Shown: positions 1-64,000 of the stretch, in pieces
Layout of the letters: every line of letters begins with the position of its first letter
How positions within the stretch are numbered: position 1 is the stretch's first letter
Assembly: GCA_030324005.1 (NCBI GenBank)
Contig: JARDVH010000097.1
Span: forward strand, 40,870,448-40,934,447
Direction of reading: 5' to 3'
Length of the DNA stretch: 64,000 nt
From: Negaprion brevirostris
Lineage: Eukaryota
Position numbers and translations under genes: made by a program
The notes under the pieces: model-generated
What the model saw: only the letters and a program-made list of their open reading frames with translations
What the model was told of the DNA's origin: nothing
Database searches by the model: none

Positions 1-842
1 GATCGGAGATGGACAGGACACCCATTTTATCTTACAAGTTTCTGCCTTCAAATACGCCGGTAGGTTCATGGTATAAAGTCCAGCCCTATGTTTCCCAGCA
101 ACTTAGAAAGGAGGGAGGTAATGTATTGATAATATGCATTTTGTCCTGTTGAGTCTACCATCCATGCACGTGTACCAAAACAGCAGTTTAATTTTAAATA
201 TTTCTGGTTGAATATATAACTCCCAGGAGTTTTAGACACTCCTGTACAACTGAGTTATTATAGTATGGTGGGCTTGGCTACACTCCCTAGGGGAACAATC
301 AATCTCAGTTTTCAGAATTAAATTGGGGAGTTGGGGGCAGGGGGGGCGTTTAATGAAGGCAGGGAGGAACTTGTGTGTTACTTTTCTCGTACGCCTTGGC
401 TGTTTGGCAATCACTCATTCCCTCACTGCCTTCATACCCTCAAATTTTGGTGTGACCACATTGATAAAGATGCTACCCACCATACTCACAGCCACAGTGA
501 TGCCAGTCACTGTCCAAGCTTTGAAATCCAGAGCTTGACCTCCTCTGCAGCTAACAATATAAGAAGTGTCTTGAAATTCTGAAATTAAACATGATGAGCA
601 CTCCAAGAGACTGAGATGCCTTCTATACCTCTATTACAGAATATTAACTTTTTTATGATGTAAATAAATAAGGAATTGTCAGCTACTCAATTTGTTTCTC
701 TTGTGCTGACATTTCTTTATTGTATGGGAAGGTCAACTGGAATGTTTTAGTTGTCTTTTTTTTAAATATGCTTTAGATTTGCACTGTTAATTTTTTACTT
801 TATCATCTCAATCTGATTAATCAATCCAGCTCTGATTGTAAT

Positions 843-1045
843 TCATAGAATCATAGAATCCCTACAATGCAGAACAGACCACTTGGCCCATCAGGTTTGC
901 ACCAGCTCTCCGACAGAGCATCTTACCCAGACCCTCTTCCCTGCTCATCCCTGTAACCCCACACACTTTCCATGGCTATATATCTTTGGATACTAAGGAG
1001 CAATTTAGCAAGGCCAATCCACTTAACTTGCACATCTTTGGACGG
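843..1045 (-). mobile_element. Elasmobranch HE1-like SINE, 3' part
   Basis: Tail catagaatcatagaatccctacaatgcaga and the motif ggccaatccacttaacttgcacatctttgg. Shared with copies at about 17255 and 47520. Confidence 0.7.
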
Positions 1046-3092
1046 ATAGAGGTATTCAGGACCCTGAGGGATCTTGGAACGGGTAAACAGAAGCTGTTTC
1101 CCTACTCAAGAGCATCAAGGACTAGAGGGCACAGATTCTAAATAACTGGCACAAGGACTAAAAGTGATAAGAGGATTTTTTTTTTCACTCAGAGAGTGGT
1201 TGGAATATTTTGTAATTCTGTTTATAATCAACTAAAATTTCATCAATATTACTTTAAAATGGATACTTTCAGTACAATGTCATTTATATCCTTTCAAGTA
1301 ATCAAGTTTATGATTATAAACTATAACCATTGACTCTCCTCCACAAACCAAAGGAAATATTTATTTGGGTGGAGGTTTTAAGAGCAATTTTGCAGCTAGT
1401 AAGAACAAAGGTTCATGGCTGATTTATCTCAACTCCAAAGTTGACCATCAACACTGGTGCAAAAGGAAGCGACAAAACCTTGGACCACTTAACTGGATAT
1501 CTCCCATTCTCTTTTCCCAGTTGATGCTTTGACTGTCTCCCATAAAACACCCCAGCATCGAAACATTTACAGAGCATTTGACATACCGGAATTTTCTTGT
1601 CCCGCTCGCCACACGAGTTGTATTGGCTGGAAACGGGACATGCAAAGTTCCATTGACCCCAAGCAGGATTTTCCAGCTTTGGGGTGAGTGCAGCAGAAAG
1701 TCCTGCCCAAGATATTGGGCACTGTTCAAAACTGTCCTCTTTACTTCATTTCTAAAGTTTAAATGTATCCAAGTTTACATGAAAGCAACACAGGTTACAG
1801 TAGCTACACTCTAATGTTCAGCAATCCAAAAGCAATGCTTCTCTGCCAATAGTCTACACGGTGTTTGACTACAGACTATAGACTCTTGGAACAGCAAAAC
1901 AGAATTGGAACAGTGTATTGAAGGAAGAGGCCAGTATTCAAACCAAACTTTAGTTGTGTGCTGAATATTGTTATAGTTATGTGATAAAATGTTGACTTGG
2001 TTTAGCTCATAGTCTTTATATTAATTCATCAGTAAGGTCTTATTTTAGAGTCAATTAACTTTGATGAAATTAAAAGCTTCAATTCCTGATCCGCTTTAAC
2101 TCTCTTGAAATATCTTCTCTCCTGCTATGCTTTGTTGCCATGCCCAAATCACACACTATTTTGTTTTCATTTTCTGCTAAATGATAAAGGTACAAAGCAC
2201 TAAGTAATTTATGAGAACTTGGGCACCATCTTTATTTTAGTATCTGTACTGATTAGATAACTGTTGAACATTGTTTACAGGAGTAAATTGTAGTCCATTT
2301 ACCAGCCCAAAGAAAAATTGAGCAACAATTCCAAAGATGCTATTGTAAACATTTGAATGGCTCTTCAATGTTATTTTCGTGTTTGACTGTAATATTCCAT
2401 GAATTTTAATGGCTGATTTATAACTTACACACTTCAATTCAATCAGCAGTTTTGTGACATTTCCCTTTACCCTCTCCTCTCCAAAGGTGATTTTTTGCCA
2501 CCTTGCAAATCCTCTGCATTGGAATTGGAAAGAAGAAAAGTATGATGGAATATTTTCTGCTTAAAATACTCCAGCCAGGCTATCTGGATAAAGCATTGTA
2601 CAGATACATTGCCCTCAAAATGTGTCATTTTGGATATTCTTTTTACCACTCCAGGCATTTCTGACCTTGAAATACTCTCAACTGGCAAGTGTACAACAAC
2701 ACTGAGCCCATTGCTCCAGATCAGCATCCAGGACAGTGTAGAGTTGCAAACTGGACTTAACTCAAGAACGTTCTACCAGTGGGCCATTGGAATGCCTTTG
2801 AAGGGGGATCCAAGTGGCATGGGAATTTCATTATATAAAATGTATACACAGGAATGCATTATATTTTTCACTTTATTTGAAGCGAAGGAATACAGTCTCC
2901 ATCACTTACACCATTCCTTTTACCCTGATTTGGTCATAAATCTTTTGTCAGTTATAAAGGTGCTGCCTAAACCCACATTATTGTTAGCATACCACACTAT
3001 TTTTGACATTTCAAACAGGTTTCAATTATCCATAGCAATTAGTTTTAATTTATTTGTTCTTGACTCTGCTTTTAAAAAGAATTATTGTAGGG

Positions 3093-3894
3093 TTTAAGCT
3101 TGGGCTGACAAGTGGCAAATAATATTCATGCCACACAAATGCCAGGCAATGACCATCATCAATAAGAGACAATCTAACCACCGTTCCTTGACATTTAATG
3201 GTGTTACCATCATGAACCCTCCACTGTGAACATCCTTGGGATTACTATTTACCAGAAACTCAACTGGACTCACCACATAGACACAGTGGCTACAAGAGCA
3301 GGTCAGAGGCTAGGAATACTGCGGCAAGTAGCTCACATCCTGACTCCACAAAGCCTATCCACCATCGACAAGGCACAAGTCAGGAGTGTGATGGAACACC
3401 CCTAATTTGCCTGGATGGGTACAACTCCAACAACATTCAGGAAGCTTGACACCATCCAGGACAAAGCAACCTGCTTGATTGGCATCACATGCACAAGCAT
3501 CCACTCCCCTCCACCATCAATGCTCAATAGCAACAGTGTATACTATCTACAAGATGTACTGTAGCAATTCACCAAAGATCCTTAGCACCATCCAAACCCA
3601 TGACCATTTCCATCTAGAAGGACAAGGGCACTAGGTATATGGGAACACCATCACATGCAAGTTCCCCTACAAGCCACTCGCCATCCTGACTTGGAAACAC
3701 ATCGCCATTTCTTCACAGCCGCTGGGTCAAAATTCTGGAATTCCCTTCCTAACAGCATTATGGGTCAACCCACAGAATGAGGACTGCAGCGATTCAAGAA
3801 CGCAGTCACCACCACCTTCTCGAGGGCTACTAGGGATGGACAATAAATGCTGGCCAGCCAATAATGCCCATGTCCCACGAATGAATAAAAAAAT
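3093..3894 (+). mobile_element. 5'-truncated LINE (CR1/L2 group), RT C-terminus and 3' UTR
   Basis: Degenerate AWADKWQ...F.PHKCQAMTI...ILG...DQKLNW-like coding. Ends ccacgaatgaataaaaaaa. Several related copies in the window. Confidence 0.8.
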
Positions 3895-4346
3895 GTAACA
3901 GGCAGTCATATCTCTTGATTTTGTAAAAGCCAATTCCCAATGTTGTCAGCTGCAACATCAATTTTCCAAAGGCTGTGATAATAAATTACTCTTTTTTTGA
4001 AAATCTGGCACTTTGCAGATCTTATTTTTCTGACATTCTTAAAATTTTATAACTTTAAAATATTAAAGTCTTACAACAATAAGGAAAAAAGAGAAAAAAA
4101 TCTTAAAATGCATTCCTCTGCAAAGGGATGAATGTGAGGAACTAGAATTGCTCTCCGAGTCTGGCTGAGGTTGGGTAGTTCATTTCTTGGGCATTCAAGG
4201 CACTCAAATCTGAAAACATGGAAACCAATGGTTGACGCAATCTCTACATAGTCAGATTAGACGATGATACCAAGAGGGACTTGCTGGGAAAAAAATATCA
4301 GGATGAGACTCATATTCTCAGTATAATAAGTCCTGTTTCAAATTAA

Positions 4347-4555
4347 CCAAAATATTGCAGATGCTGGCAATCTGAAACAAAAACAGCAAATGTTGGAAAA
4401 CAGAAAGGTCTGGCAGCATCTGCAGGGAGAAAAACAGAGTTAACATTTTGAGTCCAATATGACTTAGAATCATAATGGATTGAAATGCTAACCGTTCCTC
4501 TCTCCACAGATGCTGCCAGATCTGCTGTGTTTTCCAGCATTTTCTGTTTTAGTTC
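4347..4555. repeat. Palindromic (head-to-head) short element, probably Penelope-derived
   Basis: Arm 4376-4449 is the approximate reverse complement of 4481-4554. Single-arm relatives at about 39455-39570 (+) and 41108-41225 (-). Confidence 0.65.
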
Positions 4556-4835
4556 CTGTTTTAAATTTGTTGGCCATATTTTCCACCATTTATAGCACTA
4601 TTCCGATTATAAGTGGTAGAGATAATACTTTGGCAGAAAGCATTTATTTCCTTTGCCTGAAGAGTTGCATTGGTAAACTGATCTCAGCTACCTCTTATCA
4701 AGTCAGGTATGGACCAAGTATTAATTTTTAATTCTGTTGCTGATTATAATTTTTACAAAATTAATAAATTTCCATCAAGGGTAATAGCAGGTTAATGATT
4801 ATATTAGAAATAAATTCCAAACAAAAGTAACAAAT

Positions 4836-5710
4836 GGGCAGAATTTGACCAAAAGTGGCAAAGTGCCAGAATCTGACTGACAACTGGCATGTTTCTCTTC
4901 AGAGGAACAGACAGGTTTTTTCTCGAGATTTAATGGTCTAATGGTGCTTCATCAAAAAAAAAAAGGGGTGCGGGGTTGGGGGGAGCTTCATGCTGTCATG
5001 ATGAGTAGCAGGGCCTAACATACTGGCAAACTCCTGCTTCACTGAGATTGGAGTGCCATTTCTAAACGACACCCCAATCAGAGGAAAAATGACTCCTCTG
5101 CAAACCCACCTTGGAGGTCTCAGGAGCTTCCCCCTCCACCAGTCAAAGCTGGCATCTTCCCCACCACCCTCACCGTAATCAAAGCCGGCATCTCGTCCCC
5201 CCAACCACCCTCATGATCAAAACCAGAATCTCTTTCTCCACCCATGAAAAGAGCTGGAATCTCTCTGCCCCCACAAGCAAAGTTGGCATCTCTCTGCCAC
5301 ACTGCTCCCCACCCCCGCACAAAGATAACTTCTTTCTCCGCACCCACACTCAGATCCTGTATCTTTCCACCTGCGCACCGCCCACTCACCCCNNNNNNNN
5401 NNNNNNNNNNNNNNNNNNNNNNNNNNNNNNNNNAGTCAGCATCTCTGCTGACAATCTGACAGAGCCAATCTGTGCCAAGGGGCGGTGCCTCTCACCCAGG
5501 GACTATACTCATCTTAATGCCCCCAGGTGGATACTCACACCAGTATCATGTCTGAGTAAACCATGCCAACATGATGTCACATCAGTGAGGTTTGAAAATA
5601 TGGCTGGGGCCAATATATGGTGGGGGAGGCACTGTTACTAATATTAAGGTTCTCATCCTTTGTAGGCGTGAACCTCACCATATCACCGGCAGAGGGTGTG
5701 GAAAATCATG
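4836..5710. mobile_element. GC-rich non-autonomous DNA transposon (MITE-like)
   Basis: Starts gggcagaattt and ends ggaaaatc. Interior is C-rich. The terminal motif recurs in other elements in the window. Confidence 0.45.
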
Positions 5711-8689
5711 GAATTGACCTCTCCAGAGGGAAATGTGTTTCTCGATTCTCTCTGGATTTTGAGCCTGTGTTGCCATTCTTTCTGACAACGAACGTTGGGT
5801 GAAAATCATCCCCATTGTATTTGTCATTATACAACTTGTGCCTTCAAGCAGCCCAAAATGGATGCCAAGTCAAAGAAACAAATGTCAAGAAGGATGATCA
5901 AAAGCTTGGTCAGAAGTAATTCTAAGAAGTATCTTAAAGAAAAGAAACATGAAGAAGTGGCAAGATTTAGAAATGGAATCCAGGTGTTTGGAGACTTGGC
6001 GATAGAGGATACAACCGCCAGTCTTGGGTGAAGGGGCTGCACAGGAATCAGATAAGCAAAGAACTGAGTGGAGGGTAATAGGTGTGGTACAGGGATTTAA
6101 TCAAGGCAATGAAAGGTTTACATTTCAGGCATTCAGACCTTGTGTAAGTCAATGAGAAGAGGGGTGAAAGTGATTTGGACCTAGCGTAGGAGAAAATACA
6201 GACAGTTTTGGATGAGTTGACTTTTATGGAGACTGGTTAGAAAGCTAGAATCTGGAAGTGCCAAAAAGCTTGGATAAGGGTTTGCATCATGAATGATCTG
6301 AGGCAGGGACAGAGTTTTAACATGTTACAGAAGTACATGATCTTTGTGAAAGAAAAGATGTGGGCCAGGACTTTGTTCCTGTGATGGGGAGACCCCCCCC
6401 ACCCACAAATTGGTGATGCAATTAAGTGCTGTTAAGCACTTAACTGCCTTTCCATGGGATCTAGAACATGAAGGAAGGAAATCCCAACTTGCCTCAACCA
6501 ATCACACACAGCTCTCCACAGCGATTGGTGATGCTCCAAGGCCCAGCTTGAGGATTGCTAGCGGATCTTAGGATATAGGTTGTGAGGAGGGAGTCCGGAT
6601 AGGAGATGGCTTTCAGAGATGCCCCTTTCCCGAAGCCAGGTCTCTCAATCAGATACCAAGAGTCTATCAATGAGGAATGCTCTGCAGTCCCCATGAGATG
6701 GTTTGCTGGGTGGCCTTCCGGAGTCACAGGGCTGAACTGTGTCACCCTCATTGTATCCCTGAGAACAGAATCTCGGTGGGCTCAGAAATAATTGTTGTCA
6801 AGTGGCTGATTAATGAGCCTAATTCACGTCTTGCCACTGAATGGTGGGTCTCCTGAGTCCAGCCCTTCCCGCACCAACCTAATTGTGGATAGTTTTCTTG
6901 ACAAGAGGAATCTAATGTGGGTACTCTCACCTGAATCCCCCTCCACCATGACCAATGCCCACTGGGGGTTCAATTAGATTCTGCCCATGGTGTTGGAGAG
7001 TCAGTTTATTATTTAAAATTTAGTGAGTGTGAGAATGGGGTGGGAAGAAAATTGCAATGAGTTAAAAGAACTTGAGCTTGGTTCAAACAGTCAAAACACA
7101 TGGTTAGGGCTGATTTTACTAGGTTTGTCTTCATACAGGGAATGAACTTGCTGGTAGAGCTGTGGAAGCACAAACTGTGCAATCACTTCAGAGTTAGACT
7201 AAGTTCAGGGTGATTAGGTTTTGATGTTTAGTCTCCGCAGGGTATTTGCAAATACCCAGCAGAAACTAACAAAAAAAAGACACCTGACCTATGATTGGTC
7301 TCTAAAGAAATAAATTTCACTTGCGTCAATGATAGTGTGGAAGTAAAATAAAGAAATCCCTATGCTCCATATTACTTCAACAAATCTGCTTCACTTAATG
7401 CATCGCCATGAGGCTTTCACTTGGATTATAATACAGAGATGTTAAACAACTGCACAAATGTAAATAAGATAAATGCACAATGCATATACAAGAATCATTG
7501 ATACAAGTAGTTGGATTTCCTTCTTTGAATGGAATAAAATTACTCCATCTGAATGCAGAAGCATATTTCAGTGTGTGACTGGCCACACTTTTTTTTGGAG
7601 ATGATCAATTTTCATCCATATTTCAGACCCAGCGATATTTTCCTCTGGCCTATTTATGAGTCAGGAAAGTCTAGCGAGGAAAACACACACCCATCCCTGC
7701 TGAGATGAAATTTCCCATTTTAAGCAGGAAAGAAAACCGGGAGCCCATTAAAACCACTCCAGATTTGAATTTATGAAGAAAATCAAAAGCCTTTTGAGGA
7801 TTAGGGAGCACTGATAGCTCAGTGTAAAATGTATCAATGCCTTCAAATGGCACTATTAGGTACTGTACTGTAATGTAGGTGTATTTTTCATGTGGTGATT
7901 TATCATAGCAATTTATTCTGAAAAGGTAAATTGGCCCTTACATTGACCAGTGTTGTCTAATTGTTCAAGTGCATTAGTGTTTTTCTAATGGATAAAGTAT
8001 CAAAATGTACTGAAAAGTGTAAACTAAAGTGCTCTGCTGTCACGTTTCTGCTCTGATTTAATTGGACTGGCACTACTGGCCTTTGATATGAGTTATTGGA
8101 TGTTTACTAACCTAATAGGCACTTAAAGGGTTACAACTTCTTTTTCCTTGGGCTTTCTGATCCAGTATCAATGATAGTGAATTTGAATTCAGGGTTTTAT
8201 TAGAGGTTTTATAGTTCCCTAATGATTTTAAAATAATTCTGATTATAATTGCAGGTCTCCTAAGAACTGTACATAGTGCATACTGAATGAATGGGAGAAT
8301 TACATTGAGGGGTGTGGAGAATGTGAGATAGAGTGGGTGGGAGAGAATGAAGGACACCTTTAAATAATGTTGTAGACTAGGCTGCTGAGTTGGAGAACTG
8401 AAGAAGGCATGCCTGGTTGGCCTCCTCACTCACACTCTTCATACACTCCATCATAGTTCACAAAAGGCATGGTAAACCCCAGCATTGTGTGGGTGGCAAA
8501 AATACTCCACACATAGGTCAGGAATACATTTTGCAAGTTGCAGGTGTACAGGTCAGTTTTTCCCCAAGCCCAGATAAAAATTAGGCCCCAGATCTTTACA
8601 TTATTTCAGACCATCATAAAACAAATCTGTACTTTAAACATTCAATTAAAACTTGTGTTTTTTTCATTTGTTTATATGAAATTATTTGC

Positions 8690-11080
8690 CAGCATTTATT
8701 GCTCATCACAAGCTGCTCGAGAAAGTGGTAATGAACCACCTTCTTGACTGCTACAGTCTATCTGGTGTAGGATAGAAGGGAATCCAAGGATCTTAACCAG
8801 CGACAGTGAAGAAACTGTGATTTACTTCTAGTCAGGATGTTATACGTACTGGTGAGGAAATTGCAGATGGTAGTGTCTACATGCATCGACGCCTTTTTTA
8901 AAATAAATTATAGAGGTTGCAGAGTTAGAATGTGATTGAGGTTTGGCAGGTTTTTGCAGTGTATCCTGTAGATTGTACTCACTGCTGCTACTATACACTG
9001 GTGGTAGAGGGAGTGAATCTTTCAAGTGGCAGATAGGGTACTAAACAAGAGGTTGCTTTGTCGTGTATGGTTATAAGCTTCTTGAGTTGTTGGAGTTCTA
9101 CTTATCCAGGCAAGTAGAGATATTCCATCACACTTCTGACTTGTACCTTGTGGATGATGGAGAGTCTTTAGGAGAGTCAGGAGCTGAGTTACTCACCATC
9201 CCACCATACCCATTCATCCAAAATGCACTATGTACAGTTCTTAGGAGACTTGTAATTGTAACTGTAATTATTTTAAAATCATTCGCAACCTATTAAACCT
9301 CTAACAAAATCTCAAATTCACTATTATTGATACCACAAAATTCCCAGTCTCTGACGTGCTTTTATAGCCACTGTTTTTTGGTAGGTCCACTTCAATTTCC
9401 ATCAATGGCAGCCCAGGATACTGATATTGGGGGATTCCGCTTTGGTAATGCGATTAACAAGGAGAGATTTAAGACCTCTCTTCTTGGAGATGGTCATTTC
9501 CTGGCATTTGTGTGATGCAAATATTACTTTCCATGAATCATCTCAAACCTTAANNNNNNNNNNNNNNNNNNNNNNNNNNNNNNNNNNNNNNNNNNNNNNN
9601 NNNNNNNNNNNNNNNNNNNNNNNNNNNNNNNNNNNNNNNNNNNNNNNNNNNNNNNNNNNNNNNNNNNNNNNNNNNNNNNNNNNNNNNNNNNNNNNNNNNN
9701 NNNNNNNNNNNNNNNNNNNNNNNNNNNNNNNNNNNNNNNNNNNNNNNNNNNNNNNNNNNNNNNNNNNNNNNNNNNNNNNNNNNNNNNNNNNNNNNNNNNN
9801 NNNNNNNNNNNNNNNNNNNNNNNNNNTTATTAGGGATCCTTGATGCCTGTGTCAAATGTCAATGTCAAAGATAGACATTCATTTTCATCTCATGCCTTGA
9901 ATTCAGCTCCTGGAGTCAAGTGGCTGTAGTGGAACCAATACAGAGCACTGGTCAGCTGTTTATTGTTGACTAAATGCCGCTTGATAACATTGTCACCGCA
10001 CCTTCTGTCACTTGATTATGATTGAGAATAGATTGATGAAGTAGTAACTGGTTGGATTGGATTTGTCTGCTTTTGTGGACAGGATATCTGGGCATTTTTC
10101 CATACTGTAGGATAAATGCCAGCATTGTAGATATACAAGAACAGCTTGGCAAGGATGTGGCTTCTCTTGGAGCACATGTCTTAGTACAACACATGGGGGG
10201 ATGTTGCCAGGGCCCTAGCCTTAGCAGTATCCACCATTTTCAACTGAATCGAATGAAGGTTGAGGGGCCTCGGGATTAAGCTGAGATAGATCAAACATTT
10301 TTCACTTCTAGTTAAAATGGGAAAAACTTTTTCAGCCTTTCACACTGGGCTTCCATGTGATTGAGGGCAGGGTATTTCTGGAGCCTTCTCTTCCTCTTAC
10401 TTGTCTAATTGTCCACCACCATTCACAAGTGGATGCAGTAAGACTGCAAGATTTTGTGGTTTGATCAATTGGATTTGGAATCACTTTTCTCCATTTAGCA
10501 TGTATTTAGACCAGTTTTGTAGCTATATCAGGCTGGGATTTTATTTTAAGGTATGCACCCAGCACTCCCCCATGAACCAGGGTTGATCTTTTGCCAGAAG
10601 TATTTTAAGGGATATGTGACAGATTTTGCATGATTCAGTTGTGCTGCTCTGATGGCTCACAGCACTCCATGGATGCCCAGATTTGAGTTGTTAGGTCTGT
10701 TCTGACATTATCCTATTTAGCTGGATGGTACTGTCACACAATACAATGGAAAGTAGCTTCAGTGTGAAGATGGGACTTTGTCTTCACAAGGGCTGCAACA
10801 ATAGTCATTCCATCAATACTATCAGGTACCGATGTATCTGCAACAGGTAAATTGGTGAGAACGAGATGAAGAAGCATTTTCCGTCTTATTTTTCTCAACA
10901 CCCGCCACCAGCCCAGTCTGGCAGATGTGTCCTTCAGTGTTCAGCTGGTAGTAGGTTACCGAGCAAGTCTTGGGAATGAACACTGAAGTTCCCCATCTGG
11001 GGTATATTCTGTGACCTTCCACCCTCAGTGCTTCTTTCAACTGGTGTTCAATATGGGGAAATACAGTGTCAGCTGAGGGA
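8690..11080 (-). mobile_element. Decayed LINE fragments of the same family as 3093-3894, interrupted by a gap and a small insertion
   Basis: Reverse-complement similarity to 3093-3894, e.g. gagtcaggagctgagttactc and ggtcatttcctggcatttgtgtg. Confidence 0.65.
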
Positions 11081-12069
11081 ATGAGAAAAAATATGTTGCA
11101 AAATAATTCAGTGAAATTGATAAAAAAATTAGGATTAGGCCTGAAGACATCACTGTTCTTTAAAGATTTACATGAGTGGAAATCAAATATAATAGCCTAC
11201 AGCGCTTGCACTTTCCTTGCTGAACTATCAGAAATATAAGGACATCTTCAAGCTAATATTTCAATTTGTAAGTAGAAATCAGTTGAAAGGGGAGCCTAAT
11301 ACAGCAATAAAAGCATAGATCAGGAATAACAATACTGATGTAACATAATTAAAGAGCAAATTATGATGGAGGCTTCCAAAATGAAAACACAAAGCGATAC
11401 AGAAGAAAAAATCATTTCAGAAAACACTTGAATGAATGTGGAAATAAGTCCGTCCCAATGTGAGACCAAGAATAACAATAGTTATACAAGAACCACAATG
11501 GCCACATAAGGAGGTCTAAAATAGTCTGACGGTTGAGAAGAATTATTTTAAGAGATAAAAGACATCAAAAATTGTTGAAGACAACTAAAAAATAGATCAG
11601 AAAGGATGGGAGAGCAAAAGAAAAGCAGACTGTAAAACACAGCAACTGATTCCAACAAAATTTATAGCTGTGTGTGAAGTAAATGGACTGCTCTGGTATA
11701 CAAAATTTTGGTATGGCTCAGTAACCAGCAAGAGCAACTCTTATTGATTATCTTCCGAAGCATGCACAAGTTAAAGAGTTTGCAATTTATGCAATCATAG
11801 TTCAAAAGGTCAAGATGTAATTACAAATATTAAGTTATGACAAGGCCAGATTTCCTCAGCAACTTGATATTTTAGATCCACAGAAATCAAGTGAATAGAA
11901 ATGCTTAAAGAGTGAATGTTAAATCTTGTTTAACATCCCAAGTCCAGCTGCCTGCTTTGAAATCATTCTTACCAGTCATCATTCACTGTAGAATTCTCTC
12001 TGTTTATTTTTGCCATTGCACTGAAATTCTGCCCCTTCCATTGTAAATAACTGCAGTTGCAGCATCAGC

Positions 12070-12472
12070 CGAGGCTCTCACCAAACCACAAAGGGCTGTG
12101 AATGAAGCCCAGTCCATCACTCAAACAAGCCTCCTACCCACTGACTGTCTACACAGCCAGCGTAATCAAGAACCCCATGCGCCCCGGACAAACTCTCTTT
12201 TGCCTTCTTCTGTCGGGAAAAAGATACAAAAGTCTGAGGACACATACCAACCGACCAAAAAAACAGCTTCTTCCCTGCTGCTGGCAGACTTTTGAACGGA
12301 CCTACCTGTTAAGTTGATCTTTCTCTGCAACCTGGCTATGACTGTAACACTACATTCTGCACTCTCTCTTTTCCTTCCCTACGTACAGTCTCCTTTATCT
12401 GTATAGTGCGCAAGAAACAATACTTTTCACTTTGTATTAATACACGTGACAGTAATAAATCAAATCAAATCA
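12070..12472 (+). mobile_element. Rex1/Babar LINE 3' end
   Basis: Degenerate LQR.VN.AQSIT...LP...HPG..LF..L.SG.RY.S.R..TNR.K.SFFP.A.RLLN coding. Ends aataaatcaaatcaaatcaa. Confidence 0.75.
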
Positions 12473-13241
12473 AGAAGGATCCTGCAAATCATAAGATAAG
12501 CAACCTAAGCCATAATGCAGCAGTTGTCTATTTTTGAGATGATACTATAGGCCTGATTCTGCAAAAATAGCATTCAGTTCTGTACTGGAAGAAAGTTGAT
12601 GGGTTCGATCTTACCTGCCATTCATGCCACGCTCCCACTGCAGCGAAGTCAGAGAATTTGCAGCCAAATGAATCTCTGTTCACTACGGCAGAATGGGAAA
12701 ATCCCACGGGCATGAATGGTGGTAAGTTTCCAGCCGATAAGTTTAATTTTGAAGATTCACAGCCTTTTGAATGAATAAATTTCTCCTTCACCCAGTCTTA
12801 GATGGCTCAATCTTTGTTTTGAGACTGTGACTTACTAGATTTCCTAGTCAAGGGAAACATTGGGCCAAATTTTATCCAGATAGCTGGGGTAATGGTTGCC
12901 AGCTGGAAAGTTGGTTAGAGGGCTACATTGTCTCCTTTGAAAAGGTCTGCCAGTAAAACAGTGATGGGCCTTTCAAATCATTTTTGGGGTCTGGAGTGGA
13001 TGCATCTTCATTTCCTAGCCATGCTGCATTTTTTTTTCTCTGGATCTCAACCCTCAAGGAAAGATCCTGGCTCAGATGGGATCCAGGGAGAAATTTACAA
13101 ATCTGGGACAACCCAGCGAGCCATCAAATCACAGAATCTATCTTCCTGTCATAGCTGGTAAGATTCTAGTGTTTTAATTCAGGTCAGAAACTGCAAAGTG
13201 TTCTATGAAGCCCACCTGGATCATAAGTTTTGCACTTTGAA

Positions 13242-14103
13242 TGTGGCCAGGATAAACATGATATTTTTCACTTCGGGTATGATTCAACTGACTCACTAAG
13301 GAGCTTTAATCAAACCAAAGTTTATTTAAGAATATAGTTAACATATATGGAAAGAAAATTAGCAATAACTTTTATCAATTACGAACAAAAATAAAACTAC
13401 AATAATGTATAACCCTCAACAAATATATCCAAAATGTTCCAATCAAACAAAATTTCCCACAAACATAAAAAAAAACTCTCTCCACAGGTATAACACAACA
13501 AAGATTGATGCTTACCTGATACTGCGACTGAGTCCTTTGGATGAATGCTACAGACAAGCTTGGAGTCAGGACAGCTTCCCAGAACACCAGGGAGAAACTC
13601 TGGTCTAGCTACCTAACGCCTGACGAAGGGGCAAAACCCGAAAGCCTGTGAGTTTACTATCAAATAAACTGGTTGGACTCTAACCTGGTGTGTGAGACTT
13701 CTTACTGTGTTTACCTCAGTCCAACGCCGGCATCTCCAAATCACGAGCCAGCAGCAGCAGATTCTCTATCCAGGAAGGCAAGAAGCCTTGCTTTCAGCTT
13801 ACCAGCAGAATTTCCAAAACCAGATAGAGAAACACTTATTTTCAGCTTGATGTCTGTTCTAAACTAAAACTAGTGCCAGCCAAAACTGAAAAATAAAGCT
13901 TAAATTCACCAGGAAGGAAAAAAAAACTGTCCAAAACACATGATGTGCCTCCAAACAATGCAGGGTCGTAAAAGATCCCAGAGTAAAAATAAACAAACCC
14001 CATTTAAGTAGCAATAAAAGGACTTCTACAGACAACTTGGCTGAGAGCTGCACAGAACATGATTTATAAAAAAAAACATTTTTTTAGGTACACTAACGTC
14101 ACA
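13242..14103 (-). mobile_element. Putative solo LTR containing a Penelope-like insertion
   Basis: TG...CA ends (tgtggcc...gtcaca). Flanks tgaa/tgag are a possible degenerate 4-bp TSD. AATAAA on the minus strand at about 13321. Confidence 0.4.
13620..13738 (+). mobile_element. Penelope-like terminal fragment with a hammerhead-like core
   Basis: ctgacga-a-gggg-caaaa-ccc-gaaa followed by aaataaa...gttggactctaacctggtg...ccaacgccggcatctcca. Four related copies in the window. Confidence 0.6.
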
Positions 14104-14779
14104 TGAGTAAAAGCTCCACTCAACAAACTGATAAGCCACATAGCAGAACATATGCTGCCAAAGTCAAATTGGGTTCAGGAAAGTTAGAGACACTTGCGAC
14201 GTGACCTTTACCCTTTGACAAATATAAGAAAAATGTCACTAACGGGTGGGACTCTGCTGTGTCTTTGTTGACCTAGCAAAGTGCTTTGACACAGTAAATG
14301 GAAAGGTTTTGTGGATGAATGAAAGAAGTGTAGACCTGATATAGCAGTTTCAAGCTGGAATGACAGCCAGAGTTGTTGACGGTAGTAAACACACTAACCC
14401 CTCTGATGTAACAAATGCAGGGTGGGACTGAAATGGCCCGTGTTTTTCAGTATATTCTTTGCTGCCATGCTTTCTGAGCATGATAGAAACGTTGATGGAA
14501 TATACATCCAATTCAAAACAAATGGCAATCTCTTCAATCTGAGACAAATGAAATTGAAGTCCCATAATTACCTGATTATTATTCTTACCTCAGTGAATTG
14601 TTTACATATGTGCTTCTTTATTTCCTGCTGACTCTTTGAAGGCCTATAATATACTCCCAATAATGCAGTTGCCCCCTTTATATTCCTAAGTTTACCAACA
14701 AAGCCTCGTTTGAAGACCCTTCTAAGATATCATCTCTCCTTATTGGAGAACTGGAAGATAAGTGCACAAGAATGAAACA

Positions 14780-15780
14780 TTTGGGGCTTAATCTCATTCA
14801 GTGATGTTGATTCCTTCAAACACATCAACTTTCTGTGATTCATATGTAAGGATATTCAGGTCCCTTTGAATGCAAACATTTCTCAATTTTTCAAATTGCA
14901 AAAAAAATCCTGCTTTTTTAATTTTTCCTGCCAAGGTGGATAACTTCACTCTTCTGTCACGTTCTTGCCAATTTATGCAACCTGTAACTTTGGGCCGTCA
15001 GAAATCTTGAATACGTTATACTCAGCCCCCTCATCTAAGTCATTCACATGTGTTATAAATAGCTGAAACCCAAGTACTGATCCTTACAGTAACCTGCAAG
15101 TTAGAGCTTGCCAATCCGGAAGTGGTTCACTTTATTTCTACTGTTTTTTCCATTAACCAATCTTCATCTATGCCAATATGTTATCCCCAATTCCATGAGT
15201 CCTAATTTTGTATAATGTCTTGTGCAGCATCTTACTTTTGAAAATTCAACAATACTGGGCGGCATTCTCCCAACAAAATTCTAAATGTTGAATTTGCATA
15301 AAAACTGGAGTAAATATCGTTTTTTTTCAGTGGAGTTCAGAGGAGAATCTCCCATTCTGTGCACTGCAGTGTGCCCTGGCATGATTCACTCCAGAAATCG
15401 GTTGGCAGGGCGTAATCCCACTGGAGAGGCTGGCAGCATAGCTCTGAGCGGGCCACTGTCAGCGATTTGTCAGAGCCAAAATTGGTGCACGCATAGTGGC
15501 TCCTGTCTGCTGGCCTCCTGATTGCTGGCCAGCTCAATCGTTGGCCAGCCCCGTGAATCTCTCCAAACCCCACTCTCCTGACCCTGGGAGATGCTATCGG
15601 GGCGGGACACCGAGCACAGATCCTGCGCTGCGTGAATCTCCTGGTCTGTTTTTGTAAAAAAAAGCGCAGCAGGATGGGAGAATTGCCTCCAATATATTCA
15701 TTGTTTGCCCCTCCTAATTACATCATCAAAAACTTCATCAGATTTATCAAACATGACATCCCTTGCATAAATCCATGTTG
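14780..15780 (-). mobile_element. Decayed CR1 RT fragment, split by a MITE
   Basis: Similar to the CR1 copy at 26830-28075. Resumes directly after the MITE at 15690. Confidence 0.6.
15257..15690. mobile_element. MITE with terminal inverted repeats
   Basis: gggcggcattctccca ... tgggagaattgcctcc. A longer relative lies at 49920-50950. Confidence 0.7.
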
Positions 15781-17254
15781 ATGATTAAACAAAGAGCCTG
15801 CTGTTGGAATTTAGGGTTCAGGAGTCAAATAACCCTTTAACCCCTTATTCCCTAGTTCTAAAATGATTCCAAGTGATAATTCTTATTGTTGACAGTGATT
15901 ATATTTTATTCAGTATAAATAAGACTTGACACTGTAATATAAGTTTTAACTGACTGGATATATGTTATTGTATGATGTAGATGGTGATGCACTACTGATA
16001 TCAGTCAGTCATGTATTTGACTCTTGCTAGTGAGGAGTTGGACTCATGCCTATGAGCAATGTGCCAACTCAGTAATATGTTAACAAACAGATACCAGAGC
16101 ATGTTTACAATCTGTTCAAGGGCCACATCCTATATTTAGAATCCAAGGTTGAAGAATCCATCTCAGAACATGGCGGCTGCCATGGCGACATTGATGAAAA
16201 AGCAAACACTAGCATCAGTGAAGGAACCACACGGTGAAGAAAAACTTGAAAGCAGCTTGAGAAATTTTGGCAGGAGGAGCAGGCACACTGGAGAGAGGTG
16301 ACAATGACTGTACCTGGTGAACAGTCCTGCCCCTGGCCCACCCATTCCACTGTCTTGTGGACCCATAGAGAAGCCAGGAGTGGGAGTCAAGGAAACATCA
16401 CTTTTTCCAGTACCAAACAGCTTTACACACTGCTGATGACCACATAATAACAAAAATGATGCCACGAGCCCCTGAACTAACAAATTTTTGAATTCTGACT
16501 TCTCTCCTGATCTGTAATGAGTTGTTGCAACTTTAACTTCAAAGGGTGAAGTTATTTAAACTTNNNNNNNNNNNNNNNNNNNNNNNNNNNNNNNNNNNNN
16601 NNNNNNNNNNGCCCTCGACATGGTCCTCAACTCCATCCAGCTGGCCTGACACAAACAGCTGCTAAACACTAGCTACCTCTGTATATATTGCAAACATTTT
16701 AAGAGATGGGCTATTATTAAACACTCAACAACCTTAATCAGCCTCGTAACAGATACAGGCACGCCCATATTGTTGCCCACCTCGTATACAAAACTATCAA
16801 TGCTTTAACACAAATTTCAATCAGTATTTTCCTCCTCAGAATTGGAAATTTGAGAATAAGTCTTTTGTTGCTTGCTAAATGTAGCAAAATCATGTGTCTA
16901 TACAAAGAACACATTTATGATTTCAGCTAAATAATGAATGGTGAAAATCTTTATCAATGAAGAGGCCCAGCCTCTGATTCATTTGCAGCAAAATCTGAAT
17001 AAAGTCAATTTAAATCAATCTCCTTCCTTTCACAACAATCCCTATTTCTCTCCATCCTCATATGCAGTAAAAACCGAGCAGTGCATTCATAACAATCTGT
17101 TAAATGCTGGAAAATAAAAGAAGAATGTTTGATTGCATTATTTTTTGCTGATTGAAAGAATAATTATTTTTCACTTTATAACCATTACTGTATAAAGCAC
17201 AAGACAATAGCTGATTAAATTGGTCTTTAAGGCATTCAACAATTGCTTTCAATT

Positions 17255-17590
17255 TCCATAGAATCTGACAGTGCAGCATGAGGCCATTTGGCCCATTGAA
17301 TCTGCACCAACCCTCCGAAGGAGCACATTACCGAGACTCACTCCCCCACCCTATCACTGTAAACCTAAGCATTGATCATGGCCAATTCCCCTACCTTGTC
17401 CATCTTTGAACACCAAAGGGCAATTTTGCATGGTCAATCTACTCAATCTGGGCTGTGGGAGGAAACTGGAGCAGCCGGGGAAACCTTTGCAGACACCGGG
17501 AGAACATGCAATCCCCACATATGCCAAGACTGAAAATGAACCCAGGTTCCTGTGGCAGTGAGGTAGCAGTGCTAACCACTATGCCACCCA
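17255..17590 (-). mobile_element. Full-length HE1-like tRNA-derived SINE
   Basis: Minus strand begins gggtggcatagtggttagcactgctacctcac (A box), followed by a B-box-like ggttc motif and a CR1-derived tail. Confidence 0.8.
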
Positions 17591-17709
17591 TGTGTCTTCC
17601 TGAAAGGAAGATAGGTTAGAGGAGAAATTAGTGAAACTGAAATCATGGGGCAAGTTAAAAACACTTGTAACTTAAACTATTATTTTGAAGCTAAGCTGAA
17701 TTAAATGGT

Positions 17710-19860
17710 GGGTGGAATTTTCCGATACGTTTTCTAAGTGTCAGTCTCGGTGAGAAAGCCAGAGAGAACACTGCCGGCGCCAAGGCAGGAAAAGTCGCCA
17801 TATATACAGCCTCTTTGAGAATAATACTTTTACTCATGAGTTTCACGCTGTGCCTGAGGTGATCTGCCTCTAATTCACTTTCCCTGCTACAATTTAATTG
17901 CTGCAATTAGTGGGGAGCACCATTTAAACACCTTCCCAGCACTTGGTCCAAGGGAAAACAGGGAGATGACTGCCAAAAAACGATTCACCTCAGCAAACTT
18001 CTGGATGGGATCCAGCAGAAGCAGGAGACCTTCTACTGTCATTCGGACAGATGTCCTGCCAGTAAAGTGACCAATCCCGCCTGGGAGGCTGTGGCTCCGA
18101 TTGAGTGCCAGCTCTCACTTGAGAACAGCGCTGAAGTGCCTGGAGAAAATAACCTTCTTCAGGCAGCCAGGCTAAGCCTGACTCCTCATGTCTTCCACAG
18201 CATCCCTTAACAACCCCTCACTAATCTCCACATGATCTCACTCCCAGCCACCACTCAGGGTCGCAGGACTTGTCATGCTGCCACCCTCTCCCTATTATCC
18301 CCCACCAGAGGCCGCCTCAGCCTCTGCTGTGGATTCTGGGGAAACACCGAGACATAGCAGGAGTGTGAGGAAGGCTAAGAAACACTAGGCACATAGTAGG
18401 CACAAGTGAACCGAGGCACTGGTTGAGATAAGTCACCAGTATAACTTGTGGGCCGAAGGGCCTGTTTGTGCTGTAGTGTTCTATAATAACAAGCTCGTAT
18501 TAAAAATACGTTGATCACACATAAAATGCCCCACCCCGCTCTCATCTCGGCATGCTCTGCCAACCTTTGTGCAAAGTGGGCACTGAGACAATGGCAACAC
18601 TGTGCTTCTCCCACCTCTGATACTGATGATGCAGAGGAAAAGGAGATAGTGGATCTTGTTGGATGATTCTCCTGTCACAGCCTCCCCCAGCACCCATCCC
18701 CCTGCCCCACCAAAGAAAGATGGCCCCACACTTCCCTCCCCAAACAATACTCAGACTTTTCTTGTCAGCCATCGTTCTTTAGTAATCAGGATGCCAAGGG
18801 TTGAAAGCTTGTGAGAGTCTGTCCACCTCATCAGCCGGTGGAGATACACACCAGGACCCCTGGCCTCAGAGGAGACAGTAGAAGCTCAAATGTGTCACTC
18901 AGCCACTTTGTACCTCTAGATCATCCTGTTCAGTGGCAAGTNNNNNNNNNNNNNNNNNNNNNNNNNNNNNNNNNNNNNNNNNNNNNNNNNNNNNNNNNNN
19001 NNNNNNNNNNNNNNNNNNNNNNNNNNNNNNNNNNNNNNNNNNNNNNNNNNNNNNTCAGTAATATTGCTTTTGTGCCGTGCCCATAAATGGAATGACCATC
19101 TTTGCAGCCTGAGGGTGGGAGTACATTCTGACTGCACTCGTCCTCCCGCCCCGTGTGAGAGTCTTCTGCCCTCATATAGCTAGTAACTTCCCCTTGGCAG
19201 AGTCCCCACTCTGCCCATGCAGCCTGGCATTTCATGGGGCCCATCCATGCTGATGCTGTGATTTCACCCTTTCCCTTCCAGCTACCACTCCAAGGGCAAT
19301 GTCTGTTGAAGGGATTGCCCTTCAGCAGACATATTGCCAGAAACCCAGCAAGGGGGACCTGAGAAGTGCTATCTGCACACTAACTGCTGGATCCCTCGAG
19401 ATTTAGATGCCCACAACAAAGAAGGTGTAGGGACCCCCGAAATGCTGAGACTGAATCCCAATAGGGCCCCCCTCCATCTCATCTTCCCCTCCATCTGGCC
19501 CCAAGTTTCACTTATCTGGATCCCCTGTGTCCTCTCTGGAGCTCTCTCTTCAATTGACACGCAGGAGGGTGATGGTGACCTGAGTACTCACCTCCAATAT
19601 CCCCTTCAGAGGTGAGGTTGCCAGATTCTCCATATTATACACATGCTGTAAATCGTGCCAGCATGAGTACGGGGGGGCGGGGGGAGTAGAAAATCCTACT
19701 GGAACGGTTCATTAATTATATTAATGTATTTAAATGAGGTTCCCGACCTTCCTAGACAGAAACAACATTACAGCATTGGTGAGGGTTGTTTTCCGATTTT
19801 TGCAGGATTTTGTGCCTGTCGTCGTTCTTGCTGACAGCTGACACAGGCTCAAAATTCCTC
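17710..19860 (+). mobile_element. Decayed PIF/Harbinger-type element with a Myb/SANT-like ORF remnant
   Basis: Ends gggtggaattttcc / aaaattcctc. 17998-18171 reads LLDGIQQKQETFY...KVTNPAWEAVA/LSASSHLRTALKCLEK/NLLQAAR across frameshifts. Confidence 0.6.
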
Positions 19861-19974
19861 TAAGTTACAATAGGCTGTGAAAAGCCTATGGCACTATTCA
19901 CATTACAGGATTGAATTCCAATGGGAGTATGAATCAGTTTGATCCTATTTCCTTTCCAAGATCCTCAGGTTTTA

Positions 19975-20760
19975 CCTGTCTCCGGTTTGTGAAGGATGGG
20001 TCTGGCCATGTTGCTGTGGAACGCTCCAAGTCATTGGACCAAGCTGTATTATCAACTGTCCCTTGTGGATAAATATGTTCAGAAAAACAAATCTGACCAC
20101 AAGGCAATCAAGCAGTGGTCTGCTCGTAAAGTCCGGAACGCCCTGAGAGAAAATGAGATGGTGGAACTTTTTGGATGCTCCACTGAGCAGACGGTCAGGG
20201 TCAAATAACAGAATGTTTCATAACCAGAATTTTCAAATAAGCACCAAGACCTAGTGTGGCTGGTGGTGAGAAGGGCACTCCCTGTCAGATTCTTCATGCA
20301 CGCCTGAAGTATGTGCGCCACCACACGCTGCCCTCAAAATGGCTATTCGGGGAGGTGGGCAGTATTTGTCGAGGTTTATCCCAAGCAGCTCTGTGAAGAA
20401 GGACCCTGCACTCTATGGGCTGTTCCCAGAGATGCACACAAGACAAACATTAACAGCTACTGGAGGGTCATCAACTCAGTGAAAGATGTTCTTTGGTTGC
20501 TTGAAACTGTTGATCTTAAAGCGCAAAGAACTGTCCTCAATCGAGTGCAGATTACACATTCCAAAACTCAGGAATACGTGCTGAAGGAAACACTCAATTT
20601 TGGGACAGCTGCTGCCAAGATGCACTGGGGAAAGGCCACTGTGCGAGACCTTTCAGCCAAAATGCACTGAGGGGCTGGTAACTGGACAAAACGCCTTTGA
20701 CTGTGTGCTTAATCCTAACTGTATGTAACTGTACTGAAGCACCTCAGAGTGCAACATGAC
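19975..20760 (+). mobile_element. Tx1/L1-clade LINE ORF2 C-terminal remnant
   Basis: ORF pieces 19996-20208 and 20311-20670 contain DHKAIKQWSAR, WLVVR.ALP, CP..G and WR.INSVKD.LW, resembling the zf-RVT region. Stops and frameshifts present. Confidence 0.7.
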
Positions 20761-21764
20761 CGATGTGTATTATTTAAAAAAAAGAGTTGTACTCCCTGTA
20801 ATATTGAAATGTTTGTAATGCTCTAATTGCTGAACTAAAGCACTTCAGAGTACATCTTGATTTCTGGAGAAAATGGGAATATCATTCTATTTTACTACTA
20901 TAACAATTCAAAATGTTTACAACATGCCTTTCAGATTTTATATGAAAAAATCTATTTTTGCAAACAAAATTTCTTTCCAAGATTCCATGAGGAAATTTAT
21001 TAATCTATGCCCAACTTAGTTTTGTTACCACAACCAGATATAGCTAAGATGGTGTGGTCACTAATTACAATGTGAAATGTAACTAGTTACTGAATCACAC
21101 TTGTTTGATTTCCTACAGAGGTAGGTGTTTTGACTCTAATACTAGGATGGCAAGCTAGTATTTAAATAGACAGTTTGTAATTAACATTTTGTATTTATTT
21201 GGATCAGATATATATGCCAAAATTGGGAAATTGTGTTGCCGATCAAAGAGTTAGGTGCAAGGGTCAGTGTATCTGATCTGTGCAACTCCCCAATTTTTAT
21301 TCCTTAAAATCAATTGCAGGCAAATTGAGTAAAGCTATGAACAGATATATAAACCTTTGCATGGAATTCTTTATTAGTCAAGCAAGGCATCCAGTTAAGA
21401 GTAGATTCTTGTACATTCAGAGTTACTGGATTGCATTTAACCAAAAATGGAACTGAAATTTGCACTGATCATGCGAATGAGAATTTATGCCATAATTTTC
21501 AGTCCTTACTTGCCTAATCTTTAATAATACAAGAGAACATTAAAGCTGACATTCAACTTCTAAAAATCTCTGCCAGGTTCATCTTAACTTCACATCATCT
21601 GGAATTCAGAGTGCGCCACAATTACTATGCTGATAAAATGCAGCCTAATAAATATGATGGAAGGTTTTGTGGCTTACTTTGCCAACTATTAGGAGTTCTC
21701 GTAAATACCTGGACTATGACACAAATAGATCACATTTAGATCAGTGACAGGATTTAGATTCATC

Positions 21765-21900
21765 CTATTGTGGGTTCAGCCCTCATTACTGATACCTGAT
21801 CAAACAATCTTGGCTGTCACGTCACTGCAGTACTGAGGGAGAAGCACTGCCTTTTGGATGAAACAATAAACTGAGGTCACATGCTCAGGTGAACATAAGA
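21765..21900 (+). mobile_element. Ancient Deu-domain SINE fragment (SacSINE1/AmnSINE-like)
   Basis: cagtactgaggga...cttttggatgaaacaataaactgagg...ctcaggtgaacataaga resembles the recalled Deu core. Confidence 0.5.
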
Positions 21901-22370
21901 TATTCCAGTTCAGAGAAGGTTTACTAGACTAATACCTAGAATGGGAAGGCTGTCTATGAGGAAAGATTGCACAAGTTTACATCTGCTGGAATTTATAAGC
22001 GCAAGAAGTGACCTGATTGCAATATATCAGATACTGATGGGTTTTGAAGGGTGGATGTGGAAAGAATGTTTCCACTTGTGGGAGAATCTAGAATCTAAAA
22101 ATTAGGGCTTGTCCATTTAAGACAGAGAAGAAAACAAATGTTTCCTCTCAGATTGTCGTGATTCTTTGGAACTCTTCCTCAAAAGGCAGTGGAAGCAGTC
22201 TTTAAAGATTTTAAAGGCAAAGATGGATTCTTGATAAGCAAAGGAGTGAAAGGTTTTCAGGGGTAGGCTGGAATGTGGAGTTGAGGTTACTATCAAATCA
22301 ATCCTGTTTTTATTGAATAGTGGTAATAGCCTTGAAAGGGTGAATAGTCTGCTCTGCTCCTTGTTCATAC
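21900..22370 (+). mobile_element. CR1 LINE 3' fragment
   Basis: VQRRFTRLIP-type coding (gttcagagaaggtttactagactaatacct) and a CR1-type 3' UTR. Confidence 0.75.
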
Positions 22371-23039
22371 AAGTATCAGTGTGAAGCATCTTTGGATTTA
22401 AAACATACAATTTAAATGCAAGCTCTTTCTTTTGGTTATTAGGGCATATGTATATATTCTTGGCTTTGCTTGTGCAGAGCTTTCATTCAGATTATGTTAC
22501 TGTATGAACAACAGTTCCAAGTAAATCATCTATTGGTATTTAGTTCAAAGTAATTATATTGTATTGTTATGAAGATTTAAAGGGAGATTTCAGCTCTGAG
22601 ACTTCACTGTTGGATGTTGTTCATTTCTCAGCAAGGAACAATGCTAAACCAACTACAAAATTATCCCTCTTTACACTGATAATTTCCTCATTACTCTGGA
22701 AGGAAATCTCTAGTTGTGCTCCAATGCACTGGCTTTTAAGATGACATGGGGCCATCATTTCCAAGCTCCAGGCCTTTGTATTATGGGGGGACCCCAAAGA
22801 TGCGCTGGGGAACACTCACCCCCAGAATGTTTGCATGTATGGTCTGCACGACAATTGCCCAAAAGCGCAAATAAAAATGCAATTTAAATTGCAAACTTCA
22901 GTAATTCTTACTGTGTTGGATCAATAGTTAGCCAAAAATCATTAGAAAAATCAAAACCTCTTCTAACTTCTGGATAGCTATTGCACAGAATCACACCAAC
23001 CTTGCATTTGATTCCTATGACACCATGACTGCACAGAGG

Positions 23040-23356
23040 ATTCCACCCAGAGATGCAGAGTAATGCTCTGTGGGTTTGAATTCCACCCCAGTGGAATTTG
23101 AATTCAATAGAAATTTGGAATAAAAAGTCTAATGGTGACCATGAAACCATCGTCCATTGTTGTAAAAACCTATTTGGTTCACTAATGCCCTTTAGGGAGG
23201 GAAACCTGCCATCCTTACCCAAACTGGCCTACATGTGATTCCACCCCCACAACCCTAATTTGGCTGAATCTTAAATGCCCTCTGAACAAAGCAATTAGGG
23301 ATGGCAATAAATGCAGGCCCAACCAGTGGCGCCCACATCCTGTGTATGAATAAAAC
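23040..23356 (+). mobile_element. SINE sharing its 3' tail with the LINE at 3093-3894
   Basis: B-box-like gggtttgaattcc. Tail tagggatggcaataaatgc...gcccacatcc...tgaataaaa. Confidence 0.65.
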
Positions 23357-23904
23357 AGAAGTGTAGCTTTCAGAAAATGTCTCATTACAATGCAATGTAG
23401 ATAAGGTTTCAGATTGAACAGCAACCAGTCTTGGCAACGCTATTACTAATCCAAAGTATTGCTACAGCTTTCATTGTCATTACAAAGAAAACAGCCAAAA
23501 GTTTACATTTTTGATTGTAATTGGCAGTTGAGGTGCACTAGTTTTAAGAAGTTAAATATCTAAATCTAAGTATGTATTCAGTTAGTAACTTAATTGATTT
23601 GACCTAAGTAATAAACAAAACTTAATCTTATTTAAGAATTAGGGCAGGATTTTTCAAAGCTGCCTGTGGCTGTGGTGGGCAGGACTGGAAAATTCAGAAT
23701 GTGGCCGAAAGTCAGTTTCCCGCTAGTGTAAAATGGGTTGTAATTTTTTGCTCCTGACTTTCATGGTAGGTCAGGTTGCCCACCACACCAAATCGGCAAC
23801 TGTATTTGCATACCTTTGCATCTCATGAATGGTTATTAAAAACTCAGCTCACCAAAATTGCGTTCCCCACTCCAAATCATGTTGGTGATCTAGACACCTA
23901 AAAA

Positions 23905-24640
23905 CTTGAAGCTCTCAGCCCTTTTCTACTTCGTCCCCATTGATGTAGACAGGAGCTTGTTCTCCTTTACGCTTCCTGAAGTCAATGACAATCTCCTTCA
24001 TTTTGTTGACACTGAGGGAGAGATTATTATTGCCAGTTCACCAGATTCTCTATCTCACTCTGTTTACTCTGTCTCATCATTGTTTGAAATCCGACCCACT
24101 ACGGTGATGTTGTCAGCAAATTTGAAAATTGAATTGGAGGAGAATTTGGCCACATAGTCATAGGTGTATAAGGAGTACACCAGGGGGCTGAAAACACAGC
24201 CTAATAGGGCACCAGTGTTGAGGATGATCGTGGAGGAGGTGTTGTTGCTTATCCTTACTAATTATGGTCTGTGAGTTAGGAGTTCAGGATCCAGAGGGAG
24301 GTGCCATGGCCCAGGCAACCGAGTTTGGAGATGAGTTTCGTGGAAATAATAGTGTTGAAGGCTGAGCTATAGTCAATAAATAGGAGACTGACATAGGTGT
24401 CCTTGTTATCTAGGTGTTCCAGGGCTGAGTGTAGGGCCAGGGACATGGCGTCTGCTGTGGACCTGTTGCGGCAGTAGGCGAACTGCAATGGATCCAGGCA
24501 CTCTGGGAGGCTGGAATTGATTCTGACGAATCTGAGGTCACCATTGCAGACAAGTTGCCCGATGCTTCCAGGGTGGAGACCGTGCTCTCGCTGACCTCTT
24601 GCTCAAAACTGGGCATAGAATGCATTGAGCTCATCAGGGA
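23905..24640 (-). mobile_element. Rex1/Babar LINE reverse transcriptase fragment
   Basis: [45 protein letters not shown] in ORF 24276-24488. A FADN/FADD-like motif at about 24110. Confidence 0.9.
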
Positions 24641-24899
24641 GGGGTGCGTTGGAGCCAGTGATTTTACATTCCTTCATCTTATAGCCTGTTATGTCTTACA
24701 GACCTTGTCAATAGCTGGCGGGGGTCCACGTGGTTAGCCTGGGACTCTAGCTTGATCTGGTACTGTCCTTTGGCATCTTATCACTGTTCATCCATGGTTT
24801 CCAGTTGGAAAACATGTGGGTTTGCATCAGTCCTCTACACATTTACCAATTTAAAACAGATGAGAAGGACATATTTGATAGGCTGCCTCTACCTAAAAT

Positions 24900-25420
24900 G
24901 GCTAAGACATCAGGTCCCAGATAAGATCGTGTTTGACAAATTTAATCGAATTATTTGAGGCGGTAACCAGGAGTATTGATGAGACATTTGATGTGGTCTA
25001 TTTGGACTTTAGCAAATAGCATGCAAGGTCTCTTATATCACATTAGACAAGAAAGTAAGGGAATCAAGGGGAAATAGCATATTGTATCCAAAATTAGCCA
25101 AGAGACGACAAGAAAGAATGTTGGTAGAGGGACGTTTCTGTAGCTGAGAGTCTGTTTCCACAGGGCTCTGTACTGGGGCCCCTGCTATTTGTGGTGTATT
25201 ACTGAATTAGACTTAAATGTAGAGGTATTAATCAAGAACTTTGCGCTGCTTGCAGTCATACCTAGAGCAAATGATGCATTAGTTGTAATTTATCAAAATT
25301 CGCTGGACTCTGGGGAGGTGCAAACTGATTGGAAAACAGCTAATGTAACACCACTGTTTAAAAAAAGGAGGTAGACAAAAGGCAGGTAACTACAGACCAG
25401 TTAGCTTAACATCTGTAGAA
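24900..25420 (+). mobile_element. CR1 RT fragments
   Basis: DVVYLDF.K-like motif at about 24990. I.QNSLDSGEV..DWKTANVTPLFKK...NYRPVSLTSV at about 25285-25417. Confidence 0.8.
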
Positions 25421-25596
25421 CACAGAACATAGAACACTACAGCACAAACAGGCCCTTCGGCCCACGAGTTGTGCCGATCACATCAACACCAACCANNNNN
25501 NNNNNNNNNNNNNNNNNNNNNNNNNNNNNNNNNNNNNNNNNNNNNNNNNNNNNNNNNNNNNNNNNNNNNNNNNNNNNNNNNNNNNNNNNNNNNNNG

Positions 25597-25935
25597 CGGT
25601 GATAGGCAAACTGTAGTGGGTCCAGGTAGTCCGGGAGGCTAGAATTGATGCCATGACTAGCCTTTCAAAGCACTTCATAATGATGGATGTCAGAGCCACC
25701 AGCTGATCATCATTAAGGCACGCTGCTTTGTTTTTCTTAGGAACCAGAATGGTGGTCATCTTCTTGAAGCAGGTAGGGACCTCAGGTTGTGTAAAGAGAG
25801 GTTGAACATGTCAGCAAATAACCCCACCAGCTGGTCTGTGCAGGATCTGAGTGCTAGTCCGGGTACCCCATCTGGGCCAGTCACTTTCCATGGGTCGACC
25901 TTCGAGAAAGCTGTTCTGACATCTACAATGATGAC
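25597..25935 (-). mobile_element. Second Rex1/Babar RT fragment
   Basis: KVTGPDGVPG..L.SC.DQL.G.F.D.FNLSL and TTI..VPKK...CLND...[16 protein letters not shown]. Confidence 0.88.
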
Positions 25936-26829
25936 CCAGGACCAAACAGCAAAGGTAATAGTGGGGCTGTGAGCATCAGAAAGAGAGGCAGTCCTTTGGC
26001 TTTGGACACTATGCTGCAAGGCCCGGGAGGCGGAGGTTCTGTCCTTGCTGCATGTCGCATACAACATGCTGTGTAGGGTGTGTTCTTACACATTTGGGTC
26101 CTGTGGTTTGGTGACTTGGCTGCAAATAGCACAGTTACAGTCAGGGGAGGGGATGGGAAATGGGACAACTAAAAGGAGGCACTCAGCAATCTCATGAGGG
26201 CGGTTTCAGTAGGCCATTGTACTTGGGACCTCAAGATGGGGAGGTTGAGGTTGACATGTGGCACCCAGAGAAAACATTTTGAGGGAGGACAGGGAGATCT
26301 TCCTCTCCAGGATTAAAGGGGAAGGCAGAAGAGTGATTGGAGGGGGGAAGTTATAAATCATGCTCTTCTGTAATGAAAGAGCGTCTTGGAAAGTTATGGG
26401 TTGTGATGGTTGGAAGCTGCTCTCATAAAGAAATGGAGCAACAACATTTCACCAGACAATGGAATGATGCGTTGAAAAATAACCTAGGAGAAAGATTGCT
26501 AGAGTTGGGGTCTGAGGGCTTGTGGGAAGAGTCAACTATTGTACTTTTGGCAGACTAATGGGTGACCCCAATAGATTCTACTTTGGGCCATAGAGAACAA
26601 GATTCAGTTAAAACATGTTGGAACAGTCAAATGGCAATTAAAGAGTTTGGGCACCTTAACTCACTTAACATATTCTTGTGAGAACCTACCCTGGCTCTGG
26701 GCCAAATGTTGATTATTACTCTCTTAGGAATGTGCAAAGGTCACAAGGACCAAATTATAAATAGGCAATGACTAAATTACATATGCAAAAAACCTCTACA
26801 TGAGTGGGGAGGCGACGGCCTAGTGTTAT

Positions 26830-28075
26830 TATAGAAACTTAGAAACCAGAAGCAGGAGTAGGCCATTCAGCCCTTCGAGTCTGCTCCGCCATTCATATTG
26901 ATCATGACTGATCATCAAATTTAATATCCCAATCCCCCCTTCGCCCCATTTACTTGATCCCTTTAGCCCCAAGAGCTATCGCTAATTTTTTCTTGAAATC
27001 AGACAATGTTTTGGCCTCAACTCATTCTGTGGTAGTGAAATCCACACATTCACGACCCTGTGGGTGAAGAAATTTCTCCTATCTCAGTTCTAAAAAGTTT
27101 ACCCCTTATCCTCAAACCATGACCCCTGGTTCTGGACTCCCCCACCATTGGGAACATTCTTTCTGAATCTAAAATGTTTAACCCTGGTAGAATTTTATAA
27201 GTTTCTATGAGATCCCCTCTCATTCTCCCAAACTCCAGTGAATATAATCCTAGCCAACTTGATCTCTCCTCAAATGACAGACCTGCTATCCCAGGAATAG
27301 CTAGCTGTACACCTTCGCTGCATTCCCTCTATAGCAAGGACATCCTTCCTCAGATAAGGATACCAACACTGCACAAAATACTCCAGGTGTGGCCTCACCA
27401 ATTTCTTATACAATTTCAACAAAACATCCCTATCGCTATACTCAAATCCTCTCGTTACGAAGGTCAACATACCATTTGCCTTCTTTACTGCCTGCTGTAC
27501 CTGCATGCTTACTTTCAGTGACTGATGCTTGAGGACTTGTTTAATATCTATCCACCTCTCTCAATTTACACCCATTCAAGTAATAAATTGTCTTCCTATT
27601 ATTATACCAAATTAGATAACCTCACATTTATTCACATGTACTGCGTCTACCGTGCACATGCCCACATACTCAGCCTATCCAAATCATGCTGAAGAATCTC
27701 TGCATCTTCCTCACAACTCACCTTCTCACCCAACTTTGTATCACCTGAAAATTTGGAGATAATACATTCAGTTCCCTCTTCCAAATCTTTGATATACAAT
27801 GTGAACAGTTGGGGTCCAAGCACAGATCCCTGTGGAACCCCACTAATCACTGATAGCAATCAGAAAAAGATCCACTCATGCCAACACTTTGCTTCCTGTC
27901 TGCTAACCAGCTATCCAACCATCTCAAGACATTACCTGCAATCTCATGTGCTTTAATTTTACATAATAGTTTGTTATGTGAGACCTTGTCGAAAGCCTTC
28001 TGAAAGTCTAAATAATTACATCCACTGGCTCGCCTCGGTCAATTCCACTAGTTATATCCCCTTAAAATTCCAAAG
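26830..28075 (-). mobile_element. CR1 (HER1-like) LINE, 5'-truncated, RT through 3' tail
   Basis: SGVPQGSVLGPQLFTLYI.DL...CIISKF..DTKLG and QAVKKANGML.F..RG.EY...LYK.LVRPHLEY.VQ.W.PYLRKD. Tandem (tttcta) tail. Confidence 0.92.
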
Positions 28076-28574
28076 TGGGTTCCCACTAAACATGTGAGAT
28101 TGACATTGAATAGACTACAGTGCAGCAATAAACAAAACTACAAGGCCTCTTGATATGACCCTCTGATGCAAGCCTAAAATATGCATTGCCCAACCACAAT
28201 GTTGATAGAGCAAGAGACTTTGTTCTTGTTGCTGGTGTAGGATAGAAAGGTGGCTCATTGTATTGAGATGGTGCAAAATGCCATAGTCCTGAGAGACATT
28301 GTGGAAGATAAGTGAAAAGAAGAGAGCATTAGAAATACTTCTATATCCTTGAGGCATTGGACCATTTGGAAGAGCCATTCACTAGATGAGACTTTCAGTT
28401 AAGCAAAATATATTTACAAATGTGCAAAGTATCGAGTGAGTGAAACCCTTGTTAACATTGTGCTCTCATTAACTTTTCATACCCTACTGCTACTACTAGA
28501 TGCAACTCTGGTATCCACAGCATAGATAGAGGCAGCTTGCTGATGACAATGTTCTGTTACTAGATATGGTGCCA

Positions 28575-29450
28575 GTCAAGAAGGGTTCTTTGTCCTGGAT
28601 GGTGTCAAGCTTCTTGAGTGTTGGAGCTGCACTCACCCAGACAAGAGGAGAGTATTCCATCACAGTCCTGACTTGTGGCTTGTTGATGGTTCAGGGTTCG
28701 CAGAGTCAGGAAGTGAGTTGCTTGCTGCAGGATTCCTCACCTCTGACCTGCTATTGTAGACACATTCTTTACGTGGCTAGTCCAGTTCAGTTTCTGGCCA
28801 ATGGTAACCTCCAGGGTGTTGATAGTGGGAAATTTGTGATAGTAATGCTGTTGAATATCAAGGGGCAATGGTTAGATTGTCTCTTGTTGGAGATGGCACT
28901 AGTGAGGTGTAAATGTTACTTGCCACTTTTCAGCCCAAGCCTGGATACCGTCCAGGTCCTGCAGTATTTGGATATGGAGTGCTTTGGTACTTAAGGAGTT
29001 GCAAGTGATGCTGTACATTGTGTAGTCATCAGCGAACATTCCCATTCCCAGCTTTATGAGGTTTTACACCCAGAGCAGGGGTAGAAGATACCACAGCAGG
29101 TCTCTCTCTCCATCATCTATGCACAGTGGCAATTATGCACAGTGGCAACTCACCAAGCTTTCTTAGACAGGTCCTTTCAAACCCAGGACCACTACCATCT
29201 GGAAGGACAAGGTCAGCAGATATATAGGAACACACATCACCTGGAAGTTCCCCTTCACGCTACTCATCATCCTTACTTGATTGACATTCTTTCCCCATTG
29301 CTGGAACTCCCTCTCTCAAAGCACAGTGGGTGTACCTGCACCATATGGACTGCAGCAGTTCAAGTAGACAACTCACCACCACCTTTTCAAGGGCATTTAG
29401 GGATGGGGAAGCCTAATCAGCAACTCCAATATTCCATGAATGAATGGAAA
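28575..29450. mobile_element. Two opposed fragments of the 3093-type LINE (28575-29055 minus, 29100-29450 plus)
   Basis: The first is the reverse complement of 3093-3460 extended to a FADD motif (gtcatcagcgaac). The second matches about 3500-3890. Confidence 0.7.
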
Positions 29451-31669
29451 GCAGATATACACACATATCCACAACACTTGGCACATCTTGAGGAAGTATC
29501 TTTTACCTGGTCGTGACAGTATTAAGTCAACTCAATATATCTGCACCCAGAATATAAGGATATATAGGGTATGTTTTGGAAAATAATGTTCAGCTCTAAG
29601 TTTCTATATAATCTGTTGTAAATCAACCTTAATATAATTTATGATTACGAATTACTGTAGTGTGTGAACATTTTATAAAAATGAAATAGGTTGCCTATTC
29701 ACTATTGAGTTTTAAATATTAAATTGGGATTTGATAAGAGTTGTTTTGTTTCATACGGAACAATGATTTTATAAAATTTTATATGGGCTCCTTCAGCATG
29801 ACTTTAGTAAAAATGTGCTACATACTAAGGCAGCATATGACAGTGTCACAATAGGATGCTATAGTTCAGCCTCAATCTAACATGTGCAAATTGAGCTAGT
29901 AATAGCAACTATTGAGTTTTGAAATGAAAACATTTATCACCTTAGGAGATCTCCTAAACTGCACGAATCTCTCTATGAATGTTCTCTTAATTTCAGTTAC
30001 TGTTGCGGTAATACTTGGAAATTTTTGCTTGACTTGCACTACAGTTTAAAATCATGGTCTTCTGGTGCTTCCTACTGGCATAGAACATTTATAGATCATG
30101 TCTAAAATGTTCTTAAATGAATAAAACCAGGAATGATGACACAGTAGTGTTAAATAGAAATGAACAAATATTTAAACATAGGGTCAGTGGGTATATTTTA
30201 TAAACTTCATATCATTTGCCTGAAATCTTTTCTAACTTGGGGACTGACAAACATGGCAATAACTAATGTCAACCACCATGGAAAGCCTGAGAACAGATTA
30301 GGCAGTGATCTGTAGCCAATGGCAGAGCAAGCAGGGCACATTCATGGTGTTTCTCCCCCAGCAAATACAATGGTTCCTTTTGCCTTCAAAGAACTTATTG
30401 TAAATCCCTTATAGGACTGTGTCCTTCATTGATTTTTGCTGCCAGAAGTTTTTGATATGAAATAAAAAAAAAATTGACTCGATGAAGGAATCTCATTGCA
30501 CAACAGGGAAACAAAGTACCTTGTGTTAAAAACTGAAAATTTAAAATCAATTTCAACAATCCATTGAGACAAATATGATGTTACTTTACTGGAATACGTT
30601 TAAACAAGAAAAAATGCCCATACACTGTTGATTTTCTGTATCTAAATACTGTCAGCACTGCATGCATTTTCAACACACACTGAAGGCAATGAATATTATT
30701 ATGGTAAATGGGATAACAATTGTGTTACATGAACTAGTTAGTTTTTTATGACTGGCTGCTCTTCATAGTGAGGAAAAATAGTATCACAGTGAATAAGACA
30801 GTTTTAAACTTTGTTCGTTGGTATCACAATTTAGCATTCTCACATCAGGTAATGCAAGAATCCAGTGCTGACAAAGATCATCTCAGTTCTGCCCCAATTA
30901 ATTTACCTAAGCCCAACCTCTGAACAGAAGCCCTTGCTCTACAGAATCCACCATTGCCATATTTTTACTTGGCAAATGACCTACATCTAAGGTTTCTTGT
31001 AATGAGGCTTTCAATCAATGTGTGTTCAAGTATGTGTAGCTTTGAGAAGCATGTAGTTGGGAATTGGGCTGAATTAATTTCTAAACACAATTTCCTTGGT
31101 ATGCCTACAGCAAGCAAAAGCCAGAATGTTACCCTATTGAACAGGACACAGGCTCTGATGAGATTCTGCTCTTAAGTGAGATCAGGTTGCCACACTTACT
31201 CCCCACAGCTCCATTCATTTTGTTGCATTTCCTGTGGAGGATTTTATGCTGTACATTTTTATTATATTAACAGGTTGCACCAGATTGCTGGTTTGAATTG
31301 AACAATTATAGACATGCATTAGGATATTTTCCAACCATAAGTTTCTTTTCCTGATAGAGAACACAAATGAAAATAACATTTACTCCCAATATTTAGCTTT
31401 TTTCTCCCTTTTAAATAATATATATTTCAATGTAATTCCAACAAAGGAAGGAACAAAGATAATTCAAAATACAGGCATTTGTTTCTTAATATATTGAATG
31501 GGCAAAAAAAGTAACAAAATATGCAAGAAAAAGTAAAAGCTGTGATTTTGCAGAAATTCACAAAATGTCACACTTAAAAGTTTAAAATCTGATTTTGAAG
31601 CTGCAATAACTTCAAGTTAACAGTCATCTGACATAGTGATGTTGATCCTGAAAGTTACACTGCCCTTAC

Positions 31670-32035
31670 AGGAGATCTGAAAGAGATGCTCAAAATCTTG
31701 AGGGGTCTAGACAGAGTAGCTAGGAAGGTACTATTTCCAATGACAGCAGGGTCAAGAACTAGGGGACACCAATTCAAGGTGATTAGCAAAAGAAGGTGAT
31801 AGGAGGGAAAACATTTTTATGCCAAATGGTAGAGATCTGGAATGCACTGCCTTAAAGTGCAGCAGAAGCAGATTCATTTGTAGCTTTCAAAGGAAAATTG
31901 GGCATTTACCTAAAGAGAAGAAAATTGCTGGGCTGTGGGGAAAAGCCAGTGGCTCTGGACCAGCTGAGTAGCTCTTACAGAGCCTGCAGGGACGCAATGG
32001 ACCAAATGGCCTCCTTATGTGCTATAACAATTCTA
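31670..32035 (+). mobile_element. CR1 3' fragment
   Basis: ggagatctga...aaaatcttgaggggtctagacagagt...ctggaatgcactgcct. Confidence 0.7.
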
Positions 32036-32775
32036 AAACTCAAAGCATCTCTGAAGGACAAAGACACACCACATTTCCATCTTTGATATTGTCAGTAATC
32101 CTGTCCATATTCCTTGTGCTGTATTTTGCAATTAATTTGGCTGATTGATCCAGAGTAACACAAGCTTTACTGCTAAATTATCATAGAAATTAGCTGATAT
32201 ATACTTTAGATTATTTGCTGGAGTTTTGTTCCAACTTTGACTGACAATTATACGAAGAACTGATCTAAACTAGCAGATATTCACAAAGACCCCATACACA
32301 GAATGTCAAATTAGAACTGAAAAGTGGGACCCAATCTAGATAATTGGAATACAGAATAAACAGAAGATGTAACAACAAATGGGCTCTGTTGATCAGAAGG
32401 CTGAGCCTTCTTTACAAAAATATATTACCTATGAGATCAAACGAGGTTTGAAAAGAACATAATACACTTTAGTTCAAAGATTTTTACTCTCAATTTTAAT
32501 TTTAAATTTCCCTTAGCCCAGTTGTAGAATAATATATTCACTAGACCTTACCGACATGATAAATTGCATTGAACAAAAAACAATTTGGGTGGATTTTCCA
32601 TTCTTCCCACAGACAAGACAGGATCTTCTGATCCCATCAAAGGTGACACTCCCCATTCCTCCCAACCCCAAGCAGGCTCCCTGGCAATGGGAAGGCAAGC
32701 TATCAAAATGCCAGAGGACTTAAGCAGGTCTGGAGGATCGTGCCAACAGCCAACAGTGGGTTACCTCTGCCATCG

Positions 32776-32776
<1 letters not shown>

Positions 32777-32846
<70 letters not shown>
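32777..32846 (+). repeat. (TG)35+ microsatellite running into a 540-N assembly gap
   Basis: Perfect TG dinucleotide run, directly visible. Confidence 0.98.
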
Positions 32847-33483
32847 NNNNNNNNNNNNNNNNNNNNNNNNNNNNNNNNNNNNNNNNNNNNNNNNNNNNNN
32901 NNNNNNNNNNNNNNNNNNNNNNNNNNNNNNNNNNNNNNNNNNNNNNNNNNNNNNNNNNNNNNNNNNNNNNNNNNNNNNNNNNNNNNNNNNNNNNNNNNNN
33001 NNNNNNNNNNNNNNNNNNNNNNNNNNNNNNNNNNNNNNNNNNNNNNNNNNNNNNNNNNNNNNNNNNNNNNNNNNNNNNNNNNNNNNNNNNNNNNNNNNNN
33101 NNNNNNNNNNNNNNNNNNNNNNNNNNNNNNNNNNNNNNNNNNNNNNNNNNNNNNNNNNNNNNNNNNNNNNNNNNNNNNNNNNNNNNNNNNNNNNNNNNNN
33201 NNNNNNNNNNNNNNNNNNNNNNNNNNNNNNNNNNNNNNNNNNNNNNNNNNNNNNNNNNNNNNNNNNNNNNNNNNNNNNNNNNNNNNNNNNNNNNNNNNNN
33301 NNNNNNNNNNNNNNNNNNNNNNNNNNNNNNNNNNNNNNNNNNNNNNNNNNNNNNNNNNNNNNNNNNNNNNNNNNNNNNNNNNNNNNATCAGAAGAGGAAG
33401 ATTAATCATGCTCCTGGCATTGACAGGTTCTGCGTCTCACAGTACTATGTATCTCTATTTTAGTCTCTTTTCTAAAAAGTTTA

Positions 33484-33693
<210 letters not shown>

Positions 33694-36600
33694 TTACCAT
33701 AGCAATGTCAAACAGAACAGGGAAAGATCACTATGTTATGACTAAAACCAGCAATTTCTGAACTAGACAAGCCCTTAACTTTGTCATAAATCAACTTTCG
33801 TTTTTTAACCAAGATTAGTCATGTTTTAGGTTTGTTCATAGCCATTAAATAAAGACCAAAGTTGAATTGATTCACCTGTGACTACTGCTTTCAGTGGGGA
33901 AGATCAACGGCTACAATGAACAGATTTTGTCACACAATGAGATGCATAACAACTAGAACTGCCTGCTAGTTTTTGCATGTTAAAGAGCTCCACTGCTAAT
34001 AGACTGCCGTGCTGATTGAACAATTGTCATGGAAAATGAAAAGACTTACTCCACATATCAGAAATAAAGGTCAGTGCAATCTACTATTTATGTCACATTC
34101 TTGTCATGTTTTCTCTCCACTTCACTGGCCTCACAGAGGTGATGAGGCTGGCATTAATGCAATCAATCATTCTTTAACACATCTCAAAAGCTAATACTTC
34201 CTGTATTGGCATTTTGTTTTACAGACAAGCAAGCTTATATCAGAAAAATGAAGGTTTTATCTAAACAAATCACCTGCAAAAGGTTGAGGACCTTGTTGAC
34301 CTTTATTTATTGTATTTAATTTTATATGGAATCATTGGGTCTGGAGATCACCTGTCATTTAAAGCAAACAACTTATCTAAATATTCCTTGAATTCAATGT
34401 TAGATAATTTTGCCTCAAAAACCTATACTTGGAAGCAAGAAAATAAAGTGATCATGAATGCATTTCCCGTATGATATAGTGTGGTTTGGTCAATAACCAA
34501 CAGAACAAAGCATCAGAAAAGGAACTCAATGTTGATACATTAGTTTTATGCAAATATTTGAAGATAAGTTTAACACAACAAATCTTAAATATTTTATTCT
34601 AGCTATGCTACTGAGATGACTTTATCATGTCAAATATTATGTATTTATGTATTAAAAGCATTACAAGTATTGTGCCCTGAATTTTCACCATGACAAAAGT
34701 AATAAGTTGTCAACATCCTCTCCTGTTAGTTTTGATCATGTGATGGCAGTTTCAGTGTGGCCTTGTTGTCCACATAATAGGTTATAGCTGAGGTGTCGGA
34801 GACCAGATCCAGAAGTTCCTAAACCCAGAATCTACCATTTACATGGGACAGGGAGAGCAAGGAGGGGCAGCAGATTGTAGCTTTCACATCCACGGTTCAC
34901 GTATTGAAGTGCAGCTGGGATGTCCAAAACATGACGTGTGGGCTTTGGACTGTGCAGAAGAACATCAAAAGATGCCCGAGTTCTTTGCAGAGGTAGGGTA
35001 CCCTTTTGGAGAGATAAGATACCCTTTATGGATGGATCCAGAGACATTTAGAGGAGAGGTCAGGTGCTTTTTGGGCGATTTCAAGTGACCTTTTGGAGAC
35101 GTAAAATGCCCTTTGAGATTGTTGAAAGAAGATATGAATATGCACAAAAATTGGATAAACTGATTGCAACTGTCAAGATTATTGTAATTGTCAAGCTGAC
35201 AAAGGATTTAAATCTCCTGACCTTTATTTTTTTACTCACTGCTGTGCAAAAGAAAATCAGTGCTTGCTGTTTAGTCTCATACATTATTCAATGTCGGTTG
35301 ACCTAAAGCTGAGCCTTATCATATGATTTGTGCTGCTTGACGGATTTCACAACCTACTGTTATCGGAGTCGTGTGCCTGTCAGTTCACAGTTTGAGATAC
35401 TTCAGCAGGCTGTGGAAAAGGCCCACTTGCCTGCCAAGTGCTTAGACAGTCTTTAAAATGAGGCTATGAATATAAATGTTTGTTTTCATAAGAAGTAGCT
35501 GAAAGGAGGCAAGTGTAGTGAATGGGTTTTTAAACATTGACCTCATCAACAGACACTTAAGAACTTTATTTTATTTAATCTCGGTATGGATTGTGAGCTC
35601 TTCCTGTGATGAATACTGGGTGAGTTGACATGGAGAGTCTGATGGCAAAGGGTCGTGGGCAGTGGACATGGGTTGACATGGACAGTATGAAAGGCCAAGA
35701 AGGCCAGGTGGAAAAGCAAGAGCAGGTAGGAGGGAATAAGGGGCCATGGGGGAATGGGGAGAGGGTCATAAGTTAGCACAGAGAGTATGAAGGGTCATGG
35801 ATGATGGTAGGTGGCATGAGGTGACATAGGTTGACATGGATGAGGCACAGGGGTATGTGAGGCAGTCAGTGGTGGTGAGGATCGGAGGGCTTTTTTATTA
35901 TATTGCTTTTTGTAAGAGCTGTATTAAAAGTGCTGGAGTACCAAGGTGGGCCTTTTCCACAGCCTGCCTCTGCACCCAATGGCTCCTTGTGGCAGTCTCC
36001 AAACACGTTCTGGGGACAGCAGGCATAGCTCCAGTTATCACTTGCATTCCTACCCACTAACATGGAATGAAAATCCCACTGTCCAGAGAACTTCCTCCCA
36101 AGTTGAGTTTGCAGAACCAGAAATTTTCCTTTCTGCTGTTTTGAATGCATAAATAATGTTAAGGTAAGCTACAGAAGGCTGAAAATTAATGGGCTTCTTC
36201 AACTGAAAGCCTGAACCAAGTTAAAAAGAAACATTTATTGGCTTATTAATATCATGATCTAAATAACAAATACAGCAAAGATTCCTTTTTTTTAACTAGT
36301 TTTAACTAATGCCATTGCATTTTGAGGGGCACAGACTAACTGTGTTACATGAAAGGCAAGAAGCACTTGTGCAAGTCTATGAACAGTATGTGCAAGCAAA
36401 CAGATTTAATCTTTACTTCATTTTTACATAATAGAATTCATGATATATTGAAAAGGCTCAATGAAGGAGCAGCCAATACGGTGAAATGGGTAGATATGGA
36501 GCTAAACTATATGAGGTGTCAGATTCCTCAATCCCCCTCCACAGCTGAAGAGTTGGGTGCAGGGAGACCACCAATAGAGGACTCTGGATGCCCCAATGTT

Positions 36601-37529
36601 ATTTAAATTGGCCATTCATAGGCTGAAGGCAGTCTGCCATCCTGCTGGATTAGGCAGTCCTGTCTCAAAGAACAGCTGGCTAATCAGAGGCTCTCGAGGA
36701 CTATGAGAAGAAGCATGCGACATTGGATCAGGATTTTGGCACGTGTTACTGGGGGTCACATGTATGCTGATCGCATATCAATCAATCAACCCCCACCCCA
36801 CCCACCCACACACATAGTGTACCAATCACCTCAGCTCCAACCTATTATGTTGACAATGATGACACACTGAAACTGCCTTCACATGACCAAAACTAACAGA
36901 AGAGTAGTTGCCACTTTATTACTCCATGAGAGAATTGGACAAGAAAATTTAGGACCACCAACACATCATCCAACAAGAAGAAAGGCACTTTGCATCAAAC
37001 AGACAGTCACCTCGGGCAGTAAAGAGGGGCTCATTTGTTTTCCCCTCAAGATTTCTTCCCTACAGAAGCTCAGTAACAATTTTGCATGAAAAACACAAAC
37101 TTTCAACCTTCATTTGGTCTTCAAAGAACCAAAAGAAAGAATCCTCAGGCCTGTATTACTTCTCATCTGAAAGGATTGGTTAAGAATACGTGACTTGTTT
37201 TTTGTTACTCTGTCAGTAATCTGACTAATAATCTAGTAACAGTTTGTTTCATTTCTAGAATTCATCTTGTTTTGTGAATAAGTTTGCCTGTGTTTGAGGG
37301 AGTAGGTGTTTCATTGCCTTTAATTTTCAATTGTTGCGTGGATAAACAGTTGTCCTTTCTTTTGATTTAAACTCATCACAAAGCCTGCTTATTGCTATTC
37401 CTTAAAATCACAACACTCAAAAGGTTTAAAACATACTTTCTAAAAATATATCTTCTTGTGGTCAGCTGACAGGTGAGAAAAAAAGGGGAAAAGTTATCCC
37501 ACCAGCTCTCCCTAGATATTAATGGCTTG

Positions 37530-38320
37530 GGTTAAGAGGCTATAATTTTAACATTTGCAGCTGACAAAAGACTTGGAAGGACTGTAATGAATAATGTATG
37601 AGAGGTAGATAGTGATAGACTTTAAGAGGACTTGGGGTTGGTTGAATGGATGGATACTTGGCAAATGAAATTTAATGCAGAGAAATGTGAAGTAATTAAT
37701 TCTTGTAAGAACAATGAGGAGTGATAATATAAAACAAAGGAAACAGTTCTAAAGGGAGTGCACAGAGGGACTTGTGGATATATTGTTGAAGGTGCAAGGA
37801 CAGGTTTTTGGGCTTTATAGAGGCATAGTCTACAAACACAGCAAGATTATAATGGACCTTCATAATATATTGGTTTGGCCTTAACTGGAGTATCTTGACA
37901 AAGACTGGGCAATGCGCTTTAGGGAAGGATAGGACAACTTTAGAGATGGTACAGAAAGGGATTATGAGAATGTTTCCATGGATGAGGGACTTCAGTTATC
38001 AGATAGATTGAAGAGGTCAGGGCTGTTTTTAGAGAAGATCTGATAGGATGTGTTTTAAATCAGGAGGACTCTTAACAAAGTTCCCATTGGCTGTAAGGTT
38101 GAGAATGAGAGGATGCAGAATTAAGGTGAGTGGCAATCCAACTAAGGACCACACAAGATGCTAGTACCTTTCAAAAGGGACTTGGAAAACAACTGAAGAG
38201 AACAAATGTGGAGGCTTATGAGGAAAAGCAAACAAGTGGCACTACTTGAATTGCTCTTCATTGAGATGGCATGGACTCCACTGGCCCCGAGGCCTCTTTC
38301 TGTATTGTAACCATTCTAAC
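37530..38320 (+). mobile_element. Old CR1 RT/3' fragment
   Basis: FAADKRLG and W.DTWQMKFNAEKCEVI-like coding, heavily mutated. Confidence 0.75.
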
Positions 38321-40499
38321 TCAATAACTTACTGGACAGATTTCCAACAGGGTTTGGAAAATTTTATGCACAGGTTTACATCAATGATGAAGGATTGATG
38401 GATCTGTTATATGATACATTATTAGATGTATCATGTCAGCTAACTAAAAAAGCAACTTGGCTGTGGAAAAAAATGTCTTAGCATCAGTTAATTGTCAATC
38501 AACTTAATAGTTGATTGTCAGCTTTGAATAAATCAAGTGATTTCATTGTTATTTGTGAACTACTGGTTTGTAATCATTTGATATTCTTATCTGTCTTTGA
38601 TTAACTCAATAGATATTGATTATTTGAGTCAATCGGATGTGATAGGCGCTTGGCACAAGTAAAACTTTCAAGCATGATGGACATTTCCCATGCATTAGAG
38701 TTGCGTGCCAAATGTAAGAATAGGAAAATATTAATAAAAATAATCTAAGAAAATACTCATGACAGATTAATTGTATTTTTCTAGACTTACTTATTAAATC
38801 AGTTGCTTTTATCAATCAATATCACTACACAAATCAGAATTTTTAAAATTGTTATCAAAAAGCTCTAAATGTAAATGTAAACAGATAATTCAGAATAATT
38901 CATTGTCATTTGAATTGGCCGCCACCTACGTTGTCGCAAAGTGTGTGACAAAGAGGATGCCACAATGATTGATTTTTCAATTATGTTAAATATATTTTCT
39001 CCACATTAACAGCACTATAAGGTTCTGTACACTGGTAAAATCAAACCAATCGATTGGTATTCTCTGCAGAGACATTCAATGGCATACTTGAAAAAAATTA
39101 GTCAATGCCTACTAATATCTTGTAAAGAAGTGATTTGCGTTCAGTGAAAGGACGTAAACTAAGTTTTTAATCCAGGAGCTGAACTGCCATTCCAGCACTG
39201 AGTTGCTAAGAACGGTTTGGAAAACAACCTGACGTAACATCTATTAACCAAACTGTGAAATAAGTTAGAATAACGCAAGTGGAAAAACCTTTTCCGTGCT
39301 TTTGGTTAAGATCCTTTTTTCAGTTTTCCCCTTACCTCTATATCTACAGTATTTACGATATGGAGGTAAAATTCTTCACAAGCTATTTCCATTGCTTTCT
39401 TCCACTTGCTTAATTTCAAACTAAAGGTCTAATCACTGAACAGGCTAACAATGGATCTGATAAAAATTCCACCCTGGAAATGTTAACTTATTTGTCTTCT
39501 CCACAGATGATACCTGAACTGCTGAGTGTTTCTAGCATTTTCTATTTTTGTTTCAGATTTCCAGCATTTTTTTTTGTACACTGCTCGCCATTTTTAATCT
39601 CAATCCCCTGCCAATTCTGCTTGGTATTGATCTCTGCAAGATGCGCAAGAGGAAGTTGAGGAAATTGATCCTTAAAAGTGAGCTGAGTAGCTAGCTCAGA
39701 TGGTTGGAGCATGGTGCTAATGTTACTAAAGCCCTGCAATGGCTAGTAAAGCTTTGCATCCTGCAAGCCCTTTTAGTTTTGCAGGCACAGGCAGGAAATA
39801 GAGTTGAAGCCATGATCTGATCAGCCATGATGTTATTGAAAGACAGAGCAAATTCAAAGGGCCAAGTAGCCTGCTCTTGCTCCGATTCCTCATGTTGTCA
39901 CCTCTGCTTTCTATGTAGAAATGTCGAAACAACAGAATATTAATATTACATTAACATCCTTTGACCTTAATAAAACTTCAGCACCATTCAGTATTATTCA
40001 TCAATTTTGGATAATACTTAATGCAATGTATGCTTGCTTTGTTCAACTATAAATGTGAGAGTTAACTGATTATCAGATGAAGTATATAAATCATGTTGTG
40101 ATACAATATTATTTCCTGAACTGAACACATGCTACCTTCATGAAGGATAAAATACAATATTTTTCTTCCTCTGTGACACCTTTCTCTGAAAATTCTTTTG
40201 AAATCAGCTAGATTTCAAGCGAGACAGCATCACAGAGGGTTGAAAGCTAGCTTGCAGTGAGATGATTAAAATATGTAACACAAAGATTCTTTTTTGCAGC
40301 CAGCAGTGTGTAAAAAGATTTATATCATGTATAGGACCTGGATATGCTGTAATTGTATTCCTGAGATAATGTGCATTCAGTAAGTTAAAAGCCTTTGCGC
40401 TTCTGATGTTCTGTGTTAATTAATCTTTGTAAGCAGTTTGTTACATTTATTAAAAAATAACAATGTTTTGATGTAACAGATTTTCCAAAATCGTACTGA

Positions 40500-40945
40500 G
40501 ATAGAGTCAGAAGTTAACAGCATGGAAACAGGCCCTTCAGCCCAACTTGTCCACGCTGTGCCATTTTTTAGCTCCTAGGCTAGTCCCAGTTGCTCACATT
40601 TGGCTCATATCTCTCTATACCCATGTTAACCATGTAGCTGTCTGAACGCTCTTTAAAAAGACAAAATTGGACCTGCCTCTACTGCTACCTTGTTCCAGAC
40701 ACTCACACCCTCTGTGTGAAAAAAATTGATGTGGAGATGCCGGCGTTGGACTGGGGTAAACACAGTAAGAGTTATGAGTTCACTATCAAATAAATCAGTT
40801 GGACTTAAACCTGGTGTTGTCAGACTTCTTACTGTGAAAAAAATTGCCCCTCTGGACCGTTTTGTATCTCTCCCCTTTCAGCTTAAACCTATGCCCTCTA
40901 GTTTTAGACTCCCCTACCTTTGGGAAAAGATATTGACTACCTAGC
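40500..40945 (-). mobile_element. CR1-type 3' fragment interrupted by a Penelope-like insertion at 40729-40832
   Basis: Tail acagcatggaaacaggcccttcagccc and cctatgccctctagttttagactcccc. The insertion is flanked by duplicated TGTGAAAAAAATTG. Confidence 0.7.
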
Positions 40946-42108
40946 TGATCCATGCAGATCTAATCAGGTCATACAAATGTTGAAATTCTACTGTCCCACC
41001 TGCCATGGAATCGATATATCCATTGACCTAAGGCAGAAATTTCCAGTTTTGCTTGAGTAAGGGCACAGAATCCCACCCAGAGAATCCCAACTGAAAATGC
41101 AATACCCCAAAAGCAAAATACTGCAAAGGCCTGAAATCTGAAAAATAAACAGGAAATATTGGAAATACTCAGCAGGTTTGGTTGCATCTCTGGAAAAAGA
41201 AACAAGAGTCAATTATTCAGTTTGTAACTGTACATCTAAGTTGCTTTTGGATGGAAGTTTTGAATGAAATGTTTTAATTTCTTCATTGTTCGTCTGGATT
41301 AACATATTACAGTTATACCAATGTTGCTACTTACTAAATGAATATTCTTTTTGAATACAGAAAATATACTTAAAATTGTAGGACTGAGATGTGATGCCTA
41401 ACTGCACATAATTACTGAACTCGATTTGCCCATGGGGGACAGAAACCGGACAGAGAGCTTTTAAGATGTCCCTGGGCAGTTGTTGAAATGTATGACTGGA
41501 AAGGGTCTGGTAACAGAAGATGTGCATCCTGAAAGAAACATTTACTGGTAGTTTCAATGCTGCTTTTCCCACCCACCATTAGCTTTTGCCGATCTACAGG
41601 AAAATTTTGCCTGGAGGCCTTTCCTAAATGTGATATGCTTATGAAAAAGTTCTGCCTTGAAATTTGATAGTTTTTTAAATCCTCATTTCTCTGTATGAAT
41701 TGGAAAACAGAGAATATACTATACGTAACTAAATCAAAAATCTGTTCTTTATCAAGTTGAAAGGATAACACTCTAAGTGAACAAAACTTAAAATACAAGA
41801 TATGAACATGGTAAACTTAAATACCACAGCTAGCATCTTGATTTTTTATATTGTTAACTGATACTGATTAACATTTAAGTCCCATTGAACTTTCAGTTTC
41901 TAAATACAGCTTACTATAAATTCAAAGTTTTTTTGTACTAGGAATTTTGAATGATTCAATATGGATGCCAGGTAATTCAAAGTGGCATGAAGAGAACTGA
42001 TGCTGAGCCATAGAAAGAAATTAGAAGTTAGCAAATGGTTAAAACATAAGACCTGAATTTTCACGACCATCAGGAAGTGTCAAAGCACTTTACACCCTTT
42101 TAAGTCCT

Positions 42109-42990
42109 TGGGTGGAATTTTATGAGATTGATTCTAATTATCCAGCTAGCATGAAAATAGGAGAGTTCCTAATCTGTTTTTTTTTTGGGCAAGTTTTCAT
42201 GCCCAATCTTATGCACTTAGTCATTGAAAAAGTGGTGCAGACTGTTTCTAACTGCCGCAGGCAGTGGGCTGGACTTAATTCACTAGCCAGCCTACAGCAG
42301 ACCTCTGATTCTGCACATGCTCAATGGCAGGGATCACAGACAAAGCACTGTCAGACCTCTGCTACTGCAGGCAGCCTCAACCAGCTCCCCCTCCCCCCAC
42401 CACAATTGCGGAGGCCTGCAGCTGATCACAAGTCCCTCGATTTGTGGGCATCTAGCCCCTCACCACCGCCCAGACCGATCCAATCCGATCCAGTGGCAGT
42501 GGGCCCCACCCCCTCCCAATTAGGCCACCTTTTTAATACACAGCTGCTGCAGGCCCTGCCTGTTCAGGTGTCGCCCCAATAATGCCCAGCCCCCTTCAGG
42601 CCCCACCCCGATAATCTCCTCCATAGGCCTTGCTTCCTGACATTGGCAATGCCCATTGGGCAATGTACCTGTTAGGCATTGCCCAGTTGCCTGGTTGTCA
42701 TTGCCAAGGTGCCAGACTGACACTGCAGAAGGGGCACCTCCCCTGTGCCCTGGGCCTTCCCGGGAGACCTCAACGGCCTCCAGTTCCACCGGTGAGGCCA
42801 ACACGACTGTTCCCTGTTCATGGGAAGCAGGTGTTTTCATTGTTGAAGTGAACCTCTCACTCCGAGCTAGGAAGGCAATTGAGCACTGAATTCACTAAAC
42901 ACATTCAAATAAGCATTTCACTGTATTTGGGTAAATTATTTCTGGCGAGAGGCTGACCTCGCTGGAAATCCGACTCTCATAAACCACTAG
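42109..42990. mobile_element. GC-rich non-autonomous DNA transposon (Harbinger-like MITE)
   Basis: gggtggaattttatgaga ... tctcataaaccact ends. Internal tgccc/gggca motifs are shared with 50500-50610. Confidence 0.55.
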
Positions 42991-43029
42991 AAGTTAGTGG
43001 ACAAGTACAAACAACAATTAAACTGACCA

Positions 43030-43600
43030 ACAAAATATTGAGACTTTATCTCAAGTCGGAACACAATGATGTGAAGGTTATGTTCAAGTCATATAATACT
43101 ATTTAGACTCCATCTGGAATACTATGTTCAGTACTGGACACTGCACCTCAAAAGTCTTGAAAGGGGTGCCAATACCAAAAAGATAGAGACCAAAAGGGTT
43201 GAATTTTGAAGACTGAAAGCACAGGTAAGGCTCCTGAGTATAGATGATTAATGAGTGGCCAATTTACATTGTTTAAGATGATTCAATGAATTGGTAAGTT
43301 AGATTTAGAAAAAAGCTATCTGCTGTGGTAAGAAATTTCAGAACAAGGAGGTCTAGAATTAGAGCTGGACCATTCAGGGGGTGATGCCAGCAGGCACTTC
43401 TTCACACTAAGGGCAGTGGACATTGTGGAACTGTATCTCACTAAAATGATGCTCAAAATTGAGATTTGATAGATCCTTGTTTGGCAAGAGTAGTAAGGGT
43501 TAATTAACTGAGATGGGCAGATAAAGTTGAGATACCCTTGACTTAATTGAACGCTGGAAAAGGTTTGAGGCTGAATAGCCTACTCTTGTTTTTATGTTAT
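43030..43600 (+). mobile_element. Old CR1 3' fragment
   Basis: L.R.HLEY.VQ.W...L-like coding and a CR1 3' UTR. Confidence 0.7.
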
Positions 43601-43613
43601 TAGAACACTGGAC

Positions 43614-43740
43614 AGTGCTGCTCCTTCATCAGTGAGCGATCCAAAAGCTTGTGATTCCAAATAAACCTGTTGGACTTTAACCTAGTGTTGTGAGACTGCT
43701 CACTGTGCTCACTCTAGTCTACTGGCAGCATATCCATATC
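43614..43740. mobile_element. Head-to-head Penelope-like fragment
   Basis: Reverse arm gctgctccttcatcag (reverse complement ctgatgaaggagcagc), then forward arm ...aaagcttgtgattccaaataaacctgttggactttaacc. Confidence 0.6.
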
Positions 43741-44533
43741 CTGATCTTCTTAGTTCAACAGAAAAAGAGCTTTTTTGTGATGGAAGTGAGTAGTTTATTG
43801 ACTGTGCTAACGATGGGTTTCGTATTGACTTCTACTTATTTAGAGCTGCTTTACCTTTTGGTATAACCATGGAATGTTAGAGACAGGATGGCTGTCTCAC
43901 AGTAAAGGTAAGAGAGAGGTGTGAAACATAGTTAATTGTATTGAGGATTTGGATTCAAAAGCTCTGTCAATCTCATGACTTAAAATGTGTCATAGTTCTC
44001 AGTCAACATCACCAGTTATGGTGAGCGTGTCTAAGCATAAACATGAGATCTAAAAATGCTTGCTTTTAATAATTCTAGAAGATTGAGAAAATGGTCAGAT
44101 GATTGGATACAAATTGACTTTTTCTAGTCAAAATACAATTTGTTGCTGCTTATATTGAGTTAGAATCAGGCCGAACTGTGCTTGGGAATTGTGCTGATAG
44201 TTCATTTACATTGAGCACAACATCCTCAACTGATTTCTCCAATTTACAATGTCTGAAATTGAATGAGAAATGGCTACAGAATATTGCCACAGCAGATGTG
44301 CATTATGTATTTGAGAAAACTAAATAAAGTAGAATCTGTCTGACTTATTAGCAGAGTCCCATGAAAATGCAGTTCATCTACAACTAGGATGAATTCAATC
44401 TACTTTTTCTTGATGATCAAATCATCATGATGCACTGTGCACGCTCCAGCAAATTAGGTGATGACGGCCGAAAAAGATTGAATACATCCTTTCTTTTCCT
44501 GTTCTTTTTAATGGTTGAATGTGTTTTTTTTAC

Positions 44534-44669
44534 CTGAATTCTTCTCCAGCAGATGCCTTTTCTTTTGCAGCCGGTCCCGTTTTTCTTTCTCAAGTTTCTC
44601 TTTGGCCAATTTGGCAAGTCTCAGTTTCTCTGCTGCCTCTCTCCGCTTTGTGTTTTCTTTGATGGCTTG
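44534..44669 (-). CDS. DIAPH3: DIAPH3 internal exon (coiled-coil after FH2), 136 bp
   Basis: Acceptor ttgttttgctaaag. Translates QAIKENTKRREAAEKLRLAKLAKEKLEKEKRDRLQKKRHLLEKNS plus 1 nt. Donor CAG|gtaaaa. Phases fit both neighbouring exons. Confidence 0.93.
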
Positions 44670-45090
44670 CTTTAGCAAAACAAATTAAGATTAAAAGATG
44701 ATTGTGTTGAATGGGGGAAGCATGTTTGCAGGGATGAATGGCCCACCTCCCTTCCTGCTTTTCTGGAGAGATGTCAAAGTTTAAACTGTGAACAAAAACG
44801 GGGATAGCATTCTTTGTGATTTCATTTGTGAGGAAATAAACACCTCTGTCATAAATATTGGTTTCAGTTACTCATCATGTTGAAGGGAGAACAGTTTTGA
44901 ATCTGATTAAAACATGAAGGCAGGCTTGTATTTTATATTAGAAGCATAAGTGCTAACGAAACTGAAGCTCCATGATGCTCTGAAATATACTCTTACGGCT
45001 TTTCTTTTCCAAGCACTCAAAGCAAAGTAACCGTGAAGCTTAATCTGATAAAACTCTTTAGTGAACATGACTGAAGTGTTACATTAGTAT

Positions 45091-45122
45091 CACACACACG
45101 TGCACACACACACACACACACA
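45091..45122 (+). repeat. Imperfect (CA)n microsatellite
   Basis: Directly visible, inside the 604-bp intron. Confidence 0.9.
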
Positions 45123-45273
45123 TATATTCATATGGTCTTAAACATTCCTCTATTAATAAATGTAACTGAACAAATCATTACAATAATGCTATCACAAAGT
45201 AACTTCTCATAAGGTAAATTTGAAGTGCTTGTTTCTTAGTCCTCACTGGGTTTCATATACCACATGAACATAC

Positions 45274-45438
45274 CATGAACATAGTTCTGAAGTTACTGAT
45301 ATCACTAAAAAGCTCCTCCACTGTCACTTTCTGTGGATTGATAACAAAATAGTGCATCAAATCATGGTAAAGCTTCTCCATATTTTTGTGCATGTTGGCC
45401 AGTTTATGGTACTCTTCCCGGGCAAGTCTGGCAAATCT
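45274..45438 (-). CDS. DIAPH3: DIAPH3 internal exon (FH2 end), 165 bp
   Basis: Translates RFARLAREEYHKLANMHKNMEKLYHDLMHYFVINPQKVTVEELFSDISNFRTMFM (55 codons). Donor ATG|gtatgt. Confidence 0.95.
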
Positions 45439-46856
45439 GTGATGTATTGTTAAGGAAATGTCGAGTTGCTATACGAAAGAGAAAAAACATGAGAAATAAA
45501 CAAAATTATACGCTTGTAATTTTCATCATTTCCATTCACCCCCCCCAAATTTTTTCTTTTATATAATCTTGTTGAAATGCGAAAAATATCAAACACTGAT
45601 TTAATAATATTGACACTGCAAGATTAGGCTCAGAGTGTTTCCATGTCTTGCGTATTGAGCATTTTTTAATACAATAAGATAGCCTCTTTTTAAATGAATG
45701 TCTATTGCTTTTCTTTCTAAGGATTGTTGTTTCAAAGAGACTATGATGGTCAACCTGTTCAAGGCTTTGGTGAATGGCGATTAGAACCAGTCAATTGATT
45801 AAGTTTTTCATGATTGCAACCTCACCACTTTACCTCGAAAATGGAAAAACACTTGGATTTTTCTTAATTTATTGTCAAACCTACCAGAGTTGAAATAGCA
45901 TACAGAACATTACAAATGCAGTCTATAGTGTTACAGATTTGAGTTGCAATGGGATTTAGCAGGTTGGTAGGTTTGACAGTGTTTTCTGGGACTTGATTCA
46001 ACACAGTACTGGGAGGCGGGAGCAGGGGGATATCATAAGCATCACCAGAACAAATCATTTTGCAGTCTTTTCCTGTATATTGCACACTTTATTTTTTAAA
46101 AATNNNNNNNNNNNNNNNNNNNNNNNNNNNNNNNNNNNNNCACATACTAGCCATTAATAACAAACAAAGTATTAATGTTTCAAGTTAGGAAACAGTATTT
46201 TTCAAGATATTTCTATGTTACACAGAGGAACAAAAACATTGGAAAACACTAGGAAAAATAGTACTCTTCTTATCTGGTAGACTGGCTCTGACTTTTAGAA
46301 TTCATTGTAAAGAAACAGGGCTGGAATTTTACCAGCACACCTGCCCCAAAATTGGGGAGGGCAAAGTTCGCAGACCGGCTTTCTTCATTGGCCTCAGGCG
46401 GAATCTTATTAGCCTCGGGCTGGTGAGGTGGTGAAATTCCAGCATAAATTTTTCAGCTTTTGCAGAAGGAATAGGTGTAGCTTATAGTACTAATGGTTAT
46501 TAAGAAAATAAATTGGACAGCAACTTCTAGCGGCTACATAGTTAAAGGTGAAAATCAGAAAATTGATGTCCGATTTGTGCTGCGCCTCCATGACCTTCGA
46601 CACACTAGTATCTTGCCAGGATACTTGCCATCCAAGCACATGAAGGAAATGAATTTGTGGCACTTACGCACTACCTACACGAGCGAGTTAATTATTAACA
46701 ATGTGATTATTCTTATTTAAATTAAAAATAAACAGAAGCTCTAAGGCAATATCTAGATTATTACCTGACCCACATGTAAATTGGCATAGAGCAAATAAAG
46801 TTAGAGAGATGAATACGTGGAAAAAAGACTGGTATGGGAGAAATGGGTTCTCCCAT

Positions 46857-47132
46857 GCGGCATGGCAGCACAGTGGTTAGCACTGCTGCTTCACAGTGCC
46901 AGCGACCTGGGTTCAATTCCCGGCTTGGGGTCACTTTCTGTGTGGAGTTTGCATGTTCTCCCTGTGTCTGTGTGTGTTTTCTCCGGGTACTCCGGTTTCC
47001 TCCCACATTCTGAAAGACATGCTGGTTAGGTGGATTGACCCGAACAGACACCAGACTGTGGCAACTAGGGGAATTTCACAGTAACTTCTAATGTAAGCCT
47101 TACCTGTGACTAATTAATAAACTTTAACTTTA
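46857..47132 (+). mobile_element. tRNA-derived V-domain-type SINE with an L2-like tail
   Basis: A box tggcagcacagtggttagc, B box gggttcaattcc, core ctgtgtggagtttgcatgttctccc, tail aataaactttaacttt. Confidence 0.85.
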
Positions 47133-47519
47133 CTTACTGCCAAACAACATCTCTTGCACTAAACATTTACTGTTACAATCAAAATCAAAACTTTCAGGTT
47201 TTAAATACTGTTGGAGGTTTTGAAAATGTTTTCTTTCATAGATAGGAAGCCCAGCAGGTGGTTTTTAAGCCTATTGAGTTGGGGCCAGCTTTAGTAACTC
47301 CAATCCTGTTAGGCCCATTCTCTTGCTCTTCTCTCATGTTCCTGCAATTTCTTTCTTCTTGCATATATACAATTCCTTTCTCAAGAAAACTGATGAATCC
47401 ATTCCATCACCTCATTAAACAATACTTTCTACATGCCGGCTACTCATAGTGTAAGAAAGTTTTTCCTCACATCACCTCAAATTTATTCATCGATCACGTT
47501 AAATCTGTACCCTCTAGTT

Positions 47520-47775
47520 ACTGAATCCCTACAATGCAGAAAGACATTCGGTCCATCTAGTCTGTACCAGCTCTCCGAAAGAGCATCTTATTCAGGTCCA
47601 CACTCCCAACCTATCCCTGTAAAACCATGCACTTAGCATGGCAAATCCATCTAACCTATATGTCTTTTGCACTGTGGGAGGAAACCGGAGCACCCGGACG
47701 AAACCCACACAGACACAGGGAGAACAAGCAAACTCCATACAGACAATCACCCAAGGCTGGAATCAAAGCCAGGTT
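47520..47775 (-). mobile_element. HE1-like SINE, 5'-truncated
   Basis: tgtgggaggaaaccggagcacccggacgaaacccacacagacacagggagaac is the reverse of the SINE core. Confidence 0.8.
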
Positions 47776-49919
47776 CCTAATCACTGGGCCATCCATTATC
47801 AACCCTTCAGCTACTGGGAACAGTGGGCCATTGTGTTCTCGGAGTGGCAGTCAGCATCGTCAGATTGCCACTTTGTACCGACAAATCTGTGCTAAAATTC
47901 TTAAGCATCTGTCTCATCTGACCTTTCTGACTCAAGCAGGTGAGATTCAGACAGCACAGTGGGTCCCTGGGTCCAGCATCAAAATGTAAAAGAAGTAGAG
48001 TGAAGGATGACATGCTCCCTTGTTTACAGTACTAGCTGCACCATGCAGGTGCATTTAGAGGTCCCATTAAAAGTAACAGGACAGGGAGAGTGATCAGGTT
48101 ACCATGTTAGATTTTGGGTGGTGGTTGGTAGAGGGAGGTGTCAGACATTTGGGGATGAGTGGGGTCAAACATTTGAGGGATAGATGGTTGGGTTGGGGAG
48201 TTGGAGTTAGGTCAGGTTGGGGTCGGGGGTCAGGCTACGGGGAGGGTTCAAGTGTGGTTGCAGGAAGGTGGCTGCATTGGTGGTGGNNNNNNNNNNNNNN
48301 NNNNNNNNNNNNNNNNNNNNNNNNNNNNNNNNNNNNNNNNNNNNNNNNNNNNNNNNNNNNNNNNNNNNNNNNNNNNNNNNNNNNNNNNNNNNNNNNNNNN
48401 NNNNNNNNNNNNNNNNNNNNNNNNNNNNNNNNNNNNNNNNNNNNNNNNNNNNNNNNNNNNNNNNNNNNNNNNNNNNNNNNNNNNNNNNNNNCAGCATACA
48501 CAATTGTCCAGGGAAAGTTAGCCCTTCTAGATAATAGCCATGTAAACACTTACCAGAGAACTTCCGAGAAGGATTTTCCAATGCATCATTGAGGTATCCC
48601 CCAAATCTGATGCTAGGGAGCCAGGACATTATTGGGCATTTGCTCTTCATTCACTTTATGGGCGGATTCTCTGATCACATCTGTGGCTGCCCTGCTGCAA
48701 GTGTTCACTGTGGATTTGGTGTTCCAGCCAAAACTCCATTTACTTTCAGTGGCACCAGAGAATCCCAGCCGTGAATGAGGACAGAGATTTTCGAGATTTA
48801 TTTTTTGTTTGTATGCGCTTTAATCAAATCTCCTCTTCTTAGGAGATAGTTCTAGATAGAACGAACCCAGTATCTCCAATGTTTCCCATTAACTTTCATT
48901 CTTGGAACCATTTTAATAAATCTTATCAGCATTTATTCCAAAGCCTTTAGACTGTCTCTAAAGTGTGGTGTTCAGGATTGGATATGTTACTCCACTTGCA
49001 ACAGAACCAGTGTTTTGTATACATTTAAAATGATTTCCTTGTACTCCATGTCTCTACTGATAAAACCCAGAAACATTAATTTGTCCTGCCACATTTCAAA
49101 CTTTGTATACAAATACTACCATGTTTCTCCCATCTTGCATCCTCTTGAAGTTTATATCATTTAGCACGAATTGTCTCGCCTTCTTTNNNNNNNNNNNNNN
49201 NNNNNNNNNNNNNNNNNNNNNNNNNNNNNNNNNNNNTCCACGTTTTCATGCATTTCACAGGCTGCCCTTGAACTCTTGAACTTTACTATCTTTCTTCACT
49301 GTTTGCTACACTTGCACATTTTGTGTTATCTGCAAATTTCGAAGTCCAAGTCATTAACGTATATCAAAAACAGTAACTGTCCTAATACTGAACAATGGGG
49401 AGCTCCAATATACACCTTCCTTCAGTCTGCAAAATAGCCATAACTCAGTTTTTTTATCCCTAAGTCAAATCTGGCTCTGTGTTGACACTGTCCTTTTATT
49501 CCATTGGCTTCAACTTTTCTAACAAGCCCAATATGTGGAAAGGGAGAGTTAATTCTAGCCTTCTGGAATAGTTGTTCAGTTTCAAAATCGCAATTTAATT
49601 ATTTCTATCTCATCAGACAAAACTACATGTCACACACTACAGAAGTGGCAGGGGTAGGCACACTGATCACAGACAACCCTTCTGCCAGAAACAATAAGGA
49701 ATCTGTTCCCTTTCTACTGTTTAATTTGTGATTTGCTGTGTGCTAAAGTGTAATACCTTTCAAATACAACTCTGGGGGTGGGTGGGGGGGAAAGGAGGAG
49801 GAGAAGAACACAGAGATTGGAAAAAATGTCAAAGAGTGGAATTCCATAATCAAAAAGACGGAATTCTGCCATAGGTGGAAATTTCTCATCCCTGCTAGAA
49901 CTAGTGGACACAAACATAA

Positions 49920-50950
49920 AGGCTAGAATTCTCCTCAAAAAATTCTAAGTGTTGAATTTGCGTGAAAACTCAGGTAATTCACGCTGTTTTTTTTCAGAGA
50001 AGAACCTCCCACACTCTGTACACTGCAGAGGCCGCCAGTGTGAATCTCATTAAAAACTAGTAGGTGGGCCTATCCCCACTGGAGGGGCTGAAATCAGCAC
50101 ACTGAGTGGGCTACTATGCATGCATCAATCTGTCAGTGCTGGGATCAGCATATGTGCAGTGGCTCCACACTGTCATCTCCTGATTGCTGGCCAGCTCAAT
50201 CACTGGCCAGCCCCGCAACCTCAGATAGCTGGCCCTCCACCTTCCCATGGCCCGATTGCAGGACCCCCAGCCATTTCGTGGCCAGCCCCAAATCATCCTC
50301 TCCCGACGTAACTGATCTCTTCAATTCCACAGGGCTGAACCCNNNNNNNNNNNNNNNNNNNNNNNNNNNNNNNNNNNNNNNNNNNNNNNNNNNNNNNNNN
50401 NNNNNNNNNNNNNNNNNNNNNNNNNNNNNNNNNNNNTCCCACTCCCACCAATCACCCCCTAGAACCCACTCCCATATGCCCCACCCTCTGGCATGGCCCC
50501 ATACCAGATGGGCAATGCCAAGGTGCCTCAGGGCATTGACACTTTGCCCCTTGGGCAGTGCTGGTGGATGGGCTGGCACTGCTAAGGTGCCAATGCCCAG
50601 GGGCACCCCCACTACCTGGCCCTCTTGGGGCCACCGTTTGTGCTCCCTTCACTCCAGCAGGGTTGGGCCGCTAATTCCTTATTAGAGGGGAGCTACTCTA
50701 AACAACGCTGGAGTGGCGGGGGGGGAGGTGGTGACATGGGTAGATGCCTGCGGGCCCAGAGACCTGCTAATCACTTTTAAATTCTATGCAAATTACCATT
50801 TAAATAGTCTTTGTGCACCCCCATATCTCTGATGCAGCTGGAAATCTGGCACTGGGAGAACACACGCACAAACATGGCAAATTGGCTGACATGAGAATCT
50901 CCCAGCTCACCGCACTAAAAAATTAACACAAAAGGATGGGCAAATCGCAG
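49920..50950. mobile_element. MITE related to 15257-15690
   Basis: Shares attctcc...aaaattctaa.tgttgaatttgc.t.aaaact and ctcctgattgctggccagctcaatc with the 15257 copy. Confidence 0.7.
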
Positions 50951-53900
50951 CTGAGGTTTTGGACAAGAGATGCAATGTAGGGGCAATGTGAGGGAGAACC
51001 CTTTTTACATAGCGAGCAGTAACTTGATGTCCATGAGAGAGGTGGAACTAGAGATGATCAATGATTTCAAAAGTAAATTGCATGAGTACTTAAAGGAATA
51101 GGCAGGTAAAGTGGAATTATGGAATTGCTGGATTACTGTACGGAGAGCGAGCATAGACTCAATACGCTAAAGACCACCTCCTGTCCTGTAAATGAACTTA
51201 TGACTCTAAGCAGTATCGGGGCAGTTTGTAGATGCGCATGTTCTTTTGGCATGTTGTGGCATGATGTTAGTGTAGGTGCCAGTTAAAGTTATTTAGCCAC
51301 TACAAGAATGCCTTTCCCTTACAATACTAAGAAGATAGGAAGCAGTTGTTTATTCCAGAAGACAAACTGGCTGGGAATATTAGACAACATCATCAGGGCA
51401 CATTAAAAAAAAGTATCATTTTGCACCTGTTGACTTCAAGCAGCTGAAAGGACTTAAAGAGTGTGACACTGTTGGACACACCATCATTAACCTCGGGTGC
51501 TACAATNNNNNNNNNNNNNNNNNNNNNNNNNNNNNNNNNNNNNNNNNNNNNNNNNNNNNNNNNNNNNNNNNNNNNNNNNNNNNNNNNNNNNNNNNNNNNN
51601 NNNNNNTACAATGCTAATTTAATTTCAACTGCTTGTCAATTTAGGTCCCTGGCATAGTTTGACTTATTTCTCTTATGTACCAGTCTGTTATCATCAATGC
51701 TGTATAAACAAAAAGACATCTACTAAAATGGCTGGTGGAATTAAGAAAATTGACTTAATCGCCATTTTTATACCAATAAATTTTTTTAAAGATGTTTCCA
51801 TGATTGCAAAATTCTCTCGATAAAGGAGAAATCCAAAGTAATATCCCACAAGAAATGTGTCCTGTTACATTAAAGAGGAAAATTACTCCCAAAAAGAAAT
51901 GAGTGAGTAGACATGCTGCTGCAGGGCTCATGATGGAATGACAAGTTTTGCATGATTGTGACTGTGATTCACACAGAAGCCATCTGACGCTAACTTTTCA
52001 TAACTCTCTTTTCAAGCATTGGAATTTTTGCTCTTCAATTTTCTTTTCACACAGTATATTACTACTTCTTCCCCAGGGCTACAACCCCTATAAGGGCAAG
52101 GTGACCTACTTTCACCAACTCCAGGAATGTTGCTCTGAGCATGAGGCACCTGAGAGCTGATTCTTCCCCTGAGACACATTGCTGAGATGTGGTCTCAGTG
52201 ATATGGGCCTCAATCCACATTACAACACTGTCGAAAGTGTGGCATAATAGTGTTATAAAATATAGTGATTTAAAAAATAAATGTGGAGGGGTTTTTCTTT
52301 ATACTTTTGACCATTGCAGGACTTTGTCTTAAGAATTTTGTGGAAAATAAACTTCTGCCTTGACCTCACTTTAACCAAGTTTATGTTGTTGGGTTTATCT
52401 GCTTTAAAGGATCTGAGCAATAAGCTACTGAAGTGTAGTGCTGAGCTATTTGGTTAATTGCTTAATAAATTAAAGATCAGATGGACTGGTGCTTGGTTCT
52501 TTATACAATTATCTGACACAACATGCAAGCAAAAGCTTTCAGAAGTGGGTAATCTTATCCTAAATTATGTGATATTAATTTTTAAAAGTGAATATGAATC
52601 AAGATTTTTAAAAAAGTAATGGTTTATACATTAGGATGATTTATTAGAAAAGCTTAATGTTCAAGTATGAAAAGCAACTGAATCTAATTAAATACAAATA
52701 TTGTTTCATTACTTGTATATATATCTGGAGATTCAACCAATCTATATCAGGCCAAACTCTTAGTTTCTGACCTGTATATCACTTATCTATATTTGAAAGA
52801 GCGGGCAGGGTTTTCCACAGCCCCCCCACCCCCGCCCCACAATTCCTGTGGCTTGTTTTGTTTGTATTCTGACTAATTCCCTTCAATACTTAAATAGTCC
52901 AGTGAGGGGATTCATTGAATGCACATTTTCTGATAGGTTTCTGAAGTTAAACTAAGTCAATAACCATCAATTGAAATATTTTTTATTCAGCACAATTTTG
53001 TCTTTCTATTGTACAAACTACATAAAAGTATTTGTCTTTGAATTACATTTCCGTCTCACCTGCAGAATGTCAGTGTAATGCCGACTGGCTTTCAGGTTCT
53101 TCTGAGTTTTCAATGCACTACTGAATGATGTATGCAAAAAGGTGTTATTATACTCCTTTGGAAATGTATTGCGCTCATTTTTAATAAGCACGTTCATATT
53201 TTTGTACTCATCAAAGGGATGCAAGTACCAAAAATAGAACATTAACCTTTCCAGGTAGTCATGTCAGAGATAGCACAGGCAGGCGGAGAGTAATCTGCCA
53301 CAATATAGTACCAAATTCAGAAGAGAAAACCAGCAATTTTTCAATTTCCACACTAGCCATCCAAGATCTCTCAGGATTGCATTGCCAGTTAACGACAAAT
53401 TAGGGACTGTCTGTACTCATAGATCCATGCTCACTAGAAACTGTACAAATGTTCTATGATGGACTCTTGCAGCTACTAGATAACACTATTATCCCACGAA
53501 TCTATTCTGGATTGGAACTCAAGTATGGAGCAGCTTCTAATTCACAGTATTAATACAGAATCTTAATGAATAATTATGAATAATAATTAACCACAAATAA
53601 TTTTAATGCAATGATGCAATTTGTAGATTGTTACAGTTCCTAAAGAAATAGCTTAAAGTCTAATATTTCAGATTCCACCCAAATATATATGCATTTGGTT
53701 TCCTCTATTCAACTTTCTCCCTTCTTTTCTTGACCATGGCGAATCATATTTCAGTACTGACTCCCAAGTGCTGGCAGCACTGATGCCTTCCCAAATTTGT
53801 TGTTTGTGCACCTAAAGGGTGTTGCAAATTGTTAAAATACTGGAGGAAATTCAAGAATTGAATAAAATCAAGATTAAAAATGAAATTGGGATAATAAAGC

Positions 53901-55494
53901 AATAGGAGAAAAGAAGAACTGATAAGTGCAACTGTCTAAAGGGGTGTTTTGATAAATTATTGTAGCAGTAGGAAAACAAGTGTTTATCTAAGTAACTTGG
54001 AGTACAATGTTAGCAAGTGTGAGGTTATCCACTTTGGCAGAAATAATAGTAGGAGGGACTACTATTTAAAGGGCGAAAAGCTGCAGCATGCTACGGTGCA
54101 GAGGGANNNNNNNNNNNNNNNNNNNNNNNNNNNNNNNNNNNNNNNNNNNNNNNNNNNNNNNNNNNNNNNNNNNNNNNNNNNNNNNNNNNNNNNNNNNNNN
54201 NNNNNNTCTTATTGAATGGCGGGGCAGGCTTGAAGGGCTAGATGGCCTACTCCTGCTCCTATTTCTTATGCTCTTATGTTCTTGAAGAAAACTAAGGTAT
54301 ATAGAAGTAGGTGTTGGAATGAGAGAAGAGTTGAGTTCAAAATGCTGAGAGAAGAATCTGATTTGCATTTAAATGCTAAAAGCCTGGTCTGAGATGTTAT
54401 TAAAATAGCATAACATCAAAGGGAAAGGGCAGTAAAACTGTAGGAGAATAGCTGACTACAGCAGGAGAGAAATGCCTATGGTCAAAGCCACACCCAGCTG
54501 GAGAAAGCTGTCTCTCAAGTTATTGCTCAAAGCTATTGTTTTAAAAACTCTAATAGAGAAGAACCATGACATGGAACTGAAGAAGGTCTATCACCCACCT
54601 GTGGGTGGTAATCATATACTGGATTTAGATCATAAAGTTATATAATATTGGATGTTGTTTGGGAAAATGGGCATTTCTCAGAGTTCAGGAAACGTAGATA
54701 ATCGGGAACAACGATAAAATTCATGAGATACTATGTATGTATAGCCGTTATTGTAGTTAAGTGTATTGTTGAGTGTATTATAGTCCTTCTTGTAAGTTTT
54801 CTTTTAAGTCAATAAATATTCTTTACTAATTGATTACAACAAAGTTGGACTGTTTCTGATTGAGCCTATTTTTTCTCAAATTCTGCAAATGGAAAATATA
54901 TACCACTAATAACCAGTGTTCCAAATTACCCTTCTGGCTTTTGGGACATCCTCGAATTTAACATCAATGGAGTTCTTAACAAAAGGGAAAGAAGAAAAGT
55001 CATATGTGCATTTATATAACACCTCACCAAATCTCTGAGAAATATTCCAAATTGTTTCACATATCTTTGAAGTACTCGTGATATGTAGAGGAATGAAGTG
55101 GAGATTTTGGTTTCAACCGAGGCACCTATCAGACTGTAAGCAGTAATCACTAGGGTGGGGGGGAGGTGGCACAGGAATCACAATCACCTCTCCATTAAGA
55201 CCAATTAACATTTTTGAAAAGCTTGTTAAGAGATTGTCAGGGATCCAAGGTAAAATTTTTGAGGGGTAAGGTCGGTTATGCATATTTTGAAAAACAGATC
55301 ATCTGAATGGGGACAGCTACTTAGTGGAGAGCCAGCTATAGTTGCAATGTCAATGTTGCTAAGGACAACGGAATGGCTACCTGCCTAGAAGGAAGGCTCC
55401 AGCTAGCAATAGGAGCTTGGCTTTCAGATCTTGGGCTCCGAGTGGTGGTGAGGAGCAACTCCCTTTGTAGGAAAGAGTTAACTGGACTAGCTAA

Positions 55495-55970
55495 ACATTT
55501 GGCAACAAGAACAGGTCTGAGGTTAGGAATCCTGCAGAGAGTAATTCATCTCCTGACTCCCCAAAGCCTGTCCACAATCTACAAGTCAGGTGTGCGATGG
55601 AGTACCCTTCCCTTGTCTAGATGAGTGCAACTCCAACAACACTCAAGATACTTGACAAGCATCTAGGACAAAGCAACCCAATTGATTGGCACCTCATTTA
55701 TTCCTTCTGCTATCGATGCACAGTAGCAGTAATTTGTACTATCTCTAAAGTGCACTGTAAGAACTCACCAAGATTCCTTAGAAGCACCTTCCAAATCCAC
55801 GACCACGACAACAACAGCAGCTACATTGGAACGTCACCACATGGGAGTTTTCCCTTGAAGACACTCACCATTCTGACTTGGAAATGTATAGCCATCCCTT
55901 CACTGTCCCTGGGTCAAAATCTGGGAACTTCCTCCTGAACAGCAGTTAGCAACGTCCACACCCCATGCAT
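55495..55970 (+). mobile_element. 3093-type LINE fragment
   Basis: ggcaacaagaacaggtctgaggttaggaat...ctcctgactccccaaagcctgtccac matches 3288-3780. Confidence 0.75.
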
Positions 55971-57286
55971 GAATTTTAAAAAAGGCAGAACCAGGTATCA
56001 CGTTGGCAGGGAAGCGGAAAGAAGTGCATGAAGAAAACGCAGGCCAAACAGCATAATCTGCTGATAGAGCTACCTGGAGCTGACTGAGAATAAGTGCTGC
56101 AGAAGATTGAGACTCTTCAAATGATGTGACAGATACTTGTGCATTCATAGCAATTAGCTGTCAAAGTCACTTATGGCCTTGAACTTCTTCACTTCTCAAT
56201 CCTTCCAAGAATCAGCTATGAGCCTTCATATCATGAAAGATTGGTTGCATACCTCTTCATCTCACTAGTCACTGATGCTCTCTTTGCCAGCGCTGGATAG
56301 CACATTCATTCAATGAATGTCTCAATAGACACAAAGCATTGGGTTTTGCCTCCACTGCTGGATTCCTCTAGGTGAAAGGCATCCATTGACTGGTCAGTAA
56401 GATCCATCAATTCCCAAAATGGGAAGATAGATTCTAGCAGACAATGGAAATCTCTTGAAGAGATGGTTAGTGAACTCCGTACAGGAGACTGAGGCAGAGA
56501 CAATACTACCAATGTTGCCTGCTTAGCAGCACAACAGTTGAGTAGACCATTGGACTTCTGAAAATGTGATTCCAGTGAGTGGTCCAATAGGGTAGTGGCC
56601 TTCAATATTCTCCTGCAAGGATCTCGGTCATTTGTAGCATGTATATCAAATTGTTAAAAAAAGTGAGATAAACTGTCAATTCATGTCATTTGAGGGAGAA
56701 GTAGTGGTCAGGCCACTGGGGGAAATACCTATTCTTCTCATTGTGTAAACATCTTCCACTTTACCAGAGAGAGGTGAGCTGTCACATGGGAGTTGGAGCT
56801 CTGGCACCCAGGGAATAGCAGACTCCCACTTCTTCAATGCTGGCGTAGGTCTAATGTTGGAGATTGTGAGGGAGAGAATAGTTTCTTTTCTGGGACAATG
56901 GCAGGAAGATGTTGGGGGGAGGGGGGATGCTGACCTCATTCAAAGCTCATATGCAGTGTGGTCATTCTCCATGCCAACCTTGACATCTCAAAAGCAGCCC
57001 TTTGCCTAGTGTTCTGTTGCCCTTTGCACTACTGTTCTTTTTCTAGGGCTGGAATATGCCCTGGGGAAGCCACGAATGGCTCCACGCTTGTGCCTCTGGT
57101 CCANNNNNNNNNNNNNNNNNNNNNNNNNNNNNNNNNNNNNNNNNNNNNNNNNNNNNNNNNNNNNNNNNNNNNNNNNNNNNNNNNNNNNNNNNNNNNNNNN
57201 NNNNNNNNNNNNNNNNNNNNNNNNNNNNNNGTCACTTAACGGCTGGCTTGTGATTCCACTTGATATCCATGCTTATGTGTTGCAAA

Positions 57287-57460
57287 CACAGTAAGAAGTC
57301 TCACAACGCCAGATTGAAGTCCAACAGGTTTATTTGGTAGTAAATGCCACTAGTTTTCGGAACGCTGTTCCTTTGTCAGCTGAGTGGGGAGTTGGACTTT
57401 AACCTGGTGTTGTGAGAGTTCTTACTCTGTTTACCCCAGTCTGACACTGGCATCTCCAAA
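57287..57460. mobile_element. Head-to-head Penelope-like insertion with a 14-bp TSD
   Basis: Flanked by TTATGTGTTGCAAA at 57273-57286 and 57461-57474. The two arms are inverted copies of the same terminal sequence. Confidence 0.75.
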
Positions 57461-58094
57461 TTATGTGTTGCAAAACCAGACAGCTATATTTTTTTGATAG
57501 GAACAGCCTGTCTAATCCTTGTCCTGCAAACTCTAAGGTGTTTCTGTTGCTACCTCGAAGAATGGTGTCACCAGCCCCTTCCTGTGCTGTCAACCCATAG
57601 TGGTGGAGTCGTTATTTTGATTGGCGATCTTGTTGCTTGACGAAATATGTACCAGAGTATTTTTGAGCGCATCAAAATAAGTCTGGACTATAATTGCAAA
57701 CAACTGCACAGCAGCAGGAACATTCCATGCTCTAAGTGTGTTTTCTCTTAATGCCTTACTCCTTGCAGATACTTCTGTTGGAGATCGTGAATAGCAAATT
57801 AGGAAATACAATGGTACAGCAGTTAGACAGCATCTGTTTCTTGACTTTTGTTCANNNNNNNNNNNNNNNNNNNNNNNNNGGAGATTCCACATATTAAGGC
57901 CACCTTGCAACATTTTGTGCCACGAGACCAGTAGTTCCAGGAGGTATTCATGCTTATGAAAACCTTCCTTATGCATTGAATTTTGAAACAAGTCAGCAGG
58001 ATCTGTGACCAGGCTGCACCACTAACACAACAACGACGAACATTTCTTTAAATCACTAACCCTTCCATATCCTCACCCATGACTACTTGATTAT

Positions 58095-59340
58095 ACTCTG
58101 GCTACATGAGCAGGCCAGAGTCTGGGAATTCTGCACCAGCTCACTCCCCAAAGTCTGTCTATGATCCAAAAGGCACAAGTCAGAAATGAAATGGTATACT
58201 CTCCACTTGTCCAGCTGAGTGGAGATTTGGGTGGCACGGTGATACAGCGGTTAGCACTGCTGCCTCATGTCGCCAAAGAGGGTTCAACTCCAGCTTCTGT
58301 CTGTGTGGAGTTTGCACCTTCTCCCCCAGTCTGCATGGGTCTCCCCCCACCCACATACACACACACACAGTCCAAAGATGCGCAGATTAGGTTGATTGGT
58401 TATGCTACATTGATCCTCATGTCAAGGGGATTAGCAGGGTAAGTGTCTGGGGTTACGGGAATAGGGCCTGGGTGGGACTGTAGTCGGTACAGCCTTGATG
58501 GGCTGAATGGCCTCTTCCTCTACTGTGGAATTCTATTCTGTGATTCTATGAGTGCAGCTATTTTCAGGTACTTCTGCTGGAGATTGATCAAGAAGCTGAA
58601 CACTATCCAGAACAAAATAACTTGCTTGCTGGACACTCCATTCACCACCCTAAAAATTCTCTCCCTCATTTCATTACCAGCATACTGTGGCAACAGTGTG
58701 CATTGTATGACATTTAAATTTTATTTATTAGTGTCACAAGTAGACTTACATTAACACTGCAATGAAGTCACTGTGAAAATTCCCTAACCACCACACTATA
58801 GCACCTGTTCGGGTACACTGAGGGAGAATTTAGCATGGTCAATGCATCTAACCAGCACATCTTTAGTACTGTGGGAGGAAGACAGAGGAAACTCACACAG
58901 ACAAGGGGGGGTGGGGGGGGAGGAGAAATGTGTAGGCTCCACACAGACAGTGATCTAAGCTTGGGTCCCTGGCGCTGTGAGGCAGCGGTGCTAACCACTG
59001 TGCCACCCAAAATGCACTGCAACAATTCACCAGGGGTTCTTTGGCAGCACCTTCCAAACCCATGACCTGTAGCACCTATAGGAAGGTGAGCAGATGCTTG
59101 GGAACATCATAAGCTGCAATCTCCCCCCATCAAGCCTGATTTAAGTACATTGCTGTTCTTTCAGTGTCGCTGATTAAAATCCTGGAACTCCGTTCCTGAC
59201 AGCACGATGGCTGCAAATACATCACATGGATGTTTGCAATTCAAGAAGGCAGCTCACTACATTCTCTCAAGACAGTTAGGAACGAGCAATAAATGCTGGC
59301 CAAGTCAGTGATGCCTACATTCCGTGCAAGAATAAATAAA
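58095..59340 (+). mobile_element. 3093-type LINE fragment carrying two nested SINEs (about 58230-58547 plus, 58724-59008 minus)
   Basis: The LINE sequence resumes collinearly after each SINE. Both SINEs have ggttagcac.gctgcctca heads. Confidence 0.8.
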
Positions 59341-59590
59341 CGGATGTCAACACTGCTGTTTGCTTCAGGTTGTGTGGGCGACATAAAATGCTGGGGTGTA
59401 CATGACATTCCCACAGTATTCCCAGCTTTCACCATTCTGGACTTGTGGCCTTTTGTTTTTACAAAAGTGCACATGATGAACACCTTGCTATTTTTATGCA
59501 TTCCATCATTGAAATGAAAGCATTTTAAATAGAAGTTCTATCTCAGAATGCGATTATTGTTCTGAATCAGATGATGGCGCAAATCATTGA

Positions 59591-60753
59591 TGCAGTTAAA
59601 GTATGCAATCCCAGGAACATTGTAATCTCCACAAATTTTGTGGCTTCCCTGACATTTCACAGCCTGGCCTTCCAGCTTGACATTCATAACAATGAACTCA
59701 TGGCACTTTAAAAGCATTTTGAGCCTGTTTTCTCTGCGTCTCCCTGTTGTGAAGAGAGCGATAATGGCAGTATATCTCTGACTCCTCTGTTCCAAGCATG
59801 GCTGTCATCAGCTTTGTTGAGGACTTCACATAGGCACACATCTGCGTTACACAATTACTACTTTCAAAAATCCAATCAGAGTCCTTTACTGTACATAGGG
59901 TCTTGTCACAATTTGGAGGTATCAACAGGCTGTGCATGCAGTAGCCCAACAAGCAGTTCTTAAAGTAACTGCTACAGGTCATTCAGAAAAAATATACAAG
60001 TTGTCATTTTAAAGAGAGGAACATACAGACATTTTCAGCCTGTTGCTTCTCATCTGTGCCCTCCCTCCATCACATCACAATTACCTACTCCAACCCTCTT
60101 TAATTCATGGCTCTGTGAAGGAGATGCCAGATTTCACAATCACCCCCAATAGATAAGCTGCTTTCAGTATTCACAAATCAATAATAATGGGGCTTGGCTC
60201 TTAACTTTCTGTGACTGGTTGCTCCATTGTGCATTAATTTTAAACATAAAAGTTACAAAGATGCATTACGAATGCAATTGGATGTTTCAACAAGCATGCT
60301 AACTAGTACAGGACATACTGCTGTCTCTGAGTCTGATAAATTGGATGAATCTATTTTAGATCAATGATCAATAGAAGAATGATGTTAAAACTGATGTCGG
60401 AAAAAAACACATTAATGTCCCTTCTCCCACATTTGAAAGATATTTCATCATACATTCAGCACTATGAATACATAATTAAATTAACCCTATAAATTGGTAA
60501 AAATAGAACTTGCTACTGCTTCTTTCTCTTATTTTCTGTCAATTGTAATTTAAAGCAAATAAGTTATACAGTTCGTAATAAATGAAGTAAATTACATTTT
60601 AATTGATGTTTCACATCGAGTTGCCTTATACGAAATTAGCTAAGTAATTGCAGTTGAAGTATGCAATTCCAGGAACATTGTAATCTCCACAAATTTCGCG
60701 GCTTCTCTGAAATTTCACAGCCTGGTCTTCCAGCTTGACATTCATAACAATGA
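59591..60753 (+). repeat. 105-bp direct repeat pair (59591-59695 and 60649-60753)
   Basis: Ungapped manual alignment, 7 mismatches in 105 bp. Confidence 0.92.
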
Positions 60754-62414
60754 TCATATCACATTCAATATGTCCTAAAACATTATAGAAACCTACAGCA
60801 CAGAAAGAAGCCATTCATCCCATCGAGTTATGTATGATTACATTATGGTAATTAATAAATAACCAAATGCAGCTGCAGATCACATTACATTTCTCACCCA
60901 CCCAATCTGTAATGTGCACTGTGATGAAAGTCGCCAGGACTGATCAGAGAAAGCCACAGTTCTAAGCATGATGAATTGTTCCACTAGACTAGACATCCTT
61001 TTTCTATTTGTGATTTTGCTTTGACTTCTGTTGGTTGACTTTACATTTATCTTTTTTCATCTTGTTCCACCAGAGAGCAGTTCCTTCAGTTAAATTTTGA
61101 CAAATAAATATAGTGCTGACCTGCTGCTCTGAACATTATTAATTTAAAGAGCATAATCCTTAGAAGATTTACAAAACGTCAGCATAATTTTCTTATGTTT
61201 GTTACAATTTAAAGCTTACAAGATTAATATATTTTGGGACACTAGTTTTAAAATGTAGGGTAAAATGTAGGACAGGTCAGATGGTCACCTGACCTGTCCG
61301 ACAATCTGCTTGAAAGTAAACTCAGGTGTTTTTATTGTTACAGACCAAAGAAAGGCTTAGAATGTTTTACTAAGAAGAAGGTGCAAGCCATATGTGCTTG
61401 GAGATAATGGCAGCAGTTTCTGAGTTTACAATGAGATTTCTCCAAAAGGCTAAGAAAGGTGTTGTAGGTACCAGGTTGTAATGCTTGTGCTGTAAACTGT
61501 GCGCTTACTATTAAGACAAAAGGGAGTGGAGGTCAAGAATAGTTAACACACAATTCCACCTAATCCAAGATTAATTTAATAATCATTAAAAAAGGCTTTA
61601 CTGCTGGTGGTGGATTTAAGAAATGCAGTGAAAACTGAGGAAAGTGCCTAGAAACAGTCAACATTACGGCTCAGTGAAGTAGGAATATGGGAACCATTTG
61701 GAAGCTGGAAGCATTTATAGTCTTTCTGTGATTAGGGCTGGAATTTGGTGGGGAGTGTGATGTGTGGTAAGTATAACAGGGGAAAATTTTTCTTTGTAGT
61801 TTTAAGTACAAGTTGCCTCCAAAAAAGAAAAATAATGCTTAGTCAAAGGTGCTTTTAGTTACTTGTTATAGCAAACTTTTCAAAATGAAAACTTGATGTA
61901 TCGTTCTTTTAACTATTAACTGGACAATTGTTCTTTTAAAAAGAAAGGTTAATGGTCTCCAGGGAGATCACAACATTATTTAATTGCTGTCAGGCATTGG
62001 CTTGAATTCTTTGGCTGTTCATGCCAGGGGAATTCTCAAGTCCCACCAGCAGTGGGTTTCCCGGTGGTGTGGGGTGCGATCACCTCCTGCTGCTGAGAAA
62101 CACGCAGCTGGGAGACCAGAGAATCCTGCCTATTATTAACTTGTACAGTGCATGTTTATTACGGCTTTAAGATAAATATTTCACAAAATGCTTCCACTTC
62201 CATATATTTTTGTTCCATATTCCTAGACACTAAAAAAGCTGTACAACTTATCTCTCACATAAAAAAAATACATTAATTAAAAAACAAATGTCAATTAGTC
62301 CAAAAATGTGTATGTGGGTGTGTTGTGTATGTGCATAGTATAGGGTGGTTTGTGTGTGTGTGTGCATGTGTGTGTGTGTAATTTTATGTGGTGTGTATCA
62401 TGTTCAGAATTCTG

Positions 62415-62995
62415 AGGGATCCAGGTATTCTCGTGCATGTGTCACAAAAGTAATTAAGAATGTAATATAATGTTATCCTTTATTACGAGAGGAATCGAAC
62501 ATAGAAGTAAGGCTGTCTTACTTCAGTTACACAGGGCATTGCTGAGACCCCACTATGTGCTGTTTTGGTCTCCTTATTTAAGTAAGGGTGTAAATGAATT
62601 AGAGATGGTTCAGAACAAGTTTACTAGATTGATACCTGGAATGAGTGAAAGATTGGACACATTTCCACTGGAGTTTAGAAGAACGAGGGATGACTTGAAT
62701 GCAGTATACTGAACAGTCTTGACCAGATGGATGCAGAAAGGATATTTCCACACAGATGAGGAAATTTTTTTCTCCGTGAGAGATGTGCAACTTTGGAATT
62801 CTCTGCCTCAGGTGCTGGTGAACGCAGGGTGAATGAATATTTTTAAAGCAGAGACAGATAAGTTATTGTTAGATAAGAGAATCATTTGTAGATGGGAATG
62901 TGGAATTTGAAATACCAACAGGTCAGCTATGATCTTGTTGAATTGTGGAACATGCTTGGCAGACCAAAAGCCTACTTGTGGCTCCTCTTTTATCT
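62415..62995 (+). mobile_element. CR1 3' fragment
   Basis: ORF 62470-62712 MLSFITRGIEHRSK.VLLQL.RAL.RPH...FWSPYL...LE.VQ.KFTRLIPGM, followed by a CR1 3' UTR. Confidence 0.85.
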
Positions 62996-63476
62996 GTTTG
63001 TATTGTTTTTGTAAGATTTTAAGCTTTTGGTCCTTTCTGTTTAATGCTGAGGAAACATAGGCAGGTCCAGACATCATTAAATTGCATAGGATGATCTAAC
63101 CATTGCAAGCTTTCCACATGATATCCGCCACTTCAGAGGTCAAACAAAGTCATCTATGAAATAAAGCTTTTACCACATTCAAAAATGGAATTAGTATTGA
63201 AACATATTTTGCCTACCCTGCAAATCCTACTCAGAATCAGCATTTAGAATCACCATATCTGTAGGCTAAATCTATTTTGAAAATTGCTTTATAATAGTAT
63301 AATGCTATTATTCATTCCTTCATTAACTCACTCTCATATGCAGGCCCCTCAGCTTTAGAAAATGATTAATATCAGTGATGAGGCAGCAGTTTCACTGATG
63401 CATTAAAAAAAAATAAACTTACTTAAGACTCATCTAAATATTGCTCCATGAGCTGTGCAGCCGTCAGGAAGGATAT

Positions 63477-63601
63477 GGACATCTTTGTTACAAACTTGTC
63501 ATGCAAGTCCTCTGGTGGAGGAAAAGTTTCTAAATCCTTTTCGAGCTGTTGAAGCTGTTTCTCCATCTGCTTAAGGTTCTTCTCCAAGTTTTCTACACAT
63601 A
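63477..63601 (-). CDS. DIAPH3: Diaphanous-related formin 3, internal exon (FH2 domain, C-terminal part), 125 bp
   Basis: Acceptor ttttgtcttccttttatag. Translates (V)CVENLEKNLKQMEKQLQQLEKDLETFPPPEDLHDKFVTKMS, which matches the recalled DIAPH3 segment LETFPPPEDLHDKFVTKMS. Ends in phase 0 at ATATCCTT. Confidence 0.95.
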
Positions 63602-64000
63602 CTATAAAAGGAAGACAAAATTAAACCTTTTAACCTGCGTAATATGAGAAAAAAATAAAGTGAACTGTTTTTTAATTATTGCAATGATAAATTCAGTATT
63701 GTGCAAATAGTACAGTCAATGTGACTTCCTTCCAGATTTCAGGGAAAGCAAGTTGTATGAATATGCCATTGTGCTCACATCATTGCAACATAATTTAACC
63801 CCAAAACAGCTAGGCGAATGAGAGACACCCCCATCTCCTTTGAGAAATCATTTGATTTTGTTTGCAGCTCATGTACTGAGGCACTGAACTGAACATCAGT
63901 AACATAAAACTACTGAAACATCAGGGACAGTTTTATGACTGCAAAATTTTATCTATAAAACAATAAGTGACTAAAACACTACTTTGCACCAAACATTCAA

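Follow-up and report, generated by a model that had tools for sequence, protein, structure and literature searches.

Diaphanous-related formins are all minor-intron genes, and the AT-AC intron within the FH2 coding sequence is already catalogued in human and mouse. In human DIAPH3 it is the second minor intron (hg38 chr13:59833272-59839323, 6,052 nt, AT_AC; PMC8280824, PMC6717393), while the equivalent AT-AC introns of human DIAPH2 and DIAPH1 span 100,276 nt and 1,111 nt, respectively (PMC6717393, PMC8280824), and a minor intron of mouse Diaph2 reaches 80,016 nt (PMC6717393); minor introns of great length are nothing unusual in the DIAPH family. Functionally, retention of the human DIAPH3 intron rises from 0.11 to 0.66 after 48 h of CENATAC depletion, with a log2 change of -1.93 in DIAPH3 mRNA (PMC8280824), and from 0.05 to 0.27 in ZRSR2-mutant samples. 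The CENATAC data are at odds with Table S6 of Olthof 2024, where the first DIAPH3 minor intron alone is responsive. Gating by the FH2 intron has been shown only where the minor spliceosome of human cells is impaired, and searches of an open-access library turned up no article on this particular intron or on a conserved segment within it.

In the 64-kb stretch of shark DNA analysed here (the window), the minus strand carries an intron of DIAPH3 (45439..63476) that is very probably the ortholog of this second human AT-AC intron and likely removed constitutively by the minor spliceosome. The observations behind this reading are the splice signals, their placement precisely at exon boundaries, a join in phase 0, the flanks shared with human, the signals of the paralogs, and the four minor snRNA genes of the genome. 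Exon A (63477..63601, 125 nt) has a GT-AG-type acceptor upstream and ends in DKFVTKMS, while exon B (45274..45438, 165 nt; RFARL...RTMFM) encodes the end of FH2 and is followed by a GT donor; both are defined by frame, homology, and Pfam, with FH2 matches at model positions 278-317 (exon A) and 319-371 (exon B) of 372. Of the three frames, one runs across their junction with no stop, in phase 0, as ...DKFVTKMS/RFARL.... Further coding exons follow on the same strand at 44534..44669 (QAIKEN...EKNS, protein homology) and, matching the DAD region, at 33558..33653 (protein homology and Pfam). The nearest named proteins, which are consistent with a shark source, are DIAPH3-like of Heterodontus, Heptranchias, Callorhinchus, and Chiloscyllium, and named matches are DIAPH3 with few exceptions; orthology is assigned from these matches and the exon flanks rather than from a tree.

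U12-type introns are described in the literature by the consensus sequences RTATCCTTT (5' splice site) and TTCCTTRAY (branch site), with a published optimum of 11-13 nt between branch point and 3' end. The shark intron begins with ATATCCTT and ends as TTCCTTAAC-10 nt-AC. Its donor (63467..63476), read directly and compared with that of the human ortholog, forms the junction ...AAGATGTCC/ATATCCTTCC at 63476 and matches the 5' consensus at 8 of 9 positions (ATATCCTTC), as befits a U12-type site. The branch site TTCCTTAAC (45449..45457) fits the U12-type consensus, is the sole exact copy in the window, and leaves 10 nt to the intron end, so that either branch A lies 11-12 nt away, the short distance typical of U12 introns. 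The acceptor junction ending at 45439 reads TTCCTTAAC-AATACATCAC/AGATTT, with the terminal AC (45439..45440) again read directly. Between branch site and intron end, AATACATCAC has no distinct pyrimidine tract, in keeping with a U12 intron; such a tract instead lies upstream of the branch motif and ends in TAG at 45469. The AT and AC termini restore the homologous reading frame and place the intron in the AT-AC subtype. The first-pass annotation had proposed this class, the branch site about 10 nt from AC, and the phase-0 FH2 join, all of which hold in both sequence and frame.

Neither motif alone exceeds chance within 64 kb: ATATCCTT occurs 6 times where 2.87 copies are expected, a count reached in 5 of 100 shuffles, and TTCCTTRAY-N6-16-AC occurs twice against 2.21 expected. 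What goes beyond chance is the coincidence of both signals with exon ends fixed by protein homology, for which the chance is about 2e-5 each and 4e-10 jointly. A second ATATCCTTT within the intron (62737..62745, minus strand) was rejected as a signal, as no AC precedes it and its occurrence is within chance expectation. Folding of the donor, conserved-segment, and acceptor regions gave z values of -0.26 to +1.41 and no special structure.

The genome also encodes the matching machinery, with U12, U11, U6atac, and U4atac genes all above the Rfam cut-off. An 8-bp duplex links the branch site to the U12 of this genome and 7 pairs link the donor to its U6atac, while pairing of U11 with the donor could be assessed only in part since some of the U11 match reads N. 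The real branch site is not distinguished by pairing energy alone, as U12 pairs with at least eight other places within the intron at greater stability.

The conservation that had been predicted across jawed vertebrates is supported by the comparison with human and mouse. The human DIAPH3 intron shares gene, codon, phase, and termini with that of the shark, its 10-nt and 6-nt exon flanks are letter-identical, and its branch motif also lies 10 nt from the end (PMC8280824). The two differ in length (the shark intron is about three times longer), at donor position +9 (C in shark, T in human), in the branch motif (full TTCCTTAAC in shark, TACCTTAAC in human), and in read-through, which runs for 17 codons in the shark but ends already after ISF in the human donor sequence. 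The human donor, deviating from that of the shark only at +9, scores 97, and the donor is conserved with mouse Diaph3 as well (PMC6717393). The proposed check against human DIAPH1 and DIAPH2 likewise placed their introns at the same position (by flanks) and in the AT-AC class, though these genes are paralogs and lack a GT at -4. Both shark paralogs carry ATATCCTT after KMS or KMT as well as TTCCTTAAY...AC/AG, and each of the three shark DIAPH genes has an AT-AC first minor intron too.

Most related proteins agree with this assignment. The AT-AC register without an inserted exon is found in 129 of 164 related database proteins, and in 14 of the 22 Logan-derived ones among them; a further 12 of the 164 show donor read-through, which counts against it. 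Three of the Logan-derived proteins are close to shark DIAPH3 and come from contigs of 2.3-2.6 kb that span exons A and B and therefore look spliced, so that these relatives lend the junction indirect support. None of four presumed-RNA read runs aligned to the 3' end of the intron, which has no bearing either way, and metagenome scans for relatives' DNA returned 0 loci.

If splicing follows the established pathway, the donor would pair first with U11 and later with U6atac, while U12 would pair with TTCCTTAAC so that the branch A bulges out; distance would select the AC some 11 nt further downstream. By analogy with the human ortholog, lowered minor-spliceosome activity would leave the intron retained, and translation of such an mRNA would stop after 17 read-through codons, upstream of further junctions, so that the mRNA would probably be degraded. 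Full-length DIAPH3 with the FH2 end and DAD would be expected to fall upon retention.

The alternative that survives best accepts the U12 intron and adds a conserved competing major-spliceosome donor at intron position +55, behind an in-frame stop, which we consider possible though rather unlikely. The first 54 nt of the intron (63423..63476, minus strand), single copy in our genome search, encode 17 read-through residues followed by TAA (63423-63425) and are similar to the tails that read-through yields in bowfin and sturgeon gene models. Directly after the stop lies a candidate U2-type donor, GTAAGT (63417..63422), a hexamer present just 5 times in 17,300 intron bases. Positions +10 to +54 need 13 base changes out of 45 to encode the tail in which bowfin RefSeq isoform X1 (P0019) terminates and 15 out of 45 for that of the sturgeon model (P0016), compared to a background of 24-25 changes and to 25-31 changes for the same tails in the paralog introns; of 200,000 random segments, 17 (bowfin) and 67 (sturgeon) come as close. 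The read-throughs of shark, bowfin, and sturgeon all stop after exactly 17 residues (first-stop chance 0.024), and their low amino acid identity (4/14 with bowfin) points to constraint at the RNA rather than the protein level. Moreover, an alternative donor in the human DIAPH3 ortholog intron is marked as increasing upon CENATAC depletion (PMC8280824). However, the segment test is post hoc and uses back-translated fish proteins rather than fish DNA, with the donor GT outside the comparison, and bowfin, gar, and sturgeon are mutually related and count for roughly a single comparison. For gar the resemblance is weak (equalled or bettered by 2,417 of 200,000 random segments), mammal-like read-throughs end after ISF or ISFDI, the shark paralog introns have no GTRAG within their first 400 nt, and bowfin isoform X1 may be a plain retained-intron model. 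Searched against 50% representatives, the read-through peptide had three matches and gave nothing new. Its likeness to the start of exon B can be discarded as coincidence because the donor forces ISF and the paralogs differ.

Together with a candidate U2-type acceptor (pyrimidine tract and TAG, 45469..45490, minus strand) located 30 nt upstream of the terminal AC, the +55 donor gives the U12 intron the layout of a twintron at the level of sequence, and a nested, Srsf10-like switch to a non-productive or DAD-less form is conceivable but doubtful. Srsf10 has been described with the same layout, in that an upstream AT-AC donor leads to the coding mRNA and a downstream GT donor sits behind a stop (PMC7244321); for Srsf10 the major donor has been shown to be used, while in shark DIAPH3 it is a candidate feature. 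Vertebrate twintrons are similarly arranged, and DIAPH is absent from the main text of the paper describing them (PMC3564746). In its broadest and similarly tentative version, this would be an undescribed ancient minor-versus-major switch in fish DIAPH3, with the 54-nt segment kept since the split of sharks and ray-finned fishes and spliceosome competition setting the level of full-length versus degraded or DAD-less product.

A stronger version of the gating idea in the first-pass annotation, by which transposon-driven length would tune the intron as a rate-limiting physiological gate, is improbable. Published work proposes that U12 splicing is slow enough to be rate-limiting, and the human DIAPH3 ortholog shows basal retention of about 0.11 in HeLa (PMC8280824). 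Yet the minor introns retained in mouse tissues are the shorter ones, Diaph3 is not among the 150 retained minor introns of the mouse tissue table (PMC6717393), and minor intron length follows major intron length and genome size (literature). The shark intron is nominally 18,038 nt long, an approximate figure because it contains 8 N-gaps (738 N). Additional sequence could hide in these assembly gaps. At least 12 interspersed-repeat blocks were found, and the expansion by transposons suggested in the first-pass annotation is partly supported, in that such blocks cover at least 18% of non-N intron bases; it does not set this intron apart, as the same test gives 14% and 24% for the next large major introns, the 512-kb shark gene has 7 longer exon gaps out of 24, and a Pfam scan of 94 of the 100 listed intronic ORFs of at least 55 aa gave no transposon or other domain at cut-off. 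Tandem repeats were absent from 47100-63476, and the Rfam scan of the window gave 0 matches, so no known RNA gene is hosted there. A length of 18 kb is therefore ordinary and the repeat content like that of neighbouring major introns; the size of this minor-spliceosome intron likely just reflects the long-intron habit of the gene.

Ordinary GT-AG splicing is extremely unlikely, even though a "shadow" GT located 4 nt ahead of the U12 donor (63479..63480, minus strand) pairs in frame with an AG 2 nt downstream of the intron end (45437-45438), changing KMSRF to KIF as in 17 of 164 database proteins, since 16 of these 17 are UniRef-only entries, the RefSeq models for these species (elephant shark, platypus) have KMSSF, none of the 22 Logan-derived proteins has the KIF register, and one shark paralog (C110) as well as human DIAPH1 and DIAPH2 lack the GT while keeping the AT-AC signals. 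GTCCAT is also a poor U2 donor, which counts against this pairing. Selection on the AG after the terminal AC need not be invoked, because 5 of 128 proteins read MSIF and Ile codons never start with AG. U12 introns are known to be missed by annotation pipelines (literature), and the frame-keeping GT-AG shadow is a practical trap that leads some gene models to KIF instead of KMS(S/R)F.

As a minor-spliceosome AT-AC intron, the cartilaginous-fish case is an expected extension of the human and mouse catalogue. If the 54-nt segment does mark a competing donor, a cytoskeletal gene would join the short list of conserved minor/major switches, and whether minor introns regulate genes or are merely inherited could be tested directly on DIAPH3.

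The DIAPH3 intron under study occupies 45439..63476 on the minus strand of the window (C97:40870448-40934447). Its closest named relatives are chondrichthyan DIAPH3-like proteins (Heterodontus, 87%); the Heterodontus protein mapped onto the Negaprion brevirostris genome gives a gene span of about 512 kb, and the window also contains downstream exons, including the DAD exon. Read on that strand, exon A (63477..63601) ends in ...AAGATGTCC at 63477, the intron begins with the donor ATATCCTTCC from 63476 and closes with TTCCTTAAC-AATACATCAC at 45439, and exon B (45274..45438) starts with AGATTT. The spliced exons translate in phase 0 and free of stops as CVENL...DKFVTKMS up to the junction and RFARL...RTMFM beyond it; both match adjoining stretches of the Pfam FH2 profile, with exon B also matching mDia1 FH2 chains of solved structure. 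By themselves the motifs are near chance in the window (donor, 6 vs 2.87 expected; branch-to-AC, 2 vs 2.21), but both lie exactly at homology-fixed exon ends, with a joint chance of about 4e-10. This bears out the first-pass annotation, which had claimed an AT-AC minor intron at an exact phase-0 FH2 join: the intron is real and was correctly described. A second, perfect ATATCCTTT lies 731 nt into the intron (62737-62745), a possible decoy donor within chance expectation. An AG stands 2 nt past the terminal AC (45437-45438), and AT-AG use would shift the frame to an early stop; this AC-AG arrangement is shared by the DIAPH genes of shark and human, three in each.

U12, U11, U6atac and U4atac were all found in the genome above the Rfam cut-off (3, 4, 14 and 1 matches, respectively); many of the U6atac matches (loci L035-L038 and ten further places) are probably retrocopies. 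In computed duplexes, the intron signals are complementary to the U12 and U6atac encoded in this genome. Since U12 forms more stable duplexes at eight or more further sites in the intron, it is position, not energy, that marks the branch site. By the established minor-splicing pathway (PMC3584512 and background on snRNA roles), U11/U12 would recognise donor and branch site jointly, U6atac would then take the place of U11, and the terminal AC would be picked by distance.

If the intron stayed unspliced, translation would end 17 codons in, at FH2 position 317/372 and ahead of the DAD, which predicts mRNA decay. The intron (45439-63476) carries 15 sense-strand AATAAA hexamers, beginning roughly 1 kb from the donor; they would matter only for a read-through terminal isoform, should there be one. 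For the human ortholog, as reported in PMC8280824, 48 h of CENATAC depletion raises retention from 0.11 to 0.66 and lowers mRNA (log2 -1.93), and retention in patient cells rises from 0.12 to 0.24. With ZRSR2 mutation, human retention goes from 0.05 to 0.27. A physiological gate on DIAPH3 production is nevertheless unlikely: the mouse retained-intron tables of PMC6717393 do not include Diaph3, the retained minor introns there are the shorter ones, and the first minor intron is the only one of DIAPH3 that Olthof 2024 (PMC11347168) gives as responsive.

The equivalent human DIAPH3 intron has 6,052 nt (PMC6717393) vs 18,038 nt in the shark, a length that is only nominal because of eight internal N-gaps (738 bases in total). 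The human DIAPH2 equivalent reaches 100,276 nt (PMC6717393, PMC8280824) and one mouse Diaph2 minor intron 80,016 nt (PMC6717393), and surveys describe minor introns as scaling in length with genome size and with the length of the major introns (PMC10639083, PMC7367187). Seven of 24 gaps between mapped shark DIAPH3 exons exceed 18 kb (median about 15 kb), though some may conceal unmapped exons. Compared with 335 kb of other loci and the window itself, which makes coverage a lower bound, the intron holds 12 repeated blocks over at least 18% of its non-N bases, none of them closer than 2.7 kb to the donor or 1.4 kb to the acceptor. Of the proposed expansion by transposons, the repeats thus hold up, but neighbouring major introns score 14% and 24% in the same test and no transposon domain was found in the intron, so that the "transposon" label is interpretive.

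Read-through from exon A gives ISFLTAAQLMEQYLDES-stop, followed by GTAAGT at intron +55, and a pyrimidine tract with TAG lies 30 nt ahead of the terminal AC. In bowfin (RefSeq isoform X1) and in a sturgeon model, the terminal tail likewise has 17 residues starting ISFLT. By back-translation, the shark segment would need 13 (bowfin) or 15 (sturgeon) changes in 45 bases to encode them, whereas random DNA needs 24-25 (17 and 67 of 200,000 segments being as close) and paralog introns 25-31; the gar tail matches weakly (2,417 of 200,000). Searched against the genome, the segment gave a single match, and no special fold was found in it. This closeness suggests a conserved 5' segment, followed by a candidate competing major donor at +55; the layout, as known in the shark from sequence alone, is similar to Srsf10 (PMC7244321) or twintrons (PMC3564746, PMC8329584). 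We consider this lead unlikely, however, as minor introns commonly have cryptic U2 sites nearby that frequently stay silent (PMC8329584), the test is post hoc and based on protein models, and the likeness does not reach mammals.

Among 164 related proteins in the matches listed (excluding P0001, P0002 and a 7,917-aa stray match; one contributing search gave the best 120 of 216), 129 show the AT-AC register without an extra exon and 17 show KIF, while the donor is read through in 12 and the motif is missing from 6. The corresponding numbers for the 22 listed Logan-derived proteins are 14, 0, 4 and 4. Three Logan proteins near shark DIAPH3 come from contigs of 2.3-2.6 kb covering both exons, which therefore look like spliced transcripts. 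GT-AG splicing from a GT at -4 to an AG at +2 would keep the frame and yield KIF instead of KMS(S/R)F, but KIF (P0006-P0010, P0100, P0129, P0138-P0141, P0147-P0151, P0156) is nearly confined to UniRef-only entries, RefSeq models of the same species disagree, and the best reading of it is mis-annotation, which is known to affect U12 introns (PMC1635337), with the DIAPH3 entries of elephant shark, coelacanth, platypus and lynx likely reflecting shifted GT-AG annotation.

The donor and acceptor signals also occur in both shark paralogs, one on contig C193 (equivalent intron, 42,008 nt) and the other on C110 with C137. Exon B of the latter (C137:23861595-23861756) sits in a 1.7-kb piece flanked by gaps, its neighbouring exons are on C110, and a 4,611-N gap lies at the expected place (C110:69412373-69416983); this split is likely mis-scaffolding. 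The first minor intron of the DIAPH family, a phase-2 intron in the FH3 region, is of the AT-AC type in each of the three shark paralogs, with 2,161 nt (L039, C97 ~41191100-41193261), 2,719 nt (L041) and ~13,200 nt (L042-L043). Callorhinchus is one of 263 species classified for MIDB, and shark names had no match in the supplement of PMC10639083. DIAPH1, 2 and 3 are each listed with two minor introns in human and mouse (Olthof 2019, PMC6717393), 100% of diaphanous-related formins are counted as minor-intron genes (Baumgartner 2019, PMC6865273), and the human DIAPH3 intron at chr13:59833272-59839323 is classed AT_AC (de Wolf 2021, PMC8280824). The latter is identical to the shark's in the 10 exon bases before the donor and the 6 after the AC, with likewise 10 bases from branch motif to end, in agreement with the proposed shared position and phase. 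Judged by its sequence, the shark intron is the expected ortholog of an intron already catalogued in human.
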